From Vulcanimicrobiota bacterium (lineage in GTDB: Bacteria > Vulcanimicrobiota > Vulcanimicrobiia > Vulcanimicrobiales > Vulcanimicrobiaceae): a DNA stretch of 64,000 nucleotides. Below are positions 1 to 64,000 of the stretch, piece by piece; positions within the stretch are counted from its first letter, which is position 1, and each line of letters begins with the position of its first letter. The notes under the pieces are model-generated. The model did not search any database and was not told where the DNA came from. It saw nothing but the letters and a program-made list of their open reading frames with translations. The stretch covers positions 384,001 to 448,000 of the forward strand of contig CAWHWQ010000001.1 of NCBI GenBank assembly GCA_963833095.1, in the 5' to 3' direction. A program made the translations under genes and the position numbers.

Positions 1-85
1 GAGCGTAGTGAGCGAAGCGAACGGAGTCGAGGGACCGACGTTATCACGGCCCCTCGACTTCGCTGCGCTACGCTCGGGGTGACAA
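1..85. repeat. REP-like palindromic intergenic repeat (GTCATCCCGAGCG...CGCTCGGGATGAC family), left end cut by window edge
   Basis: GAGCGTAG...AGTCGAGGG pairs with CCCTCGACT...CTACGCTCGGGGTGACAA; same termini at 41313-41567 and 54941-55135. Confidence 0.8.
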
Positions 86-298
86 GGAAGGTTTCGGTTT
101 TGGCGAGCCCATCATATGGCTACTCGACATCGAGTGACTTGGCTTGGGCGAGGCCATCATATGGGTGCTTTTCATCGACGACGAGCTCTTCATCGAGTGC
201 ATCGCCGACGGGCTGGGTTTGGGCGATGACATTGAGTCGGCCATCGCTGGAGCTGCCGTGAGAAACGCGGCGGCGAGGATCGCTATAAAGTAACGCAT
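68..298 (-). CDS. small secreted Ser/Met/His/Pro-rich low-complexity protein
   Basis: Signal peptide MRYFIAILAAAFLTAAPAMA, then SPKPS/HSM repeats; stop codon lies inside the repeat. Confidence 0.7.
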   Translation of the reverse strand: MRYFIAILAAAFLTAAPAMADSMSSPKPSPSAMHSMKSSSSMKSTHMMASPKPSHSMSSSHMMGSPKPKPSLSPRA

Positions 299-348
299 AT
301 CCCTGGTACGCCGCAAAGCTCCGGCTGGATTAGCGCGAGCGAAGCTCG

Positions 349-1362
349 TTAGTCGCCGATGCCGGTCGGGGCGACCTTGCCGGCAAGAACGTCGCGAACT
401 GCAACTGCAGGATAGCCGACACTCTGGTTGAGGCTGTCATCCCACGCAAGCGCGATCATGTCGCGCAGCATCGCTGCACCGCGAGCCAGTTGCAAATCGG
501 TGAACGAGACCGCCCGCGGCGAGCCTGCTTCAAAGTCGCCGGAGGCATACAGCGCATAGAGCGGTTCTACGGCCTTTGCCGTTCCGGTCAGGTAGGTACC
601 GACCATTAGCCCGATCTCGTCCTGGGTCATCAAATGCGTGGCCGGCATCGCCCTAAACGCGGGGATCAGCGCGCGCACGGCGTCGATCTTGGCATAATGA
701 TTGACGAACTGCGTCTCGAAAAACGAATGAATATGATTGGCCGTATAGTTGTGAGGGTTCGGGTAATTGCCCCAACCGTTGTAGTGGATCGTAATATGCA
801 ACGGCTGGCTCCCGTCGCCGACGAAGTGGCTCCAATCACCGATATCGCGCAGCGTTAACGTCTCGCGCAGCGACCGCTGCCACGCGAACTGCGCGCGCGC
901 ATCCGCCGTCGTCGCATGCGTTGCCAAGTAATCAAAGACTCGCCAATACGCAAGGTCCATACGAACGCGTTCGAACCCGTCCATGATCGTGTACGGCACA
1001 AAGCCCATCTTGTAGGGCGTCGTGCCGGCCCTGGCCAGTGCGTCGGCGTAGGCCGCCATGCTCTTGGGCAGCGCATCCAGGCGAACGACACCGGCAATCG
1101 TTCCGTCGTCGCCTACGTCAACGTAGTGTCCCTCGTCCCAGTCCCCGTCGTACGAGACACCCGCGCCGCGCAGCCGGTCTTCTTCGGGCCCCAGGTATGA
1201 GATTTCGTCGACCGCCGCGGTCGTGCGCAAAAATGCGGGGACCGAAGCGGGCAGTGTCTGCGCAGCTAGCCGGCTGATCATCGCGTGCCCGGCTTCGCCC
1301 CAGGCGAACGCGTTTGCGGGGAGGAGCGCGACGAGCGCGACAGCCAGAAGAAATCGCTTCAA
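349..1362 (-). CDS. S1/P1 family nuclease, secreted
   Basis: Signal peptide followed by WGEAGH; HYVD, HFVGDGSQPLH and IHSFFE zinc motifs. Confidence 0.9.
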   Translation of the reverse strand: MKRFLLAVALVALLPANAFAWGEAGHAMISRLAAQTLPASVPAFLRTTAAVDEISYLGPEEDRLRGAGVSYDGDWDEGHYVDVGDDGTIAGVVRLDALPKSMAAYADALARAGTTPYKMGFVPYTIMDGFERVRMDLAYWRVFDYLATHATTADARAQFAWQRSLRETLTLRDIGDWSHFVGDGSQPLHITIHYNGWGNYPNPHNYTANHIHSFFETQFVNHYAKIDAVRALIPAFRAMPATHLMTQDEIGLMVGTYLTGTAKAVEPLYALYASGDFEAGSPRAVSFTDLQLARGAAMLRDMIALAWDDSLNQSVGYPAVAVRDVLAGKVAPTGIGD

Positions 1363-3257
1363 GCAAAAAACTCCGTCAATTCATCGAGATGGGTGATGCG
1401 CTTCGCCGGCGGCAGCGCGCGCAGAATCGTTGCACCGTATCGGGTCGAGGCAGCACGCCCATCAAGCAACGCAACGACGCCGGTGTCGGTGGTACTGCGA
1501 ATCAAGCGCCCGAAGCCCTGCTTGAGCCGCACGATAGCGGCAGGGATCATGTACTCCTCGAATCCATCCATTCCACGCGCCTCTAGATCACGAACGCGCG
1601 CCGCAACGAGCGGATCGGCGGGTGAGGGAAACGGCAGACGATCGATGATGACGCACGAGAGCGCATCGCCCACGACGTCGATGCCCTCCCAGAAAGTTCC
1701 GGTCGCAAAGAGCACGGCGTTCGGCGTGCTGCGAAACCATTGCAAAAGATGCGAGCGCGGCAGCTCGCCTTGCAGTTTCACGGGGAACGGCAAACGCTCG
1801 CGCAGCAACCCATACACCTCGCGCAGCCGCGCGTAGGACGTGAAGAGCACGAACGCGCGGCCACGGCAACGATCCAGGCACTCTTCGACGATCGGCGCCG
1901 CTTTTCGCGCAAAATCGTTGGCCTTGGGATTGAGGTCGGCCGGCGCAAGATAGAGTCGCGCTTGCCGCGCGTAGTCGAACGGCGACGGCGCGATCAGTTC
2001 TTGGGCGTCGCTCACGCCCAGCGACCGTTTGAGGAAATCGAAGCTGCCGTCGATCGAGATGGTCGCGCTGGTCAACACGACGCTCGAGGTGCGGGCAAAG
2101 AGCGCGGCGCGTAAGAACTCGGCCACATCGAAGGGGGCGCTGTTCACTTCGTAGCGACCGTCGCGTTCGCCGCGCTCAACCCAGGCGATCGCCTCGTCGG
2201 CCGGGAGCGCAGCGCGATCGATCGCGCCCTGATGCGCCAAAATCGCGCGCATCGCCAGATCCCGGCGGCGTTCGGCTTCCGCGTCGTTCTCGACCCGCTT
2301 TTTCAAGGCCGAGTGCCAGTTGGCATAAAGCCAGTTCTCGAGTTTGTAGAGCGTCCCGCGCACGCTTTCGAGCGCCGGCCAGGCATGCTCGTTGGCACCG
2401 AGCGGATAGCGATCGCCCGGAACGCTCGCCAGCGCCGACTCGAGCGAACGCATTCCCTCGTCGAACTCACCGTCGAATGACGCGGGCAAGGTGTAGGTGC
2501 GGTGCAGCTTACGCATCATGCGGCCGAGCGTACCGCGCGATATCGTCGCGGTCAGCGCATCGGTGGCCCAGCGTTCGCATTGATGGGCTTCGTCGAGGAT
2601 GGCGACGTCGTAGGGCGGCAACAGGCCACCCCCGACCGCCAGATCCAGAAAGAACAACGCGTGATTGACCACGATGATGTCGGCGTATTTGGCTTCATCG
2701 CGCTTTTTGAAAAACCAGCAATCTCGGAAATGCTCGCAAAACTCACCGGTGCAATCATCCGCATCAGCATCAAGTGTCTCCCACTCATCGCCCGGCGGCA
2801 GAAAGGGCAGCTCGGCGCGATCGCCGGTTTGCGTGCGCGCCGCCCACGTCCAGATCTCTTCCATCGTGCGCGACGAGGCGATGAGGCGCTCCGCGCGCAT
2901 GCGCTCGTACTTCTGCTTGCACAGGTAGTGATTGCGCCCTTTGAGGAGCGTCACGCGGACCGGAATGCCAAGCGCGCGCTGGACCAGCGGAATATCTTTG
3001 CGCACGAGTTGCTCTTGCAACGCGATCGTGCCGGTGGAAAGCACGATTTTCTTGCCGCTGCGCACTGCCGGCACGAGATAGGCAAGCGATTTGCCCACGC
3101 CCGTGCCCGCCTCGACGATCGTGTGCATCCCTTCGAGGATGCCGCGCTCGATCGATTGCGCCATTTGCACTTGGCCCGGACGCGCTTCGAAACCCGGCAG
3201 CGCACGCGCAAGCGGTCCGCCCGGCGCGAAGAGCTCCTCGGTGGTCAGGCTATTCAT
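1359..3257 (-). CDS. dinG: DinG/YoaA family ATP-dependent DNA helicase
   Basis: EAGTGVGKS, KGRNHYLC, Fe-S cysteines, DEAH, FWEGIDV, QGFGRLIR. Confidence 0.93.
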   Translation of the reverse strand: MNSLTTEELFAPGGPLARALPGFEARPGQVQMAQSIERGILEGMHTIVEAGTGVGKSLAYLVPAVRSGKKIVLSTGTIALQEQLVRKDIPLVQRALGIPVRVTLLKGRNHYLCKQKYERMRAERLIASSRTMEEIWTWAARTQTGDRAELPFLPPGDEWETLDADADDCTGEFCEHFRDCWFFKKRDEAKYADIIVVNHALFFLDLAVGGGLLPPYDVAILDEAHQCERWATDALTATISRGTLGRMMRKLHRTYTLPASFDGEFDEGMRSLESALASVPGDRYPLGANEHAWPALESVRGTLYKLENWLYANWHSALKKRVENDAEAERRRDLAMRAILAHQGAIDRAALPADEAIAWVERGERDGRYEVNSAPFDVAEFLRAALFARTSSVVLTSATISIDGSFDFLKRSLGVSDAQELIAPSPFDYARQARLYLAPADLNPKANDFARKAAPIVEECLDRCRGRAFVLFTSYARLREVYGLLRERLPFPVKLQGELPRSHLLQWFRSTPNAVLFATGTFWEGIDVVGDALSCVIIDRLPFPSPADPLVAARVRDLEARGMDGFEEYMIPAAIVRLKQGFGRLIRSTTDTGVVALLDGRAASTRYGATILRALPPAKRITHLDELTEFFA

Positions 3258-3928
3258 TGATGCGATTGATGCGGAGGTTCAGGCGTTTGGTACTCGGTTT
3301 CGTACTGGTGACCGGTAGCTGCATCGACCACGACCGGTGCGACGCGACGCGGCGGCGTGTAAATCGCAAGCGTCAGCAAGAATCCCGCTATGAGACCGCT
3401 TACATGCGCTTGCCACGAGATCGAAGGCACGGTGAAGGTGATAAAAAGGTTGAGGATCAGGATTCCGACGTTCGCCCGCACGAGCTGCATGCCGGGGCGC
3501 CCAAGTTTGAGTCCGATCGCAAAGAGGGCTCCGAAGAGTCCGAAAATCGCGCCGCTTGCACCGAGCGTCGGGACCATTGCGTTTGCCGGCGCGCTCAAGT
3601 ACACGACGCCGATTCCCGAGACGATCAGCGAAGCAAAATAGATTATTGCCATGCGCGGCGAGCCGACCGCCATTTCGATGAAGCGCCCCAGCGACCAGAG
3701 GGAAATCATGTTCACACCGATGTGCAGCAATCCGCCGTGCAGAAATGCCGACGTGAGGATGCGCCACCATTGACCGTCAACCAGCACCGACGCCGGCCAG
3801 AGCGCACCCGCGTTGAGCACCGTGAGCTCGTTGCCGCCGCCCATCATCGAAAGCATGCCCGGCCCGGCAACGACGACTTCCCAGACGAATACGAGGACGT
3901 TGGCCAACACAAGTGCGCGAGTGATCAT
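3254..3928 (-). CDS. rhomboid family intramembrane serine protease
   Basis: WWR, FLHGGLLHIGVNM, GASG, AHVSG. Confidence 0.93.
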   Translation of the reverse strand: MITRALVLANVLVFVWEVVVAGPGMLSMMGGGNELTVLNAGALWPASVLVDGQWWRILTSAFLHGGLLHIGVNMISLWSLGRFIEMAVGSPRMAIIYFASLIVSGIGVVYLSAPANAMVPTLGASGAIFGLFGALFAIGLKLGRPGMQLVRANVGILILNLFITFTVPSISWQAHVSGLIAGFLLTLAIYTPPRRVAPVVVDAATGHQYETEYQTPEPPHQSHQ

Positions 3929-4593
3929 GCCGCGAGGACCGTCACGAGGCCGGCGAGTTCGAGCGAGATCGCGTGGCGCTTCCCGTCGATTGCGATGGTG
4001 AGCGGTCCGCCCAGCGGCGCCTTTTGCTCCAGCGTGATCTCAACACCCGGACGCAGCCCGATTTCGGCGAGGTAGCGCAGAATCTCGGGAAATTCTTCGG
4101 TGACGCTTTCGACGCGGCCACGCGTACCTTCAGGAACTTGCGCGAGCGGTTCGCCGATGCGCACGGGGTTGGTCAAATCGGCGGGCGGAATCGGTTGGCC
4201 GTGCGGACAGGTCGTCGGGTCTTTGAGCAACGTCAACAGACGCGCTTCCACATTGGATGAGATGGCATGTTCGAGCATACACGCTTCGTCGTGCACTTGA
4301 TCCCATGGCATGCCCAGCACGTCGGTCAGAAGGCGTTCGGCTAAGCGATGGCGCCGCAACACGCGCACACCGACCGCCAGGCCTTTTTCGGTGAGTTTGA
4401 CCTCGCCGCGCGAGACCTGCTCCAAGTAACCATCCTTTGCAAGCTTCTTGAGCATGCCTGAAACCGATGCGGGCGCAACGCCGAGCGACGATGCAAGCCC
4501 CGAGGTCGTAACCCCGGGCCCCTCGCGCTCCAAACGATAGACCGCCTCGAGATACTCCTCGACGGATTCGGCAAAGTGGCTATGACCGGACAT
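3925..4593 (-). CDS. DtxR/MntR family metal-dependent regulator with C-terminal FeoA/SH3 domain
   Basis: EEYLEAVY, RRHRLAERLL, EACMLEHAIS, CPHGQPIP. Confidence 0.92.
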   Translation of the reverse strand: MSGHSHFAESVEEYLEAVYRLEREGPGVTTSGLASSLGVAPASVSGMLKKLAKDGYLEQVSRGEVKLTEKGLAVGVRVLRRHRLAERLLTDVLGMPWDQVHDEACMLEHAISSNVEARLLTLLKDPTTCPHGQPIPPADLTNPVRIGEPLAQVPEGTRGRVESVTEEFPEILRYLAEIGLRPGVEITLEQKAPLGGPLTIAIDGKRHAISLELAGLVTVLAA

Positions 4594-5612
4594 GGCTCAT
4601 CAGAACTTCGCGATGTAGCGCCGACTTCGCTGCTGGGGGCAGAAACGACGCATCGGCGGCGTTCGCGATGAAGCGCTGCAGCGTCTCGAGACCCGCGAGG
4701 CTGCGCAACCAGCGCATATTCTTCTGAAATCGAGGTGCCGAAGATTGCCGGATCGTCGGCGTCGATCGTCACGCGCACGCCGCTCGCGTCGAGCTGATGC
4801 AACGGATGCTCGACATCGGCGGGAACGACGCCGGTGCGGGCATTCGAGGTGGGCGAGATTTCGAGCGCAACGTCGCGTTCGCGTAGCAACGCAATCACGT
4901 TCGGGTCTTCGAGCGCGCGAACGCCGTGACCGATGCGCTCGGCCCCGATCGCGAGTGCCCCGTGGACGCTCGATGCTCCGGCGGCCTCGCCGGCGTGGGC
5001 GACGGTGTGTAAACCCTGCGCGCGTGCAAAGGCAAAAACGCCGGCGAAAAGCTCCGGCGGAAAGTTGGCTTCGTCGCCGCCGAGTCCGATGCCGATGACG
5101 CCATCGCCCGCGAGCGACGCGGCAAGCTGCGCCGTGCGCATCGCCGACTCTGCGCCAAAGTTGCGCGTCACATCGACGATGAGCGAGAGTTCGACGCCAT
5201 GGATGCGCGCCGCACGCAGTTCGGCAACCATCGAACGAATCGTGGCCGCAAGATCGAGATCGCGATGGAAAAACGACCAGACCGACGGTGAGATGAAGAG
5301 CTCGCCGTACACCACATTTTGCGCAAGCGCATCGGCGACGAACTCACGCGCCAGTCGCGCGTAATCGTCGGGCGAGGCAAGCGCCCGGCTTACGGCGGCA
5401 AAAATCAACAAGAACTCGGGAAAACCGGTGAACTGGTAAACCTCTGCCGGATCGGTGGGCCCCGGAACCTCGGCTTGGCCAGGCCGATACCGAGTCGAAA
5501 GCCCGTAGCGCCGGGTCAGCTCGACAAAAGTCTGCGCCCGAAGGCTACCTTCGAGGTGGCAGTGGAGGTGAATCTTTGGTAGACTCGCGATGGCCGGATC
5601 CGTCGACTGCAT
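4580..5612 (-). CDS. add: adenosine deaminase (single frameshift near 4700)
   Basis: HLHCHLEGS, HAGEA, RIGHG, DADDP; removing 1 nt near 4700 restores C-terminus LETLQRFIANAADASFL...stop at 4580. Confidence 0.9.
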
Positions 5613-5669
5613 TGTTTCGATGGTTTCGGAAGGAAAGGCATTCGACCCGCCGTATCCAAGCATGCCCAT

Positions 5670-5745
<76 letters not shown>

Positions 5746-5749
5746 TGTG

Positions 5750-5790
5750 CAGGTCCAACAACGGAAACGTTGTTGGACCTGTTTTTATTT
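5750..5790 (+). terminator. intrinsic terminator after tRNA
   Basis: CAGGTCCAACAACG-GAAA-CGTTGTTGGACCTG then TTTTT. Confidence 0.85.
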
Positions 5791-5905
5791 CCGGTGCGAG
5801 TTGTTGGACCAGTCGGCTCTAGTTGTTGGGCCACGCACCACCCCTTTGTTAGACCGCGATGCGGTCTAAGCATGATCGCAGTCCGCGAGGCGAATATCTA
5901 CGGAT

Positions 5906-6220
5906 TCAGCGGCTTCCCAAGACCCGGGCTACGGGCCGACAATTAGCCCCGAAATTGTTTGGGTATGCGCGAAGCTCAGGGAAGGCTAGCGTCATGGAAT
6001 CATTTAAGAGTATCCGTTGCTTAGCTCGGCTTGAGACTACGCCGTGACGATAGAGCACGCCAAAAAGCAGTTGTGCAATCGAGAGGCTTCGCGGCACGTC
6101 CCGCGGAGCCGTCGAGTCTATGTACTCATCGATAGCTGTGAGCGCCGCGCGAGTCGCCACCTCGACCTCGTCGACCCGATACTCGTCGCTATAAAGATAG
6201 GCTATTACGGTTTCGCTCAA
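5906..6220 (-). CDS. hypothetical protein, possibly the frameshifted C-terminus of the upstream RelA/SpoT-like protein
   Basis: TTG start overlaps upstream TGA; same frame is open a few codons further upstream (SATSRLSET). Confidence 0.5.
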   Translation of the reverse strand: MSETVIAYLYSDEYRVDEVEVATRAALTAIDEYIDSTAPRDVPRSLSIAQLLFGVLYRHGVVSSRAKQRILLNDSMTLAFPELRAYPNNFGANCRPVARVLGSR

Positions 6221-6912
6221 GCGGCTCGTCGCACTGGCTGTAGTTCCGCTGGCAACCGCCCTGCTGAAAACAGATCGTTCATGAAAGTAACGAGTTCATT
6301 CTTGGCCGTCACTTCTGGCCAGTTGGACGTTGTAACTATCCCCTCGAGTTCATCGAAGTGCTCGCCTATCGCGTCAAGCTGTTCCACCTGCGCCTTCATT
6401 TGCGCAGCGACACGTACACGCCGCCAACTCACAGTCGGATGCTTATAAACGAGGTCATGCGTAACGGTCTGCCAAGCGTATTCAAAGGCGGACTGAACCT
6501 GGATTTCAAAAGTTAAAGCGTCCAGTGTTTCACGACCTACCGAAGGCTTAAGCGAGCAATACACGCGTGTTCCATCAAACATAAACCGATCAGGTGCCTT
6601 CTTCTTGCTACCCCGAGCTTGGATGTGACGGACGTCGAACACGTCCCTAACGAAATCTAAAACGTGCTCCTCGCGATGAAACGTGGGTATCACGATGGTC
6701 GCAGCATAGACGTCATTCATCGCGCGCCGACTGGCAATGCGACCCGTATCGATTTTCTCAGAGACCGACTCAACCGTCTTGATGCGACCGTTGAAGAGAT
6801 ACAAATTTCCAGTGCAGAAGTGGTCCAAAGTCGACTTCACAATCGCCTCGAGAGCGCGAAATCGATCGAGATTTTCGTTATACCATTGCTGTACTTCGAC
6901 CGGAATGATCAC
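6217..6912 (-). CDS. RelA/SpoT-like nucleotidyltransferase (small alarmone synthetase-like) protein
   Basis: RIKTVES, NDVYA, FEIQVQS, AWQTVTHDLVYK. Confidence 0.78.
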   Translation of the reverse strand: MIIPVEVQQWYNENLDRFRALEAIVKSTLDHFCTGNLYLFNGRIKTVESVSEKIDTGRIASRRAMNDVYAATIVIPTFHREEHVLDFVRDVFDVRHIQARGSKKKAPDRFMFDGTRVYCSLKPSVGRETLDALTFEIQVQSAFEYAWQTVTHDLVYKHPTVSWRRVRVAAQMKAQVEQLDAIGEHFDELEGIVTTSNWPEVTAKNELVTFMNDLFSAGRLPAELQPVRRAA

Positions 6913-7290
6913 CTGAGCAAGTCGTCTAAGCCGCCGGCGAGCAATTGGGTCAGAACAACTGCTCGCGTCTTCCGGGGTCCCGTGTCGTTTGAGGCGGATC
7001 TCGCAGCGTTGTAATACTCAGCCAACACCGGATTCGCCTCGCGGACCTCCCCGTCTTCAAGGACCGATACGAAGCGAGCGAGGCGACCAGCACTCGACGC
7101 AGGGTCCAAAACACCACCGCCCTCAAGTGCCGAATCCACCGCTCCAAAGAGTGAGTAATAGTCGGCCTGGTTTCGCAATCGCGTAGTCCTAAGATTTACG
7201 CCGCCCCCGGATCGTAATATGCGATCAAGCATCTCAAACGAGGCGCGAAATCGTCTTTCGATGGCCGTTTCTGCTTCCCACTCCGAAGAT
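6909..7290 (-). pseudogene. 3' fragment of a probable DUF262-family protein
   Basis: EWE...RFR...RLRNQADYYSLFGAV...YYNAARSASND resembles DUF262 protein C-termini (from memory); frame open only to ~7305. Confidence 0.5.
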
Positions 7291-7318
7291 TCGCACTGAG
7301 GCGTGGGTTACCACAGGA

Positions 7319-7594
7319 ATGGCTTTGAGCAACGCTGGCAACGACGGACGAGATTTTGAGCAGCAGTTGGCGCTTGCCCAAGCAATCTACGAGGATCGGA
7401 GTAAGGCGGTTCACGCAGGGTTCGAGCCAGAACACGTGTACCTCGCGCGGAAGATGGCGCTCGGCCCGATAGAGGCAATGATACGAAAGCAGCACGAACT
7501 CCCGACGCGCAGAAAAATCAAGGAGAGGCTAGAGCCATACGTGCCACCAGAGCCCCCAAAGTCGTCTCCCGAACAGACATCTCCCGTATCCTAG
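7319..7594 (+). pseudogene. 3' fragment of an Apea-like HEPN domain protein
   Basis: IYEDRSKAVHAG fits the Y-x2-RS-x2-VH (Rx4H) HEPN motif; N-terminal part missing. Confidence 0.55.
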
Positions 7595-7737
7595 TTAGGC
7601 AACTGTTCGTGATCGACGCAGCGGCCCGACGAACGTTCACGCCTTGCTTTGAGAGGTGAGTCGTGGTGTGGTGGTCCCGTACGATCTACGAACTGGGCCC
7701 AGGCCGATTGTGTTGCGCGCGTCGAAGAAATTTGTAA

Positions 7738-8490
7738 ATGGATTCGCCAGACCCGCTAGCCGAAGCGAACTTAAAGATCAAATGGGCCGACAAACGCATC
7801 AAGAAGATTGACGTTCTCGCGCACAACTATATTCACAATGGGTGCTTCCGCGTCGACATTGAACACGACGCGGAAGCAGGAAAGAAGCACGCCAAGCTTC
7901 GGCTCGTCGGCGACATACCTGATGATCTGATCGACGAAACGCACGCGGCGCTTGGGTTTCTTCGTGGTTCCCTCGATTCGATCGCCTGGGCCGTAGCCAA
8001 TAGGTCCGGTCCGCCCAAACATCCGAAGACCGTCGCGTTTCCGGTTGGAGAGAGCCAGCAAGCTTTCGAAAGTGCCGGCACTCAGGGAAAAATAGAGCAA
8101 GTTGGGGCCGATTGGGCCGCGTTCGTTGCAACGCTGAAACCATACCGTGGAGGGAATGATCTCCTCTACGATCTCCACACCTTTAACAACGCGGACAAAC
8201 ACCAGACACTTACTCGAATCGGGCAAAACAGCGATCTCTCCAGCTTCAGGGCTCAGTGGCAAGGCGAAGTCAGCTTCAATGTCGCCATGTTCGGCTTTGC
8301 GCTGGACGACGGCGACATACTCGTTACCGTTAACGAGTCTGACCCCGACCCGATGTTGAAGTTGAAGATGGGTATAGCGTTCTGCGAGGTTGGTCCCGAC
8401 AAGATTCGCGGGAAGCTGGTCGTAGCAACGCTCAAGCAGTTTTCGAGTCTTTGCGCTGGTATCGTCAAAGCCGCGCGTTCGCTGTTCTAA
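7738..8490 (+). CDS. hypothetical island protein
   Basis: 250-aa ORF with globular composition; PYRGGN and NNADKH segments. Confidence 0.7.
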   Translation: MDSPDPLAEANLKIKWADKRIKKIDVLAHNYIHNGCFRVDIEHDAEAGKKHAKLRLVGDIPDDLIDETHAALGFLRGSLDSIAWAVANRSGPPKHPKTVAFPVGESQQAFESAGTQGKIEQVGADWAAFVATLKPYRGGNDLLYDLHTFNNADKHQTLTRIGQNSDLSSFRAQWQGEVSFNVAMFGFALDDGDILVTVNESDPDPMLKLKMGIAFCEVGPDKIRGKLVVATLKQFSSLCAGIVKAARSLF

Positions 8491-8593
8491 TTGGTCTTCT
8501 TTTTACTCGCGCACGTCGAACGCGCCGACCGGATCGGCATCCGACGCTCGATAGCCAAGGCAGGTCCGCTAAGCCAAGTCCGGCTGACGGCGA

Positions 8594-9013
8594 TTACTCA
8601 AATCGTTTGCCGATGTTGCCGACGCCTTTTCCAGCATAGCGCCCGGCAATGGTGTCGGCGTCGGCCTTGTAAGGTATCTTTCCCGTAACACCGAGTTCCC
8701 GCAACGCCGCCCTGACGCGATTTACATCGGCAGAATCTTCGTAATCATACGTGTAGACACAAATCACGCGGCCGCTTTTTCCTGCACTAGCTGCGCTGGT
8801 TGACATTTTTGCGGTAGAGCCTAGCAGACCACGAATCGTAGCATCGCTAATCTTCTTCCAAACAACCTCTGCGTTGTTTTCCGAGACAAAAATTAGCCAC
8901 TTGCCACCGCGCTCCGCGTGGTCAGGATACGACCCGGCCTTCTTCGAACGGAAGGCCCAAAGCCACCACGGGTCCTCGAAGCGCTCGATGGATTCAGTCT
9001 TGCGCTTACTCAT
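8594..9013 (-). CDS. DUF1917-like (eIF4E-like fold / putative phosphothreonine lyase domain) protein
   Basis: GKWLIFV, WKKI, AKMST, VICVYTYDYED, YKADADT. Confidence 0.7.
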   Translation of the reverse strand: MSKRKTESIERFEDPWWLWAFRSKKAGSYPDHAERGGKWLIFVSENNAEVVWKKISDATIRGLLGSTAKMSTSAASAGKSGRVICVYTYDYEDSADVNRVRAALRELGVTGKIPYKADADTIAGRYAGKGVGNIGKRFE

Positions 9014-9016
9014 CCA

Positions 9017-9385
9017 TTACCGGACTAGCTCTGCTGCATAGTGTCCGCCCTTATAATGCAGCGCGTAGTGCTGTGATCCGTCCGTGGAGGTTAGAACGCA
9101 CAATTCCACCTCGTCGGCCGTTCCTGGAGGCAGATTGCCGATCATCTTGCCGTCTGACCCCATGTTGTACGCGAAGTTTGCAACGTAAACGTGGCCGTCA
9201 TCGAGTTCAACGTCCTTGCCGATTCCGTTCATACCGAGAGGGAGCATCTTGGCTCTCATCGCTTCGTACTTAGGACTCTGGTCGTCCGTAACTTGGACGA
9301 CGTGTCTCGTTGAACACGGGTTTGACGAACAGGCAGCAACAAGCGAGACGGAGAGCAGCGCTACGGCAAAACGAGGCTTAGCCAC
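9017..9385 (-). CDS. hypothetical lipoprotein
   Basis: Hydrophobic stretch ending in lipobox LVAAC. Confidence 0.6.
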   Translation of the reverse strand: MAKPRFAVALLSVSLVAACSSNPCSTRHVVQVTDDQSPKYEAMRAKMLPLGMNGIGKDVELDDGHVYVANFAYNMGSDGKMIGNLPPGTADEVELCVLTSTDGSQHYALHYKGGHYAAELVR

Positions 9386-9844
9386 AGGGTAGAGGTTTCA
9401 CGGCTGGGCGGTCTTTTACCTGATCCGAGAGTCCAGAACTCTCGAAGGTGCGCCAGACAGACGACCTCGGGATCGCGCCCGCTGTCACACAAGGCGTGGC
9501 GTACACGAGTCAGGAGTTCCAAGAGGTGCGGCGCGCTTTGCTGGCGTGCAATGATGCTGACCGCGCATTCCTTCGGCGCTGGCTACTGGCCTGGGTGGAT
9601 GATCGCGGGCGAATCCGCCGCGACGCGGGCCTCTGCCTGATCGCGGTGAGCCTGAACGACGGGGATGAGCTCTTCGCCGTCCCTGGATAGATCGCGACGG
9701 TGTCTACCGATTTCGGTAGTCCGTTGTACCCAGAATTGCGACGACAAGGCCCGGCTACATCGGTGTTTCGGGCACCTAAAGTCGAGAGCGCCAGTAGTAT
9801 GCGGTACGATATACTCGGTAGCGCGCTGAGGAGGCGCTTTGACA

Positions 9845-9981
9845 TGACACGACTTCTTTACCGATGCGAACGCTGTCGTTTCGAGTTCGCGAGCACCGGC
9901 AAGGTTCGGCCCACGCCAACCAAACTACCCTGCCCAGTACCCGGCTGCACCGGCACTGGCGTGCTCTCCAATCCTGCTTGA
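9845..9981 (+). CDS. small zinc-ribbon-like protein
   Basis: MTRLLYRCERC...CPVPGC; GAGGAGG upstream of the ATG. Confidence 0.45.
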
Positions 9982-10011
9982 CCATCGGGACGACCGTGCT
10001 GCGCGTATCGA

Positions 10012-10905
10012 ATGAGGCTACATATGAGTATCCGCGATAAGGCTGTGCGAACGCTATTCGGTCTCGCCTTGTTCTTCGCTGTGGGGCTCACTTTATCAAG
10101 CGCGGCTACGCCGCCGACGCCGATTCACGTCATTGTGGATTCCGCTCGCTCCATCCCCGTTACGGTGCAGAACTCTACTCATCCCATCCCCGTCGCGGCA
10201 CAAAGCCCCGCGCTCCCCATCCCCGTTGTAGTGCAAAACTTTCCGTTGCCAGATTGGACTTCGGTGGTTACCGCCATCGGGACTGGGGTGTTGGCCCTGG
10301 GTATTGTCATTGCGCTATTGCAATTTCGTCAAGACCGTTTATTCAATCGCGTTCTACAAACTGGCGGTCTAATCAAACTGTGGAGTAAAAACAAGTACTG
10401 GATTGCCAGGAGTCGCATCGACAAGGATTATGACCAAGGGATAAATCGTCAGAGGGTCAACCGCCTGTACGTGGGTGTGAAGCGATTCAAAGGTTTCAAA
10501 GCATTCCGCGAGTTGGAAGTTGATGTGTACAACTTCATTGAGGAATCGACTCGGATGGCGGAACGAATGGATATTTATATTAGCCGTGGTGTTGCCGACC
10601 TGGGTCTGATTGCTGACCACCTTGGCTATGATGTGTTGGAATTGTACTACTGTATCCAGGATGTTCTTCATGAACGTGCCTTGACTGAGGATTTGAACTA
10701 CGAAGGCTTTCGTGATTTGTCCCTTCGCATTCAGCATTATGCTCGTTTACACAAGGATGTTGACATACGTGACGAGTTGGTTTGGGCGGTCTTTCCGCCG
10801 TTGCCATACCGTGGTGGTGACGAATCCGAAGGCTATCGTACGTCGCGCTTCTATCGTTGGCGCTTAAAGCTGGCGCGGCAGAAGTTCATGAAAAAGACTG
10901 ACTGA
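10012..10905 (+). CDS. membrane-anchored hypothetical protein (possibly DUF4760-like)
   Basis: Signal peptide, repeated (P)IPV-x-xQ units, one TM helix, AT-richer helical C-domain. Confidence 0.65.
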   Translation: MRLHMSIRDKAVRTLFGLALFFAVGLTLSSAATPPTPIHVIVDSARSIPVTVQNSTHPIPVAAQSPALPIPVVVQNFPLPDWTSVVTAIGTGVLALGIVIALLQFRQDRLFNRVLQTGGLIKLWSKNKYWIARSRIDKDYDQGINRQRVNRLYVGVKRFKGFKAFRELEVDVYNFIEESTRMAERMDIYISRGVADLGLIADHLGYDVLELYYCIQDVLHERALTEDLNYEGFRDLSLRIQHYARLHKDVDIRDELVWAVFPPLPYRGGDESEGYRTSRFYRWRLKLARQKFMKKTD

Positions 10906-11028
10906 GCAAAAAGGCGCTCTGTTATCGGTATCAATTCGGCCTCACAATCGACCTATAGAGTTTCGTTAGGGCGAGCGAGCCAATGGGATCATGGTCGAGC
11001 GGTGCTTCCGATGAGGAAAGGAACGAGA

Positions 11029-11518
11029 ATGAAAAGCAGATTTGCTAAGGCACGCTTCGCGCTCGCTGCTGCACTGTTGTTCGTCGTCGCACCCGCGAGG
11101 GCAACAACGTCCGTAACGATGGACGGCGTGTGATGGCAAGAGCTTCCCCCAACGTAAAAGTTTACGTGGTGCAGGGCATGATTACGGGTCTAGCTGAAGG
11201 CCACAACAGCGGCTGGGCCGATGGGGAAAAGTACGTCCGTGACACCTACATCACTTCGTCGCAGCAACGACTCGCGATCCTTCAAAAAGGCAAACGAAGA
11301 AGCTGATGGCCGGGACAAATGCAGAGGCGGCCAATGCTCCTGTATTTTCTAAGGCTTTCGGAACATACATTGACGAACTCGACACCTGGTATGAGGCCCA
11401 CCCGAAAAGGACGATTATCCGGCCTATCGTCCTTTTGGACCAGTGCCTCGCTGACAACGCTACTTTGCCAGCGATAGGACTTTCTTGCGACGACCTCGGG
11501 AAAGACTTCGACAAATAG
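11029..11518 (+). pseudogene. degraded secreted-protein gene
   Basis: SD plus MKSRFAKARFALAAALLFVVAPARA signal, in-frame TGA and frameshifts, continuing into ORF 11306-11518. Confidence 0.55.
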
Positions 11519-11824
11519 GCCTTCGGCCCAGGCGTCCTCAATGTCAGAAACAGAATCGCATCATAGCCGTGACAGTGCCCGCACAGCGTCATCGGGGACG
11601 CGGACCGCGTCTCGAAATTGCGGCCCCTACAGTGCTCTTCCGGTGTGCCGGATAAATCCAGGCCGTCGTCAGCGCTGATGGAGCCTGCAGCGCGGTTACC
11701 CCGGGCAGCTAGCGCGCTCCAGGCTTGCGCAGGATTGATACACGGTTGATGATGGGCGTTGAGGGATTCTGGGACGATTCGGCCCACGTATTGATTAGAG
11801 GCCGGGCTTTTCGAGGTCGGTTTT

Positions 11825-11958
11825 GCGGTGGAGCAGTCCGGTAGCCGTTTCGGCGGCGGCCGAAATGCGCGGCGTTTTCAGGCGAATGCCGTAGAAAACG
11901 CATAGTCGTCGGGCTCATAACCCGAAGGTCGCAAGTTCAAATCTTGCCCCCGCAACCA
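11825..11958 (+). pseudogene. interrupted tRNA-fMet copy (attR plus D-arm half, 60-nt insert)
   Basis: GCGGTGGAGCAGTCCGGTAGC + insert 11846-11905 + TCGTCGGGCTCATAACCC...GCAACCA. Confidence 0.8.
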
Positions 11959-11963
11959 AAACG

Positions 11964-12006
11964 AACAGGTCCAAAACGGGAACATTGTTGGACCTGTTTC
12001 TTTTTC
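11964..12006 (+). terminator. intrinsic terminator, homologous to 5750-5790
   Basis: AACAGGTCCAA...TTGGACCTGTT then TCTTTTT. Confidence 0.75.
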
Positions 12007-12015
12007 GCAGCCGCA

Positions 12016-13707
12016 TCAAGTTGCGGCGGCGAGAGCACTCAAGCGACGCTGCAACAACGCGTTTTCTTCGCGGATCGCGTCAGTTTCAATCGCGGCAATG
12101 GCGATTGCAATGGCTCCGGCGATATTGGCAACGGCTTTGTCGATATCGGGTGGAATCGCCTCTCCGCCCGCGCGGTCGCCAATGCAGAGAACGCCAACGA
12201 GGCGACCGGCGAGGATCATGGGATAAGCCCGCACGCCAGGGAATGCCGTCGCTAGATCGTGCAGATCCAGAGGCTCTTGATGACCGCGCATATCGGCGCA
12301 CGCGGCGTCGTTCTCCTCGATCTCTGCGGGAGCCTCAGGCCATGACGATCCTGCTTTTGCGAGGGCGCCGTTCGCTGCCAAGTAGACGGCGGTCCCGTCC
12401 ACGAGTGCATACTGGCCTACCGTGTCCAAGGTGTCGCGGATGAGCGGCTTCGTCGACGTATAAAACTGCGCCGTCGTCGCATACCGCACAAGAGCCAACT
12501 CCTGCGCATGCCTCGCGCGGAACAAGATATTGTCTACGGCGCGGTCGACCCGAGTATGCACGACCCGCGCGCTGACGACCACCACGAGGACGATGATAAA
12601 ATCTACAACCGCACTTTCTACCCGCGTCAACGCCAGCAGGTACCGTTCGGCGAAGAATTCGAGCGCCGCGAACATCAGAATTAAGATCGCCGAGGTCAGC
12701 GCGTACACCACCGTGCGATTCAGTACGAACTCGATATCGAAGACACGGTGTTTGAGTATGGCATACGTCACCGCAATCGGAATCAGGTCGAGCGATATCG
12801 TGGTGTAAATCAGAAATACGGTAAATGGTATTCTTCCGAGCGAAAAGGCGATCATGGTTATGGCATAGCCCACGCCGCCGATCATGATCGCCGCAAAGAC
12901 GATGCCGACGCGGGCGCGATCTTCCGGTTTCGCAAGACGCAGCGAAAGCACCGACGCGCAAAGAAGCACGAGTGCCCACAAGCCGCACATGACGGCATAA
13001 GCAATTTGCGATCGTTCGGCGATGACGTCGAGCAAGAATCCGGCGACAACGATCGCATCGACTACGCGGATCGCGCGGAGCCTCTGCGGCGAGGGCGCGG
13101 TACCGGGAAGGCGAATCGCAAACGACGCGAGCACCAAGACCGGGAAAATATTGCACAGGTCGCGCAAGATCCAGGCGATGACGGCGAAGACGGGCGCCGG
13201 CACCCAGAAGAGCTGTGCGGCAAAACTTGACCAGCTCAAGCCGCCGCCGCCGAGGAACAGGATCAAGGCGAAAAGCATTGCGCTCGGACGACGGTATCCA
13301 AGATACCCCACAAGTAAGAACGCGAGCGCAGCTGAAAGCGCCACAAAGATTCGCTGCGAAAGGTCGGTAACGCGCGGAACCGTTTCTCGAACGGCGATCA
13401 ATTGGATTCCCGACGGCGTCTCCAATGGCACGCTCACCATCGCGCCTTTCGCACCGTAGCGCAGCCGTATGCGGTCTACCCAGGGGATGACATCGAGTCG
13501 AACGTGCGCCCCCGGCACGATACCGAGCGCCTGCATTTCTGCGCTCGCCCTCGTGACCGTCGCCGCTCGCCACAAGCCGGGGTTGTCTAGTTCAAATGCC
13601 GGATGATAGGCGTCTGGTCCGATGGATACGGCTAGAACCATGGCAAGCCACGTTAGCGCAAAGGCGGGCAGCAGAACACGCGCTGCCCTCTGACTGGACT
13701 CGCTCAT
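12016..13707 (-). CDS. multi-pass membrane sensor-like protein with C-terminal GAF-like domain
   Basis: Many TM helices, YAILKHRVFDIE...NRTVVY motif, GAF-like PMILAGRLVGVL; no kinase or cyclase domain. Confidence 0.75.
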   Translation of the reverse strand: MSESSQRAARVLLPAFALTWLAMVLAVSIGPDAYHPAFELDNPGLWRAATVTRASAEMQALGIVPGAHVRLDVIPWVDRIRLRYGAKGAMVSVPLETPSGIQLIAVRETVPRVTDLSQRIFVALSAALAFLLVGYLGYRRPSAMLFALILFLGGGGLSWSSFAAQLFWVPAPVFAVIAWILRDLCNIFPVLVLASFAIRLPGTAPSPQRLRAIRVVDAIVVAGFLLDVIAERSQIAYAVMCGLWALVLLCASVLSLRLAKPEDRARVGIVFAAIMIGGVGYAITMIAFSLGRIPFTVFLIYTTISLDLIPIAVTYAILKHRVFDIEFVLNRTVVYALTSAILILMFAALEFFAERYLLALTRVESAVVDFIIVLVVVVSARVVHTRVDRAVDNILFRARHAQELALVRYATTAQFYTSTKPLIRDTLDTVGQYALVDGTAVYLAANGALAKAGSSWPEAPAEIEENDAACADMRGHQEPLDLHDLATAFPGVRAYPMILAGRLVGVLCIGDRAGGEAIPPDIDKAVANIAGAIAIAIAAIETDAIREENALLQRRLSALAAAT

Positions 13708-13754
13708 GCGGATACGTTCGTCACGTATCGAACCTGCACCGCCCTTACCCCGTG

Positions 13755-14099
13755 CTACGTGAGCGGCGAGAGATGCTTTGGTTCGTACAGGCCGAGCTTG
13801 TCGCCACTCGGGAGTTCGAGCGTCGTCACCAAACCCCAGCCGCGGTCGGCGACCGGTGTCGTTTTGATTCCCTTTGTCTCGAGCTGCGCTACCGTCGTGG
13901 CGATATCGTCGCAGATAAGCCACAGTTCATGTTCGGGGTCGTCTTCGGTTTCATGGACCCCGAGTTCGGTCGGCGGTGCGGCGAAAAAGAGTCGCCCGTT
14001 TCCCGCATCGACATAGCGCAGGTCGAGCACGTCCTTGAGAAAGGCGTACATCTCTTTAGCGTGTTTGGTGTAGAAGATCGCGTGCATCCCAGTAATCAT
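13755..14099 (-). CDS. VOC/glyoxalase family protein
   Basis: HAIFY...ELWLICDDI...DRGWG...LYEPKH. Confidence 0.85.
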   Translation of the reverse strand: MITGMHAIFYTKHAKEMYAFLKDVLDLRYVDAGNGRLFFAAPPTELGVHETEDDPEHELWLICDDIATTVAQLETKGIKTTPVADRGWGLVTTLELPSGDKLGLYEPKHLSPLT

Positions 14100-14143
14100 G
14101 CTGTAGGTTTGGGTGGCCGGCCACCTAATATCCTAGCCGCAGG

Positions 14144-14839
14144 ATGATGATCGCGGCTATGGTGCTCGCCCTAGCGACAACGCTTGAAACGCAACTCGTC
14201 GCGCAGATCCAAGCGCGCCTCGACGCAATTACAAGCGGCGATAAAGCCGTCTGGGCGCGCGACCTCGACGATTCGGCGCTGCTCATGGACGAGGAGGGGC
14301 ATGTTTCGACCAAGGCGCAGTTCCTCGCCGGCCTCGCGCCGCTGCCACGAGGTTTCACCGGCTCGTTACATGTAACGCGGCCGCATATCGCCCGAACCGG
14401 CGATGTGGCGGTGATCGCATTCATCGCCGACGAGCACGAAACGATCTACGGCCAGCACTTTCAAGCGCAATTCGGGATGGTCGACACCTATCATCGGGTT
14501 GGCGATCGGTGGCTGCTGCTCTCCGACACGCAGACGCGTCTGCCGCTCGATCCGCCCGTCACCCACCTCACGACGGCACAAGCACAGCGCTACGTCGGGC
14601 GCTACCAGATGCTCGCTGGGCCGCTGGTCTTTGCTGTCACGATGGCCGGCGGAAAACTTCTGGGCGGACGCGAGGGATCGGTAGCGATCCGGATGAGCGC
14701 CATCGCCGATCAACCCAACGCGTTCTTTCGCGAAGGACGCCCCGGCACGCTAATCTTCGTCCCGGACGCACGCGGAAGAATCGTCAAAGTTATCGACCGT
14801 CGCTACTATAACCGCGATATGATCTACCAACGAATCTAG
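14144..14839 (+). CDS. NTF2-like (DUF4440) domain secreted protein
   Basis: DEEGHVSTKAQFL...GDVAV...DRWLL; C-terminal RYVGRY domain. Confidence 0.7.
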   Translation: MMIAAMVLALATTLETQLVAQIQARLDAITSGDKAVWARDLDDSALLMDEEGHVSTKAQFLAGLAPLPRGFTGSLHVTRPHIARTGDVAVIAFIADEHETIYGQHFQAQFGMVDTYHRVGDRWLLLSDTQTRLPLDPPVTHLTTAQAQRYVGRYQMLAGPLVFAVTMAGGKLLGGREGSVAIRMSAIADQPNAFFREGRPGTLIFVPDARGRIVKVIDRRYYNRDMIYQRI

Positions 14840-15044
14840 GGACGTGGATCGCACTCGGTAGGCACACATCCCACAGCGCGAAACACATGGGCCACGAGTT
14901 TCACGTCGGTGGGATCGTCTCCCCACATGAGAACGTTACTGCCCGCTTTTGGAAGCGCGATCAAAGCTCGAATAAAACGCCGCGTGCCGAGCTTTTCAGC
15001 CAAAACCGCGGCCGCATCCCGACCCGCTGATCTTCAGCGCCCGG

Positions 15045-15266
15045 CTAGTGACCACGCATTTTGCGCTTTACGGCGACTAGCTCGGCTTCAGTGAGGTGCT
15101 TGACCTCATCGACGCCGGATACGATCTTTTCATTTGCGGTCATGCTATCGCCCGCCGTTGCGCGCCGGGCATGCTCGGCGTCCGCGGCATACCGATGCAG
15201 CTTCTCGTCGACGAGGTCATGAACGTTTCTCGTCTCTTTGGTCAGCTTCTGTCGTAGGTCTTTCAT
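15045..15266 (-). CDS. small hypothetical protein
   Basis: 73-aa charged helical ORF in an intergenic gap. Confidence 0.55.
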   Translation of the reverse strand: MKDLRQKLTKETRNVHDLVDEKLHRYAADAEHARRATAGDSMTANEKIVSGVDEVKHLTEAELVAVKRKMRGH

Positions 15267-15432
15267 GGCGCAAGCGTAGCCGAGGCGAGAGGCGCTTGCT
15301 ATAGCGGAAAGCCCGGTCTTTCGACGTCACTTATCGCGCATTCCGCGATGTCGGTCCTGACGCTGCGATGCTACCCTATGGGTGCTCCCCCATGATTCCG
15401 GCGGAGCCATCCATCGTTGAAAGCGTTACGCC

Positions 15433-15822
15433 ATGGCCCGCATCTGCTGCTTGGCCGCAATCGACCCCGACCACGTTCCCCTGCTCAGCGCGGCGCTGCG
15501 AAATGCCGGTGAGTCAACCGTTGCGATCGTCGTCCGTCTCGACGTCGCCGAGCTAAGTAAACGGGCGCCTGATGTCCTCGTTGCCGACGTTGACCGCCTC
15601 GTCGTTGATCCGCTCGAAATGATACGCCAACTCCGTTTCGTGCTTCCCGCATGTATCTTGATCGTCTATACCTCCGCGATGGGGCAGGCCTGGGCGCGTG
15701 AGTGTCATCTCGCCGGCGCCACCTGCGTCCTTTCCAAAGACTCGAACGAATGGCAACTAACCAACGGGATACGGCACGCCACACAGGACGGGTGCTGGAC
15801 CGATCCGCGGTTCGCCGCGTAG
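15433..15822 (+). CDS. stand-alone atypical receiver-domain protein
   Basis: PDVLVAD, ILIVYT, AGATCVLSK. Confidence 0.7.
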   Translation: MARICCLAAIDPDHVPLLSAALRNAGESTVAIVVRLDVAELSKRAPDVLVADVDRLVVDPLEMIRQLRFVLPACILIVYTSAMGQAWARECHLAGATCVLSKDSNEWQLTNGIRHATQDGCWTDPRFAA

Positions 15823-15823
15823 G

Positions 15824-16201
15824 CTAGGGCAGCGGAAGTTCTTCGATGGCGTCGACGCGATCAGGATAAAAGGCGAGATAGTCTTTAATCTGCGCGACCG
15901 CGTCGTACGGCGCCTCGTACGTCCAGACGGCGTTCGCGCGACGCTCGCCGCCGACGCGAATGCTAAAATACCCCGCTTCGCCCTTATACGGGCAGTACGA
16001 TTCATGATCGGCCGGCTCGAGCAGCGACATGTCAGCATCGGCGCGCGGCACGTAGTACACCGATGGATAGTCGCTTTCGCGTAGGGTCAGCGCGGCGTGT
16101 GTGTCGGCGACGACACGTCCGGCGACGACGACGCGAACACGGTTACCGCTCGGTTCGATCGTGATCGGGTGTTCGGCATTCGGGATTTTCATCGTTTTCA
16201 T
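15824..16201 (-). CDS. DUF427 domain protein
   Basis: YYVPRAD, YCPYKGEAGY, AVWTYEAP. Confidence 0.9.
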   Translation of the reverse strand: MKTMKIPNAEHPITIEPSGNRVRVVVAGRVVADTHAALTLRESDYPSVYYVPRADADMSLLEPADHESYCPYKGEAGYFSIRVGGERRANAVWTYEAPYDAVAQIKDYLAFYPDRVDAIEELPLP

Positions 16202-16944
16202 AGCGCAGTTTTTCCTCCGTTGACGTCGATGATCTGGCCGGTGATGAACGAAGCTTTTTCCGAAGCGAGGAAAACGATTGCGTTTGCAATTTCTTGCGGC
16301 TCGCCTGCGCGCTTCATCGGCACGCCCGCGATCAGAGTGGCTTTCCGGTCAGCAGTGCCGGTAAACCGGGTGAGCATCTCGGTATCCACCGGACCGGGGG
16401 CAATCGCATTGACCCGCACACCATAAGCAGCGGCTTCAAGTGCTGCCGCTTTCGTAAGACCCTCGACGGCGTGTTTACTCGCGGTGTAGACCGACGCGCC
16501 CGGCGCGCCACGATGCCCCACCGTCGATGAGAGGTTGATGATGCTCCCGGATCCCTGTGGTTGCATCACGCGCAATTCGTGTTTGAGGCTTAACAGCGTG
16601 CCCAGCACATTCGCATCGAACGTGGAGCTGTAATTTTCGACGGTCTGGCCGGTGATCGGGCCGGTTTGCCCTTCGGTTCCCGCGCTGTTCACCGCGGCGT
16701 CGAGCCGGCCAAAGCGCGCGACAACGCTGTCGACGACGTCGCGCACATCGTCGTCATTGCGGACATCGACGCGGAAGAACTCCGCTTCCGCGCCGAGCCC
16801 GCGAAGCTCGGCGACGAGTGCACTCCCAGCGTCGTCGCGCCGGCCGGAAACGGCGACTCGCGCGCCTTCCTTCGCAAAAGCGATGGCGGTTGCGCGACCA
16901 ATGCCGCTGAGCGCTCCGGTAATAAAGACAACTTGCGATTCCAT
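16198..16944 (-). CDS. SDR family oxidoreductase
   Basis: TGALSGIG, NSAG, YTASK. Confidence 0.93.
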   Translation of the reverse strand: MESQVVFITGALSGIGRATAIAFAKEGARVAVSGRRDDAGSALVAELRGLGAEAEFFRVDVRNDDDVRDVVDSVVARFGRLDAAVNSAGTEGQTGPITGQTVENYSSTFDANVLGTLLSLKHELRVMQPQGSGSIINLSSTVGHRGAPGASVYTASKHAVEGLTKAAALEAAAYGVRVNAIAPGPVDTEMLTRFTGTADRKATLIAGVPMKRAGEPQEIANAIVFLASEKASFITGQIIDVNGGKTAL

Positions 16945-17032
16945 ACCGTCCTCAAACAGCGCAAAGCCGCTGTTTGGCTGCAGCGGCCCCCACGCGGTCA
17001 CGCAATTCGCCCGCTCACCGATATACATTGGT

Positions 17033-17470
17033 ATGTGGAGAGCTCAGCGAGCGCTGGCAGTGATCCCGGCCGTTGCCATCGGCGCAGCGATGTGCCTTTG
17101 GCCGCACCTCGCGGGCGCGCAAACGACCGGCAGTGTTCGCGGCTTCGTCCGGTCGCGGGGCGAGCCGCAGCGTGCAATTGCCAATGCAGACGTCCTCATT
17201 AAAGGTGCGACGGCTGTTCGCACCGTTCGAACCGACGCGCAAGGCTTCTTTATCGTCTGGGATCTGCCGCCAGGGCGCTACGCCTTCGGCGCCATCAAGG
17301 ACGAGTACAACCCGGCTTGGAGCTCTATCTGCGTCCACGCAGGCGGCAACCAATACATAAACATACCGCTATCCCAGTCGCTGGGGGGATTCTATTCCCA
17401 ACCTTACTCGATGCGTTTTCGACCGGATCCGTCGCAGACGGTCGATCTCTACAGCCTTGGTGACTGCTAA
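17033..17470 (+). CDS. secreted carboxypeptidase-regulatory-like domain protein
   Basis: Signal peptide; TGSVRGFV...TDAQGFF...LPPGRY. Confidence 0.75.
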   Translation: MWRAQRALAVIPAVAIGAAMCLWPHLAGAQTTGSVRGFVRSRGEPQRAIANADVLIKGATAVRTVRTDAQGFFIVWDLPPGRYAFGAIKDEYNPAWSSICVHAGGNQYINIPLSQSLGGFYSQPYSMRFRPDPSQTVDLYSLGDC

Positions 17471-17533
17471 GGCATTGAAGATGGCGTAGTTCTACGGACG
17501 CCCGCGCCCGGTGCCGGCGGCTACAGTCGGCAC

Positions 17534-18103
17534 ATGGACATCATCATCGCGCTCGTCTCCTACGCCGGCTGCATCCTGGTCAGCCTGCTCGTCGCCGACT
17601 TCATCACAGGGCTGATGCACTGGGCCGAAGACACCTGGCTGAAACCCGGGAAATCGGCCCTCCTCGACCGATTCATCGTCAACGACAATATCGACCATCA
17701 TCGGTCTCCCGGCAAGATTCGAGCCGGCGCATACTGGCAGACGAACCGCGTCTGCATCGCCCTTGCCGCCGTTGTCACGGCAATACTCATATTCTGCCAC
17801 GTCCACATGTGGGAGCCGTATCTCGTTCTCGCGCTGCTCTCACAATCCAACCAAGTTCACATGTGGGCGCACAGCTCGCGGCCCCCGCGACCGGTGCAAC
17901 TATTGCAGCGCACGGGTCTGCTGCAACCGGCCGCGCATCACGCCGAACACCATAAGCGTCCCTATGCCTCGCGCTTCTGCAGCATGACCGCGTTTCTCAA
18001 TCCGGTGCTCGATCGCATCCACTTCTGGCGCGTGCTCGAAACCATCGCGGTCACCTGCGGCGCCACCGTGCAACGCGCAACGCCCGCCCGCGGAGGATAC
18101 TAA
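17534..18103 (+). CDS. CarF/TMEM189-family lipid desaturase-like protein
   Basis: DFITGLMHWAEDTW, DHHRSP, HMWAH, HHAEHH..PY...FC, LNPVLD. Confidence 0.85.
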   Translation: MDIIIALVSYAGCILVSLLVADFITGLMHWAEDTWLKPGKSALLDRFIVNDNIDHHRSPGKIRAGAYWQTNRVCIALAAVVTAILIFCHVHMWEPYLVLALLSQSNQVHMWAHSSRPPRPVQLLQRTGLLQPAAHHAEHHKRPYASRFCSMTAFLNPVLDRIHFWRVLETIAVTCGATVQRATPARGGY

Positions 18104-18104
18104 G

Positions 18105-18425
18105 ATGTGGACTCGTGTCGGATATGCCGTCGTCGGTGGGATCCTCGCGGCGGCGGCGTTTGTGGCGGTGATCGTAGCTTTCGCCGCATTCGATCGCTGC
18201 GGATGGGACTGGACGCTTTTTTTATCCGGAGTTGGCGTCGTGTTTTTATCGCCGGTGGGCCTGTTCGGCGTCGGCCTCGGCGCGGTGAACGGCTACTCTA
18301 CCGGGCGCAAATCGCTGCTCGTCGCGGGTTCAATCCTAGCAATAGCCCTTTTAGCCATCGGCACAACTCAAGCGATTCCAAATTTCAATCAGCCCGATGC
18401 ACCGCGCTGCGAGATGCATCTGTAA
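18105..18425 (+). CDS. small 3-TM membrane protein (tandem paralog 1)
   Basis: MWTRVGYA..., three hydrophobic helices, two Cys. Confidence 0.7.
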   Translation: MWTRVGYAVVGGILAAAAFVAVIVAFAAFDRCGWDWTLFLSGVGVVFLSPVGLFGVGLGAVNGYSTGRKSLLVAGSILAIALLAIGTTQAIPNFNQPDAPRCEMHL

Positions 18426-18444
18426 GCATCGAACGGAGATCAAA

Positions 18445-18768
18445 ATGTGGACTCGTGTAGGTTATGCGACGGCCTCGGCGATACTTGGTCTCCTCGCGAT
18501 CGCCGCCGCCATCTTTGCTTGGGCGTTAGCCGGACGCTGCGGGCCCGAAGGTGCCCTCGAGTTCGTAGCTGTTCTTGCAATGCTTCTTTCTCCGGCTCTT
18601 CTCGTCTTCACAGCGGCCTCGTGGGCCATCGGCTACAACGCCAAACGGAGAGCCCTGGTTATCTATGGGATACTTTTTGCGCTCGCGCTTGGAGCGGCGG
18701 GTATCGTTCAAGCCGTACCGCACTACGACAGTCCGCCGGATAGTCCGCAATGCGGCATCGATCTCTAA
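18445..18768 (+). CDS. small 3-TM membrane protein (tandem paralog 2)
   Basis: GGAG SD; MWTRVGYA..., same architecture as paralog 1. Confidence 0.7.
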   Translation: MWTRVGYATASAILGLLAIAAAIFAWALAGRCGPEGALEFVAVLAMLLSPALLVFTAASWAIGYNAKRRALVIYGILFALALGAAGIVQAVPHYDSPPDSPQCGIDL

Positions 18769-18777
18769 GCTTACCTC

Positions 18778-19167
18778 TTACGCGAGGGCGACACACTCGA
18801 TTTCGATATCGAAGTCCAACGGCCAATCGCCGACCGGCACGAAGGTGCGGGCCGGCGGGTTGCTCGGGAAGAAGCGGGCGTAGACCTCGTTGATCGTACG
18901 ATAGTGGTCGCCCGAGGCGTAGACATGGACCATGCAGATCTTATCCAACGATGAGCCGGCGCTCTCCAGGACGTGCTGGAGGTTGCTCAAGCACCGCTCC
19001 GTCTGCTCGGCAATCGATCCCCGCACGAAGCGCCCGGTCGCCGGGTCGATGGGCGGGGTTCCCGAGACGAAGATGAACCCGTTGGCCCGCACCGCAGCCG
19101 AGATCGGGACCCCGTTGGCCCGGCTGACCTGGGAGATTCCGGGGACCTCGATGACCTCACGTTGCAT
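18778..19167 (-). CDS. RidA/YjgF family protein
   Basis: FIFVSG, INEVYARFF..PPART, IEIEC. Confidence 0.9.
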   Translation of the reverse strand: MQREVIEVPGISQVSRANGVPISAAVRANGFIFVSGTPPIDPATGRFVRGSIAEQTERCLSNLQHVLESAGSSLDKICMVHVYASGDHYRTINEVYARFFPSNPPARTFVPVGDWPLDFDIEIECVALA

Positions 19168-19190
19168 TGATCCAGCCTTTCTGGTATAAA
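19162..19190 (+). promoter_or_regulatory. sigma70-type promoter of his leader
   Basis: TTGCAT-17 nt-TATAAA with extended -10 TG. Confidence 0.65.
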
Positions 19191-19201
19191 GCTACAACAC
19201 C

Positions 19202-19267
19202 ATGTCAGTATTTCAGGCCCACGTCCATCATCACCATCATCACGGACTCGCGAGTCGCGTGCGATGA
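19202..19267 (+). CDS. hisL: his operon leader peptide MSVFQAHVHHHHHHGLASRVR
   Basis: 7 His codons (6 consecutive) directly upstream of a terminator and hisG. Confidence 0.9.
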   Translation: MSVFQAHVHHHHHHGLASRVR

Positions 19268-19302
19268 CTGTTTGACGTAAGCCTGAGATCCAAGAAGTTC
19301 AG

Positions 19303-19344
19303 GAAGAGGTCGCGGTCCGCCCGCGGCCTCTTCTTTTTTCTTTT
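19303..19344 (+). terminator. his attenuator terminator
   Basis: GAAGAGGTCGCGG-TCCGC-CCGCGGCCTCTTC then TTTTTTCTTTT. Confidence 0.88.
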
Positions 19345-19370
19345 GTGCCCGTACTCCGAAAGGATGCCCC

Positions 19371-19973
19371 GTGGAAAGCCAAACGATCGAAGCACCACCG
19401 ACGGTGGTGCTGATCCCGAAGAATCGCGGACTCGCCGCGATGGCCGAGTGCGCACTGCGCACCTGCGCCCCGCGCGGAGCGTTCGAACGGACTTTCGTGC
19501 GTGGCGAAGACGTGCCGTTGATTGCAAACGAAGTCGCGCGCAGCGGACGACCCGTGCTCGCGCTCACCGGCGAGGATCTGCTCGAAGAGTGGCTGGCTGC
19601 CGGACGCGCACTCGATCGGCGCATCGTTCGTAGGAGCGTCACCTGGAACGATCCGCGTGCGCGGTACGGAAAGCCCGCCCTCTGCCTCATCGGGCCGGCC
19701 GGCACGGAGCTTCCGCAACGCGGCGTCGTGCGCGTAGCGCTCTGCTCAAAATATGAAAATCTCGCGCGCCGTTACCTGCGCACGCTGGAAACACGGGACC
19801 TGCGCATCGAACCCGTCGCGATTGCCGGCACGGTGGAAGCGGCGATCCTCCATGACATCGCCGACTTTATGATCGATATCGTCGTGACGGGAACCACGAT
19901 CGACGAGCTGGGCCTAGACGTCCGCTCGGTGATCATGACTAGCGACCTTGCGCTGCTCGAGGCCCGGCAATGA
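19371..19973 (+). CDS. hisG: ATP phosphoribosyltransferase, short form
   Basis: VRGEDVP, TGEDLLEE, SKY, GTVE, IDIVVTGTT; no C-terminal regulatory domain. Confidence 0.85.
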   Translation: MESQTIEAPPTVVLIPKNRGLAAMAECALRTCAPRGAFERTFVRGEDVPLIANEVARSGRPVLALTGEDLLEEWLAAGRALDRRIVRRSVTWNDPRARYGKPALCLIGPAGTELPQRGVVRVALCSKYENLARRYLRTLETRDLRIEPVAIAGTVEAAILHDIADFMIDIVVTGTTIDELGLDVRSVIMTSDLALLEARQ

Positions 19974-21058
19974 GCGTGCAGATACGGCCGGCAGTCGCCG
20001 TGGTCCCCGACTACGATCCACGCGATCTCACCGACGACGGCATCATCATTCGCCTCCATCGCAACGAAGGCGCGCTTCCGCCCCCGGAGTTCGTGCTCGA
20101 GGCAATCCGCGCGGTTGATGCCGAGACGCTGCGCACCTATCCCACGTCCTTGCAGCGCGACGTCACGGCTCGGCTAGCCGCGCGCTTTTCGCGCGACGAC
20201 GATACCCTCGTCCTCGCCAACGGCGCAGATGAAATCCTCGCTGCCTGTGCGCGTATCATGCTCGACCCCGGCGACGTCGCGCTGACGCTCACGCCGACCT
20301 TTGGTATGTACGGACGCATCGTTGCTTTGGCGGGCGCGCAAGTGCGCCGCGTGCCCTATGCAAAGCGCTGGCGATTCGAGCCGCTCGAATTGATCCAGGC
20401 GGCGGACGAACGGACGCGACTGGTCATCCTCGGTCATCCGAACAACCCCACCACCGACCCGTTGCGCATCGGCGATCTTGCCGCGGTAGCCCGCGCGTTG
20501 CCCGATGCGCTCATCCTCGTCGACGAAGTCTACCTCGCGTTTTCGGTGCGCTCCCTTGCGCGCGAAGCAGCGATGTTCGCGAACGTCGTCGTCATCGGTT
20601 CGTTTTCGAAGTGCGCCTCGCTGGCCGGAGCGCGCTTAGGTTATGCGCTTGCGCCGCCGGCCATCGCAGCCGCGTTGCGCCGCTCACTTGGACCATATCC
20701 GGTAAGCGCGCTGAGCCTGCTCGTAGCGCAGGCTTACTTGCGTGACCCCTCACGAACGCGCAGCTTCGAAACGCAGCTCGAAGCGCAGGTGGCGCGCAGT
20801 CTCGATGCGTTTGAAAGTGCCTTTGCGCCATTTGCCATCGAGATCTGGCGCGGACCAGCAAACTTTTTGCTGGTCGACTGCGGGACGGCCGCTCCTGCGA
20901 TTCGCGACGCACTCGCGCTGCGCGGCATCGCCGTCCGGGTCTTCGATGATCCGATGCTTGCCGGCATGCTGCGCGTGAGCGCCACCAACGATGAAGCTAC
21001 CGACACCGTCGTGCGGGCGCTTCGCACCATCGCCTCCGAGGTGGCCAGCTATGCGTAG
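19970..21058 (+). CDS. hisC: histidinol-phosphate aminotransferase
   Basis: NGADE, PNNPT, DEVY, SFSKCASLAGARLGY. Confidence 0.92.
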   Translation: MSVQIRPAVAVVPDYDPRDLTDDGIIIRLHRNEGALPPPEFVLEAIRAVDAETLRTYPTSLQRDVTARLAARFSRDDDTLVLANGADEILAACARIMLDPGDVALTLTPTFGMYGRIVALAGAQVRRVPYAKRWRFEPLELIQAADERTRLVILGHPNNPTTDPLRIGDLAAVARALPDALILVDEVYLAFSVRSLAREAAMFANVVVIGSFSKCASLAGARLGYALAPPAIAAALRRSLGPYPVSALSLLVAQAYLRDPSRTRSFETQLEAQVARSLDAFESAFAPFAIEIWRGPANFLLVDCGTAAPAIRDALALRGIAVRVFDDPMLAGMLRVSATNDEATDTVVRALRTIASEVASYA

Positions 21059-21635
21059 CGCGTCGCGCCTTCGTCAAACCACCGAGACCAGCGTTCGTGT
21101 CGCGCTGACGTTGGACGGCGAGCCCAAGGTCCGCATCGAGACCGGCCTGCTGATGCTCGACCACCTGCTCGCGCAATTCGCATTTCACGCGCGCGCCGGC
21201 CTCGAGATCGAAGCGCGCTCGCTCGACGCAATTCGCCACCACTTGATCGAAGATGTCGCAATCGTCCTTGGCGCTGCACTGGACGAAGCGCTCGGTGACC
21301 GTTCGCAGATCGCTCGCTATGGCGAGGTCACGCTGCCGATGGACGATGCGCTGGTACGCGTCGCGGTCGATTTAGGCGGACGCATCTATGCGCGCACCGC
21401 GCTCGATCTACGCGTCGAGCGCATCGAAGATCTCGAAACGGTCATGATCGCCCACGTTATCGGCAGTCTTGCCGCTAACGCTCGCGCGACGATTCACGTC
21501 GATCGGCTCGCCGGCGAGGATCCGCACCACCTTGTTGAAGCCGCGTTCAAAGCGCTCGGTCGCGCGTGCGCGCGAGGGTGGACGCTGGACCCACGGTTCG
21601 ACGGGGTGGCGTCGACCAAAGGCGTGCTTACGTGA
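21051..21635 (+). CDS. hisB: imidazoleglycerol-phosphate dehydratase
   Basis: RQTTET, HHLIED, PMDD, HHLVEAAFKA. Confidence 0.93.
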   Translation: MRSASRLRQTTETSVRVALTLDGEPKVRIETGLLMLDHLLAQFAFHARAGLEIEARSLDAIRHHLIEDVAIVLGAALDEALGDRSQIARYGEVTLPMDDALVRVAVDLGGRIYARTALDLRVERIEDLETVMIAHVIGSLAANARATIHVDRLAGEDPHHLVEAAFKALGRACARGWTLDPRFDGVASTKGVLT

Positions 21636-22240
21636 GTATAACGGTGGGTATCGTGACCCTCGGCGCGGCGAACCGGCGGAGCATCGAAGCCGCCCTCACG
21701 CGCGCCGGCGCGACGACGCGTTTCATCGACGAGCCGTTCGCGGTCGGTTCCTGCGATGCGCTGGTGCTTCCCGGGGTTGCGAACTTCGGGTACGTCGCGC
21801 AGGAGCTCGATCGCACCGGGATGCGCCCGGCGTTGATCGAGGCGATTACCTTCGGCATTCCGCTACTGGGCATTTGCGTCGGCTTTCAACTGCTCTTTGA
21901 ACGCAGTGACGAAGCGCCCGCGGCACGCGGACTCGGCGTCTTTGCCGGAGCCGTGCGACGCTTGCGCACACCCTGCGTCCCGCACATGGGCTGGAATCGC
22001 GTCGATCCGCAAAGCGCAGCGATCGAGCAAGGTTGGGCGTATTTTGCCAACGCCTATGCGCCCGATGCCTGCGTGCGTGATGCAATTGCGACGACGCACG
22101 ACGGCGAGGACACCTTTACCAGCGCTGCCGCGCGTGGCAACGTCTTGGGCTTCCAATTCCACCCCGAACGGAGTAGCGCGTACGGCGCCCAGCTCCTGGC
22201 GTCGTTCGTGCAAAGCGCAGAGGTCGCATATGCCCGCTAA
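21632..22240 (+). CDS. hisH: IGP synthase glutamine amidotransferase subunit
   Basis: LPGV, GICVGFQ, PHMGWN, QFHPE. Confidence 0.92.
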   Translation: MSITVGIVTLGAANRRSIEAALTRAGATTRFIDEPFAVGSCDALVLPGVANFGYVAQELDRTGMRPALIEAITFGIPLLGICVGFQLLFERSDEAPAARGLGVFAGAVRRLRTPCVPHMGWNRVDPQSAAIEQGWAYFANAYAPDACVRDAIATTHDGEDTFTSAAARGNVLGFQFHPERSSAYGAQLLASFVQSAEVAYAR

Positions 22241-22982
22241 ACGGATCATTGCCTGCCTGGATATTCGCGATGGCCGCATCGTCAAAGGGCGGCAGTTCGC
22301 CGGCTTGCGCGACGCGGGCGATCCGGTGGAGCGTGCGCTGCGCTATCGCGACGACGGCATCGATGAGATCGTCGTGCTCGACGTTTCGGCGACCCTCGAA
22401 TCGCGTTTAGCAAACGTGCGCACGATCGAGGCGATCGCTGCTGCGCTCGACGTGCCGCTTACGGTGGGCGGTGGGGTGCGCGGTCTTGACGACGTTGCGC
22501 GTTTGCTCAACGCCGGCGCCGACAAGGTCGCCATCAACAGCGCGGCACTCGAACGGCCCGAACTGCTCAGCGAAGCGGCGGCACGATTCGGCTCGCAGTG
22601 CGTCGTGATTTCGGTGGATGCGTATCGAAACGGGAACGGATACGCGGTCGCAAGCCATAGCGCGAGCCGGCCGCAGCCGCGCAATGCCGACGCGTGGGCG
22701 CGTGAGGCGCAAGATCTCGGCGCGGGAGAGGTCTTGCTTACCTCGATCGATCGCGACGGCGGACGCGAAGGCTTTGATCTGGAGCTCATTGCGCAAGTGC
22801 GAGGCGTTGTCAGCGTTCCTGTTGTCGCATCCGGGGGCGCCTCGACGCCGGAGAGTTTCGCACAAGCCCTGCTCGCCGGGGCCGACGCAGCGCTGGGCGC
22901 ATCGATCTTTCACAACGGCGAAGCGAGCGCGAGCGACGTGAAAGACGCCTGCCGTGCCGGCGGTGTGGTGGTCCGTCCGTGA
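22230..22982 (+). CDS. hisF: IGP synthase cyclase subunit
   Basis: KRIIACLD, VGGGVR, TSIDRDG, ASGG. Confidence 0.94.
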   Translation: MPAKRIIACLDIRDGRIVKGRQFAGLRDAGDPVERALRYRDDGIDEIVVLDVSATLESRLANVRTIEAIAAALDVPLTVGGGVRGLDDVARLLNAGADKVAINSAALERPELLSEAAARFGSQCVVISVDAYRNGNGYAVASHSASRPQPRNADAWAREAQDLGAGEVLLTSIDRDGGREGFDLELIAQVRGVVSVPVVASGGASTPESFAQALLAGADAALGASIFHNGEASASDVKDACRAGGVVVRP

Positions 22983-24205
22983 TCGTTGCCAGCATCGACT
23001 TGCGCGGCGGCAAAGCCGTGCAACTTCGGCAGGGACGCGAACTCGTGCTCGAACGTGACGACGTTATCGATTTGGCGATTCGCTTTGGGCGACTTGGTGA
23101 AATCGCCGTCATCGACCTCGATGGCGCGTTTGGCGAAGGCGAAAACACCGAGTTGATTCTGCGCCTGTGCCGCCTTGCGCGTTGTCGCGTCGGGGGCGGG
23201 ATTCGCGACGTTGATCGGGCAAAACGCCTCTTACGCGGGGGCGCCGTCTCGGTCATCATCGGCACGGCTGCTCGCGAGGAGTTCCTCGCGCAACTCCCGC
23301 GCGATCGCGTGCTGGTTGCGCTCGATACGCGCGACGGACACGTCGCAGTCGACGGATGGCGTAGCTCGACGGGTGAGACCCCGACCCAACGCGCCGCGCG
23401 TCTGCAGCCGTACTGCGCGGGCTTTCTTTACACCGACATCGAGCGCGAAGGAATGCTGGCCGGCATCGACCTTTCCGCCGCAGCCGCGCTGCGTGAAAGC
23501 GTGAGCGGATCGCTCACCCTCGCCGGCGGCGTTACCACCATCGAGGAGATCGTCGCGCTCGATCGCTTAGGCATCGACGCCCAAGTCGGCATGGCATTGT
23601 ACACCGGGTCGATCGATCCGATCGATGCGTTCGTTGCGACGGTCGATTTCTCGCGCGGAGACGGTCTGATCCCCACGGTCGTGTGCGATGCGGGCGATCG
23701 CAGCGTACGAATGCTGGCCTACTCGAATGCCGAATCGCTTGGGATCGCGCTTCGCGAAGGGATCGGCGCGTATTGGAGCCGGCGCCGCGACGAGATTTGG
23801 CGCAAAGGCGAAACCTCCGGCGCGACGCAGCGCCTGATGCGCGTCGAGCCCGACTGCGATCGCGATGCGCTCACGTTTTACGTCGATCAATCCGGCGCAA
23901 CGTGTCATACCGGTGCGCCGCGCTGTTTTGGAACGCCGGCGTTTTCGTGGAACACGCTGCTCGGACGGATCGAACAACGAGCAAGCAACGGCAACGAGCG
24001 GTCCTACACGCGAAAACTCCTGGCTGACCCAGCGCTTTTGCGTGAGAAGCTGCTCGAAGAATCGGCCGAGGTCGCCGAAGCCGTGACGCACGACGAGGTC
24101 GCTTGGGAATGCGCCGACCTCCTCTACTTCTTGTCGGTCCGCATGAAACAGGCCGGCGTTGGGATCGACGACGTCATGGCCCAACTTGCGTCACGGGCGC
24201 TATGA
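22979..24205 (+). CDS. HisA-HisI-HisE fusion protein
   Basis: N-terminal TIM barrel (SIDLRGGKAVQL, VGGGIR), HisI (WRKGETSG, DCDRD, CHTG), HisE (SYT, KLLEE, ADLLY). Confidence 0.88.
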   Translation: MIVASIDLRGGKAVQLRQGRELVLERDDVIDLAIRFGRLGEIAVIDLDGAFGEGENTELILRLCRLARCRVGGGIRDVDRAKRLLRGGAVSVIIGTAAREEFLAQLPRDRVLVALDTRDGHVAVDGWRSSTGETPTQRAARLQPYCAGFLYTDIEREGMLAGIDLSAAAALRESVSGSLTLAGGVTTIEEIVALDRLGIDAQVGMALYTGSIDPIDAFVATVDFSRGDGLIPTVVCDAGDRSVRMLAYSNAESLGIALREGIGAYWSRRRDEIWRKGETSGATQRLMRVEPDCDRDALTFYVDQSGATCHTGAPRCFGTPAFSWNTLLGRIEQRASNGNERSYTRKLLADPALLREKLLEESAEVAEAVTHDEVAWECADLLYFLSVRMKQAGVGIDDVMAQLASRAL

Positions 24206-25428
24206 TCGAACGCTCCGTTGAGGACGTCCTCGCTCGCCCACCTGCGACGCAATCGCTCGACGTGCAGCCGATCATCGCCGCGGTGCGCGAGCGCGGCGAC
24301 GCGGCGCTGGCGGAGTACGCCCGCGCGTTTGGCGATCCGCCGCCGCGCCGCGTCGATCGCGACGAGATCGAAGCCGCGTACGCAACGTGCGATGGCGCGC
24401 TGCGCGACGCGATGAGCGCAGCGGCATCGCGCATCGAACGGTTCGCCAGCGCGCAGCGCGATGCGCTCGCCGATGTTACGATTCGCGAAAACGGACTAGA
24501 ACTCGGACACCGCGCCGTGCCGCTCGAGCGCGTCGGTATCTACGTACCCGCCGGACGCCATCCGCTGCCCTCGTCATTGCTCATGGGTGCGATCCCAGCG
24601 CAGGTTGCCGGCGTGCGCGAACGGGTTGTCTGCACGCCGCGCGCGGGTCGTGAAGTTTTGGCTGCGGCGCACGTGGCCGGCATTGATGAGGTCTTTGAAG
24701 TCGGCGGCGCGCAGGCGATCGCCGCGCTCGCCTACGGCACGCAGCGTATCGCGCGCGTCGATCTCATCGTAGGCCCGGGAAATGCCTACGTCACCGCTGC
24801 AAAGCGCGCGGTGTTCGGGACGTGCGGCATCGACGCGCTCGCCGGCCCATCCGAGATTGCCATCGTCGCCTCCGGCGATGCGAACGCGGATTTGGTTGCC
24901 GCCGACATGCTCGCGCAAGCCGAGCACGATCCGGATGCGCGCGCCCTGTTGATTACGGACGACCGTACCTTCGCGCAAGCAGTCGGCCAGCGAATCGACG
25001 AGCGCCTGACACAACTCGAGACCGCTGCGACGGCGCGTCTGTCACTCGAACGATCCGGAGGGTTCGTGCTACTCGCGCTCGAGGATGCCCCTGGCTTCTG
25101 CAATCGGCTCGCTCCCGAGCATCTCTCGCTACAAGGGACTCGCGCCGAAGCGCTCGCACCGCGCTGCTCCACGTACGGTACGCTGTTCGTCGGCGAGGCC
25201 GCAGCCGAAGTCTTTGGCGACTACGGTAGCGGCCCGAATCACGTCTTGCCGACCGGCGGAACGGCGCGCTTTTCGTCGGGGCTTTCGGTGATGAACTTTC
25301 TTACGCTGCGCACTTTCGAGCGCTCGCTCGGGAATGCAGATCGCCGCATCGCGAACGATGCGGCGATTCTTGCACAAGCGGAGGGCCTTGCGGCTCACCG
25401 CGATGCTGCGTTAGCGCGGACGTCCTGA
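24202..25428 (+). CDS. hisD: histidinol dehydrogenase
   Basis: GGAQAIAALAYG, GPGNAYV, AGPSE, QAEHD, GPNHVLPT. Confidence 0.95.
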   Translation: MIERSVEDVLARPPATQSLDVQPIIAAVRERGDAALAEYARAFGDPPPRRVDRDEIEAAYATCDGALRDAMSAAASRIERFASAQRDALADVTIRENGLELGHRAVPLERVGIYVPAGRHPLPSSLLMGAIPAQVAGVRERVVCTPRAGREVLAAAHVAGIDEVFEVGGAQAIAALAYGTQRIARVDLIVGPGNAYVTAAKRAVFGTCGIDALAGPSEIAIVASGDANADLVAADMLAQAEHDPDARALLITDDRTFAQAVGQRIDERLTQLETAATARLSLERSGGFVLLALEDAPGFCNRLAPEHLSLQGTRAEALAPRCSTYGTLFVGEAAAEVFGDYGSGPNHVLPTGGTARFSSGLSVMNFLTLRTFERSLGNADRRIANDAAILAQAEGLAAHRDAALARTS

Positions 25429-26637
25429 CGGACGCGGCGCCGGGTGCGCCGGGGCTGCGTGCGCCGGTGCCGGATGCGCGGCCGGCTGCGGACGCGCAGC
25501 GGGAGCCGCGTGCGGTTGCGGGTTATACGCGTGCTGGACCGGAGCGGCATGGTACTGCGGCGCAGCGTGTTGCTGGACCGGAGCAGCGTGGTGTTGAACC
25601 GGAGCGGCATGCTGCACCGGAGCGGCATGCTGCACCGGAGCGGCATGCTGCACCGGAGCTGCGTGGTGTTCGACCGGCGCAGCATGTTGCACCGGAGCTG
25701 CGTGATGTTCTACCGGCGCGGCATGTGCCGCGGCAGCGTGTTGAACCGGCGCCGCGTGATGTTCTACCGGCGCGGCATGCGCCGCAGCAGCGTGTTGCGC
25801 CGGAGCCGCGTGATGTTCTACCGGCGCGGCATGTGCCGCAGCGGCGTGTTGCGCTGGAGCAGCGTGTTGCATCGGAGCGGCGTGTTGCTGAGCCGTTGCT
25901 GCATGGTACGCAGGCGGCACATGCTGCGCGCTATACGGGCGCTGTGCGGCGGCAATACTTGCCGCGGGCCGTCCGTGATTGGTCGAAGAACGGAACGCCG
26001 GATCGTTTCGCGCGTAGGTCGCGTGTTGCGTCTGCTGCGCGGTCATCCCGGAACGCCGTTCCGCATAGGCCCGATTCTGCGCGGCACTTGGCCGAGCATC
26101 GATCCCGTGCGGTCCGCCGTTGTACGCGACGCGATTGTTCCAACTGCGACGGGCGGACGGATCGGAATAGACGTAGCCACCGACCACGTTGCTGTTGACG
26201 TTGGTCACGGAGCGATTGTATTCGAAGTCGCGCCCGTGCCAGCGACCGCCGCTGTAACCGTTGCCGTAGTAGCCGTAGCCATAGTTAATGCCACCATAGA
26301 AGCCGACCGACGGACCCCAATATCCAGGATCCCATGCGTACATGCCATCATTGAAGGCCCAGTATCCGGGCGTCCAATACAGGCCGACCGATGGGGCCTC
26401 AACCCAAGTTCCCGGGACCCAGTAGTAGCCGTCAACCGGATCCCACGCCCAATAGCCAGGCTGCCAAATCCAGTTTGGTCCCGGCGCCACCGGCTGGTAG
26501 TAGTCTGGAATTGCCGGTGGCCCGAAGGCGACGGAAATGCCCACAGATACCTGGGCGCTCGCCGGTGCGGGAGCAATCCCGACGAACAACATGCAGGCGA
26601 CCGCCAGCGTGCCGAGGGTTAAGACGAAGCGATTCAT
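25411..26637 (-). CDS. secreted YXWGXW-repeat protein with His/Ala/Pro-rich tail
   Basis: Signal peptide, WxPGYW repeats, (Q/E)H(H)AAP(V/A) repeats. Confidence 0.88.
   Translation of the reverse strand: MNRFVLTLGTLAVACMLFVGIAPAPASAQVSVGISVAFGPPAIPDYYQPVAPGPNWIWQPGYWAWDPVDGYYWVPGTWVEAPSVGLYWTPGYWAFNDGMYAWDPGYWGPSVGFYGGINYGYGYYGNGYSGGRWHGRDFEYNRSVTNVNSNVVGGYVYSDPSARRSWNNRVAYNGGPHGIDARPSAAQNRAYAERRSGMTAQQTQHATYARNDPAFRSSTNHGRPAASIAAAQRPYSAQHVPPAYHAATAQQHAAPMQHAAPAQHAAAAHAAPVEHHAAPAQHAAAAHAAPVEHHAAPVQHAAAAHAAPVEHHAAPVQHAAPVEHHAAPVQHAAPVQHAAPVQHAAPVQHHAAPVQQHAAPQYHAAPVQHAYNPQPHAAPAARPQPAAHPAPAHAAPAHPAPRPSGRPR
25545..25895 (-). repeat. coding tandem repeats (18/21-nt units, QHAAPV/EHHAAPV)
   Basis: Repeated GCATGCTGCACCGGAGCG and variants on the + strand. 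Confidence 0.85.
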
Positions 26638-26721
26638 GAGTTTGTGTCCTCTCGATGGAGCCCTAGCTCTATACCCGTTAACGGTCTCCATACCCAAGGT
26701 GGTCCCAAACTCACCGGACTC

Positions 26722-27285
26722 TCATGCGCGTCCTTCGTAGAAGCACCGCGCGCACATCGGACGATATTCTACATCTCCCTCGATCGCAACCTGATCGCCG
26801 GCAAACAAGCGCTCTCCGTTAACGAAGCGTGGATTCATCGTCGCCTTGCGTCCGCAGGAGCACACGTTCTTCAACTCTTCGACGCTGTCGGCGAGCGTAA
26901 GCAAGTAGGCCGATCCCGGAAACGGTTCTCCAAGGAAGTCGCTGCGAATTCCGTAGCAAATGACGGGTATGCCCAGCAGATGCGCGCCGCGATGCAGCTG
27001 GCGCACCTGCACGGGCGTGAGAAACTGCGCTTCGTCGATAAGCACGCAGGCGATTTCTTGCATCTCCGACATGGCGGCGAAGAAATCAAACGCCGCATCG
27101 AATGTCAACGCCGGGCGCTTGGGTCCAATACGCGACGTAATGACTCCCTCTCCAAATCGATGGTCGATTGCCGAGGTGAAGAGCGCTACCTTTTGGTTAT
27201 GCTCTTCGTAGTTATGGGCAACTTGAATGAGCGCAGTCGATTTGCCCGCATTCATTGCAGAGTAACGGAAATAAAGCTTTGCCAT
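26722..27285 (-). CDS. tdk: thymidine kinase
   Basis: YSAMNAGKST, DEAQF, CSCG...CARC. Confidence 0.95.
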   Translation of the reverse strand: MAKLYFRYSAMNAGKSTALIQVAHNYEEHNQKVALFTSAIDHRFGEGVITSRIGPKRPALTFDAAFDFFAAMSEMQEIACVLIDEAQFLTPVQVRQLHRGAHLLGIPVICYGIRSDFLGEPFPGSAYLLTLADSVEELKNVCSCGRKATMNPRFVNGERLFAGDQVAIEGDVEYRPMCARCFYEGRA

Positions 27286-27299
27286 AGATACCGGCTACG

Positions 27300-28475
27300 T
27301 TAGGAACGCAGGGCCGCAAACGCCTCGAGCGCGCGATCCATTTCGTCAGTGGTCAGCGCCGCCGAGAGCTGCGTGCGTATGCGTGCGGTTCCCTCGGGCA
27401 CGACCGGGAAACCGAAGCCGGTCACGAACACTCCTCGTTTGAGCAATGTATCGCTCATCGCAATCGCGACCGCCGTCTCGCCCACGATGATCGGGACGAT
27501 CGCGCTAGGACCGTCCAGCGGTTTGAATCCAAGCCGCAGCAGGCCCGCGCGGAAGTACGCGACGTTGTCACGCAGACGATCGACGAGCTCGGGATGGGCG
27601 TCAAGATACTCGATTGCCGCCAGCGAACTGCATGCAACCGTCGCCGGTAACGCGTTGGAAAACAACTGCGGGCGCGAACGCTGGGTCAACATGTCCACGA
27701 GCGCGTTGCTGCCGGCGACGAAACCTCCCGCCGCACCGCCGAGCGCCTTACCGAGAGTCCCGGTAATGATGTCGACGTCGCCGGTCAGGCCAAAGTGCTC
27801 GATCGTCCCGCGGCCGGTTTTGCCCATAACGCCGGTGCCGTGCGAATCGTCGACGACGCTCACCGCGCCATATTTCTTGCAGAGCGCAACGATCTGCGGA
27901 AGCTTTGCAAGCGATCCTTCCATCGAAAACACGCCGTCGGTGACGACGAGCATCGGTGCGCATCCTTGCGCAGCCTTGAGCTTCGCTTCGAGATCGGCCA
28001 TGTCGCCATGTTTGTACACGGCGCGTTTCGCTTTGCTCGCCAGGCGCACGCCGTCGATGATCGAAGCGTGGTTGAGCTCGTCGGAAATGATCGCGGATCC
28101 TTCTCCGCACACCGTTGCGAAGAGGCCTGTATTCGCGTTCCAGCACGACACGAACGTCAGCGAAGCTTGCGTGCCCAGGAAGGACGCGATTCGGTCTTCG
28201 AGCGTGCGGTGAATATCGAACGTCCCGCAGATAAAGCGCACTGACGCCGTGCCCGCACCATATTTCCTCAGGCCCTCGATCCCCGCCTCGACGACCTCGG
28301 CTTGATCGGAGAGCCCGAGATAATTGTTGCTCGAGAGCACGATCACGTCGCCCGCTTCTTCCATGTGCACTTCGGGCGCCATCGGCGTGGTCAAATGCCG
28401 CAAGTGTTTGTAGGTGCCCGCGGCCTTGAGCGCGTCGAGCTCACTTTGCAGTTGCGCATCAAACGCAGCGTTCAC
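27300..28475 (-). CDS. kbl: glycine C-acetyltransferase
   Basis: SNNYLGL, SVRFICGT, DGVFSM, TLGKALGG; follows tdh. Confidence 0.94.
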   Translation of the reverse strand: MNAAFDAQLQSELDALKAAGTYKHLRHLTTPMAPEVHMEEAGDVIVLSSNNYLGLSDQAEVVEAGIEGLRKYGAGTASVRFICGTFDIHRTLEDRIASFLGTQASLTFVSCWNANTGLFATVCGEGSAIISDELNHASIIDGVRLASKAKRAVYKHGDMADLEAKLKAAQGCAPMLVVTDGVFSMEGSLAKLPQIVALCKKYGAVSVVDDSHGTGVMGKTGRGTIEHFGLTGDVDIITGTLGKALGGAAGGFVAGSNALVDMLTQRSRPQLFSNALPATVACSSLAAIEYLDAHPELVDRLRDNVAYFRAGLLRLGFKPLDGPSAIVPIIVGETAVAIAMSDTLLKRGVFVTGFGFPVVPEGTARIRTQLSAALTTDEMDRALEAFAALRS

Positions 28476-29530
28476 TTTGCAATATCCCCTTTGACGTCGA
28501 GTACGATCTTCGCCGCTTCGCCGTTGCGCATCAGCTCAAAGGCTCGATCGAAGTCGCGCATCGGAAGCACGTGCGTGATGATCGGCCGAAGGTCGATGCG
28601 GCCGCTCTTGACGAGTGCCTGCGTCTGATACCACGTCTCGAACATTTTGCGTCCGTTGATGCCGAGCACCGTGAGCCCCTTGAAGATGATCCGCTCGGCG
28701 AGATTGAGATTGACACTATCGCCCGGAATGCCGAGCAACGCCGCCGTCCCTCCGTTGCGTACCATTTGCAGGCCCAAATCGATCGCACTGCCGCTTCCGG
28801 ACATTTCGAGCAGCACCTCAACACCGTCGCCGCTCGTGCGGCGCTTGATCTCGTTCACTAATCCCGATGCGCGCGAATCAAAGGTCTCGTCGGCGCCGAG
28901 GCGCTTAGCCAGTTCGAGCTTGGCCGGATTGACGTCGATTGCATAAACCGACGACGCGCCCGCCGCGCGCGCGACCGGAATGGCCATCAAGCCGATAGAG
29001 CCAACGCCGGTTATGACCACACTTTTGCCGCTCACGCCTGCCGCCATTACCGTGTGCACCGCGTTGCCGAGAGGATCGAACACCGCAGCAAACTCATCGG
29101 GAATCGCCGGGTCGAGTTTCCACACATTGTATTCGGGCATCGCGATGAACTCAGCAAACGCGCCGTCACAATCGACGCCGATGATTTTGACGTTTTCGCA
29201 GATATGGGCTTGACCGGTACGGCAGAGCACGCAAGTGAGATCGGCGATATGACCTTCTGCCGAGACGCGATCGCCTACGTTCACCGCGCGTACTGCGTCG
29301 CCAACCGCTTCGACTGTGCCCATGAATTCATGGCCAATCACTACGGGCGGACGAATCCGCGCCTGCGCCCAGTGATCCCACGAGTAGATATGGTGATCGG
29401 TGCCGCAGACACCCGCCTTCTCGACCCGGATCAGGACGTCGGTCGGACCGATCGAGGGAATGGGGACGGCGTGGAGTGTGAAACCGGGCTCAGGGCGGAG
29501 TTTCGAGAGAGCCTTCATCGTCGCTGCCAT
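28472..29530 (-). CDS. tdh: L-threonine 3-dehydrogenase
   Basis: CGTDHH, GHEF, FDPLGNAVH, GINGRKMFETW. Confidence 0.94.
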   Translation of the reverse strand: MAATMKALSKLRPEPGFTLHAVPIPSIGPTDVLIRVEKAGVCGTDHHIYSWDHWAQARIRPPVVIGHEFMGTVEAVGDAVRAVNVGDRVSAEGHIADLTCVLCRTGQAHICENVKIIGVDCDGAFAEFIAMPEYNVWKLDPAIPDEFAAVFDPLGNAVHTVMAAGVSGKSVVITGVGSIGLMAIPVARAAGASSVYAIDVNPAKLELAKRLGADETFDSRASGLVNEIKRRTSGDGVEVLLEMSGSGSAIDLGLQMVRNGGTAALLGIPGDSVNLNLAERIIFKGLTVLGINGRKMFETWYQTQALVKSGRIDLRPIITHVLPMRDFDRAFELMRNGEAAKIVLDVKGDIAK

Positions 29531-29555
29531 GTCGGCCGAACTAATTGTACGGAAA

Positions 29556-29584
29556 CGGGGCCCGCGCCTGGCGCGAGCCCCGTC
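29556..29584 (-). terminator. hairpin/terminator after porin gene
   Basis: ACGGGGC-CGCGCC loop GGCGCG-GCCCCGT, followed by TT on the minus strand. Confidence 0.55.
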
Positions 29585-29608
29585 TTGCTGGTCTAACCCG
29601 ACGTACGA

Positions 29609-31252
29609 CTAAAAGTCGTATTCGAGCTGGTACCGTCCGTACTTGAACAGACCGGCGATTGCATCTCCCGGTGCCGGGAAGTTCGTCGCCGAGCGACTGA
29701 ACTCGCGGACGCGCAACGAGAGGCCCTTGTAAAGACCCGTCTTCGGCACCTTCATGAAGAAGTATTGCGTGTCGAAGTCCGTAGCGTTGGTCGACGTAGC
29801 GTAGCCCGAGTTTGAGAAGTCGTACCACGTTTGGCCGACCTGCACCCAGAACTGCTTGTTGTCCGAGGTGAACGTCGCCTGGATCTTCACGGCGCTACCA
29901 CCGCCACGACGGTCGATGAGACCGGTCGTACCGGAGGCCACGTAGGTCGGATCGGTTACGTACCCGTCGGTGTACGGGCTGGCCCAGCCGCCGTAGTAGA
30001 CGTTGGCGACGCCTGCCGTGGCGGTCGGCGAACACTGCGCGGAACCACCGGTCGGCAAGAAGTAGGGCATGTTGTAGTTGTACGCTTTCGCCGACGCGAG
30101 CTGATGCGTGTTGGCGTTACACGTAATGCCCGTCGGCAGCGTGACCGTATCGGTCTTCCACGGAATCGAATCGAACGAACCGGTTAGGAGCACGTTGGGC
30201 ATCGGATTGAAGCCAACTTGCATACCGAAGATCGTTGAGTCGATCTTTCCGAGAATGTCGCCTGACGGCGCACTTTCCGAACCCGTTTGTAACGCCACAT
30301 ACGGCTTGAGTTTGCTCGTGCCCAGCGGCATCTTCGCGTCGAGCCACCAGGCGCTAGCGATGTTCTCGAAGTCGTAGTAGTAGAGGTTGGCGCTGAGCGG
30401 AAGATCCTTGGGCCCAGCGTACCCGAGGCGTGCGTAGAACGTGCCCGAGGTCTTGGGCGTTGTCTGCGTCGGGTCGTAGTACAGGCTCGAGTAAGCCGTG
30501 GATCCCGAGTAGGTGTAGCCGCCCGGCGCGAGCGCCGTTAGCAGCGTGCCTTGGTCGAAATTGGAGCACGTACGGCACTCCCATTGCCACCAGTCAGCGG
30601 CTTCGACCGTCCAGTTGGGATTGATCTTATAGGAGAGATCGGCGCCTTGATAAGCGACCGGCTTGAGGCGTGAATCCGAGATCGGCATCCACGGCGTTCC
30701 GTAGGCCAAATCGCCGCCTTGGAAGTTGAGCCCATTGCCGTTGTACTTGACGTATGCTTCGTAGAGCGTACTCATCTCGAATTGCGGCAGTGTGGTATCT
30801 GGATTGAGGCCCGGCGGAACGCTCTTCGTACCGCAAGGACCCGGCAGCGCGGAACTTGCCGTCGCCGGATTCGAGCAGTTGTTGAACGGATTCGCATAAA
30901 GATACGAACCGCCGACGCTAAAGCCCGAACCTAGAAATTTATAGGCAGCCGAAAGGCTAATGGCTTGGTTTTCCGACGACTGATTGGCTTTGCTTCCCGG
31001 TCCCGGGCCGCCGTAGGCACTGTACGCGTTTTGACGCGTGAAGTCGTAGACGCGGATGTAACCGTGATAGGTGAATGGATTTGGCGTGGGCTTCGGTGTA
31101 GGCGCTGCCTGTGCCACCGTCGGTAACGTATTGTACACTGGTGTTGCCGTTGTTTCCGCCAGTGATAAAGACGTTGCCGCCAAAACCATCACCGCTGCGG
31201 TCAGACCGACGCGCGCGAGTTTGGTTAACACGTAAGAAGTACTCCCTATCAA
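29609..31252 (-). CDS. putative outer-membrane beta-barrel porin
   Basis: Signal peptide, Y/T/S/G-rich amphipathic strands, C-terminal YQLEYDF. Confidence 0.72.
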   Translation of the reverse strand: MIGSTSYVLTKLARVGLTAAVMVLAATSLSLAETTATPVYNTLPTVAQAAPTPKPTPNPFTYHGYIRVYDFTRQNAYSAYGGPGPGSKANQSSENQAISLSAAYKFLGSGFSVGGSYLYANPFNNCSNPATASSALPGPCGTKSVPPGLNPDTTLPQFEMSTLYEAYVKYNGNGLNFQGGDLAYGTPWMPISDSRLKPVAYQGADLSYKINPNWTVEAADWWQWECRTCSNFDQGTLLTALAPGGYTYSGSTAYSSLYYDPTQTTPKTSGTFYARLGYAGPKDLPLSANLYYYDFENIASAWWLDAKMPLGTSKLKPYVALQTGSESAPSGDILGKIDSTIFGMQVGFNPMPNVLLTGSFDSIPWKTDTVTLPTGITCNANTHQLASAKAYNYNMPYFLPTGGSAQCSPTATAGVANVYYGGWASPYTDGYVTDPTYVASGTTGLIDRRGGGSAVKIQATFTSDNKQFWVQVGQTWYDFSNSGYATSTNATDFDTQYFFMKVPKTGLYKGLSLRVREFSRSATNFPAPGDAIAGLFKYGRYQLEYDF

Positions 31253-31294
31253 AAGAGTTGGTATGGGGGTAACGGCCCCATGCTACCTGGGCAA

Positions 31295-31324
31295 AATTAA
31301 GGCTCATTTAACGTCGCCTTAAGC
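31295..31324 (-). promoter_or_regulatory. putative Pho box upstream of porin
   Basis: TTAA at 31297, 31308, 31319 (11-bp period). Confidence 0.65.
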
Positions 31325-31503
31325 AACCGAGGGGCCTCAAGCTATGTATCGGCTAAAGCCCCGGGCGCAAACCCCTTAGGTCGGGAGGATAGGCCCGGGA
31401 ATCGCGTGCGGGCTTTCGTTCGGTCTTGGAAACGGTTTCCGACGGGTACGACGGAGTACACGAGGAAAGCGGTGACAACGACCGGGCGAAAGGGCGCCGC
31501 GAT

Positions 31504-32319
31504 TTAGCCGTAGCGGCCGGTGATGTAGTCTTCGGTGCGTTTATCGCGGGGCTTGGTGAAGATCGTCGAGGTGGTTTCGTTCTCGATGAGCTCGCCCATG
31601 AGGAAGAAGGCGGTATAGTCGCTGATGCGGGCGGCCTGCTGCATCGAGTGGGTGACGATGACGACCGTATATTCCTTCTTGAGCTCGTCGATGAGGTCTT
31701 CGATCTTGCTGGTCGCGATCGGATCGAGCGCCGAGGCCGGCTCGTCCATCAGAATCACTTCCGGATCGACCGCGAGACAGCGCGCGATGCACAGGCGCTG
31801 CTGCTGGCCGCCGGAGAGGTCGAGCGCGGAGCGGTCGAGCCGATCTTTGACCTCGTCCCAGAGCGCGGCGCCTGCGAAGACTGCGCTCGCAGATCTCCAT
31901 GCAGCGCCTTGCGATTGCGCTCGCCGTGAATGCTGGGTCCGTAGACGACGTTTTCGAAGATCGTCTTCGGAAACGGATTGGGACGCTGAAAGACCATGCC
32001 GATGCGATGGCGGATCGTGACGGGATCGATGTTGCTGCGCGTAGATATTCGTCGCCGTCGAGCAGCACGTTGCCGTCGACGCGTGCGCCGGGCGTGAGAT
32101 CGTGCATCCGGTTGAGCGCGCGAATGAACGTCGATTTGCCGCAACCCGACGGGCCGATCAGCGCCATGACGCAGTGCTCCGGAACGCTCAGATTCGCGTT
32201 TTTGATCGCGTGAAAGGTGCCGTAGTAGATGTCGAGATCACGCGCTTCAGCTTCGTAGAAGCCGGCGCACTGGTCAAGTCCGGGTTTGAGGCGATCATGC
32301 GCGTTGTAAAGTTGTCCAT
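31504..32319 (-). CDS. pstB: phosphate ABC transporter ATPase (frameshifted in this sequence)
   Basis: [49 protein letters not shown] split across frames. Confidence 0.9.
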
Positions 32320-32400
32320 ATTGGGAGAGCGGGTACGAGCGAATTGAGCCGACACTGTAGCAGCTCCTACGTCATCGCTGGAATGTTACTGAAATAGCCG

Positions 32401-32429
32401 ACTTAAGTGGTGATTAAGGGACATTAAGA
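32401..32429 (-). promoter_or_regulatory. putative Pho box upstream of pstB
   Basis: TTAA at 32403, 32414, 32424; reads CTTAA x3 on the minus strand. Confidence 0.65.
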
Positions 32430-32666
32430 TAAACGCCCTCGGCGAATGAGGCCGCGGGCGTAACTTCGGGAAAAACGTCTACGTACCACTCGCGAACGTC
32501 CTGCAGCGTCAAAGCGCGACAGTACTCGTCGAGAAACGCCAGGATCTGCCGGCGCATCGTGCGCTCCTCAGACTCGGGTCACTTTGAACGCGACATCATG
32601 GTCACGGTAGGCGCACGCAGATTAGGCCGGGCTTATCGCCTGTTTAAATGGAGCTGCTTCGTGCAG

Positions 32667-33841
32667 CTATACTCGAGGGCGACGCGCATGATCGGCATGC
32701 GGATCGTAAACAGTCGTGCCGCGTCCCAACGTCGATTCCGCCGAAATCGTCCCGCCGTGCGCGTCGATGATGCCCTTGACGATCGCGAGGCCCAGACCGG
32801 CGCCGCCGCTTTCGCGCGTTCGCGACCGATCGACCACGTAAAAGCGCTCGAAGATATGCGGCAAGTCGCGATACGGAATGCCCATCCCCGTGTCGCGTAC
32901 GCGCACGACCGCATCGCTGCCGCGCGCGTCCAATTCGACCTTGACGCGACCGCCGCCCGAGGGCGTGTGACGAATCGCGTTGTCGATCAAGTTCACGAAG
33001 ACTTGGGACGAGACGATCTGGGTCGGCCTCGACCGAACCGGCCGCGAGCGTCAGCAGCTCGAGCTTGACGCCTTTGTTCGCGGCCTGCGGCTCGAACGAC
33101 GCGACGATCGGATGCGCAACTTCTTCGAGATCGATTTCGCGAAGATTCAGCTTGAGCTGTCCCGATTCGGCGCGCGCTTGTTCGAGCAGTTGCTGCACCA
33201 GCGCTGCTAAGCGGTCGACTTGCGCCAGCGCTTGCGGCAAGAAGAGATCGGCGGCTTCGTCGTCGGGCGACTCGATCACGGTCTCGAGCATCAGTTTGAT
33301 CGACGAAAGCGGCGTGCGCAGCTCGTGCGAGACGTTGGAAAGAAACTCTTTGCGCGCGCGATCCAGACGCACAAGATCGGTCTGATCTTCGGCAAACACC
33401 ACGACGCGCTCCCGATTCGCCTTCATCGCCGATCGGATAAACCGAAACGCCGTAGGTACGCCGCTCCGTCGCGCCGCGACGATGAACGGCGCGACCGAGG
33501 CCTCTCCCGCAGCGCTTCGTCGATTCGGCGTTCGAACTCGACGTTGGGAATCGCCTCGATGACGTGCGAGCCGATCGCGCGCTCCGCGTCGAAACCGAAG
33601 ATCGCCCCGGCAGCCGAATTGGCGAACTCGATCCGCGCACTGCGATCGACGAACACGACACCGATCGGCAAAGCGCGCGACCAGTCGCACGAATCGCGCC
33701 TCACTCTGCGCGTCGTTGATCACCGTCCGAGGCGTCGCTACGCTCGGGTTCACTGGCTGCCGCGCATGCGCGCGAAGCGCCCACGCCGAGAAGCGCTCCG
33801 GCCAAGAGCGCTGCCACGACGAGCAGACCGACCCAGATCAT
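32667..33841 (-). CDS. phoR: PhoR-like PAS histidine kinase (frameshifted)
   Basis: NVSHELRTPL, NLIDNAI, DTGMGI, GAGLGLAI across frames. Confidence 0.8.
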
Positions 33842-33855
33842 GGTTTGGGGAAGCT

Positions 33856-34560
33856 CTACGATCTTGAACATATAGCCGCGGCTGACGCACCGTGATGATG
33901 TGCCGCGGCGATACGTGAGTCTTCTTCGATCTTTTCGCGCAGCCAGCGAATGTGCACGCTGACCGTTTGCTGCTCGCCTTCGAAGTCGTAGCCCCACACC
34001 TTATCGAGAAGCGTTTGCCGGGTGACGACGCGGCCGTTGTTTTCCATCAAGACGCGCAACAACGCAAATTCTTTCGGCGCCAGCGCGACGTCTTTGCCGC
34101 GAACGATGAGTTGCTGGCGCGAAGGATCGAGCACAATCTCGCCGAGCGAGATCGCTTCGTCGTGCCCGACTTGGATCGGCGTTTGGCGGCGCAGCCGCGC
34201 TTTGACGCGCGCGAGAAACTCGTGCAGCGCAAACGGTTTGGTGACGTAGTCGTCGGCGCCGAGCTCCAGCGCCAGAACTTTGTCGATCTCTTGGTCCTTC
34301 GCGGTGAGCATGATGATCGGCACCGAGCTGAATTTGCGAATTTCTTTACACGCCTCGATGCCGTCGAGCACGGGAAGCATGATGTCGAGCACCACGAGAT
34401 CGGGCTGTTCGCGCTGCGCCATCGCGATCGGCGCTGCGGCCGTCGCTCGCGGTCACGACGGTATAGCCGCTGCGTTCCAGGTTGAAGCGCAGCGTCTGCA
34501 AGATTGCGGACTCGTCGTCGACGACCAGGATCTTCTTATTGAAGTCCGGGCTCTTGACAA
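33856..34560 (-). CDS. phoP: OmpR/PhoP family response regulator (frameshifted; start approximate)
   Basis: KILVVDDE, LDIMLP, GADDYVTKPF, winged helix VHIRWLREKIE. Confidence 0.8.
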
Positions 34561-35459
34561 ACGCCCCGCGCGTTTCATCTCCAGCGATCCGTTCATACGA
34601 TTTGGCGATCGCGCTGTAATCCAGCGCGCCGTCTCCTTCGCGGATTGGTCAGTGTACAGCTGGTAGGCAAGCTCCGTCAGCCGGCATCGAGAAATCGATC
34701 GCTCGAGCCGCGTCCAGTGCCGCCGCCAGATCTTTGCGCAGGAGATCGAGGCGAAACCGCCCTCGAACGTTCCGGCCAGCCACGTCTTGGGCAACCATTG
34801 CTCCAGAAGGTAGTTCGAACCCGTCGCCGTTGCAAGAACTTTTCGAACGTCGTCGAGATCGGCTCCGGCCCGCTTCCGCAAAGACTAAGCGCCTCAGCGT
34901 TGGCGATCATAACGTTGGAGATCATGATCTGATTGACGAGTTTTACCGTCTCGCCCATGCCGATGCCGCCGAGCGGTGCGGCGTGCCCATTGCCAGCAGG
35001 ATGGGCTCGACCGCGCAAAAATCGTCGGCTCGGCGCCGACCATGATCGTCAGCGTGCCGGTTGTGGCCCGCGCCGGGCCCCCGCTGACCGGCGCATCGAC
35101 GAAATCCACGCCCGCTTCCGCGAGACGTTTGGCGAACTTCTGCGACGCGATCGGCGAGATCGTCGACATGTCGATTGCAACGCTGCCCTTGGCCAGGCCC
35201 TTGGCGGCCCCGCGCTCGCCAAAGAGCACCTCTTCTACTTGCGGCGCATCGGGCACGCAGGTAATCACGACTCGCTGGCAGCCGCAACGGCCGCCGGATC
35301 GGCCGCCTCTTTGACCCCGTCGGCAACGAGCCGCTCGAGCGCGTCGCGGCGCTTATGGGCCGCAACGGTTACGGCAAATCCGGCACGCAGCAACGAGCGA
35401 ACCATCGGCTCACCCATCGCGCCGAGACCGAGAAATCCAAGGGGGAAACGCGCATCCAT
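34560..35459 (-). CDS. 3-hydroxyisobutyrate dehydrogenase-family NAD(P) oxidoreductase (frameshifted; end approximate)
   Basis: GFLGLGAMG, DMSTISP, DAPVSGG, VKLVNQ. Confidence 0.85.
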
Positions 35460-35512
35460 CACCGCCGCGTCGTTTTACAGGCACCCTCACGCTCCTGGCC
35501 GAAGCGGCTGCC

Positions 35513-36436
35513 ATGAGCATTGCAACCCCTGCCGTCAGGCGCCCGACGTTCGACCAATTGAACCTTTCCACGGGCAAACGCACGCGTCTACATCGCTTGA
35601 TGTACGAACACGGACCAGCCAACGGCACGCTGATGATTCTGCCGATCGACCAGGGCCTCGAGCACGGCCCGATCGATTTCTTCGACAACCCCGAATCGAT
35701 CGACACCGATTGGATCTACCGGCTTGCCGTCGAGGGGAATTTCTCCGGCATCGCGCTTCACATGGGCCTGGCGGAAAAATATCACAAACACTACGCCGGC
35801 CGCGTTCCGCTCGTGCTCAAAATCAACGGCAAAACGAATGTGCCTTCCGATGACGAAGCGTTCTCCTCGCTGACGTCATCGGTCGAAGATGCGGTGCGCC
35901 TCGGCGCGGACGCGGTCGGCTACACGCTGTTCGTCGGAAGCCCGTCGCAAGACGTGGACATCGCGCAGTGCAACGAAGTGCGTCGCGAATGCGAACGCTA
36001 CGGTATGCCGTTGATCATCTGGGCGTATCCGCGCGGATCAGCGATGAAAGCCAAAGGCGGGATCGATTCACTCTACGCCGTCGATTACGCCGCGCGCGTT
36101 GCATGCGAAATCGGCTGCGACATCGTCAAACTCAACGAACCGAAGTGGGACGCGGCCACCGCCGACAAACTGCCCAAGCCGTACAACACCTTGCAGTTCA
36201 CCGACGTCGAAGGCTTGCGCAAGGTCGTAAAATCAGCCGGGCGCACGCTCGTGCTGGTTTCGGGCGGCAGCAAGATGGGCGACGAGGACACGATCAAAAA
36301 AGCCCACGCCGCAATGGAAGCCGGCTGCGTCGGGCTGATCTTCGGCCGGAACATGTGGCAACGCAAATGGGACGCCGCCATCGCGATGAGCTCGAGCATG
36401 CACGACGTCCTCAACAACTACGGCCAAGAAGAATAG
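35513..36436 (+). CDS. class I (DhnA-type) fructose-bisphosphate aldolase
   Basis: LPIDQGLEHGP, WAYPRG, DIVK, SGG, FGRN. Confidence 0.9.
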   Translation: MSIATPAVRRPTFDQLNLSTGKRTRLHRLMYEHGPANGTLMILPIDQGLEHGPIDFFDNPESIDTDWIYRLAVEGNFSGIALHMGLAEKYHKHYAGRVPLVLKINGKTNVPSDDEAFSSLTSSVEDAVRLGADAVGYTLFVGSPSQDVDIAQCNEVRRECERYGMPLIIWAYPRGSAMKAKGGIDSLYAVDYAARVACEIGCDIVKLNEPKWDAATADKLPKPYNTLQFTDVEGLRKVVKSAGRTLVLVSGGSKMGDEDTIKKAHAAMEAGCVGLIFGRNMWQRKWDAAIAMSSSMHDVLNNYGQEE

Positions 36437-36440
36437 CTGA

Positions 36441-36562
36441 TTCGAGGTAGGCCTGCGACATTCGGCCGAACGCGTTAGCCGAAGCGGCGAGCGACCCTGA
36501 CCTTACGTGTCCGAGCCGCGAGGCGCTTAGTGAGGCCGAATGTCGCAGGCCGTGCCTCGAAA
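36441..36562 (+). repeat. structured repeat core (CCCTGAC...GAGGCGCTTAGTGAGGCCGAA) in an 18-bp closing stem
   Basis: Core shared with ~41388-41490 and, reverse-complemented, ~54995-55065. Confidence 0.8.
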
Positions 36563-36584
36563 ATCAGCTATTATTTACAGCAGA

Positions 36585-36842
36585 ATGATCGAATCTCAGG
36601 CGGGCATCGCGAGCGAAGAGTCTCTCGAGGAACGGGTCAACCGGGCCCTTGATAAGGTGCGCCCGTTGATTCAGGCCGACGGCGGCGAGGTGTGGCTGAT
36701 CCGCGTCGACGGCAGCACAGCGTATGTCCAGATGCTGGGCGCCTGTGGCGGATGCCCGGCGTCCAACATGACGCTCAAAGGCGCCATCGAGGCCGTCGTG
36801 ACGGCCGACGTCCCCGAAGTCACCGAAGTCCTGCAAGTATAA
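36585..36842 (+). CDS. NifU/NfuA C-terminal domain protein
   Basis: VRPLIQADGG, GACGGCP. Confidence 0.9.
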   Translation: MIESQAGIASEESLEERVNRALDKVRPLIQADGGEVWLIRVDGSTAYVQMLGACGGCPASNMTLKGAIEAVVTADVPEVTEVLQV

Positions 36843-36896
36843 TCCGGCGAGCGGCGTTCAGGCGAGCGGCTTTAAGCGAATCCTGAACGCCCGAGC

Positions 36897-37133
36897 CTAT
36901 GCGCAGTGGCTGCAGTAGTAGCTCACGGCCCCGTCATGCACTTGGGGCACCATGTGCTCGCGCGAACCGCGCCGTCCGCAATTTGCGCAGGCATATGTCG
37001 CGCCGATCGCCGGGACGGTGGCGGCCTCGTGCCGTTTGGCAAACCAGACGGCGAAGTAGATGGCGAGCCCGAGTACGAGCGGGGCCCACGCGAAGAAGTC
37101 GCGGAGTGCGTCTTGTGAAACGACTGGATTCAT
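36897..37133 (-). CDS. small TM plus zinc-ribbon protein
   Basis: One TM helix, CANC...CSHC. Confidence 0.65.
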   Translation of the reverse strand: MNPVVSQDALRDFFAWAPLVLGLAIYFAVWFAKRHEAATVPAIGATYACANCGRRGSREHMVPQVHDGAVSYYCSHCA

Positions 37134-37199
37134 AACGGATTCCCTTCATTCGCACGACCGCCGCAAGAGCCCTCGGAACCGGGACCGAAGCTCGTCGGA

Positions 37200-38033
37200 A
37201 TGAACACAGAGGGGTCGCTGCGCGACGGGCTCATTGCCCATCTCGAGCGCACCCGCGTGCTGCGCGACCCGCGCATCGCGGCAACCTTGCGCGCCGTAAG
37301 CCGGCAGCGCTTCATTCCCACGATGTCGCCTGAGGAAGCGTATGAAGATAAGGCGCTCGCGATCAAAGAGCGCGATGGCCTTGTCATCTCGTCGATCTCG
37401 CAGCCTTCGATGATCGTGCACATGCTCGAACTTCTCGACGTGCATTTGGGCGATCGCGTACTAGAAATTGGAACGGGAACCGGGTACAACGCGGCGTTGC
37501 TTGCGCAACTCGCCGGCGCGGCGAACGTCGTCAGCGTCGAGATCGAACGCGACTTGCTTCAAGCAGCGCGTACGGCGCTCGACGAGCAGGGCTGCCGGCT
37601 CGTCAGACTCGTTCACGCCGAGGAGCTTACGGGTGTGCATCAGCCGTTCGATCGCATCATCGTGACGGCGCGTTCGAACGACATCGATCCGAATTGGTGG
37701 CGGCTGCTCGGGCCAAACGGACGCATCGTGGTTCCGCTCGACATCGGCTACGGTGGCGAGCGCGCAATCGGATTCGTGCGCGAGGGCATGCGGCTCCGCA
37801 GCCTGGGATCGTACGCGTGCTCATTCGTGGAACTGCGCGGCGGGAACGTGGATCGCGATCCGGCGATGTTCTTTCGATCGCGCGGAGTGCGCTACGAACG
37901 CGAACCGGGCGCGAGTACACCGCTCGATGTGGTTGCGATCGAGCGGGTCAACGCCGATGCCTCACTGCTGGAGGGAGCAGACGCAGTGGTGGCCCGCCCT
38001 CACACGCTTTTCGCGGTTACGCGGACTTTTTGA
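37200..38033 (+). CDS. protein-L-isoaspartate O-methyltransferase family
   Basis: ISQPS, VLEIGTGTGYNAA, FDRIIVT. Confidence 0.87.
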   Translation: MNTEGSLRDGLIAHLERTRVLRDPRIAATLRAVSRQRFIPTMSPEEAYEDKALAIKERDGLVISSISQPSMIVHMLELLDVHLGDRVLEIGTGTGYNAALLAQLAGAANVVSVEIERDLLQAARTALDEQGCRLVRLVHAEELTGVHQPFDRIIVTARSNDIDPNWWRLLGPNGRIVVPLDIGYGGERAIGFVREGMRLRSLGSYACSFVELRGGNVDRDPAMFFRSRGVRYEREPGASTPLDVVAIERVNADASLLEGADAVVARPHTLFAVTRTF

Positions 38034-38265
38034 AATAGTCAGCGTTGATAGCGACGAAATTTTGCCATTTCTCGGGAATGTCGGAATCGGCGAAGATCGC
38101 TTCGACCGGGCACGCCGAAACACAGGCTCCGCAATCGATGCACACTTCAGGGTCGATGAAGAGTTGCTCGTCGTTCTCGCCCCCGTGAATACAGTCCACG
38201 GGGCAGACGTCAACGCACGATTTGTCCTTGGTTCCGATGCACGGCTCGGTGATGATATACGCCAT
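38017..38265 (-). CDS. ferredoxin (7Fe-type)
   Basis: CVDVCPVDCI, CIDCGACVSACP. Confidence 0.93.
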   Translation of the reverse strand: MAYIITEPCIGTKDKSCVDVCPVDCIHGGENDEQLFIDPEVCIDCGACVSACPVEAIFADSDIPEKWQNFVAINADYFKKSA

Positions 38266-38303
38266 AACACGCGATTATTGGCAACGCCTGGAGCCGACGC
38301 CTG

Positions 38304-38567
38304 CTATACGGTCGAGCGTCTCCCGGAGATCGCGCGAACGACCCAGAGCAGCACTACGGCGCCGATCAGCGCGCACACGAAGCTGCCGAGATTGAACCCG
38401 GTCACGCCCACATGGCCGAACAACTCGAAGATCCAGCCGCCAAGCACGGCTCCGACAATTCCGACAATTAAATCGCCGAGGATGCCGCCCGGGCCCTCGC
38501 CCGGAACGAACCAGCGTGCAACCGCGCCCACGATGATCCCGAAGAGAATCCATAACAGAATGCCCAT
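38304..38567 (-). CDS. GlsB/YeaQ/YmgE family membrane protein
   Basis: ILFGIIVGAVA...VGIVGAVLGG...ALIGAVVLL. Confidence 0.9.
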   Translation of the reverse strand: MGILLWILFGIIVGAVARWFVPGEGPGGILGDLIVGIVGAVLGGWIFELFGHVGVTGFNLGSFVCALIGAVVLLWVVRAISGRRSTV

Positions 38568-38642
38568 TGCTCCCTCACTCTCTTTTCCAAGGGTACCCTG
38601 TTGCCGCGTTACGAAACCCCCGGGAGCGCCGTTAGGAGCAAC

Positions 38643-39356
38643 ATGAACAGAACGCTCGCCCTGCTTACTCTTTTCCTGGTCTCGACCTCTGTCGCGGGCG
38701 CCGCGGCAACCGTTACGCATATCACGGTCAGTGGTGAAGGCACCGTCGCCGTGATGCCGGACGAGGCCACGATACGCGCGTCGATCGTCACGAATGCGGA
38801 TCGCGCCGATGACGCCGTTTCGCAGAACAATACCACCTACGCGCGCATCGTCGCGGCGACGCAGGCGCAGGGCGTCGCGCGCAATGACGTGACGCTCGCC
38901 GATTACAATCTCAATTTCAACCCGCGGCCGAATCCCATGCCCAGCGACGGCGGATTCGCAGCGTCGCAACGCTACGGATACATCGTGTCGCGCACCTTTG
39001 ATATCAAGGTACGTGCAATAGCGAAAGCCGGCGCCGTTGTCGACGCGATCACCAAAGCTGGGGTCACCAACGTCGAGGGCGTCTCGTTCGGCGCATCGGA
39101 TCCTTCACACGCGCGCGCGCAGGCCACGTCCAAAGCATTTGCCGACGCCCGCCTCAAGGCGGATGAGGTTGCGAAGGCCGCCGGTCTACATATCACCGGG
39201 ATAGGGCGGATCGAGTTCGGCGGCAGCGCGCCCGTGGTGCCGATGATGCGCATGGCCGCGATGTCGGCTGCAGCAGCACCCGCGCCGACCGTCTTGGACG
39301 CCGGAAATGTGAGCGTAAGCGCTAGCTTGACCGTTGTCTTTCTGGCAGCGCATTAA
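38643..39356 (+). CDS. SIMPL (DUF541) domain protein
   Basis: Signal peptide, ITVSGEG...PD, DARLKA. Confidence 0.88.
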
Positions 39357-39397
39357 CGAAAGCGAAACCGTCGCCGCCGGGGAGAGTAGAGGAAGGC

Positions 39398-41308
39398 ATG
39401 ACCAATACCACCTGCGAGTCGTGCGGCCGGCGACCGTCCACCACGGTTGTCGGACGAAGCGCCCTGTGCAACGCGTGCGCCCAGCGTAAATCTGCCACCA
39501 GCGCGTTGCCCTTTCTCGGTGCAGCGCTCGCTGCAGCCGGGTTGATCGCAGGCGGCGCCATGGTGATCGAAAATCGTGAAGAAATCTCGCGCCGTTTCTC
39601 GATGACGGGCGGCACGCCCACGCTCCAATCATTTTCCCGCGATCTCACCGACCTGGCGCGCGCCGGCAAACTCGATCCGGTCGTCGGCCGCGACGACGAG
39701 ATCGAACGCCTCGTATCGATCCTCGCACGGCGCAGCAAGAACAATCCGGTACTGATCGGAGAGCCCGGCGTCGGCAAGACCGCGATTGTCGAGGGTCTTG
39801 CTCAACGCATCGTGGCCGGCAGCGTGCCTTCCTCTCTTCGCAACAAACGCGTGCTCGCGCTGGCACTGGGTCCACTCGTTGCGGGCACGAAGTACCGCGG
39901 TGAATTCGAAAGCCGCATCAAGCGGATTCTGGATGAGGTCAAGCGCAGCGCGCGTGACGTGATTCTGTTCATCGACGAAATGCATACGCTGGTCGGCGCG
40001 GGCGCTGCGGAGGGGGCACTCGACCTCTCGTCGATGATCAAGCCCGAACTTGCGCGTGGCGATTTACAGTGCATCGGAGCAACGACGTTTGACGAATATC
40101 GCAAATACGTCGAGTCGGATGCGGCGCTCGAGCGGCGCTTCCAACCGGTCATGGTGAACGAACCGACTATCGAGGCGACGATTGCTATCTTGCGCGGTCT
40201 GCGCGCGAAATACGCCGAGCACCATAAAGTGACGATCACCCCCGAGGCAATCGACGCTGCTGCGAATCTCTCGGCTCGCTACATTGCGGATCGCTTCTTA
40301 CCCGACAAAGCGATCGATTTGATGGACGAAGCCGCGGCTAACGTTGCGCTGGCGAACAAGGGCGCCTTCGACCACCCGTCGGTGACCGCCGAACACGTCG
40401 CTGCGGTCGTGACCAAGTGGACCGGGATTCCGCAGCAGACGCTCACGGAGACGCAGGCCAATGCGCTACTCGAACTCGAGGTTACGCTCGCGCGTCGCGT
40501 GATCGGACAAGCGCAAGCGATAGCCAAAGTGTCTGAGGCGATTCGCCGCGCACGCGCGGGATTGCACGATCCGCGTAAGCCCTTGGGTAGCTTTCTTTTC
40601 GCAGGTCCGAGCGGCGTCGGCAAAACCGAGCTCGCCAAAGCCCTCGCAGCCGCACTTTTCGGCACCGAAGACGCGCTCGTGCGCATCGATCTCTCCGAAT
40701 TCACCGAAGCCCACACGGTTTCGCGCCTGCTCGGCGCGCCGCCGGGATATGCCGGTCACGACGAACCGGGGCAATTGACCGAGCCCGTACGGCGCAGGCC
40801 GTATTGCGTGATTCTCTTTGACGAACTCGAGAAAGCGCACCCCGACGTCGCCAACGTGCTCTTGCAAATACTGGACGACGGCCGTGTAACCGATGCCAAA
40901 GGGCGCACGATCGACTTCCGCCACGCGCTCATCGTGCTGACGACCAATCTCGAGGATGACCAGATCGGCGACTACCTGCGGCCCGAATTCTTGAACCGCA
41001 TCGACGATCGCGTACGCTTTAACGAACTGCAACTCCCCGACATCGAAGCGATCGTGGAGATCCACGTCGATGCGCTCGTGCAGCGCATGGGCGCGCGCAA
41101 TTTGCACCTGCGGCTCTCCGACGACGCAAAGGCTTACTTGGCAAGAGTCTCAATGGGCGCGGGAAGCGGCGCACGCTACGTGCAGCGCACGGTCTCGCAC
41201 TACATCTCGACGCCCCTCTCGACGGCGATTTTACGCGGCGAGCTGCGTGAAGGCGGCACCGCCAACGTCACCCTCGCGGGCGACGAACTCGTTGTACGAG
41301 CGGCGTAG
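39398..41308 (+). CDS. Clp/Hsp100 two-AAA ATPase with atypical N-terminus
   Basis: [40 protein letters not shown]-terminal CxxC..CxxC plus hydrophobic helix. Confidence 0.92.
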
Positions 41309-41312
41309 TCTC

Positions 41313-41567
41313 GCTCTTGTCATCCCGAGCGTGGCAATTGAACGCGAAGCGTTCATAAGCGTAGTCGAGGGAGCGACGAAGCGTTCCGGCTTCGGCGTTC
41401 GGCTGAACGGGTTAGCCGAGCGGCGAGCACCCTGACAATGTAGCTTTGTGCGAGACGCGAGGCGCTTAGTGAGGCCGAACGCCGAAGCCGATGGCGCGTG
41501 GCGCTCCCTCGACTACGCTGCGCTACGCTCGGGATGACAAAAAGGCTACGCTCGGGATGACAAGAGC
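41313..41567. repeat. composite REP/MITE-like palindromic element
   Basis: GCTCTTGTCATCCCGAGCGT ... ACGCTCGGGATGACAAGAGC termini (right arm duplicated), nested conserved core. Confidence 0.85.
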
Positions 41568-41572
41568 CGAGG

Positions 41573-42061
41573 CTACAGAATCGACTTGATGTCGGCGGTG
41601 AGCTGCGCGCTCGAGAGCTGGCCGACTTCGATTCGACGAATGACCCCAGCTTTGTCGATGAAGACGCCGACCGGCATGCCATTGATCGAATACAGATCGC
41701 TCAGCGTGCCCGAATCAACCACCGCGGGGTACGTGAGCTGGTGCTGTTCGACGAACTGCTTGGCCTTTTGCGCATTCTCTTCCACGTCAACGCCGATCAC
41801 TTGCAGGCCCTGTGATGCGTACGCCTTATAGGCTGCGTTGACTTCGGGGGCTTCGTCGTTACACGGAGGGCACCAGGTCGCAAAGAAATCCATAAAGACC
41901 GGCTTCCCGCGTAGCTGCGCCATCGTCAACGAACCCCCGCTGACCAATGGGTCCTTCCAGTCGGGCGCCGACTCGCCGATGCGCGCCGTTGCTCCCACAC
42001 CGTGGCCGTTGCAGCCTGCGAGCAGCAAAGCTGCCGCGGCAATCATCAATCGTCTAACCAT
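41573..42061 (-). CDS. TlpA/ResA thiol-disulfide oxidoreductase lipoprotein
   Basis: LAGC lipobox, ATWCPPC. Confidence 0.9.
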   Translation of the reverse strand: MVRRLMIAAAALLLAGCNGHGVGATARIGESAPDWKDPLVSGGSLTMAQLRGKPVFMDFFATWCPPCNDEAPEVNAAYKAYASQGLQVIGVDVEENAQKAKQFVEQHQLTYPAVVDSGTLSDLYSINGMPVGVFIDKAGVIRRIEVGQLSSAQLTADIKSIL

Positions 42062-42962
42062 AACTAGGATACGCCACCGCCTCCAAATCGGTTTTCATTT
42101 GCACGATCAATTCGTCGACCGACGCGAAGAGCCGCTGTTCGCGCAGGTACCGCAGGTCCCGCACCGCCAGCTCGTGACCATAGATTGTGCCGTTGAAGTC
42201 GCGAAGCCACGCTTCGATCGTCCGGCGCTTTCCTTCGAACTGCGGGTTGGTGCCGATCGAAACCAGTGCTGCATGATCGCGCCCGTCATAACGCGCGACT
42301 GCGGCATAGACGCCGTCTTTCGGTAGGAGCTTCTCCGGCACGGCGATATTCGCGGTCGGAAAGTCCAAGTCGTGCCCACGCCCGAAACCCACTTCAACGA
42401 CGCCCCGCAGTTCGTAACTGTGACCCAGCAAGTAGTCGGCCAATTCCACATTGCCGTCGGCAAGAAGGGTGCGGATGCGCGTGCTGGAGATACGCTCGCC
42501 CTCGTGTGTGATGTTCTCGAGCCCGACGAACGGCAGACCGCGGTCAGCGAAGTACGCCGCCATCGTTGCCGCATCGCCCGCTCGCTTATGGCCGAAGCGA
42601 AACGTCGCCCCAACCGCCACGCCCTGCACGCTCATCGCCGTAAGGCGGCCAAGGAACTCTTGCGGCGTCAGTTTCGAGACCTGCTCGTCGAACTTGATCA
42701 GGAAGCACTCCTCGAAGCCCGCCTGCGCGAACAAATCGATGCGCTCGGCGGTCGTTGTGATCATCGGCGGCTGCGTACCGGGCCGCAAGAACTCGGCCGG
42801 ATGATTAGCGAACGTCAACACCCCAACCCGGTAACCGGGCTTGCGCATCCGGCGCGCCGCTTTCGCGATCTCCATGTGCCCGCGATGCATGCCGTCAAAG
42901 AAACCAATAGCTAATACTAAAGGTCTGTCATTCTCCCTAAAAAGCTCATGGTAAATCTTCAT
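42054..42962 (-). CDS. ribF: riboflavin kinase/FAD synthetase
   Basis: GFFDGMHRGH, ISSTRIR, FPTAN, LREQRLF. Confidence 0.94.
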   Translation of the reverse strand: MKIYHELFRENDRPLVLAIGFFDGMHRGHMEIAKAARRMRKPGYRVGVLTFANHPAEFLRPGTQPPMITTTAERIDLFAQAGFEECFLIKFDEQVSKLTPQEFLGRLTAMSVQGVAVGATFRFGHKRAGDAATMAAYFADRGLPFVGLENITHEGERISSTRIRTLLADGNVELADYLLGHSYELRGVVEVGFGRGHDLDFPTANIAVPEKLLPKDGVYAAVARYDGRDHAALVSIGTNPQFEGKRRTIEAWLRDFNGTIYGHELAVRDLRYLREQRLFASVDELIVQMKTDLEAVAYPSYG

Positions 42963-43081
42963 TTTGAACGGCGCTCCGCCCGAGGCTCCGCGCCCCCCGC
43001 TTCGCGGGGCCCCCAAACCAGGGGGTGCGTTTCACCTGATTGGAAAGAAAAAGACTCCCCTAGGGCACCCCCATTTAACAT

Positions 43082-43960
43082 CTAGACGAACACTTTCCGT
43101 GGCGCCAACAACGCGCCATGCGCCTCGCCGACACCGACCAGCGTGCGCGACTGATCGCGCACGAAGACGCGCGAGGCGGGGGCGCCCTCGGGCAACGGTA
43201 CCGCGCGGCCGGCGCGAAAGTCCGCGGAACCGCGCAGGTCCAGCACGATCGTCGGGAACGGAATGATGTGTTCGGGCGGCGTGACGCTGCCTTGGGGATC
43301 CTCGGCAATCTCATCCAGCGTGCGGGATTCGTAGAGCACGAACGGCCCAGACGCCTCACGCACGAGCGCGCCCATGTGCGCCGGCACGCCCAGCGCGGCA
43401 CCGAGATCCTCGCAGAGCGTGCGCACGTACGTGCCTTCACTGCATGCGACGCGAATGCGCGCCTTGTTCGGTGCTTGGGTTCCGAGCAGCGAAAGCCCAT
43501 AGATCGTCACGCTGCGCGCCTTGCGCTCGATCGTCTTTCCCTCGCGGGCAAGCTCGTACAGGCGCTTGCCCTCATGATGCAGCGCCGAAAACATCGGCGG
43601 CACTTGCGACAGTTTGCCGATGAACTGCGGCAACGCTTCTTCGAGTTTGCGCTCCCAATTCGGTGGCAATGCGCCCTGCGCAACCGTCTCCCCGAGCGCA
43701 TCTTGTGTCGTTGTCGAACGGCCCAGCACCACGAGCGCGGTATAGGCTTTGCGTTGGTCTTCGAGCAGAGGGATCAGGCGCGTTGCTTTGCCGATCGCAA
43801 CCGGAAGAACGCCGGCTGCTTGCGGGTCGAGCGTGCCGAGATGGCCTGCGGCGATTTTGCGGTCACGGCCGTAGACGCCGTAGATTCGCTTGACCCGGGC
43901 GACGATCTGCGCCGAGGTATAGCCTGCGGGTTTGAAAACGTTGACGAACCCAATTACCAC
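43082..43960 (-). CDS. truB: tRNA pseudouridine-55 synthase
   Basis: GHLGTLDP, VPPMFSA, GTYVRTL. Confidence 0.95.
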   Translation of the reverse strand: MVIGFVNVFKPAGYTSAQIVARVKRIYGVYGRDRKIAAGHLGTLDPQAAGVLPVAIGKATRLIPLLEDQRKAYTALVVLGRSTTTQDALGETVAQGALPPNWERKLEEALPQFIGKLSQVPPMFSALHHEGKRLYELAREGKTIERKARSVTIYGLSLLGTQAPNKARIRVACSEGTYVRTLCEDLGAALGVPAHMGALVREASGPFVLYESRTLDEIAEDPQGSVTPPEHIIPFPTIVLDLRGSADFRAGRAVPLPEGAPASRVFVRDQSRTLVGVGEAHGALLAPRKVFV

Positions 43961-44011
43961 GATGCGTTAGATGCGTTGGCGGCGTGAGCGGGCAAAGCGC
44001 GCCACGCGAAA

Positions 44012-44992
44012 TTAAAGTCCTTCGGCCGAGAGCGCCGCATCGACGGCGGCGAAAGCCTCGCCAAGCGACCCGTGCAACGTCAAGCCCGAAGCGCGGAAAT
44101 GCCCGCCGCCGCCCAGACGCGCGGCCGCCGCTTGCACGCTCACGCGCCCACTCGAGCGAAGGCTCACGCGAATCTCGCCGTCGTAGGCTTTGAAGAGCGC
44201 CGCGACGTCGACGCCTTCTTGCCCGCGAAGCACATTAACCATGTCCTCGGTGTCTTCGCCGTCGGCGCCGGTTAGCTTGAGCATCTCGTCGTCAACATGC
44301 GAAAAGCAGTATTTTCCGTCATGCGCAAACTGCATTTCGTCGATAACCCGGCCGAGTAATCGCGTTGCTGCGACACGCTTGTTTCCGAAGATCTCCTCGG
44401 TAATCTGCTCTTTGTCGGCACCCGCGCGCATCAGCTCGGCCGCAAGCTCGAGCGTTTCGGAGGTCGTGTTGGAATGCATGAAGCCGCCGGTGTCGGTCAT
44501 GATCGTGGTAAGAATGCAGGTCGCGATCTTCGGGTCGATATGCGCGTTCATCTCGCGGAAGAGGCGCATCACCGCTGTACCGGTCGAAGTCTCGGTCGGA
44601 ATCACAAAATTGAGCGCGCCGAAATGCGAATTCCCCAGGTGGTGATCGATATCGAGCATGTTGGCGCGATCGACCTTGGGCAAAAATTCGCCCGCCCGCG
44701 CGTGGTCACTCATATCGCCGAAAACATACAGCGTATCCGGAGGAAAATCGGCGGGAATCTCGCGCGAGACGAACTCCGCGTCGGGGAGAAACCGCAGGTT
44801 GCGCGGCACCGGATCCTGATTGAAGTACGCGACCCGTTTGCCCAGACGCTTGAGCGCGATGCCGAGCGCAAGTCCCGCCCCCAGCGTATCGCCGTCGGGT
44901 TTGACGTGGCTCACCATCACAAAAGCGGGCCGCCGCCGCAATTCGGCAACGACCTCAGCTTCAGTCGAAGAACGCAGCTCGTTCTCGATCAT
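44012..44992 (-). CDS. nrnA: DHH-family phosphoesterase (NrnA)
   Basis: HVKPDGD, DHH, TDTG, GGGH. Confidence 0.9.
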   Translation of the reverse strand: MIENELRSSTEAEVVAELRRRPAFVMVSHVKPDGDTLGAGLALGIALKRLGKRVAYFNQDPVPRNLRFLPDAEFVSREIPADFPPDTLYVFGDMSDHARAGEFLPKVDRANMLDIDHHLGNSHFGALNFVIPTETSTGTAVMRLFREMNAHIDPKIATCILTTIMTDTGGFMHSNTTSETLELAAELMRAGADKEQITEEIFGNKRVAATRLLGRVIDEMQFAHDGKYCFSHVDDEMLKLTGADGEDTEDMVNVLRGQEGVDVAALFKAYDGEIRVSLRSSGRVSVQAAAARLGGGGHFRASGLTLHGSLGEAFAAVDAALSAEGL

Positions 44993-45360
44993 TCAGTCAC
45001 CTCATCGGCAGCGCTTTGACGCGCGGCATCTTCGCGCAAGGTCTTTGCCAGCGCGATCGCGCGCTCGGTCGAACGATCCTCCACAAAGATCAACTGCGGC
45101 GTGTGCCGCAAATCGATCTTGTGCCCAAGTTCTCCGCGCAAAAAGCGCGATGCGGACTCCAGCGCCTCGAGGGACTGACGCGCCTGATGGCGATCGCCGA
45201 TGATCGAGACGAAGACCTTGCAGTGCTGGAGGTCGTCGGTCACTTCGACGTGCGTCACGGTCACGAAGCCCAGGCGCGGGTCCTTCAGCTCTTGGGTAAT
45301 CACCGTGCCGAGGATACGCTGGATTTCGTGGTCGATGCGCGCGAGTCTTTGGCTCTTCAC
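44989..45360 (-). CDS. rbfA: ribosome-binding factor A
   Basis: LKDPRL, LRHTPQL; follows infB. Confidence 0.95.
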   Translation of the reverse strand: MKSQRLARIDHEIQRILGTVITQELKDPRLGFVTVTHVEVTDDLQHCKVFVSIIGDRHQARQSLEALESASRFLRGELGHKIDLRHTPQLIFVEDRSTERAIALAKTLREDAARQSAADEVTE

Positions 45361-48098
45361 GCCGTGACGAGCTCCGCCGCCACCTGCTCCGTGACGTAGG
45401 CTTCAATCACGTCGCCGACTTTGAGATCCTGGAACTTGGCAACCTGGATGCCGCACTCGAAGCCTTCCGCGACTTCGCGCACGTCGTCCTTGAAGCGCCG
45501 TAGGCTCTCGAGTTCGCCGGTGAAAACCACCGCCGAGTCGCGCACCACGCGCACCTTGGCGCCGCGCGTGATCTTGCCGTCTTTGACGTAGCAACCAACG
45601 ATGGTTCCGACCTTGCTGACCTTGAAGACTTCGCGCACTTCGGCATGGCCGAGCGTGACTTCACGCTCCACCGGCGAGAGCATACCCGTCATCGCCTTGC
45701 GCAGATCGTCTTCGATCTCGTAGATGACCTGATAGAACCGCAAATCAACGCCTTCGTTGTCGGCCAAACGTTTCGCCGTTTCGTCCGGTCGAATGTTGAA
45801 GCCGATCAGCACTGCGCCCGACGCGCTTGCGAGGTTGACGTCGTTGGGCGAGATCGCGCCGACGCCGCCGTGAATGACGCGCACGTCGACTTCTTCGGTC
45901 GAGAGCGACTCCATTCGCGAGCGCAGCGCTTCGAGCGAGCCCTGCCCGTCGGCCTTGATGATCAGATTGAGCGTCTTCTTGCCCTCGGCCGGCATCTGCA
46001 TGAAGGTCTCGAGTGAGACGCGTTGCGATCCCGAGCCTGCGATGCGAACATCGCGGCGGCGGACCGCACGCTTCTCGGCGGTTTCACGCGCGACGCGTTC
46101 GTCGCTAACAACCATCAACGTGTCGCCCGCGGCGGGAACGTCTTGCAGACCCATTACCTCGACTGGAATCGAGGGTCCGGCCTTCTTGACTTGTTTGCCC
46201 TTGTCATCGATCAGCGCGCGCACCTTACCAAACGTGCCGCCGACGACGACGATGTCGCCGACGCGCAGCGTACCGTTTTGCACCAGCACGGTTGCGACGG
46301 CGCCGCGTCCGCGCGAAAGCTGCGATTCGATCACGACACCGGTTGCCCGGCGATTTCTGTTAGCTTTGAGTTCTTTGATGTCGGCTTCGAGCAGGACGGT
46401 ATCGAGCAGCGCATCGATGCCGGTGCCGGCCTTGGCCGAGACCGGAACCATTTCGATCGTGCCGCCCCAATCGACCGGCTGCAATCCCTCTTCGGAAAGC
46501 TGCTGTTTCACGCGATCGGGCTGCGCATCGGCCTTGTCCATCTTGTTGACGGCGACCACGATTGGAACGCCCGCGGCCCTGACGTGCGCGATGGCTTCTT
46601 TAGTTTGCGGCATGACGCCGTCGTCAGCCGCGACCACTAGGATCGCGACGTCGGTGACCTTGGCGCCGCGCGCGCGCATCGCGGTGAACGCTTCGTGACC
46701 CGGCGTATCGATGAACGTGATCTTGCGGTCGTTTCGCTCGACCGTATACGCGCCGATTTTTTGCGTGATACCGCCGGCTTCGCCGCCGGCAACGTTGGCG
46801 CTGCGAATTCTATCAAGCAGCGACGTCTTGCCGTGATCGACGTGACCGAGCACGGTGACGACCGGCGGTCGCGCGGTCATCATTTCGGGTTTGTCTTCTT
46901 CTTGCTCGACGGTGACTTCTTCGCCGGCCTCTTTGACGACCGCGTTGAAGCCGAACTTCTTTGCTACCGAGATCGCAACGTCGCTTGGAATGTTTTGATT
47001 GATGGTCGCCATCGTGCCCATCTTGATCAATTCGGTGATGACGTCTTTGATCGGAACGATCATCGATGTCGCCAGTTCTTGAACCGTGAGCAAGTCAGGA
47101 ATTTCGATCGTCTCGAGCGCGCGCGCCGGCGTCGGGGGCGAAGCGTCTACGCCACCCTTCTTCTTACGCTGACGCTCTTTTTCGAGCAGCAGTTCCTTCT
47201 CGCGGTCCTTTTTCGCGGCGGCCTTGTCTTCGTGGCTACGGGAACGATCGCCGGGACGGCCACCGGCCGAGGGCGCGGGAGCATCGTTGGGGTTCGCCGG
47301 TACGCCCGGACGCGGCCCTACTGGGCGCGCCCCGGGGGCGAGCGGACGGAAGGGACCGTTGCCCGCGGGCCGGCGCTGTCCGGGCGGGTTGAGCGGGCCG
47401 TTGCCGCGTGGAGCCGGAGCGACGGGACCTTTGCCGCCTTGCCCGGGCAGCGCCTGGCCGGGTCTTGGCGCAACACCGGGACGGCCCGGCACACCGGTCG
47501 AGGGGCCAGGCGAGGCCGAAGCCGAGGTGGTCGGCGGCGGCGGACGACGGACGATCGAGTCCTGCCCGTGCGGGACCGGTTGTAAACGCGGGATCGGCAC
47601 CTCGGGCGCGCTCGGTCGTGGTGGACGCGGCGCGGCGACAGGAGGCGGCGTCGGCTCGGGTGCGGCGGCAGCCGGTGCGGGCACTTCGAGGACTGGTGCG
47701 TCGGGCACTTCGACGATCGCGGCGGCCGCCGGTTTGGCGACAGGCGCCTTGGGCACACGAGGGGTCGAGCTTGGGGAGACCGGGCGTAACCGTGGAACAG
47801 GTGCTTCCTCAGCAGGCGGCGCCGCGGGCGGGGCAGCTTTCGGAGCAGCGGCTTTACGAGCAGGGGCGGACGGCGCATCGGCGGGGGCAGCCGGCGCGGC
47901 CTTGGCTGCGGGTGCCGGCTTGAGCACGCTGCGAACCAGATCCGCGATGTTCTCGGGGACGACGCTGAGCTGATTCTTGGCTTCGAAAACGCCGCCAAGA
48001 CGCTCGTTGAAGAGCGCGATTAACTCTTTGGATGTGAGCCCTACCTCTTTGGCGAGCTCAAAAATGCGTACTTTACTGCCGGTCGTTGCTGCTGCCAA
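45357..48098 (-). CDS. infB: translation initiation factor IF-2
   Basis: RIFELAKE, GHVDHGKT, DTPGH, NKMD; TTG start assumed. Confidence 0.97.
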   Translation of the reverse strand: MAAATTGSKVRIFELAKEVGLTSKELIALFNERLGGVFEAKNQLSVVPENIADLVRSVLKPAPAAKAAPAAPADAPSAPARKAAAPKAAPPAAPPAEEAPVPRLRPVSPSSTPRVPKAPVAKPAAAAIVEVPDAPVLEVPAPAAAAPEPTPPPVAAPRPPRPSAPEVPIPRLQPVPHGQDSIVRRPPPPTTSASASPGPSTGVPGRPGVAPRPGQALPGQGGKGPVAPAPRGNGPLNPPGQRRPAGNGPFRPLAPGARPVGPRPGVPANPNDAPAPSAGGRPGDRSRSHEDKAAAKKDREKELLLEKERQRKKKGGVDASPPTPARALETIEIPDLLTVQELATSMIVPIKDVITELIKMGTMATINQNIPSDVAISVAKKFGFNAVVKEAGEEVTVEQEEDKPEMMTARPPVVTVLGHVDHGKTSLLDRIRSANVAGGEAGGITQKIGAYTVERNDRKITFIDTPGHEAFTAMRARGAKVTDVAILVVAADDGVMPQTKEAIAHVRAAGVPIVVAVNKMDKADAQPDRVKQQLSEEGLQPVDWGGTIEMVPVSAKAGTGIDALLDTVLLEADIKELKANRNRRATGVVIESQLSRGRGAVATVLVQNGTLRVGDIVVVGGTFGKVRALIDDKGKQVKKAGPSIPVEVMGLQDVPAAGDTLMVVSDERVARETAEKRAVRRRDVRIAGSGSQRVSLETFMQMPAEGKKTLNLIIKADGQGSLEALRSRMESLSTEEVDVRVIHGGVGAISPNDVNLASASGAVLIGFNIRPDETAKRLADNEGVDLRFYQVIYEIEDDLRKAMTGMLSPVEREVTLGHAEVREVFKVSKVGTIVGCYVKDGKITRGAKVRVVRDSAVVFTGELESLRRFKDDVREVAEGFECGIQVAKFQDLKVGDVIEAYVTEQVAAELVTA

Positions 48099-48238
48099 GT
48101 ATCCCCACGTGGTCCCCACACGCGGGGCACCACAGCGTTAAGTCACCAAGAAGAGGGTTCGGCCGGCTTCGCCGGTCGCGCGTCCTGCGCTCCGAACCTT
48201 CAGCCGCATCGTGCGGCTATCCGTGATCATTGTTCAGA

Positions 48239-48501
48239 TCATTCATTACGTTTTTCAGCGTCCATCGAACTACTTATTAAACCATATTCGGCCGCCGCGG
48301 ATGCAAGACCCGGGTAACGCCTGTTCTTTACCGCCCGCTGCGCGCAAACCGGCGAACACAGGTAGACGCCACGCCCCGGTTGCCGCTTCCCGACCCGGAG
48401 GGTCCGGCTGCCAGCCGTCGGTACGCCGGACGAACCGCGTCAACGCCGCCTGCGGCTTGAGCTTGCCGGCAGCCGACGCACGTGCGAACCGGGACGGACA
48501 T
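48239..48501 (-). CDS. ylxR: YlxR/DUF448 protein (frameshifted)
   Basis: PVRTCVGCR...LTRFV...GRGVYLC; lies between nusA and infB. Confidence 0.82.
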
Positions 48502-48504
48502 GCG

Positions 48505-49724
48505 CTACTCGCCAAGCCGCTCGCGGCGGAACTCTTCGAGCTTGCGGATGAGCTCGGCATCGACGGATGCAGCACCGCCACTCCGCGGCCCGACTTCGGC
48601 CTCCTCGGCGGCCTCGGCAGCTGGCGCCTCTTCGCCGCGGTGCGCTTCGGCGCGCTCGGCCAGGTAGCGCTCCCGCGCTTCCTCGGCTTCGGTCTCGCTT
48701 GTGATGTCGAGGCGCCAGCCGGTCAGCCGCGCGGCCAGACGCACGTTCTGTCCGTCGCGTCCGATCGCGAGCGAGAGTTGATAATCGGGCACGACGACCA
48801 GCGCGACGCCGTCGTCCTCGAAGAGTTCGACCCTGATCACCTTGGCCGGCGCGAGCGCGTTCATGATGAACGTCGCGGATCGGCGTCCCAGCGAATGATG
48901 TCGATTTTCTCGCCGCGCAAGTTATCGGTGACGTTAGCGATGCGGCTCGACTTCGGGCCCGAGGCACGCGCCGATCGGATCGACTTCGGCGCGATGCGTG
49001 CGCACGGCGACCTTGGAACGGCTGCCGGCTTCGCGCGCGATCGCCATGATCTCGACGATGCCGTCGGCGATCTCCGGAACTTCCAGCTCGAGCAAACGCT
49101 GCACGAGTCCCTCGGCCGCGCGCGACAGAATGACCTGCGGACCCTTGGGCGATTTGCGAACGTCGAGCACGTACGCGCGCATGAAATCGTTGATGCGGAA
49201 CGACTCGCCCGGAACTTGCTCGGAGAGCGGCAGAATCGCTTCGTCGCGACCTTCGAGCATCACGAACATGTTGCGCTGTTCGTAACGCTGAACGGTGCCG
49301 GTTACCAGATCGTTGAGCTTGCGCGCATATTTGTTGAAGACCGTATCGCGCTCGGCCTCGCGGATGCGCTGCACGATCACTTGCTTCGCCGTCTGCGCGG
49401 CGATGCGGCCGAAGTCTTTGGGCGTGACTTCTTCATCGAAGAAATCGCCGGCCTGATACGGCTCGCCGGCCTCTTTCATGGAGATCTCGAGTTTGGGATC
49501 TTCGACCGTTTCGACGACGTACGCGGCGATGGAAGACCTTGATACTCGCCGGTCTGCCGGTCGACGATCACGATCGCGTTGGCTTCGCTGCCGAAATGCC
49601 GCTTGTATGCGGTCAGCAATGCCGCCTCGAGCGCCTCGAGCAGCATCTCGAACGGAATGTTGCGTTCCTTCGCAATGAACTGGAGGACGTCGATAAGTTT
49701 TTCGTCAGCTGCCGATTCTGCCAT
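48505..49724 (-). CDS. nusA: transcription factor NusA (frameshifted)
   Basis: [34 protein letters not shown]. Confidence 0.93.
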
Positions 49725-50215
49725 GTGCTTTCCGTTCGCGTTTGTGGCGTTGAAGATCGGCGCGTGGATCGTATTCGAGATTTGCCGATTTGATGGTGGC
49801 GACCGGAAGCGGCAGTTCGCCATTCTCGGTCTCGAGAATCACCGTTTCGCCGCGCAGCCCGCGAGCGTGCCGCGATGCGTTTTGTTGCCGTTGATTTGGA
49901 GCGAGGTCACGATCCGCGCGCGCTTGCCGGCAAAGCGCTCGTAATCGTTCGGCCGGATCAACGGCCGTTCGAGTCCCGCCGACTCGACTTCGAGCGAGTA
50001 CGGCAGGTCGATCGCCTCGAGCGCGTGATTGATGCGCGCTGCGATGCGTTCGCAGGTGGCCAGATCGACGCCGCCATCCTTATCGATGGTGACGGTCAGC
50101 GAGGTCATGCTGCGACGCGATTGCGCCGCATGTGTGACGATCTCGACACCCGACGATCCCCGTCGTGCGCGATCGCGTCGATCTCACGCTCAAAAAGGTC
50201 CGTAAGTTCCGACAC
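49706..50215 (-). CDS. rimP: ribosome maturation factor RimP (frameshifted; ends approximate)
   Basis: IDKDGGVD..C, YSLEVESAGLERPL. Confidence 0.9.
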
Positions 50216-50231
50216 CGTCTAGAGGCCTCCC

Positions 50232-50261
50232 AACAAAGAAGCGCGGGACCTGCCCACGCTT
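50232..50261 (-). promoter_or_regulatory. rimP-leader-like hairpin
   Basis: AAGCGTGGG-CAGGT-CCCGCGCTT then CTTTGTT, just upstream of the rimP SD. Confidence 0.7.
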
Positions 50262-50281
50262 ACTCGATCAAACCGGCTTCC

Positions 50282-50311
50282 ATAGTACCTTAAAATGACG
50301 ACGGGCCGCAA
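50282..50311 (-). promoter_or_regulatory. putative rimP operon promoter
   Basis: TTGCGG-18 nt-TACTAT. Confidence 0.5.
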
Positions 50312-50324
50312 GCCCACGTGGCTT

Positions 50325-50573
50325 GAACGGCCCCCCGTTGAGAACGTCCTATGCGAATTTTCGCGCGGTAGCTGGATACGTCCAGCCGGCGTCAGCGCCT
50401 CGAAGCGCTGCTTTGGTGCGCGTATTCGCGGGCTATATGGCCCGGTGGATCTTGCGGCTCCAAGTCGGCCGCCCTCCCTGCAGGGTTCGCGTTCCGCAAA
50501 CCCGTGGCGTTTTTGGGAGCTTATGCTCCCAAAATCCGCAGCTGATATGCTGCAGCATCCACTGGATGCTGTC
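50325..50573 (-). ncRNA. candidate structured ncRNA of unknown family
   Basis: At least 7 hairpins and a multiway junction; upstream TTGCTG-17-TAGAAT promoter; no credible ORF. Confidence 0.55.
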
Positions 50574-50576
50574 TAC

Positions 50577-50605
50577 ATTCTATTCCGATAAAAGTCGTAC
50601 AGCAA
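50577..50605 (-). promoter_or_regulatory. sigma70-type promoter
   Basis: TTGCTG (50605-50600), 17 nt, TAGAAT (50582-50577). Confidence 0.6.
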
Positions 50606-50621
50606 GTGGGAATCACCCAAC

Positions 50622-52013
50622 CTACGGCGACGGAGGAGACGGGCGAGTGAACGGCACCAGCGCGCGCTCGGTGCATGGTGCGCTAGCGTGCGCCTCCACG
50701 ATCGGCGGTCCGAGGCCACCGTGAGCGGAACCACCAACGGATGTGCTCACAATGATCCCGCCGGCGACATTGTGCGTCATGTTCCCCTGCATTGCGACTG
50801 GTTGTGAGTTCTGTGGATAGCGTACCAGCCAGCCTTCGCAGATTAGCGCTGGGCCCACGCGATGGGTACTCGTCACCCACATCCGATCGAGTGCATCGCT
50901 GCCCGCGCCACGCTCTTCGTATGTGAACTTGGTCATCGCGACGACATCGGGTGGCGGCGTCGGATCCATCGAGCCGTTGAGCCCAACGTGGAAATTCGTG
51001 CTCGATTGCGTCGGGTTGACCGCATTGTGCGGGATCATTTTGCCGAGCAAATCGTTGAGATCGTTGTGAATTCCCGTTCCGGTCGAACGGCCGGACCCGG
51101 CCCCACCTGAAGCCGGCGGTTTTGGGGTCGGTGGCACCACGATCGGACGCTCCGGCCCGCTCTTTGTCCCCGCGTTTCCGGGCTTTGGCCCGGGCGAACC
51201 CTCGGCCTTGGGACCGGGCGACGGGTGCGTTCCGGTGGTCGTCGCTAGCTTGGCGGCGCCTTGCGTCGGGCTTGGGCTCGGAACGCCTGGATTCGCCGCC
51301 GGCGCTTTGCTCGGTTGATTGGCTGGTTGCGGGGATGCGCTCGGAGCGATCGTTGCGCGCGAAGCAACGACGGTCGCTGCGGTGGGAGCAGCTGTCGGCG
51401 CAGCGCTTGGCGCGGGCGTCGCCGGTCTGGATGTCGGTGCCGCAGTTGGTGCTGGTGGACGCGCTGTCGGTTTTGCGGTCGGCACGATCGACGGAACGGG
51501 ACTTGGAGCGGCAGTCGGCGGGATTCGGACCGCGACCGATTCGACCGCGACCGATGGCATCGCGGTCGGCACGGCGGGCAATTCATTTTGTGGCTTCGGC
51601 TCGTAAATCGCCGTTGTGGGCTCAGGGTTGGGTTGGGTGGAAGCTTGCGGCGCAGGCGTCGGGTTCGGCGGCGCGGTCGGCTTGAATTGCGAAAGCTCGT
51701 GGTGCTGCGGGGGTTGTGGTTGGCGCTTGGGTTGCACGAGCGGCGGATGATGCACAACCGGCGCGATGCGCGGGACATTTGGAACCGGCGCGGCTTGTTG
51801 CGCCGGCGCCGCCACTTGCGCAACAATCGGCGCGCGCTGCTCAAGGGTGACGAGCGTCCCTCCGGAGACCGATTCGCTTGCGCCTTCCTGCGACGAGCTC
51901 GAGACCAACGAAAAAAGTAGCGCGGCCAGGAGCGCATGCACGACCAACGATGCGAGGTAGCTCCCCGCGAGTCGCTCGCGCCGTCGTGGGTCACGCGGAT
52001 CGCGTTTGAGCAT
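50622..52013 (-). CDS. Pro/Ala/Thr-rich membrane-anchored protein (TonB/TolA-like anchor)
   Basis: TM helix with SLVVHALL, long proline-rich linker, small C-terminal domain. Confidence 0.75.
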   Translation of the reverse strand: MLKRDPRDPRRRERLAGSYLASLVVHALLAALLFSLVSSSSQEGASESVSGGTLVTLEQRAPIVAQVAAPAQQAAPVPNVPRIAPVVHHPPLVQPKRQPQPPQHHELSQFKPTAPPNPTPAPQASTQPNPEPTTAIYEPKPQNELPAVPTAMPSVAVESVAVRIPPTAAPSPVPSIVPTAKPTARPPAPTAAPTSRPATPAPSAAPTAAPTAATVVASRATIAPSASPQPANQPSKAPAANPGVPSPSPTQGAAKLATTTGTHPSPGPKAEGSPGPKPGNAGTKSGPERPIVVPPTPKPPASGGAGSGRSTGTGIHNDLNDLLGKMIPHNAVNPTQSSTNFHVGLNGSMDPTPPPDVVAMTKFTYEERGAGSDALDRMWVTSTHRVGPALICEGWLVRYPQNSQPVAMQGNMTHNVAGGIIVSTSVGGSAHGGLGPPIVEAHASAPCTERALVPFTRPSPPSP

Positions 52014-52080
52014 GCGCGGTGATTATGCGCTTAAACGAGCGCAGGAGCCTGCAAGCACGGACGCGCATCTGCACGCTTTC

Positions 52081-53514
52081 ATGGAACACCTGTTGCAAAA
52101 ACGCACCAAGATCGTCGCCACCATCGGACCCGCGTCGCGCGATCCCGATGTCATGCGTTCGCTCTTCGTTTCGGGCGCAAATGTTCTGCGCTTGAATTTT
52201 TCGCACGGAACTCCAGCCGATCACGCCGAGGTCATCGCGACCGCGCGCCGCATTGCGACAGAGCTCGATATTCAGATCGCGATTTTGCAAGATCTCCCCG
52301 GTCCCAAAGTCCGCACGGGAAAGCTGAGGGACGACCTGCCGACCGTGCGCCTGGAGCGCGGCAATCGATTCGTGCTTACCACCGATGAGATACCGGGCGA
52401 CGATACCCGAATCAGCGTGCAATATAAGAATCTCCCACGCGACGTCGCGGTGGGAAATCGCATTTATCTCCAAGATGGCCAGATCACGCTGCGCATCACG
52501 GGCAAGACCGAGACTGAGATCGATACGACGATCGAATTCGGGGGCGACCTGCGCTCGACACAGGGCATCAACTATCCCGACGGCACGCTGGACATCCCAT
52601 CGGTCACCGATCGCGATTTCGAATTCCTGGCCTTCGGAATCGAACAACGCGTCGATTACGTCGCGGTTTCATTCGTTCGTTCGGCTGACGATATCGCACG
52701 CGTCAAGGACTTCATGGCGGAGCGCAGCCACATGATTCCCGTGATCGCGAAGATCGAGAAACACGAAGCCCTCGAGGACCTCGACAACATCATCGATGCT
52801 GCCGACGGTGTCATGGTCGCACGCGGAGACCTCGGCATCGAGATTCCGCTCGAGCAAGTGCCGCTGGTGCAAAAGGCAATGATCGCCAAATGCAATCGTG
52901 CGAGTAAGCCCGTCATTACGGCCACGCAGATGCTCGAGTCGATGACGTTCAGTTCAAAGCCGACGCGCGCAGAGGTGGCCGACGTTGCCAATGCCATCCT
53001 CGACGGGACCGACGCGGTGATGCTCTCGGGCGAGACTGCCCGCGGACAGTTCCCGACCGAGTCGGTGCGCACGATGGCCGAGATCGCGCGCGAAGTGGAG
53101 AAGAATTACCCACACGTGACGTTGCGCGAGCGGCGTCTCGCGGGCATGAGCCCGACGGTAGCCACCTCGATAGCAGAAGCTGCGACGCGTGCCGCCGACG
53201 AGCTGTTCATCCCGTTTATCGCAACCGGCACGACCACCGGGAACACCGCGCACCATATCGCGGCGTTTCGCCCGCGCGCGCGAATCATTGCGCTCACACC
53301 TTCGCCCGAAGTCGCGCGACGACTGGCGCTGCTCTGGGGCACGGAAGCGCTACTGATCGAGCGCTATAGTTCGTTCGACGTGTTGCTCTTCATGACCGAA
53401 CAACGGATGACGCAGGCCGGCATCGTGCGCTCGAAGGACTTGATCGCGTTCACGACCGGTATGCCGGTCGGCTCCGGCGGCACCAACCTTCTCAAGATCC
53501 ATGAAATCCCCTAA
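52081..53514 (+). CDS. pyk: pyruvate kinase
   Basis: TKIVATIGP, RLNFSHG, MVARGDLG, ATQMLES. Confidence 0.97.
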   Translation: MEHLLQKRTKIVATIGPASRDPDVMRSLFVSGANVLRLNFSHGTPADHAEVIATARRIATELDIQIAILQDLPGPKVRTGKLRDDLPTVRLERGNRFVLTTDEIPGDDTRISVQYKNLPRDVAVGNRIYLQDGQITLRITGKTETEIDTTIEFGGDLRSTQGINYPDGTLDIPSVTDRDFEFLAFGIEQRVDYVAVSFVRSADDIARVKDFMAERSHMIPVIAKIEKHEALEDLDNIIDAADGVMVARGDLGIEIPLEQVPLVQKAMIAKCNRASKPVITATQMLESMTFSSKPTRAEVADVANAILDGTDAVMLSGETARGQFPTESVRTMAEIAREVEKNYPHVTLRERRLAGMSPTVATSIAEAATRAADELFIPFIATGTTTGNTAHHIAAFRPRARIIALTPSPEVARRLALLWGTEALLIERYSSFDVLLFMTEQRMTQAGIVRSKDLIAFTTGMPVGSGGTNLLKIHEIP

Positions 53515-54955
53515 ACGCTCGCACTTTCTTGCCGGACTCGCCGGTGCGGCGGCGCTGCCATACGTCGAGTGGGTTCGCCCGGCGTTGGCACAAAGTCCGC
53601 CGGCTAAGCTCTCGGACATCGAGCACTTCGTGATCTTGATGCAAGAAAATCGCTCGTTCGATCACTATTTCGGCACGCTTTCCGGCGTTCGCGGCTATAG
53701 CGACCCGGGCGCCGGAATCTTGCTGAACGGCAATACAGTGTTCCACCAGCCCGACGGCGAGAGTCGCGACGGCTACGTCTTGCCGTTTCACCTCGACACA
53801 AAGACTACCAACGCGCAGCGATTACACGACCTTAGTCACTCGTGGAACGCGCTGCACGCCTCGTGGAACCGCGGCCGTCTCGACGGTTTCGTCAGCGCGC
53901 ACCGCGCCACCGACGACGGAAGCGGACCCCTCACAATGGGTTACTATACGCGCGACGACCTGCCGTTTTACTACGCGCTTGCGGATGCGTTTACGATCTG
54001 CGATGGCTACCACTGTTCAATGATGGGTCCGACGTATCCAAACCGGTACTACTGGATGAGCGCGATCGATCGATCCCGATGGCATGCACGGCGGACCGGC
54101 GCTCAATAACAGGACGACGCGGTTGACCTGGGAGACGTATCCGGAACGCCTGCAGCGCGCCGGCGTTTCGTGGCGCATCTACCACGAATCACCCGAACCC
54201 GGCTTTCCGATCGGTCTGAACACATTATGAACTTCGCCGCGTTTCAGGATGCGCAATCACGGCCGACGTCACCGCTCTACGAATATGCGGTGAAAACCCG
54301 AGCGGTCGACGCGTTGCTCGACGATATGCGCACCGGCAACCTTCCGCAGGTGAGCTGGGTCGTGCCGCCCTACGCGATGTGCGACCATCCCGACCAACTG
54401 CCCGCAGCCGGCGAGAACTACGCGCGCCAAATCGTTGCAGCGCTCATGTCGAGTCCAGTGACCTGGGCAAAGACGGCGTTCATCATCGTCTACGACGAGA
54501 ACGACGGCCTCTTCGATCACGTCTTGCCGCCGACGCCGCCGCCCGGTACCCCCGACGAGTACGTCAATGGAGCGCCGATCGGTTTGGGCTTTCGCGTGCC
54601 CGCGTTGATCGTCTCGCCGTTTACTCGCGGCGGCTACGTCTGCGGCGACACCTTCGATCACACGTCGACGCTGCGACTGCTCGAATCGCGCTTCGGCGTC
54701 GAGGTCCCAAATTTGTCCGCGTGGCGACGCAACACCTGCGGCGACATGACCAGGGCGTTCGGCTTCGGGATGCCGGCCGATACCAGTGTTCCGGCATTGC
54801 CGCAGACGGCGCAAGCGCTGCTCGCGGTTGAGAAGGAGATCCTTACCCTACCACGGCCATCAGCGCCGGCGATTCAAACGATGCCGCAACAAGAGCCGGG
54901 CACGCGCAAACGCCGCGATGTCAAGGTCGCTTTCACCTTCTCATCCCGAGCGTAG
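53501..54955 (+). CDS. phospholipase C/phosphoesterase family protein, Tat-like signal (frameshifts ~54070-54220)
   Basis: MQENRSFDHYFG, GPTYPNR, YDENDGLFDHV, GLGFRVP, FDHTS. Confidence 0.9.
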
Positions 54956-55135
54956 CGAAGCGTAGTCGAGGGATCGCCTCACGTTCTTGACTTCGACATT
55001 CGGCCTCACTAAGCGCCTCGCGTCTCGCACAAGAGCTACATTGTCAGGGTGCTCGCCACCTAACGCAAGAGGCGGATGCAAAAGGTCCTACCGTCCCTCG
55101 ACTGCGGCGCTACGCGCCTACGCTCGGGATGACAA
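54941..55135. repeat. composite REP/MITE-like palindromic element
   Basis: TCATCCCGAGCGTAG...CTACGCTCGGGATGACAA with the nested core in reverse orientation. Confidence 0.85.
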
Positions 55136-55140
55136 AGTCG

Positions 55141-56169
55141 CTACGACAAGAGCTCGAGCGGCGAGGCGGCTTCGGCGACGCGCAGTTGATCCATCGTGCA
55201 CGCTTTCGGCTTTTTGTCGGGACGCCAGCGCAGAATTTTCGTGCCGTGTCGGAAGCGATCGCCGGTGACGTGATCGTAGCGCACCTCGACAACGAGCTTT
55301 GGCGCGAGTGGATACCACGGCTCCTCGGTTTGTTTCCAACGGCTGGGCCCGCCGGGCGCCGAACCGGTAAATCCTGGCGGCTTCTCGAGCGGTTGCACCT
55401 TCTTCAAAAGCGGTCCACGCTCGCTATCGCGGAAGCCGGAAGTGAATCCCACATGGTTGAGTTTGCCGGCGTCATCGTACAGTCCAAGCAACAGCGATCC
55501 AACGCCATTGCCCTGCTTGTTGAGCCGGTAGCCTCCGACGACGCAATCCGCCGTGCGGAGATGTTTGATCTTGACGCCGCCTTGGCGCGAGCCTGACGCG
55601 TAAGGAAGGTCACGCCGTTTAGCAATCACACCGTCGAGGGCGTTCCCGACACGCTGGTACCAGGCGTCGACGGTGGCACGATCTGTCGTGAATGGTGAGA
55701 GTGCGATCTCGCTCTTGGCGAAATATTTTCTCGCGAACGCATCGAGCGCTTTGCGTCGCTCATCGAGCGGCTTTTCTGTTAGGTTCTTGCCGCTCGCATC
55801 GACAAGCAGGTCGAACACGACATATCGCGCCGGTGTCTCCTGCGCGAGGCGCTTCACCCGAGTCCCCGCCGGATGTATGCGTTGTAAGAGGGCGTCGAAC
55901 GAGAGTTCATCGCCGACCTGAACCAGCAGCTCGCCGTCGAGCACGCACTGCTCGACCGTAAGCGCGCGCACGGCCTCAACGATCTCGGGAAAATATCGCG
56001 CGAGCGGCTGTCCGGCTTTCGATTGAAGATGGACGGTGTCGCCATCGCGGAACGCCATGCAACGGAAGCCGTCCCACTTCGGCTCGTACTGCCACTGCGG
56101 TCCTTGGGGAATCGTTTCGACTTGCACCAATTCCATCGGCTCGAAGTCTACATCGATCGGGAGCGTCAT
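55141..56169 (-). CDS. ligC: ATP-dependent DNA ligase, LigC type
   Basis: EPKWDGFR, LDGE, FDLL, KIKHLRTADCVV, RWRPDK. Confidence 0.88.
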   Translation of the reverse strand: MTLPIDVDFEPMELVQVETIPQGPQWQYEPKWDGFRCMAFRDGDTVHLQSKAGQPLARYFPEIVEAVRALTVEQCVLDGELLVQVGDELSFDALLQRIHPAGTRVKRLAQETPARYVVFDLLVDASGKNLTEKPLDERRKALDAFARKYFAKSEIALSPFTTDRATVDAWYQRVGNALDGVIAKRRDLPYASGSRQGGVKIKHLRTADCVVGGYRLNKQGNGVGSLLLGLYDDAGKLNHVGFTSGFRDSERGPLLKKVQPLEKPPGFTGSAPGGPSRWKQTEEPWYPLAPKLVVEVRYDHVTGDRFRHGTKILRWRPDKKPKACTMDQLRVAEAASPLELLS

Positions 56170-57083
56170 CCCAGTAGCGACGCCAAATTGAAGCGGCCTT
56201 TTTTGGCGACCATCGGCTTCCACAAGTCACCGACCAACGCGATTCGCGCGCGCACGTTGTCGACGCGAAAGTCGTCGATCTCAATGCCTGCTTCTACCTC
56301 GTCCCAGGTTACGGGCGTCGAGACGCTTGCCCGTGGCGCCGGCCGCACCGAGTAGACGCTCGCGAGCGTCGCGCCCCAACGATTCTGATTGTAGTCGACC
56401 AATACGCGGTCTTTCGGGCGCTTATCCTTGTGATAGGCGACCGTTGTGAGCTCTTTGGTGTGCTGGGCGAGCGCGTGCGCAAACTCTTTTGCGAACGTCC
56501 AGACTTCTTTTTGGGTGGGACCCCGTACGATTGGGACGTACACGTGCATCCCTTTGGATCCGGTCGTCTTCGCGTAACTCGGCATACCCAGGGCCAGCAG
56601 CCCGTCGCGCACCAGGAGCGCAACCTCCCGCACCATTCCAAAGGTCGATTCACCCGGATCGAGATCGAAGTGCACGTAGTCAGGACGGTCCACATCGTCG
56701 CAACGGGCATACCACTGATTGAGATCGATGCAGCCGAGGTTGATGACCCACATCAGCGCGGCCAGATCGTCGATCATCGGGAAGTCGATCACGTTGCCCG
56801 AGTCGTGCTCGATCCGGCAGGTGCGCAGCCACTCCGGGTGCGGTTGCGGCGTACGCTTCATGAAAAAGAAGTCGCCGTCGGCACCATGCGGATAGCGCTT
56901 CATCACCATCGCCCGCTCGGCAATGTGCGGCAGCAGCACGTCCGCGACATCCGCGTAGTACTGCAAGAGGTCGCCTTTGGTCAAACCGATCGCCGGAAAA
57001 AACACCTTGTTCACGTTTGTAACCGGAACCCGCTTGCGCCCGATCGAAAGCGTGACATTTGCCGCCTCGCGCGGAATCGTCAT
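56166..57083 (-). CDS. stand-alone LigD-type primase-polymerase
   Basis: KRYPHG, FFMK, FDLDP, KTTGSKGMH, DYNQN, YSVR. Confidence 0.9.
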   Translation of the reverse strand: MTIPREAANVTLSIGRKRVPVTNVNKVFFPAIGLTKGDLLQYYADVADVLLPHIAERAMVMKRYPHGADGDFFFMKRTPQPHPEWLRTCRIEHDSGNVIDFPMIDDLAALMWVINLGCIDLNQWYARCDDVDRPDYVHFDLDPGESTFGMVREVALLVRDGLLALGMPSYAKTTGSKGMHVYVPIVRGPTQKEVWTFAKEFAHALAQHTKELTTVAYHKDKRPKDRVLVDYNQNRWGATLASVYSVRPAPRASVSTPVTWDEVEAGIEIDDFRVDNVRARIALVGDLWKPMVAKKGRFNLASLLG

Positions 57084-58711
57084 CGCGCGCGCAACAACAT
57101 CCGGGCGTGTTCGAGCGCGATGTCGTGGGATTCGCCCGAGAGCATGCGCGCCAGTTCCGCCGCGCGAGCCTCTTCGCCGGAAATCTCGCGCACCGAGATT
57201 GCGGTCGCGCCCGCCTTCTCGTGCTTTTCGAGGACGTAGTGCCGATCCGACCAGGTTGCGAGTTGCGCGAGGTGGGTGACGCAGACTACCTGCGCTTCGC
57301 GCGCGAGCCGGCCGATACGCGCTCCAACCGCGGTGGCGGTCGCACCGCCGATGCCGGTGTCGATCTCGTCGAAGATCAGCGCCGTGCGATCGCGCGCCCC
57401 GGCGAGCACCACGACGAGCGCGAGCAGTACCCGCGAGAGTTCTCCGCCCGAGGCGACCCGCGCGAGCGGACGCAGCGGCTCACCCTTGTTGGCTGCAAAC
57501 ACGAACTCGATCGGCTCAAACGATACGTCGAAGCGGGCTGACGAGAGCGCAAGCGCGCCGAGCTCCTCGCGCATCGCCGCTTTGAGCCGCACGGCCACCC
57601 CCTCGCGAATCGTGCGCAGGCGCGCTTCATTGGCGGCGAGACCGGCCTCGGCTTCGCGCAGCGCTGTGGCGAGCTGCGCCGTTCGCTCGTCACGCGTTTC
57701 GAAGGCCTCGACGATCGCTCGCACCTGTTGCTCGCTCGCCAGTACCGCTTGGATCGTGCCGCCGTGCTTGCGTTTGAGACGATCGAGCAGATCGAGCCGC
57801 GCGTTGATCGACTCCAGCTCGGCCGAATCGAATTCGGTCGCGTCGAGCTGGCGCGCAATCTGCGTCGCCAGTTCGCTGGTATCGCTCTGCAGCGCAGCGG
57901 CAGTATCAGCCATGGCGCGCAAGTCGGCCGAGATATCGCCGATCCCGTGCAGCGCTACGCTCGCTATTCCGAGCGCCCCCGTAGCGCTCTCTCCGTCGCC
58001 GCCGAGCGCATCATGCGCGGTGCGCAGCGCGGCGGCAATTCGCTCGACATTGTCAAGGTAGCGCCGTCGCTCCGCGAGGCGCTCGTCCTCGCCGATCTCC
58101 GGCGCGACACCTACGATCTCGTCGAGAGCAAATCGCGCATCATCGTAGCGCTCCTGGGCGCGGCGTTCATCTCCACTGAGCGCGCGGAGATCCTCCGCGC
58201 ACGCGCGTACCCGAACACGCGCGGAAGCAACGATGTTGCGCGCCTCGATTGCCGCAGTCCCGGCGAAGCGATCGAGCAGTTCGACGTGATAGGCCGGCAA
58301 AAGCAGCCGCTGCGCATCATGTTGACCCACGATCTCCGCGACTTGCGTACCGATCTCGCGCACGTAACTCGCCGTCGCAATGCGTCCGTTGACGCGCATG
58401 CTCGACTTTCCCGCGTCGTTCATCTCTCGCACGAACGTCGCGTCCTCGCCCGGATCGAGCTCGAAGCCGTCGGCGACCAGACGTTCGCGCACGGCAACGC
58501 TTGGCTCGAAACTGAGCGTTACCGTTGCACGAGTCGCACCGCTCCGCACCACCTCGGCACTGGCACGCTCTCCGAGCGCAAAGTCAAGGGCCCCGAGAAT
58601 CATCGTCTTGCCCGAGCCGGTTTCGCCGGTAAAGATCGTCGCGCCCGGGCTGAACTCGATCGCACCGCGAGCGATCAAGCCGAAGTTCTCGATCTCCAGG
58701 CGCGTCAACAT
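57080..58711 (-). CDS. recN: DNA repair protein RecN
   Basis: GETGSGKT, ASGGELSR, FDEID, VTHLAQ. Confidence 0.95.
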   Translation of the reverse strand: MLTRLEIENFGLIARGAIEFSPGATIFTGETGSGKTMILGALDFALGERASAEVVRSGATRATVTLSFEPSVAVRERLVADGFELDPGEDATFVREMNDAGKSSMRVNGRIATASYVREIGTQVAEIVGQHDAQRLLLPAYHVELLDRFAGTAAIEARNIVASARVRVRACAEDLRALSGDERRAQERYDDARFALDEIVGVAPEIGEDERLAERRRYLDNVERIAAALRTAHDALGGDGESATGALGIASVALHGIGDISADLRAMADTAAALQSDTSELATQIARQLDATEFDSAELESINARLDLLDRLKRKHGGTIQAVLASEQQVRAIVEAFETRDERTAQLATALREAEAGLAANEARLRTIREGVAVRLKAAMREELGALALSSARFDVSFEPIEFVFAANKGEPLRPLARVASGGELSRVLLALVVVLAGARDRTALIFDEIDTGIGGATATAVGARIGRLAREAQVVCVTHLAQLATWSDRHYVLEKHEKAGATAISVREISGEEARAAELARMLSGESHDIALEHARMLLRAR

Positions 58712-58720
58712 CGCTGGACC

Positions 58721-59596
58721 TTACCGCGTAACGGCCCGAATGGAAACGCCCCAACGCATCTTTTCTTCCAGACGCTCGAAGAAGCGCAGCGGCGAAAGGC
58801 GCGCGAACTGCACGTTTTTGGGATGCCGGCGCACGTTGACGACGGTGTTCGGGCCGATTTCGGCGAGGACATCGCCGTCGCACTCCAGGTGCGCGTGCGC
58901 GACGTCCGAGTCGCAGCCGACGCCGATCTCCGAAGTCGTCGGTACAATCAGCGGCCGCGAGAACAGCGTGTGCGGAAGCAAGGGTACGATGCCGAACGCA
59001 TCGACGCGCGGCGAGATGATCGAACCGCCGGCGGAGAGGAAATAGGCCGTCGACCCAGTTGCGGTCGCAATGCAAATGCCGTCGGCCGGGATGTCGGCGA
59101 TGTGCTCGTTATCCAGGCTCAAACCAAAGGGCACAATGCGTGACACGTCGCCCTTGCGCACCACCACGTCGTTGAGCGCAAAGTAGGTCCGCTCGCCGTA
59201 CTCCGCTTCGAGCGTCGAGCGCTCTTCAATCAGGAGACCTTCATCGACCAGGGTCGGCAGCTGCGCGATGCGCGGATCGCCGTCGTCGAGCTCGGTCAAA
59301 AAGCCGAGCCGCCCGGTGTTGATGCCCAAAAGCGGCACACCAATCTCCGTCGCGACGCGCGCCGCGCGAAGTAGCGTCCCGTCACCGCCTACCGTGATGA
59401 ACAGCGCGGCGTCTTCCGCGCGCGCGCCGTTGGTCGCGAGCTCAGCAACACCTTGCTGCCCCTTCCACGTCGCAATCTCGTAGCCGTGCGTGCGAAAACT
59501 CGACGCGATTTCGTGCGCGAGCGCGCGCGCGCTATCGCGCACCACATCGACGTAAAGCGCGATGAGTTTGCGACCGACGGCAAGACGAGTGAGCAT
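58721..59596 (-). CDS. nadK: NAD kinase
   Basis: GGDGT, GRLGFL, LND, TGSTAY. Confidence 0.94.
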   Translation of the reverse strand: MLTRLAVGRKLIALYVDVVRDSARALAHEIASSFRTHGYEIATWKGQQGVAELATNGARAEDAALFITVGGDGTLLRAARVATEIGVPLLGINTGRLGFLTELDDGDPRIAQLPTLVDEGLLIEERSTLEAEYGERTYFALNDVVVRKGDVSRIVPFGLSLDNEHIADIPADGICIATATGSTAYFLSAGGSIISPRVDAFGIVPLLPHTLFSRPLIVPTTSEIGVGCDSDVAHAHLECDGDVLAEIGPNTVVNVRRHPKNVQFARLSPLRFFERLEEKMRWGVSIRAVTR

Positions 59597-59598
59597 CG

Positions 59599-60369
59599 CT
59601 AGGGGCCTTCGCCGACGACGCCGTCTATCCGCTCGTCATCTATCGGGGCTGCGCCATGCCGCATTTCGGCCAAAAATTCGCGGTTGCCCGCCGGTCCCAG
59701 CAGCGGCGATGCGACCAGTTCGGCGATCGGTATATCGAGGGCGGTGGCCGCGTCGCGCACCTCGCGCAGCACCGCGCGGTGGACGGCAGGATCGCGCACC
59801 ACGCCGCCACCTCCTAAGCGTTCACGCCCGGCTTCGAACTGCGGTTTAACGAGCGCGACGATGCGCCCCGATGGCGCAAGATATCCGACGGCTCGCGCCA
59901 GGATGGTGCGCAGCGAAATGAACGACGTATCAATGACGATCAAGTTGAACGGCGCCGCAAACGCATCGTCCGGCAAACGGCGAAAGTTCGTGCGTTCCAT
60001 CACCGTCACTCGCGGATCGTTACGCAGCCGCCAATCGAGTTGACCGTATCCGACGTCGACGGCCGTGACGTGATTCGCACCACGCTGTAAGAGGCAGTCA
60101 GTGAAGCCGCCGGTCGAGGCGCCGACGTCGAGCGCATCCGTACCGCGTACGTCGAGGCCGAAAGCATCGAGCGCTCTTTCGAGTTTTTCGCCACCTCGGC
60201 TCACGAAACGCCGCGGGGCTTCGACGGTAATCTCGGCGTCATCGCGGACGCGCTGGCCTGCCTTGCCGGCGGGCTCGCCGCCGATGCGAACGCGCCCTTC
60301 CATGATCAAGCTCCGAGCCTGCGAGCGCGTTACACCCGCGCGCGCCGCCACCGCTTCATCGAGCCGCAT
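59599..60369 (-). CDS. tlyA: TlyA family rRNA methyltransferase
   Basis: S4 domain, VSRGGEKL, DVGASTGGFTD, KPQFE. Confidence 0.94.
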   Translation of the reverse strand: MRLDEAVAARAGVTRSQARSLIMEGRVRIGGEPAGKAGQRVRDDAEITVEAPRRFVSRGGEKLERALDAFGLDVRGTDALDVGASTGGFTDCLLQRGANHVTAVDVGYGQLDWRLRNDPRVTVMERTNFRRLPDDAFAAPFNLIVIDTSFISLRTILARAVGYLAPSGRIVALVKPQFEAGRERLGGGGVVRDPAVHRAVLREVRDAATALDIPIAELVASPLLGPAGNREFLAEMRHGAAPIDDERIDGVVGEGP

Positions 60370-60576
60370 TCATCCAGAGCTGGTCGAAGGGCCCATTGCC
60401 GCGTCGATTTGTTCCTGCGAGCTCTTCAAGAGCGCCTCGCACTGGGCCACCAGCGTCTTGCCTTCTTTGAACAGTTCGATCGCGCGGTCGAGTTGGACGC
60501 CCGACTCGAGCTCGCGTACGATCGCGTCGATACGCTCGAGTTTTTCTTCAAATTTCAGCGGCCCTTCGCTACTCAT
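60370..60576 (-). CDS. xseB: exodeoxyribonuclease VII small subunit
   Basis: FEEKLERI..IVRELE...LFKEG. Confidence 0.92.
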   Translation of the reverse strand: MSSEGPLKFEEKLERIDAIVRELESGVQLDRAIELFKEGKTLVAQCEALLKSSQEQIDAAMGPSTSSG

Positions 60577-61849
60577 CACGCACCGTTTCGACGCGAGCAT
60601 CGAGCGTTCCGTGCCCAAGACGCGCGACTATTCCGTCCCCGACCGCGACGTCACGCGTGGAACGCACCAGCGAGCCATCTCGGAAGATCAATGCGTAACC
60701 ACGCGCTAGCGGCTGTTCCGGGTCGAGCGCCGCGAGCTTCCCGGCCACGTCCTGCAGGCGGCTGCGACGGAGCGAAACGTACCGCTGCCACATCGCCGGC
60801 AAACGCTCGCGCGCAACCGCGAGCCGCGTCGCGCGTTGCGCGACCCGCGCGGCGGGACTCTGGGCGTTTAGACGACGTTCGAGTTCGAGGAAACGTTCGC
60901 GTTGGCGGCCGAAGGCGCGGCTCAGGCCGCTCGCGAGCCGCTGCGCCAGCAAATCCCGGCTTTGCGCCGCGTTTAGCATGTAACGCCTAATACGTTCGTC
61001 TAGGCGCACCTCCAGGTTGCGGAGACGGTTGATTGCCTCCACCCAACCCCGAGCAACACGGTCCGCTGCAGCTGATGGCGTCTCAACGGAAACGTCGGCT
61101 GCGAAATCAGCAATGCTGCGATCGCGCGTGTGCCCAAGCGCCGTGATAATTGGAATCTTTGCGCGAAAGATTCTACGCGCCAACGACTCCGTGTTGAACG
61201 GCTGGAAATCTTCAAACGAGCCCCCGCCACGCGTTATCACGACGAGATCGAATCCCGCGCGTTCTGCCTCGTCGATGCGTTCGAATATCTCAAGCTCGGC
61301 GCCCTTCCCTCCTACGCGACTTTGGAAAAATTTCACCGACACGTATGGCGCCTTCTGTTTGAGAATCGTTTCGAAGTCCAGGGCCGCATCTCGTTTTGCG
61401 GAGATCAAAGCGACACGACGGGGAAATTGCGGCAGCGGACGTTTGCGCTCATTCGCAAAAAGTCCGTCCTCGCGCAGCTTCTTGACGAGCGCTTGATACT
61501 CGGCGTATAACTCTCCCTCACCGGTTATCGAAAGCGTCCTAGCAAGCAACTGATATGAGCTGCGTTGCTTGCGAATCTCAATAGATCCCCGGGCGACAAC
61601 CGCCGATCCGTCTTCGACGGGTGGAAAGCGTCGCGCGTCGCTCCCGAACGCATAGCATTCCAAAAGCGCGCGATCATCTTTGATTTTGAAATAGACCGAT
61701 CCGTCGCTTTGCAGTTTCCACTCGGAGATCTCGCCGCGAAGCGCGATGTTCGCAAGCTTCGGTCGGCTTTTGATTAATCTCTCAAGGTTCTCTGCGAAAT
61801 CCCCGACGGTGAACTCTAAGGCCGCTTCAGCGTCCGCCTCGCCATTCAT
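60569..61849 (-). CDS. xseA: exodeoxyribonuclease VII large subunit
   Basis: GEISE, YFKIKD, RGGGSFED, GH, TPSAAA, LARGY. Confidence 0.93.
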   Translation of the reverse strand: MNGEADAEAALEFTVGDFAENLERLIKSRPKLANIALRGEISEWKLQSDGSVYFKIKDDRALLECYAFGSDARRFPPVEDGSAVVARGSIEIRKQRSSYQLLARTLSITGEGELYAEYQALVKKLREDGLFANERKRPLPQFPRRVALISAKRDAALDFETILKQKAPYVSVKFFQSRVGGKGAELEIFERIDEAERAGFDLVVITRGGGSFEDFQPFNTESLARRIFRAKIPIITALGHTRDRSIADFAADVSVETPSAAADRVARGWVEAINRLRNLEVRLDERIRRYMLNAAQSRDLLAQRLASGLSRAFGRQRERFLELERRLNAQSPAARVAQRATRLAVARERLPAMWQRYVSLRRSRLQDVAGKLAALDPEQPLARGYALIFRDGSLVRSTRDVAVGDGIVARLGHGTLDARVETVRDE

Positions 61850-64000
61850 CGGCGCGGTTTGGCCGACGGTTTTGGCGTCGGTGCAGACGAGGGCGAATCC
61901 AGCGGAACGTAGTGGGTGCCGTCGCCGACGCTATCCGGTGGCGGCGTCGCCGCAGCGCTCGACGGCGGATCGGTCGCGGCCGGAGCATTAACGGCATCCT
62001 GCGCCGTTTGCCGCGTTCCGCATCCGCCCACCGACGGTTGCGTGCCAATCAAGTAGTAATCCATACCGCCCGAGCAGCCTGCGACGCGCACCACTTGGTC
62101 GGCGGGCATCGTGAAGTCGTGTTTGGCAACGCCCGCCAGCGCCTGCTTCATGAAACGCGCCCAGATCCGCGCCGGGATGTCGCCGCCGTAAGCCTCGTTC
62201 ATGCGCGTGTAGTCGTCGTTGCCGATCCACACCGCGGTGACGAGATCGGGCGTGTAGCCGACGAACCAGGCGTCGCGGAAGTCCGAGGTCGTGCCGGTCT
62301 TGCCGGCCGCCGGGCGCCCGATGATCGCGTTCGGATAGCCGGTGCCGTTGTTGATGACGTCTTCCAGCATCGACGTCACGATATATGCGGTGCCCGCGCT
62401 CGACGACTTCGGTCGCCTGCGGATAGCGGTCGTCGAGCACGGCGCTGCCGAGCGAATCTTTCACGATGCGGATCGGCGTCGGATCGATGTGGATCCCTGA
62501 TTGGCGAGCGTCGCAGTAACCCGCTGGCCTGATCGAGCGGCGACACCACCGACGAACCGAGCGCGAGCGAGAGATTCGGCTCGAGCGGCTGCGTGACGCC
62601 CATGCGGTGCGCGTAGTCGATCACCTTGTCGAGCCCGACGCGGTCGGCCAGCTTGACCGCGACGACGTTGCGCGAGAGCGTCGAGCGCCGTGCGCAGCGT
62701 GACCGCGCCCATGTAGCGGCCGTCGTCGTCGTTCGGCGACCAGCTCGTGCCGTCGCCCATCGGATAGCTCACCGGCGAGTCGTCGATCGTAGTGGTCGGC
62801 GGCATGCCCGAGTCGATCGCCGCGGTGTAAACGTACACTTTGAACGACGAGCCGGGTTGGCGGTGCGCCTGCCACGCGCGATTGAACTGATTCTCGAGCG
62901 AGAAGTTCGTGCCGCCGACCATCGCCACGATCTCGCCGGTCGACGGACGGATCGAGACCAGCGCCGCCTCGTGCGCGTCGATGCCCTCAGGCCTTTGCTT
63001 GCGCGACGCCCCAGTCGACGGCATTCTTGCGCTTCTTCCTGCATGCGCGGATCGAGCGTCGTGTAGACCTGCAGGCCGCCCTCTTCCACTGCCTGCTTGC
63101 CGAACAGCGCTCGAGCTGCGCGATCACGTACGTCGTGAAGTACGGATAGAGATAGCCTTGCAATCCCGGCGCGCGTTCGCTTGGTGAGGCCCGAGCGGCG
63201 CGTCTGCGGCCTCTCGGCTTGCGTCTTGCGTGATGTAGCCGCTCTCGACCATGCGATCGAGCACGTGGTGCTGCCGGTCGCGCGCAAGCGCAAGATTGAC
63301 GAACGGCGAGTAGTCCGACGGCGCGGCGATGACGCCGGCGAGCATCGCCGCCTGCGCCGACGCTGAGTCTTATCGACGCTCTCGCCGAAGTAGGTGTGCG
63401 CCGCGGCATCGACGCCGTACGCGCCCGCCCCGAGGTAGATGATGTTGAGATAGCGCTCGAGGATTTCGTCTTTGGTGTAGTAGCGCTCGATCTCGATCGC
63501 GAGCAGCGCTTCTTGAATCTTGCGCGAGATCGAGACTTCGTCGTTGAGGAAGAGCTTGCGCGCGAGCTGCTGCGTGATCGTCGACGCGCCTTGAAATTCT
63601 TGGTGCGTCAGGTCGGCGAACGCCGGCGCGCACGATGCCGCCGAAATCGACGCCGTGGTGGTGGTAGAAATTGTGATCTTCGTTGGCGATGAACGGCTTG
63701 CTGCACCACACGGCGGGATGCGCGCGAGCGGCACGCAGATGCGGTTCTCTTTGTATACCGAGGCGAGCAGCGAGCCGTCGCGCGCGAAGATGCGCGTCGA
63801 GCTCGCGGGTTGATAGTCCGCCATCCGGCTGATGTCGGGGAGGTTGCGCGAGTACGCCGCGACGATGCCGGCGACCATGCCGGCGCCGAACAGCACGAGC
63901 AACAAGGCAACGATCAGTGCGCCACGCAGCCAGCTCGTTCGCCGGCCGTCCGGCGCCTTACGCTTCGACGTTTCATTCGCGACAGCATTCAGTACGCCGT
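61846..64000 (-). CDS. class A penicillin-binding protein 1A family (frameshifted; start at or beyond window edge)
   Basis: EDHNFY, GASTITQQL, RKIQE, QPGSSFK, KTGT across frames. Confidence 0.9.

Follow-up and report, generated by a model that had tools for sequence, protein, structure and literature searches.

At the right end of a variable island, within the 64,000-nt window analysed here (C1:384-448 kb of the genome designated G000), two pieces of an initiator-tRNA gene are kept around a structured 60-nt spacer; this retention of both tRNA halves is what is unusual here, island borders composed of tRNA fragments being themselves already known. The explanation we favour, and to which we give about an even chance, considers the feature as the far boundary of an integrase-less 6.1-kb island situated in the 3′ part of the only initiator-tRNA gene of the genome, with the 52-nt piece being a displaced 3′ fragment of this gene and the insert together with the 19-nt piece being the island-side remains of a once-complete tRNA copy. 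In our best reading the broken copy is neither a working tRNA nor an intron nor a multicopy mini-element. Fragments of tRNA genes at island ends are routine, and their value is that of border markers, which are easily mistaken for tRNA genes; for the purposes of annotation the broken copy should not be labelled as a split or intron-bearing tRNA. The oddity of the case consists in the same border module accompanying recombinase-less islands, the cargo of which is unrelated, in two species belonging to an uncultured phylum of soil and peat. Should the second hairpin of the spacer turn out to act as a site or RNA, this would demonstrate integrase-free swapping of defence genes at a tRNA hotspot.

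Anatomy of the split copy and of the island

ARAGORN recognizes one tRNA in the whole window, the intact tRNA-Met(CAT) (Table 1), the sequence of which has the C1/A72 mismatch, a bacterial initiator feature, and ends with ACC followed by T, leaving CCA incompletely encoded. BLAST comparison of this 76-nt gene with the whole genome (assembly of 8 contigs, 81% complete) returned one full-length copy and two further exact pieces, matching it in 19/19 and 52/52 positions. The shorter one begins in the last bases of the acceptor strand, includes the 5′ strand of the D stem and the D loop, and stops halfway along the D-stem 3′ strand; the longer one takes up the rest of the D stem on its 3′ side, both the anticodon and T arms and the acceptor 3′ strand, with A at 11958 completing the encoded CCA of the broken copy (11956-11958). 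The break divides the D-stem 3′ strand GCTC between GC and TC without a tRNA base lost or doubled; the initial annotation had described a tRNA-fMet copy split by exactly 60 nt with no base lost at the junction, and this holds. A 19-mer match within 100 nt has a chance expectation of about 4e-10. The damage to the acceptor 5′ strand reported there is equally real, since the seven bases before U8 read TTTGCGG versus CGCGGGG in the intact gene, and so are the encoded CCA and the terminator hairpin, the latter being weaker than the terminators of relatives and missed by a consensus terminator scan. In the predicted fold, UUGCGG pairs in 6/6 positions with CCGCAA of the 3′ end. The broken copy is not called by ARAGORN, the Rfam tRNA model matches it over 11891-11948 only (31.9 bits, model positions 7-64), and removal of the insert in silico restores gene positions 6-76 with only 5/7 acceptor pairs in register (TTTGCGG). 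No promoter-like site was found near the broken copy, and between it and the intact one there are a terminator and oppositely oriented genes.

The insert adopts the two hairpins drawn in the initial annotation, with a predicted folding energy of -28.1 kcal/mol (z = -3.4; 0/200 shuffles as stable). Hairpin 1 spans 11846-11867 (stem 11846-11854/11859-11867); hairpin 2 spans 11872-11901, consists of an outer stem (11872-11879/11894-11901) and an inner stem (11881-11883/11888-11890) around the GAAT loop (11884-11887), and is followed by the tail ATAG (11902-11905). The plus strand of the insert region folds better than the minus strand both in G000 and in the second species carrying the module (G013). 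No terminal inverted repeats were found in the 60 nt and no target duplication at their borders; an Rfam search in E-value mode over 5000-13000 gave two tRNA matches only, with no intron family and no RF00391, and no bulge-helix-bulge motif was recognized at the insert as judged by eye.

The island comprises 10 ORFs, eight of which belong to no Pfam family. No recombinase was found in it when all 10 ORFs were compared with Pfam, PADLOC and NCBIfam, and the eight family-less ones also with PHROGs; the three matches to the tyrosine-recombinase family PF00589 in G000 are located on C3 or at C1:940-944 kb (about 550 kb away), and the Y1 transposase (PF01797) has no match in this genome, which is 81% complete. 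Repeats of GTTGTTGGACC at the left end are found at the tRNA-fMet locus only within G000, and this confinement ruled out their interpretation as a genome-wide uptake or REP-like signal. A 178-aa ORF (11251-11787, minus strand) adjoins the module and has 0 homologues in 300 genomes of the family; in the strain variant X7 described below, 4/6 of its differences fall in codon positions 1 or 2. This ORF may not be a gene, so that reading the hairpins as an operator is left with no clear target. Another ORF of the minus strand, which starts from the ATG of the anticodon (11709-11918), was discarded as unconserved, its counterpart in G013 having a 1-nt indel and an early stop.

Table 1. Features of the tRNA-fMet locus in the window (G000) and of the corresponding locus in the second species (L013, G013); identities are given as matching positions, G000 versus G013.
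Feature	Position	Strand	Description	Identity
Intact initiator tRNA-Met(CAT)	5670-5745	+	ARAGORN; Rfam 65.2 bits	
Variable island	5746-11826		6.1 kb; G+C 0.51-0.59 vs 0.60-0.64 in flanks	
Island left end	5746-5835	+	terminator hairpin 5749-5782, then GTTGTTGGACC repeats at 5769, 5800, 5822	
RelA_SpoT-like gene	6217-6912	-	island ORF (Pfam)	
Bles03-like gene	8594-9013	-	island ORF (Pfam)	
Short leader of broken copy	11790-11826	+	includes degenerate acceptor 5′ strand TTTGCGG at 11820-11826; weakly alignable to G013	17/35
19-nt 5′ tRNA piece	11827-11845	+	gene positions 6-24, 19/19 identical to 5675-5693	16/19
Insert	11846-11905	+	exactly 60 nt between the two tRNA pieces	
Hairpin 1 region of insert			G013 has an extra 10-nt nested hairpin	12/22
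Linker, hairpin 2 and tail of insert				33/38
52-nt 3′ tRNA part	11906-11957	+	gene positions 25-76, 52/52 identical; direct repeat of 5694-5745	46/52
Terminator hairpin and T run of broken copy	11966-12005	+	native tRNA-fMet type	
GAF-domain gene	12016-13923	-	native right flank; gene end adjoins terminator	
Intact tRNA-fMet of G013	L013:748-824			
Broken module of G013	L013:5970-6116		about 5.2 kb downstream of intact tRNA	
Insert homologue in G013	L013:5994-6064		71 nt	

Distribution and conservation of the module

In relatives the site is met in empty form. A single 3.1-kb locus of G002 contains the adenosine-deaminase (ada) flank, one tRNA-fMet with its native trailer, and the GAF gene, and the native trailer stands directly behind tRNA-fMet in G001, G011, G014 and G015. 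The trailer to the right of the broken copy is 89-95% identical to tRNA-adjacent trailers of G009, G002, G011, G001 and G014; for G009, in which an intact tRNA lies at a contig end without the module, the identity reaches 94.8% over the trailer and 99.6% over the right flank. A native trailer and flank follow the broken copy, and its placement at the right end of the island in the initial annotation is correct. The trailer behind the intact gene at the left end is closest to another clade (86.5% to G017 and 88% to G006), and its type is absent from the nearest relatives of G000, with G002 and G009 carrying the other one. By these identities, the intact gene has a native upstream side and an imported downstream side, and in the broken copy the two are exchanged, which is what results when DNA inserts in the 3′ portion of a tRNA gene. 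At the same tRNA a 7.3-kb island of G007, coding for helicase-like and ATPase-like proteins, is bounded by no more than an 11-nt repeat of the tRNA 3′ end together with a terminator; apart from terminator pieces, the island of G000 has no cargo in common with those of G013, G007 and G013:C10.

The insert is single-copy in G000, other matches in the genome being of at most 14 nt (BLAST), and real BLAST matches among 401 genomes of the phylum are confined to G000 and G013; a pattern scan for the fMet anticodon-arm segment without the preceding D-stem C was likewise positive in 2/401 (both counts include ten genomes marked unpublished, all of them negative). The exact junction was found in 1/185,579 species genomes, namely in G013, in a scan outside which the own genome may have fallen. 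The scan of metagenome contigs for the junction gave four loci, all being chance matches in coding DNA without tRNA, and two junction scans of viral contigs gave 0 matches; exact-junction patterns of this kind would miss diverged junctions. The distribution of the module is patchy even among close relatives of G000.

A search for the same split architecture elsewhere had been set beforehand as a check, and its outcome was a homologue in G013, another species of the genus, and the strain variant X7. In the module of G013 the 5′ strands of acceptor and D stem are complete; a D loop that has diverged, the 71-nt homologue of the insert and the 52-nt 3′ part follow, with CCA encoded and a terminator of the genus type. 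Its 52-nt part has two substitutions, a G-to-A change in the anticodon stem and a change in the T stem; the D stem is split, and ARAGORN does not call this copy either. The locus is roughly orthologous, given that the GAF gene (7131-8822) is found there, inverted, about 1 kb past the module and preceded by a DUF1348 gene; several kb beyond it comes another gene, with a match to 15830-16497 of the window. Homology between G000 and G013 is limited to the module, from leader to terminator, both flanks being unalignable. The island of G013 encodes TIR, TPR and RelA_SpoT-like proteins and no recombinase according to Pfam, PADLOC and NCBIfam. Among the genes carried by the two islands are ones of defence type. 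Of their interiors only a distant RelA_SpoT domain is shared, with 33% identity across 80 aa; cargo and left ends are unrelated, and 4/6 small RelA_SpoT genes of the genus are located elsewhere than in module-bearing islands. The helix closing the 5′ and 3′ parts is kept in both modules, as the normal seven pairs in G013 and as a shifted 6-bp helix in G000, and the T arm of each module corresponds to the tRNA allele of its own host.

Third codon positions of the GAF orthologues nearby, 65% of them identical between G000 and G013, served as a neutral yardstick. The region of hairpin 2 (Table 1) is conserved above this rate (P = 0.002) and above hairpin 1 and leader taken together (29/57; Fisher P = 0.0004). 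The outer stem of hairpin 1 is kept in G013 with two double-sided pair-preserving changes (C-G to T-A) and one broken pair, and contains a conserved G-T pair workable on the plus strand only. Hairpin 2 loses one pair in G013, and the best fold of this sequence swaps it for a different hairpin; because of this replacement, hairpin 2 is, as far as predicted folds allow to judge, conserved more as sequence than as structure, and its conservation above the neutral level leaves room for a role as binding site or RNA. The two tRNA-like pieces of G000 show no difference from its live gene (71/71). RNAalifold applied to the two sequences of G000 and G013 (n=2 only) recovered no cloverleaf.

Both junctions are crossed by a 655-nt contig from a peat metagenome (X7), which spans 11500-11953 with 10 substitutions and one gap, and a 207-nt contig from a soil metagenome (X1) covers 11651-11856, by which misassembly was ruled out. 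No metagenome run contained half of the sampled words, and the X7 and X1 contigs represent related strains, not obviously the source sample. In X7 4/60 insert positions are changed versus 6/346 in the DNA upstream, and the 20 unpaired positions of the insert receive all four of its changes (probability by chance about 0.012). Contigs of one metatranscriptome (X15) lie on the tRNA 3′ part and the GAF gene only; no excised circle or alternative junction was found in metagenome contigs, where rare forms would not appear.

Origin and possible role of the module

If the module is the far boundary of an island inserted into the initiator-tRNA gene, the 52 nt would be a displaced 3′ tRNA fragment such as any insertion into a tRNA gene leaves, and the intact gene would be a regenerated copy joining the native upstream half to a trailer supplied by the island. 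The island side of the junction would be a relic of a complete tRNA-fMet copy broken in the D stem, with its 5′ piece 60 nt upstream; its descent from a whole tRNA-fMet is shown by the intact acceptor strand of G013. Gain and loss of the island may proceed by recombination within the 52-nt repeat, either with a recombinase acting in trans or by homologous recombination, as reported for a small recombinase-less island of E. coli (PMC3191183, PMC5426353), and crossovers are likely to be confined to the right of the spacer because a leftward crossover would break the sole essential initiator gene. T arms of the host allele are expected if the crossover occurs to their left, so that all sequence on its right is host DNA; the anticodon-stem change of G013 would then belong to the island side. 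Hairpin 2, conserved and abutting the repeat, could be a cis-acting site, e.g. an arm-type site or a binding site for an accessory protein.

This reading of the feature as an island border is consistent with the intact tRNA and its same-strand 52/52 copy being 6.1 kb apart, with the empty sites of relatives, with the native trailer and flank at the right end, the foreign trailer at the left end and the lower G+C of the island, with other islands at the same tRNA in the genus (G007), with the patchy distribution, and with the location of the G013 module at a roughly orthologous locus with different cargo. The split D stem in both modules, the loss of the acceptor 5′ strand in G000 and the anticodon- and T-stem changes in G013 argue that the copies do not work as tRNA. 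What speaks against the border is the absence of a recombinase gene from both islands, as well as the fact that these share the module only, which does not fit one element family having two conserved arms; moreover, the border leaves unaccounted the 19-nt 5′ piece upstream and the entry of the 60-nt spacer with neither loss nor duplication, and the 71/71 identity, kept despite divergence of the spacer from that of G013, calls for selection, gene conversion or a recent recombination event.

Because the G013 copy retains its acceptor 5′ strand in full, the ancestor was a complete gene, which also invites a neutral history, in which the ancestor of the genus had a tandem pair of tRNA-fMet genes, the second was killed by the 60-nt insertion and has been decaying, defence genes gathered between the two, as happens at any hotspot, while the module plays no part in island movement or in anything else. 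The roughly orthologous position of the locus in both species, the difference between the disabling changes of the two copies, divergence of hairpin 1 (12/22 and a 10-nt indel) and leader (17/35) at or below the neutral level, and the frequency of changes in the X7 insert relative to the upstream DNA, which gives no sign of strong constraint, are all compatible with it. We nevertheless regard such a history as unlikely: hairpin 2 with the tail exceeds the neutral yardstick, an old pseudogene should not remain identical to the live gene over all 71 positions in G000, and many independent losses are needed because close relatives of G000 are devoid of the module. A further alternative is an expressed tRNA-like RNA with its own leader and terminator, in which the two hairpins replace the D arm and which acts as decoy, sensor or antitoxin for a tRNA-targeting effector, e.g. 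the RelA_SpoT-like protein. Such an RNA would keep the anticodon arm, T arm, acceptor-like helix and CCA; the conserved block has gene-like limits with non-homologous DNA on either side, both modules encode CCA and retain the closing helix, hairpin 1 displays pair-preserving changes, a G-T pair suitable for the plus strand only and the plus-strand fold bias, the four insert changes of X7 avoid paired positions, and a RelA_SpoT-domain gene is present in both module-bearing islands. The CCA ends of tRNA are pyrophosphorylated by toxSAS enzymes; the known toxSAS antitoxins are proteins, which counts against an RNA in this capacity. The structural argument is limited to the G000 and G013 sequences and a single variant; in G013 two pairs are broken and the predicted fold exchanges hairpin 2 for another hairpin, and the search for a promoter-like site nearby was negative. 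Between the two RelA_SpoT proteins there is hardly any relationship, and between their neighbours none; with most small RelA_SpoT genes of the genus lying elsewhere, the proposal of the initial annotation that a decoy RNA is tied to SAS- and HEPN-like genes finds no support, these distant genes being its sole link. In sum, we hold the tRNA-like RNA to be improbable.

The initial annotation had also offered a palindromic mini-element or an intron-like insert, that is, the 60 nt as the footprint of a small mobile DNA (of IS200/IS605-PATE, REP or MITE kind) or of an intron-like element precisely inserted in the D arm of a spare tRNA copy. Exactness of the insertion without target duplication or lost bases and the hairpins near both ends are what one would expect, single-strand (HUH) transposition being known to insert without target duplication or base loss. 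Yet there is one copy in G000 and no second site in the 401 phylum genomes or viral contigs, the two known copies occupy the same place by descent and not through separate insertions, terminal inverted repeats are absent, and so is a Y1 transposase from G000 at its 81% completeness; an intron is further contradicted by the location in the D stem of a bacterial tRNA, by the lack of a matching intron family and by the further disabling change in each copy. Both suggestions come off badly on these grounds, and we consider a mobile or intron-like footprint very unlikely. A bolder idea, in which the module is functional and not a scar, would make it either (a) a transcribed tRNA-fMet-like decoy or sensor RNA for the tRNA-directed defence or toxin genes of the island or (b) the cis end of an integrase-free island shuttle, which uses the universally conserved initiator-tRNA sequence for homologous entry and exit and the spacer for confining crossovers, leaving the one essential tRNA gene always unbroken; we judge this to be quite doubtful.

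Comparison with known tRNA-associated elements

Interrupted tRNAs are represented by genes with group I introns in bacterial anticodon loops and by archaeal genes with bulge-helix-bulge introns or split tRNAs. The broken copy resembles them in that a tRNA sequence is broken by a structured insert; unlike in these genes, the break is in the D stem and not in the anticodon loop, 60 nt is far below the size of a group I core, and, as opposed to the archaeal cases, the host is a bacterium. Membership of the miniature palindromic repeats, such as REP/BIME, PATE (IS200/IS605) and MITE, presupposes numerous copies. In its shortness, its wealth of hairpins and its exact borders the insert is like them, whereas its presence as a single copy, and at the same site in two of 401 genomes, is not.

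Sequences related to tRNA genes outside these genes are also exemplified by the tRNA-linked repeats (TLRs) of E. coli, including the rrA/rrB/rrF small RNAs, some TLRs being transcribed, processed and bound to proteins (PMC8144298). TLRs are situated directly behind the gene, in the same operon, with a repeat of 18-19 bp (PMC8144298). The copy studied here is unlike them in being 6.1 kb off, behind an island, and in having a 52-nt repeat plus a 5′ piece, and RF00391 has no match in it. The microcin H47 island of E. coli is portrayed as small, devoid of a recombinase and excised through short direct repeats (PMC3191183, PMC5426353). The island considered here is likewise small, bounded by direct repeats and without a site-specific recombinase of its own, and differs in that its repeat is tRNA-derived and 52 nt long and its excision is a proposal.

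From islands of the Islander type the present one is distinguished by the lack of an integrase, by the extra 19-nt 5′ piece located 60 nt upstream, and by the recurrence of the same module with unshared cargo and left ends. Within tRNA genes, sublocation classes of integration sites were reportedly distinguished by Williams in 2002. Partial tRNA genes at island ends are characterized as pervasive (PMC9897764), and the Islander paper lists 3760 islands with 3′ tDNA fragments and anticodon-centred sites in 2083 of 3919 islands (PMC4383910). The block of identity found here, which opens immediately ahead of the anticodon stem and extends as far as the 3′ end, corresponds to the common anticodon-centred type (PMC4383910). 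In terms of the features by which Islander recognizes islands, the locus has a cognate fragment in the same orientation that reaches the 3′ end, a native flank and an unoccupied site, and no integrase inside; an intact gene at one end, an exact 3′ copy on the same strand at the other end, foreign composition in between and empty sites in relatives are what it shares with the displaced tRNA fragments of this type.

The 3′ end of tRNA-fMet: repeat array and contig break

Immediately 3′ of tRNA-fMet lies an array of GTTGTTGGACC-like motifs, three to five copies in each case at a spacing of 22-31 nt, the first pair of which constitutes the terminator stem behind the tRNA. A motif search over the whole source genome (G000) revealed no further occurrence outside this locus, and the array is present in several species, even in G006, where the tRNA and the next gene are only ~530 nt apart. 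Such an array might consist of arm-type sites for a recombinase or of iteron-like sites, or it might be a stack of scars that earlier insertions left behind.

In G009, the closest relative of G000, the assembly is broken exactly at the 3′ end of tRNA-fMet: contig C14 terminates in ..CCCCCGCAACC, and contig C17 starts with the tRNA's final 10 nt, followed by the native trailer, i.e., the terminator-type sequence found directly behind this gene in near relatives. Breakage at this very position suggests that presence of the island varies within the G009 population.

Coordinates of the features considered
Feature	Location	Strand	Remark
GTTGTTGGACC-like array	window 5749-5835; also L008 (G017), L009 (G006), L010 (G018)		directly behind tRNA-fMet
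Operon-like unit	window 5906-7232	minus	three overlapping ORFs: 107 aa, 231-aa RelA_SpoT-like protein, 104 aa
178-aa ORF	window 11251-11787	minus	next to module
GAF-domain gene	window 12016-13923; L013:7131-8822 (G013)
Intact tRNA-fMet, G013	L013 (C2:748-824)
Intact tRNA-fMet, G013	L017 (C10, 2979-3054)	minus
G009 contig C14, end	L037:1730-1806
G009 contig C17, start	L016:1-60

Genomic context in G013

In G013, the genome carrying the homologous module (the broken tRNA copy with its insert), intact tRNA-fMet genes occur at two loci. An adenosine-deaminase-like gene precedes the tRNA at both, but the upstream and downstream DNA otherwise differs; the pair reflects a segmental duplication, or else the bin combines two strains. 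In this genome the GAF-domain gene is inverted relative to G000 and is separated from the module by a DUF1348 gene not found in G000.

ORFs at the island's ends

For the ORF adjoining the module, no homologues were detected among 300 genomes of the family, and most of its differences from a strain variant affect the first or second codon position; this ORF may be non-coding. At the left end of the island sits the operon-like unit, where neither protein flanking the RelA_SpoT-like product matched any family in Pfam, PADLOC, NCBIfam and PHROGs scans. The arrangement of the three ORFs would fit a toxSAS-type toxin-antitoxin or defence module.

Follow-up and report, generated by a model that had tools for sequence, protein, structure and literature searches.

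A conserved, strongly folded small RNA bearing a putatively stalling Pro-Pro-Gly mini-ORF upstream of rimP-nusA-infB in Eremiobacterota

We found that a 64,000-nucleotide stretch of DNA (the window) from an uncultured soil bacterium of the phylum Eremiobacterota (WPS-2) contains, on its minus strand and directly upstream of rimP-nusA-infB, a conserved and strongly folded small RNA that also bears a tiny ORF with a putative stalling Pro-Pro-Gly motif. The structured unit is conserved in sequence, structure and ORF signatures, is present as a single copy, does not depend on proximity to rimP and is represented in RNA libraries. Our best reading, held tentatively and at somewhat less than even confidence, is that it is a stand-alone small gene for a structured RNA whose state is set by a putatively translated, stalling mini-ORF. 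Translation, stalling and what these control are the parts of this reading that we infer, with the same reserve, and the small RNA may report the translation capacity of the cell. An initial annotation of the window had proposed a stand-alone, non-coding structured RNA that could titrate an RNA-binding protein through repeated CAUA loops, or else a long regulatory leader. The separately promoted, structured and conserved transcript, outside Rfam and not a repeat, was borne out, whereas the titration and the non-coding status were not. The features are as follows.

50577..50605, minus strand: promoter P1 of the small RNA, TTGCTG (50605-50600), 17-nt spacer, TAGAAT (50582-50577)
50483..50571, minus strand: 5' leader of four hairpins, from the fold and an alignment of 20 loci
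50472..50478, minus strand: Shine-Dalgarno sequence GGGAGGG, with GGAGG at 50477-50473, 9 nt ahead of the start codon
50454..50472, minus strand: hairpin P1, GCGGC/GCCGC, start codon displayed in the loop
50392..50463, minus strand: mini-ORF, UUG start (50463-50461), 23 codons, UGA stop (50394-50392), predicted peptide MEPQDPPGHIAREYAHQSSASRR
50448-50440, minus strand: Pro-Pro-Gly codons within the mini-ORF
50429..50444, minus strand: hairpin P2, CGGGC-CAUAUA-GCCCG, directly after the Pro-Gly codons and partly built from them
50353..50429, minus strand: three-way junction, helices 3-7 of the covariance alignment plus the single-sequence fold
50429-50424 with 50358-50353, minus strand: helix P3, GCGAAU/AUUCGC
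50422-50418 with 50366-50362, minus strand: helix P4, CGCGC/GCGCG
50410-50393, minus strand: hairpin P5, CAGCGC-UUCGAG-GCGCUG
50386-50371, minus strand: hairpin P6, GCUGGA-CGUA-UCCAGC, conserved loop motif GGACGU
50292..50337, minus strand: terminator T1, G-rich/C-rich hairpin (CGGGGGGCCG...CGGCCCGUCG) followed by CAUUUU
50282..50311, minus strand: promoter P2 of rimP, TTGCGG (50311-50306), 18-nt spacer, TACTAT (50287-50282)
50229..50261, minus strand: rimP-leader attenuator hairpin, AAGCGUGGGC-AGGU-CCCGCGCUU plus CUUUGUUGGG, followed by a ribosome-binding site and the rimP GTG at 50215

The unit is characteristic of the host family. A covariance model matched 56 of 71 genomes of that family and none of 79 genomes from other families. 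With a sequence motif, 244 of 296 family genomes gave a match, nearly all of them once, and the reversed control matched in two of these genomes. Motif matches outside the family (18 of 104 genomes) are taken as chance; the reversed control also matches in several such families, and six of the outside matches that were retrieved (L148-L153) lack hairpin P1, three of them also lacking an in-frame ATG, GTG or TTG start. A blastn search of the unit's own genome returned one full-length copy and otherwise chance matches of up to 26 nt, so that there are no dispersed copies. Within the genus the unit lies at the corresponding place in 17 of 17 congeners, and among 100 loci gathered through the rimP-leader hairpin, 90 have a match of 170 nt or more immediately upstream.

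This placement is not universal. Seven genomes (G021, G156, G165, G078, G137, G233 and G379) lack a rimP-leader hairpin in the 450 nt that follow the unit, and in G021 the rimP leader maps to another place on the chromosome. An ordinary terminator follows the unit in G021, G165, G078, G137 and G233. Scans of the neighbours of relocated units identified an E1 dehydrogenase (G021 and G078), an ammonium transporter (G165 and G078) and a weak AurF-like match (G021). Because several genera hold it away from rimP with its own terminator, the unit occurs stand-alone, as had been proposed. Leader-peptide attenuators are attached to one operon, and at least seven genomes place this unit elsewhere.

The promoter predicted in the initial annotation, TTGCTG-17-TAGAAT, is present in the sequence and predicts a transcription start near 50570. 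Its block CGCTTGnnGnGCGACTTTTATCGGnnTAGAAT is kept in the alignment of congeners, and of the 74 relatives for which 150 nt or more of upstream sequence is available, 72 have the arrangement TTGnnn, 16-18 nt, TAnnnT ahead of the core. A scan for the strict sigma-70 consensus called no sites, neither promoter P1 nor the rimP promoter. Promoter P1 escaped it because its -35 element agrees at only three of six positions, and the case for its reality is its conservation across relatives.

What follows the promoter is far more variable. The first leader hairpin (CAGCAUC/GAUGCUG, about 50571-50553) is common to many congeners; the next three (about 50552-50483, with AUAUCA, AUAA and GAA loops) form a lineage-specific insert. 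Of 20 aligned loci, only L001, L002 and L005-L008 have the full 5' block, the rest having a shortened one or none, and in 57 of 72 relatives 11-35 nt separate the -10 element of promoter P1 from the core. This variable block, or the sequence beside it, holds three of the four C(A/G)UA loops singled out initially as a repeated feature, and the block is short or missing in most congeners; the loop of hairpin P2 varies, and only the CGUA loop of hairpin P6 is conserved. Since the loops are not conserved, and a repeated loop motif kept across relatives is absent, CsrB-like protein titration through CAUA loops is unsupported.

The fold itself is strongly supported. The minimum free energy of 50300-50580 is -138.6 kcal/mol, compared with -105.1 +/- 5.4 kcal/mol for 200 shuffles (z = -6.23), none of which folded as well. 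All of the stems listed in the initial annotation are recovered in this fold, and the multiway junction among them, now assigned to P3-P6, is the conserved core and covaries. In an alignment of 96 distinct sequences that was itself fitted to the covariance model, 93.8% of cells are paired and 37 of 45 pairs show compensatory changes, which none of 500 shuffles matched; the counts overstate independent events because the sequences compared are related. Slid controls on the same alignment gave 34-51% pairing and at most 16 pairs changed on both sides. All pairs of P3, P4 and P5 changed on both sides. Hairpin P1 (helix 1) has 98.3% of cells paired and four of five pairs changed on both sides, with stem variants such as GCGA/UCGC and GCAA/UUGC in relatives; hairpin P2 (helix 2) has 89.8% of cells paired and exchanges of CG for UA at two pairs; and T1 (helices 8-10) is paired in 95-97% of cells, also with compensatory changes. 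Covariation in the relatives' syntenic region, which had been suggested as a check, is thus seen for the core helices in the fitted alignment. In an unfitted alignment of the genus, 94.5% of cells are paired against 29-40% in slid controls, and five pairs changed on both sides, a number reached by 83 of 500 shuffles. RNAalifold on a plain MAFFT alignment of 78 sequences returned only P6, T1 and a three-pair stem (20 pairs, 6 compensatory) because the variable junction was misaligned; the structure was therefore drawn by hand on the genus alignment and a covariance model was used. Two further contacts were set aside by eye: if the ACGU loops of P6 and T1 kissed, matching changes would be expected, and one alignment shows none, and pairing of GGAGG with CCACC/UCC of the proline codons, at most three pairs or two plus two with a mismatch, is unconvincing.

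No ORF in this region had been thought credible, and the region had been called non-coding, but comparison across relatives reveals a conserved mini-ORF with frame-specific signatures. In 95 of 96 distinct relatives a GGAGG is found no more than 16 nt ahead of the start codon, with a spacing of 4-9 nt. The start codon among the 96 sequences is UUG in 91, GUG in two and CUG in two, with AUG or GUG in further genomes and CUG, AUU or AUC at the start position in some copies. The predicted peptide follows the pattern M-x-[P/S]-Q-[D/N]-P-P-G-[H/Y/Q], with His, Tyr or Gln kept after the PPG, and its invariant part is only x-[P/S]-Q-[D/N]-P-P-G. It is usually 16-18 residues long (range 13-23, and 40-plus in a few sequences); in the window copy the usual UAA reads CAA, which extends the ORF to 23 codons. 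Pro-Pro-Gly is encoded in 96 of 96 sequences, the changes falling solely at third positions (CCA/CCG, CCG/CCA and GGC/GGU/GGA), and diverged copies use CCA CCC GGG. Part of this synonymous variation is also explained by pairing, because the third position of the glycine codon sits in the P2 stem. One relative (L080) carries an in-frame 3-nt insertion. A stop codon lies 8-13 codons past the first proline codon in 79 of 96 sequences in the ORF frame and in only 3 of 96 in each other frame, and this frame-specific stop is kept although the frame shifts relative to the helices.

Pro-Pro-Gly ranks with the most potent of the ribosome-stalling motifs that elongation factor P (EF-P) relieves, and DPPG is a strong stalling context. 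The consecutive proline codons in their D/N-P-P-G setting (96 of 96 sequences), together with EF-P encoded in five of five genomes searched, would fit an EF-P-type stalling ORF. As judged from sequence, the unit would likewise fit a dual-function small RNA: it has a promoter and a terminator of its own, a ribosome-binding site ahead of a short ORF, and a conserved structured part.

RNA data for relatives suggest that the unit is probably highly expressed. In run X2, contigs of 149 and 183 nt with depths of 459 and 168 cover 50346-50478, and the rimP contigs have depths of 4.3 and 5.5; in run X3 the depth is 124 on the small RNA and 4.2-4.6 on rimP. These contigs come from relatives about 87-90% identical to the window, and contig depth is a poor measure of expression. 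RNA contigs of relatives omit 86 or 112 nt at the variable 5' block, and the lack of cover over T1, the variable block and the upstream gene in X2 and X3 should not be read as absence. In run X1, contigs bridge the small RNA and rimP; they are of low depth and may be DNA.

The apical part of T1 (50317-50301) is terminator-like in a scan, and 4-8 T follow within 11 nt of the stem in 81 of 81 sequences scored. The T1 3' arm contains the -35 element of the rimP promoter. A TTGCGG, 16-19 nt, nAnnnT arrangement marks this promoter in 82 of 96 relatives, its -10 element keeping positions 1, 2 and 6 and varying in the middle. As the initial annotation suggested, rimP has a downstream promoter (50311-50282) and a leader of its own. 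The leader hairpin (50261-50239) is terminator-like with nine pairs and is separate from the small RNA, and the 22-nt pattern that it represents was matched in 107 stretches from GTDB genomes. A rimP-leader attenuator was already described by Naville and Gautheret in 2010 (PMC2965389): its 5' arm is rich in G and its 3' arm in C, the core reads GGGc...gCCC, and a run of U immediately precedes rimP. In the window this description fits the separate hairpin at 50261-50239 and not the small RNA, whose T1 (50337-50292) shares the G-rich/C-rich signature by eye.

The small RNA falls outside known families. A search of the whole window against Rfam at gathering scores returned only two tRNAs, both elsewhere in the window, and a search of 50000-50800 against Rfam 15 at E up to 10 returned only two weak plus-strand matches inside rimP (15.3 and 14.2 bits); no model, any for the rimP leader included, matched the small RNA region at that threshold. 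Five related loci gave no matches at E up to 1. The initial annotation had called for such a scan and had seen no tmRNA or SRP signature; tmRNA and SRP RNA are both located elsewhere in five of five genomes, which rejects these identities. A 6S RNA identity is also rejected, with full-length candidates elsewhere in three of five genomes (45.7, 43.1 and 27.4 bits), all below the cut-off and none in G000 or G002. On the plus strand, ORFs at 50295-50591 and 50323-50724 were discarded: they have no Pfam match, and relatives show indels there that are not multiples of three. In the literature, the titles and abstract openings on Eremiobacterota small RNAs held nothing relevant to the element, and searches on rimP-nusA leader attenuation and on EF-P/polyproline leader peptides with terminators did not turn up a description of it, nor was a published combination of a structured small RNA with a Pro-Pro-Gly mini-ORF found.

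These observations are consistent with a model in which promoter P1 drives a transcript of approximately 200-275 nt that would end at its own terminator. Near its 5' end, a strong Shine-Dalgarno sequence and a weak UUG start in a hairpin loop would open an ORF of 13-23 codons, the remainder of which would enter the 5' arms of the covarying hairpin P2 and of P3/P4 in the three-way junction. Because the ORF overlaps these arms, a ribosome that initiates, stalls at PPG or translates as far as the stop codon would have to melt P2-P4. The signal would then be the act of translating or stalling and not the peptide: ribosome occupancy near the 5' end may set the fold and lifetime of the structured 3' domain, so that the supply of EF-P and ribosomes, and with it the capacity for translation, would be reported by the level or state of the RNA. 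The 3' domain could act through a protein or an RNA partner. In most genera the unit is parked before rimP-nusA-infB, where T1 shares the rimP-leader signature and holds the rimP -35 element; transcripts from the strong promoter P1 that read through T1 would give the rimP operon an additional, NusA-sensitive supply. We regard it as possible, though doubtful, that the element represents a riboregulator of a new class: through an invariant strong Shine-Dalgarno sequence and a weak UUG start, an abundant small RNA would draw in a ribosome and park it on the invariant PPG eight codons in, and EF-P activity and ribosome supply would gate the fold, lifetime and output of the three-way-junction domain. 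With the same tentative standing, such a riboregulator, lying next to the genes for 30S maturation, NusA and IF2, could sense translation capacity as an independent unit.

An unlikely alternative is that the unit is a small-protein gene, in which the 13-23-residue peptide is the product and the RNA helices merely stabilise or tune the mRNA. It draws on the same ORF signatures as our best explanation, and the retention of His, Tyr or Gln after PPG and an abundant RNA with a strong ribosome-binding site would suit it. However, only about eight residues are conserved and the tail varies in both sequence and length, whereas conservation of the three-way junction and of its GGACGU loop greatly exceeds what stabilising an mRNA would require. 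Moreover, no gene for a modifying enzyme or partner travels along, the neighbours varying among rimP, the ammonium transporter and the AurF-like gene.

We consider it improbable that the unit is a cis-acting attenuator of rimP-nusA-infB, in which a PPG stall decides whether transcription from promoter P1 passes T1 and the rimP leader, an arrangement that, if true, would link 30S-maturation and initiation factors to translation capacity. Proline-codon leader ORFs that govern attenuation, such as mgtP, are known. The position of the unit just upstream in 90 of 100 rimP-leader loci would suit this reading, as would the stem and U tract that make T1 typical of a rimP-leader terminator, the placement of a short ORF with putatively regulatory PPG codons upstream of this intrinsic terminator, and the X1 contigs that bridge the small RNA and rimP. 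In addition, loss of EF-P reportedly increases premature termination at polyproline ORFs (PMC5021804). However, the stop codon lies approximately 100 nt before T1, so a ribosome on the ORF cannot mask it. Constrained thermodynamic folding predicts T1 to be fully folded with the RNA free, with a ribosome stalled at PPG and with a ribosome at the stop codon in 12 of 12 sequences, and no antiterminator was found at these modelled positions. The conserved rimP promoter follows T1, the unit also occurs at other loci with unrelated genes downstream and ordinary terminators, and the bridging contigs are of low depth and may be DNA. The suggestion of a long regulatory leader is weakened because rimP has a promoter downstream, because the unit is not always beside rimP and because T1 is folded at all modelled ribosome positions.

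A purely non-coding RNA, either a protein sponge or a base-pairing regulator with a coincidental ORF, seems to us similarly improbable, as does its more specific form, in which GGAGG, the UUGGA loop and the GGACGU loop act as binding motifs, for example GGA for CsrA. The strongly conserved structure and the abundance of the RNA relative to its neighbours agree with this account. So do the GGA of the P6 loop and the GGA that 87 of 96 sequences carry in the P1 loop, and CsrA is encoded in five of five genomes searched, although a CsrA domain alone says little about sponge function. A non-coding RNA would not be expected to show variation with a period of three, the in-frame insertion, the alternation of start codons or the excess of stops in one frame. 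The CAUA loops lack conservation, the P1-loop GGA is lost exactly where codon 2 changes (for example UUG UCA, GUG ACA and AUG ACU), and by our own estimate about four GGA per 190 GC-rich nt is roughly the chance number; we reject the GGA/CsrA sponge on these grounds. Finally, a REP-like repeat cluster, a mobile-element remnant or an assembly artefact is almost inconceivable: assembly indels do split rimP and nusA across frames, but the single full-length copy, the lack of anything beyond short chance matches, the complete synteny among congeners and the nearly always single motif match per genome refute the repeat reading.

Returning to the model of a translated, stalling small RNA, among the closest known systems are the Salmonella mgtCBR and mgtA leaders, in which proline-codon ORFs (mgtP and mgtL) reportedly control the gene via attenuation, together with the EF-P-dependent coupling of transcription to translation. 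Both have a short ORF with consecutive proline codons in a structured RNA upstream of a terminator, with ribosome speed as the proposed signal. Those ORFs, however, sit in long leaders of the genes that they control and work via alternative stem-loops, whereas the small RNA has its own promoter and terminator, no antiterminator that we could find, and unrelated genes downstream. The dual-function small RNAs SgrS/SgrT, RNAIII/delta-haemolysin and SR1/SR1P, which encode peptides, similarly combine their own promoter and terminator with a short ORF and a conserved structured part. Their ORF and regulatory part are separable and their peptides have functions of their own, unlike the ORF described here, which overlaps the helices and whose invariant part is a predicted stalling motif.

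Ribosome-arrest peptides such as SecM, MifM, VemP and the RAPP type offer a further parallel, as do the ermC leader and STAB-SD, where a stalled or bound ribosome stabilises the RNA at its 5' end. The arrest peptides share a short conserved nascent-chain motif ending in Pro-Gly, but they act by opening the ribosome-binding site of the gene that follows, and the small RNA ORF has none within its reach; by analogy with the 5' stabilisers, a ribosome stalled near the 5' end could remodel or protect the downstream RNA. CsrB/RsmZ sponges resemble the unit as structured, multi-hairpin small RNAs in CsrA-encoding genomes, yet the unit has no conserved repeated loop motif: its CAUA loops are lineage-specific and GGA is not enriched, by our own estimate. 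In E. coli the arrangement is metY (initiator tRNA)-rimP-nusA-infB, with a stable-RNA gene upstream of rimP. The likeness is a stable RNA with a strong promoter upstream of rimP, terminators between them and an internal rimP promoter, whereas the small RNA is not a tRNA and carries a translated-looking ORF. Compared with the rimP-leader as described (PMC2965389), the hairpin at 50261-50239 fits and T1 repeats the signature, in the manner of the tandem terminators reported in some Gammaproteobacteria. That element is a terminator hairpin only, no larger conserved element being reported with it, whereas the small RNA is a further unit of about 200 nt upstream that contains an ORF and a three-way junction.

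Should stalling be the signal, the unit would be a free-standing sensor of translation capacity, unlike the leader peptides known so far, which to our knowledge are always wired to one operon. Our results raise the question of why a structured small RNA keeps an invariant EF-P-type stalling motif eight codons into a mini-ORF. They also hold a caution for RNA-family discovery, as an apparently textbook non-coding RNA can conceal an ORF of 16 residues visible only in comparisons between species. Eremiobacterota (WPS-2), common in peat, permafrost and acid soils, have hardly been cultured. Our searches turned up no publication on their regulatory RNAs, and the element gives the phylum a first well-supported RNA family, with several hundred members, a covarying structure and probably high expression. 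The window assembly contains indels, rimP and nusA each being broken across frames. Record titles assign the family that carries the small RNA to Baltobacteraceae, and two of its named genera stand under Vulcanimicrobiaceae at NCBI.

Between an unannotated 463-codon ORF (50622-52013, minus strand) and rimP, the minus strand carries seven features in series, the elements of which are listed here; rimP, nusA and infB (identified by Pfam) lie downstream.

50605-50577, minus strand: promoter P1 of the small RNA, TTGCTG, 17-nt spacer, TAGAAT (from sequence)
about 50571-50483, minus strand: four back-to-back hairpins (from the fold)
50478-50472, minus strand: GGGAGGG, ribosome-binding site (from sequence)
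50472-50454, minus strand: hairpin P1
50444-50429, minus strand: hairpin P2
50429-50353, minus strand: three-way junction P3-P6
50337-50292, minus strand: T1, a long G/C-rich hairpin followed by CAUUUU
50311-50282, minus strand: second promoter, that of rimP, TTGCGG, 18 nt, TACTAT
50261-50239, minus strand: second terminator-like hairpin, then a ribosome-binding site
50215, minus strand: rimP start codon GTG

A strict consensus scan called no promoters at this locus and reported terminator-like sites at 50261-50239 and 50317-50301. The upstream 463-codon ORF has no Pfam match, and its 3' end (GTCGCCGTAG) is kept in all congeners.

Our results establish that the core of this unit is a real, conserved RNA structure. 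Every stem described in the initial annotation was found in the sequence, and the region 50300-50580 folds at -138.6 kcal/mol, compared with -105.1 +/- 5.4 kcal/mol in shuffles (z = -6.23; 0 of 200 as good). Helices were drawn on A2, an 18-sequence MAFFT alignment at genus level, from which we built a covariance model (R1) of 193 positions and 45 pairs. Among 100 loci gathered via the rimP-leader hairpin, R1 matched at least 170 nt in 90, gave only matches cut by contig ends in five, and was absent from five (L068, L075, L087, L089 and L091). For a second run, those ten and one duplicate were removed and 11 congeners added, so that all 100 loci matched by selection, yielding 96 distinct rows (A4). 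In A4, which is fitted to R1 and consists of related sequences, 93.8% of cells are paired and 37 of the 45 pairs have changed on both sides, with compensatory pairs in every helix; none of 500 shuffles reached 37 or beat any of five measures, and slid controls gave 34–51% paired cells and at most 16 both-side pairs. In the unfitted A2, 94.5% of cells are paired, compared with 29–40% in slid controls. Its five both-side pairs are a count reached by 83 of 500 shuffles, and its covariation score and count of both-side-changed cells were each beaten by none. Given a plain 78-sequence alignment, RNAalifold found just P6, T1 and a single short stem.

The initial annotation saw no credible ORF here, a view overturned by the most conserved single-stranded stretch in the family, which reads as a translation start plus the eight codons after it. 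GGAGG precedes the start by 4–9 nt in 95 of 96 sequences, and the start codon, placed in the loop of hairpin P1, is UUG in 91, GUG in two and CUG in two, with one row shifted by an insertion; further genomes have ATG (G379, G318), GTG (G019), and AUU or AUC (G078, G221, G382). The peptide consensus is M-[E/D/S/T/N/K]-[P/S/L]-Q-[D/N/S]-P-P-G. Pro-Pro-Gly occurs in all 96 model-found sequences, with variation confined to third positions (CCA 82, CCG 14; CCG 95, CCA 1; GGC 83, GGU 12, GGA 1), the Gly third position being a paired base as well. A codon-motif search, in which positions one and two of every codon were preset, also found CCC and CCU, and diverged copies read CCA CCC GGG, two synonymous changes that resemble a 1-nt shift at the RNA level. 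An in-frame 3-nt insertion in L080 gives MELPQDPPG. In 79 of 96 sequences a stop comes 8–13 codons (in 68 of them 11–12 codons) past the first Pro codon, compared with 3 of 96 in each of frames +1 and +2, and it persists despite lineage shifts of the reading frame relative to P3 and P4; all such counts are inflated by relatedness. The peptide is mostly 16–18 residues long, with the stop usually in the junction ahead of P5. In the window copy, UAA has become CAA, giving 23 codons (50463-50392). The ORF takes in the 3' arm of P1, the whole of P2, and the 5' arm of both P3 and P4. Judged from these sequence patterns, the mini-ORF is probably translated.

The repeated CAUA-type loops, which the initial annotation described in four hairpins, did not hold up. 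Three hairpins at about 50552-50483, with loops AUAUCA, AUAA and GAA, form a lineage-specific insert present at full length only in L001, L002 and L005-L008 of 20 aligned loci; RNA contigs from relatives jump over it, and the core begins 11–35 nt after the -10 element in 57 of 72 relatives. The P2 loop (CAUAUA in the window) varies freely, and the only loop motif kept is GGACGU of P6. Because the repeated loops are not conserved, the proposed analogy with CsrB falls as well.

Three metatranscriptome runs from three studies (X1-X3) cover parts of the stretch with a likeness of at least 85%. In X2, contigs of 149 nt (50346-50463, depth 459) and 183 nt (50352-50478, depth 168) together reach from the ribosome-binding site as far as the 3' arm of P3, compared with depths of 4.3 and 5.5 on rimP; X3 has a 102-nt core contig at depth 124 and rimP contigs at 4.2–4.6. 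These hint at an abundant, possibly processed, stable RNA, although the depth of a contig reflects expression poorly and the contigs come from relatives, with strand and true ends not readable from them. Loose letters at both ends of the X2 core contigs resemble Illumina adapter; if so, X2 would hold numerous short inserts whose ends are fixed, one some 14 nt ahead of the ribosome-binding site and the other immediately past P3. The flanks are bridged in X1 by contigs of 665 nt (depth 7.6) and 1062 nt (depth 10.5).

The best-supported account, which we hold tentatively, is a stand-alone small gene on which a recruited ribosome meets D/N-P-P-G. The strong ribosome-binding site and weak start would recruit a ribosome that then runs into D/N-P-P-G, one of the strongest contexts for EF-P-dependent stalling; EF-P is encoded in all five genomes searched. 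With the ORF forming part of P2-P4, a ribosome on it would have to remodel the three-way junction; we propose that this remodelling determines which state the RNA adopts or how long it lasts, so that it would report on translation capacity. That the unit is something categorically new, a ribosome-stall-gated riboregulator, is less likely than not. A functional micro-peptide as the product, for which the same ORF signatures speak, seems unlikely.

A role as a cis attenuator of rimP is less probable still. T1 shows the rimP-leader signature and holds the -35 of the rimP promoter within its 3' arm, and read-through from promoter P1 may feed the rimP operon. However, the 450 nt downstream of the unit contain no rimP-leader hairpin in seven genomes (G021, G156, G165, G078, G137, G233 and G379), and T1 stayed intact under a ribosome footprint at Pro-Pro-Gly or the stop in 12 of 12 sequences in constrained folds. 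As the stop is also about 100 nt from T1, these models make a classical leader-peptide attenuator unlikely. As annotated initially, rimP has its own downstream promoter (TTGCGG, 16–19 nt, nAnnnT in 82 of 96 relatives) and leader, the hairpin at 50261-50239 being the ubiquitous rimP-leader attenuator. Naville and Gautheret 2010 (PMC2965389) describe rimP-leader as a stem of one G-rich and one C-rich arm with the core GGGc...gCCC, plus a U stretch, and with a presumed response to NusA; they report no larger conserved element.

The link of the unit to rimP is optional. In G021 the rimP leader maps to another chromosomal place than the unit, and an ordinary hairpin terminator follows the unit in G021, G165, G078, G137 and G233. 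The relocated form (L143, at G021:C1:537800-540000, L144, L145, L146, L175 and L177) has an E1 dehydrogenase gene beside it on the other strand in G021 and G078 (Pfam). Downstream lies an ammonium transporter (G165 and G078 by Pfam, G137 by N-terminal likeness) or a weak, sub-cut-off AurF-like diiron match (G021; G156 and G233 by likeness). Relocated ORFs have 13–23 codons, ending ahead of the junction in some.

A purely non-coding RNA is as improbable as the attenuator: the covarying core would suit it, and the frame-specific stop argues for coding. Rfam 15 gave no match at the unit at gathering scores or at E up to 10, nor for five related loci at E up to 1, so the unit is no known Rfam family, as first proposed. 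In the five genomes searched, tmRNA and SRP RNA are located elsewhere, and sub-threshold, full-length 6S candidates lie elsewhere in three (L128-L130 in G023, G021 and G006; 45.7, 43.1 and 27.4 bits against a cut-off of 46.4). The 6S model had no full-length match in G000 (the window's genome) or G002; 6S RNA has probably diverged too far in this family for the model to recognise it.

A repeat or artefact is extremely improbable. By blastn, the 441-nt region has one copy in its own 2.8-Mb genome, other matches being at most 26 nt, which disposes of a dispersed REP cluster. Related loci are recorded under Eremiobacterota (Vulcanimicrobiota), with Baltobacteraceae, Tumulicola and Rubrimentiphilum among the names; two of the named genera sit in Vulcanimicrobiaceae in NCBI. 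With blastn the region turned up in 17 of 17 congeners and in 6 of 7 further genera of the family, against 0 of 16 genomes from outside the family. Under stricter filters and counting G000, R1 matched 57 genomes in a phylum-wide sample of 151 (56 of 71 family genomes versus 0 of 79 elsewhere), once per genome bar one weak partial second match. A codon motif (ribosome-binding site plus Gln-Asp/Asn-Pro-Pro-Gly codons), in tallies that include 11 genomes flagged as unpublished, on which no individual claim depends, occurs in 244 of the 296 genomes of the family and is almost always single, with the reversed control in two of these; matches in 18 of 104 genomes outside the family look like chance. 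Two copies on different small contigs in G015 (C21 and C32), G291, G314 and G375 probably reflect mixed strains rather than true duplication. Eremiobacterota-type rimP leaders in public MAG records titled Alphaproteobacteria, Acidoferrum, Acidiferrales or Janthinobacterium (L029, L042, L046, L050, L091, L094) probably sit on contigs that were mis-binned or mislabelled; over the compared stretch, L029, L042 and L050 match loci of the window's congeners exactly.

The unit is filed as a small ORF-bearing regulatory RNA. Its closest known counterparts are dual-function small RNAs, the metY-rimP layout of E. coli, the proline-codon leader ORFs mgtP and mgtL, with EF-P-dependent coupling, and rimP-leader (PMC2965389). 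None of these systems is known to join a free-standing transcription unit, an invariant Pro-Pro-Gly mini-ORF and a covarying junction. We found no description of the unit in the open-access literature searched.

Several minor observations concern the surrounding sequence. T1 (50292-50337) and the hairpin region at 50229-50261, both minus strand, are terminators in tandem that share the G-rich/C-rich signature of rimP-leader, an arrangement so far reported for some Gammaproteobacteria (PMC2965389). In the assembly, rimP and nusA are spread over several frames (48270-50215, minus strand), with RimP domains in ORF 49839-50108, separate from the GTG at 50215, and NusA domains in two ORFs (49476-49823 and 48934-49479). 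RNA contigs from relatives have an extra T behind 50162 and one base fewer at 50228. Given that the assembly comprises just 8 contigs at 80.7% completeness, long-read indel errors look a likelier cause than pseudogenes. Elsewhere, a weak partial tRNA match at 11891-11948 on the plus strand (31.9 bits, model positions 7–64 of 71) could be a tRNA fragment or pseudogene.
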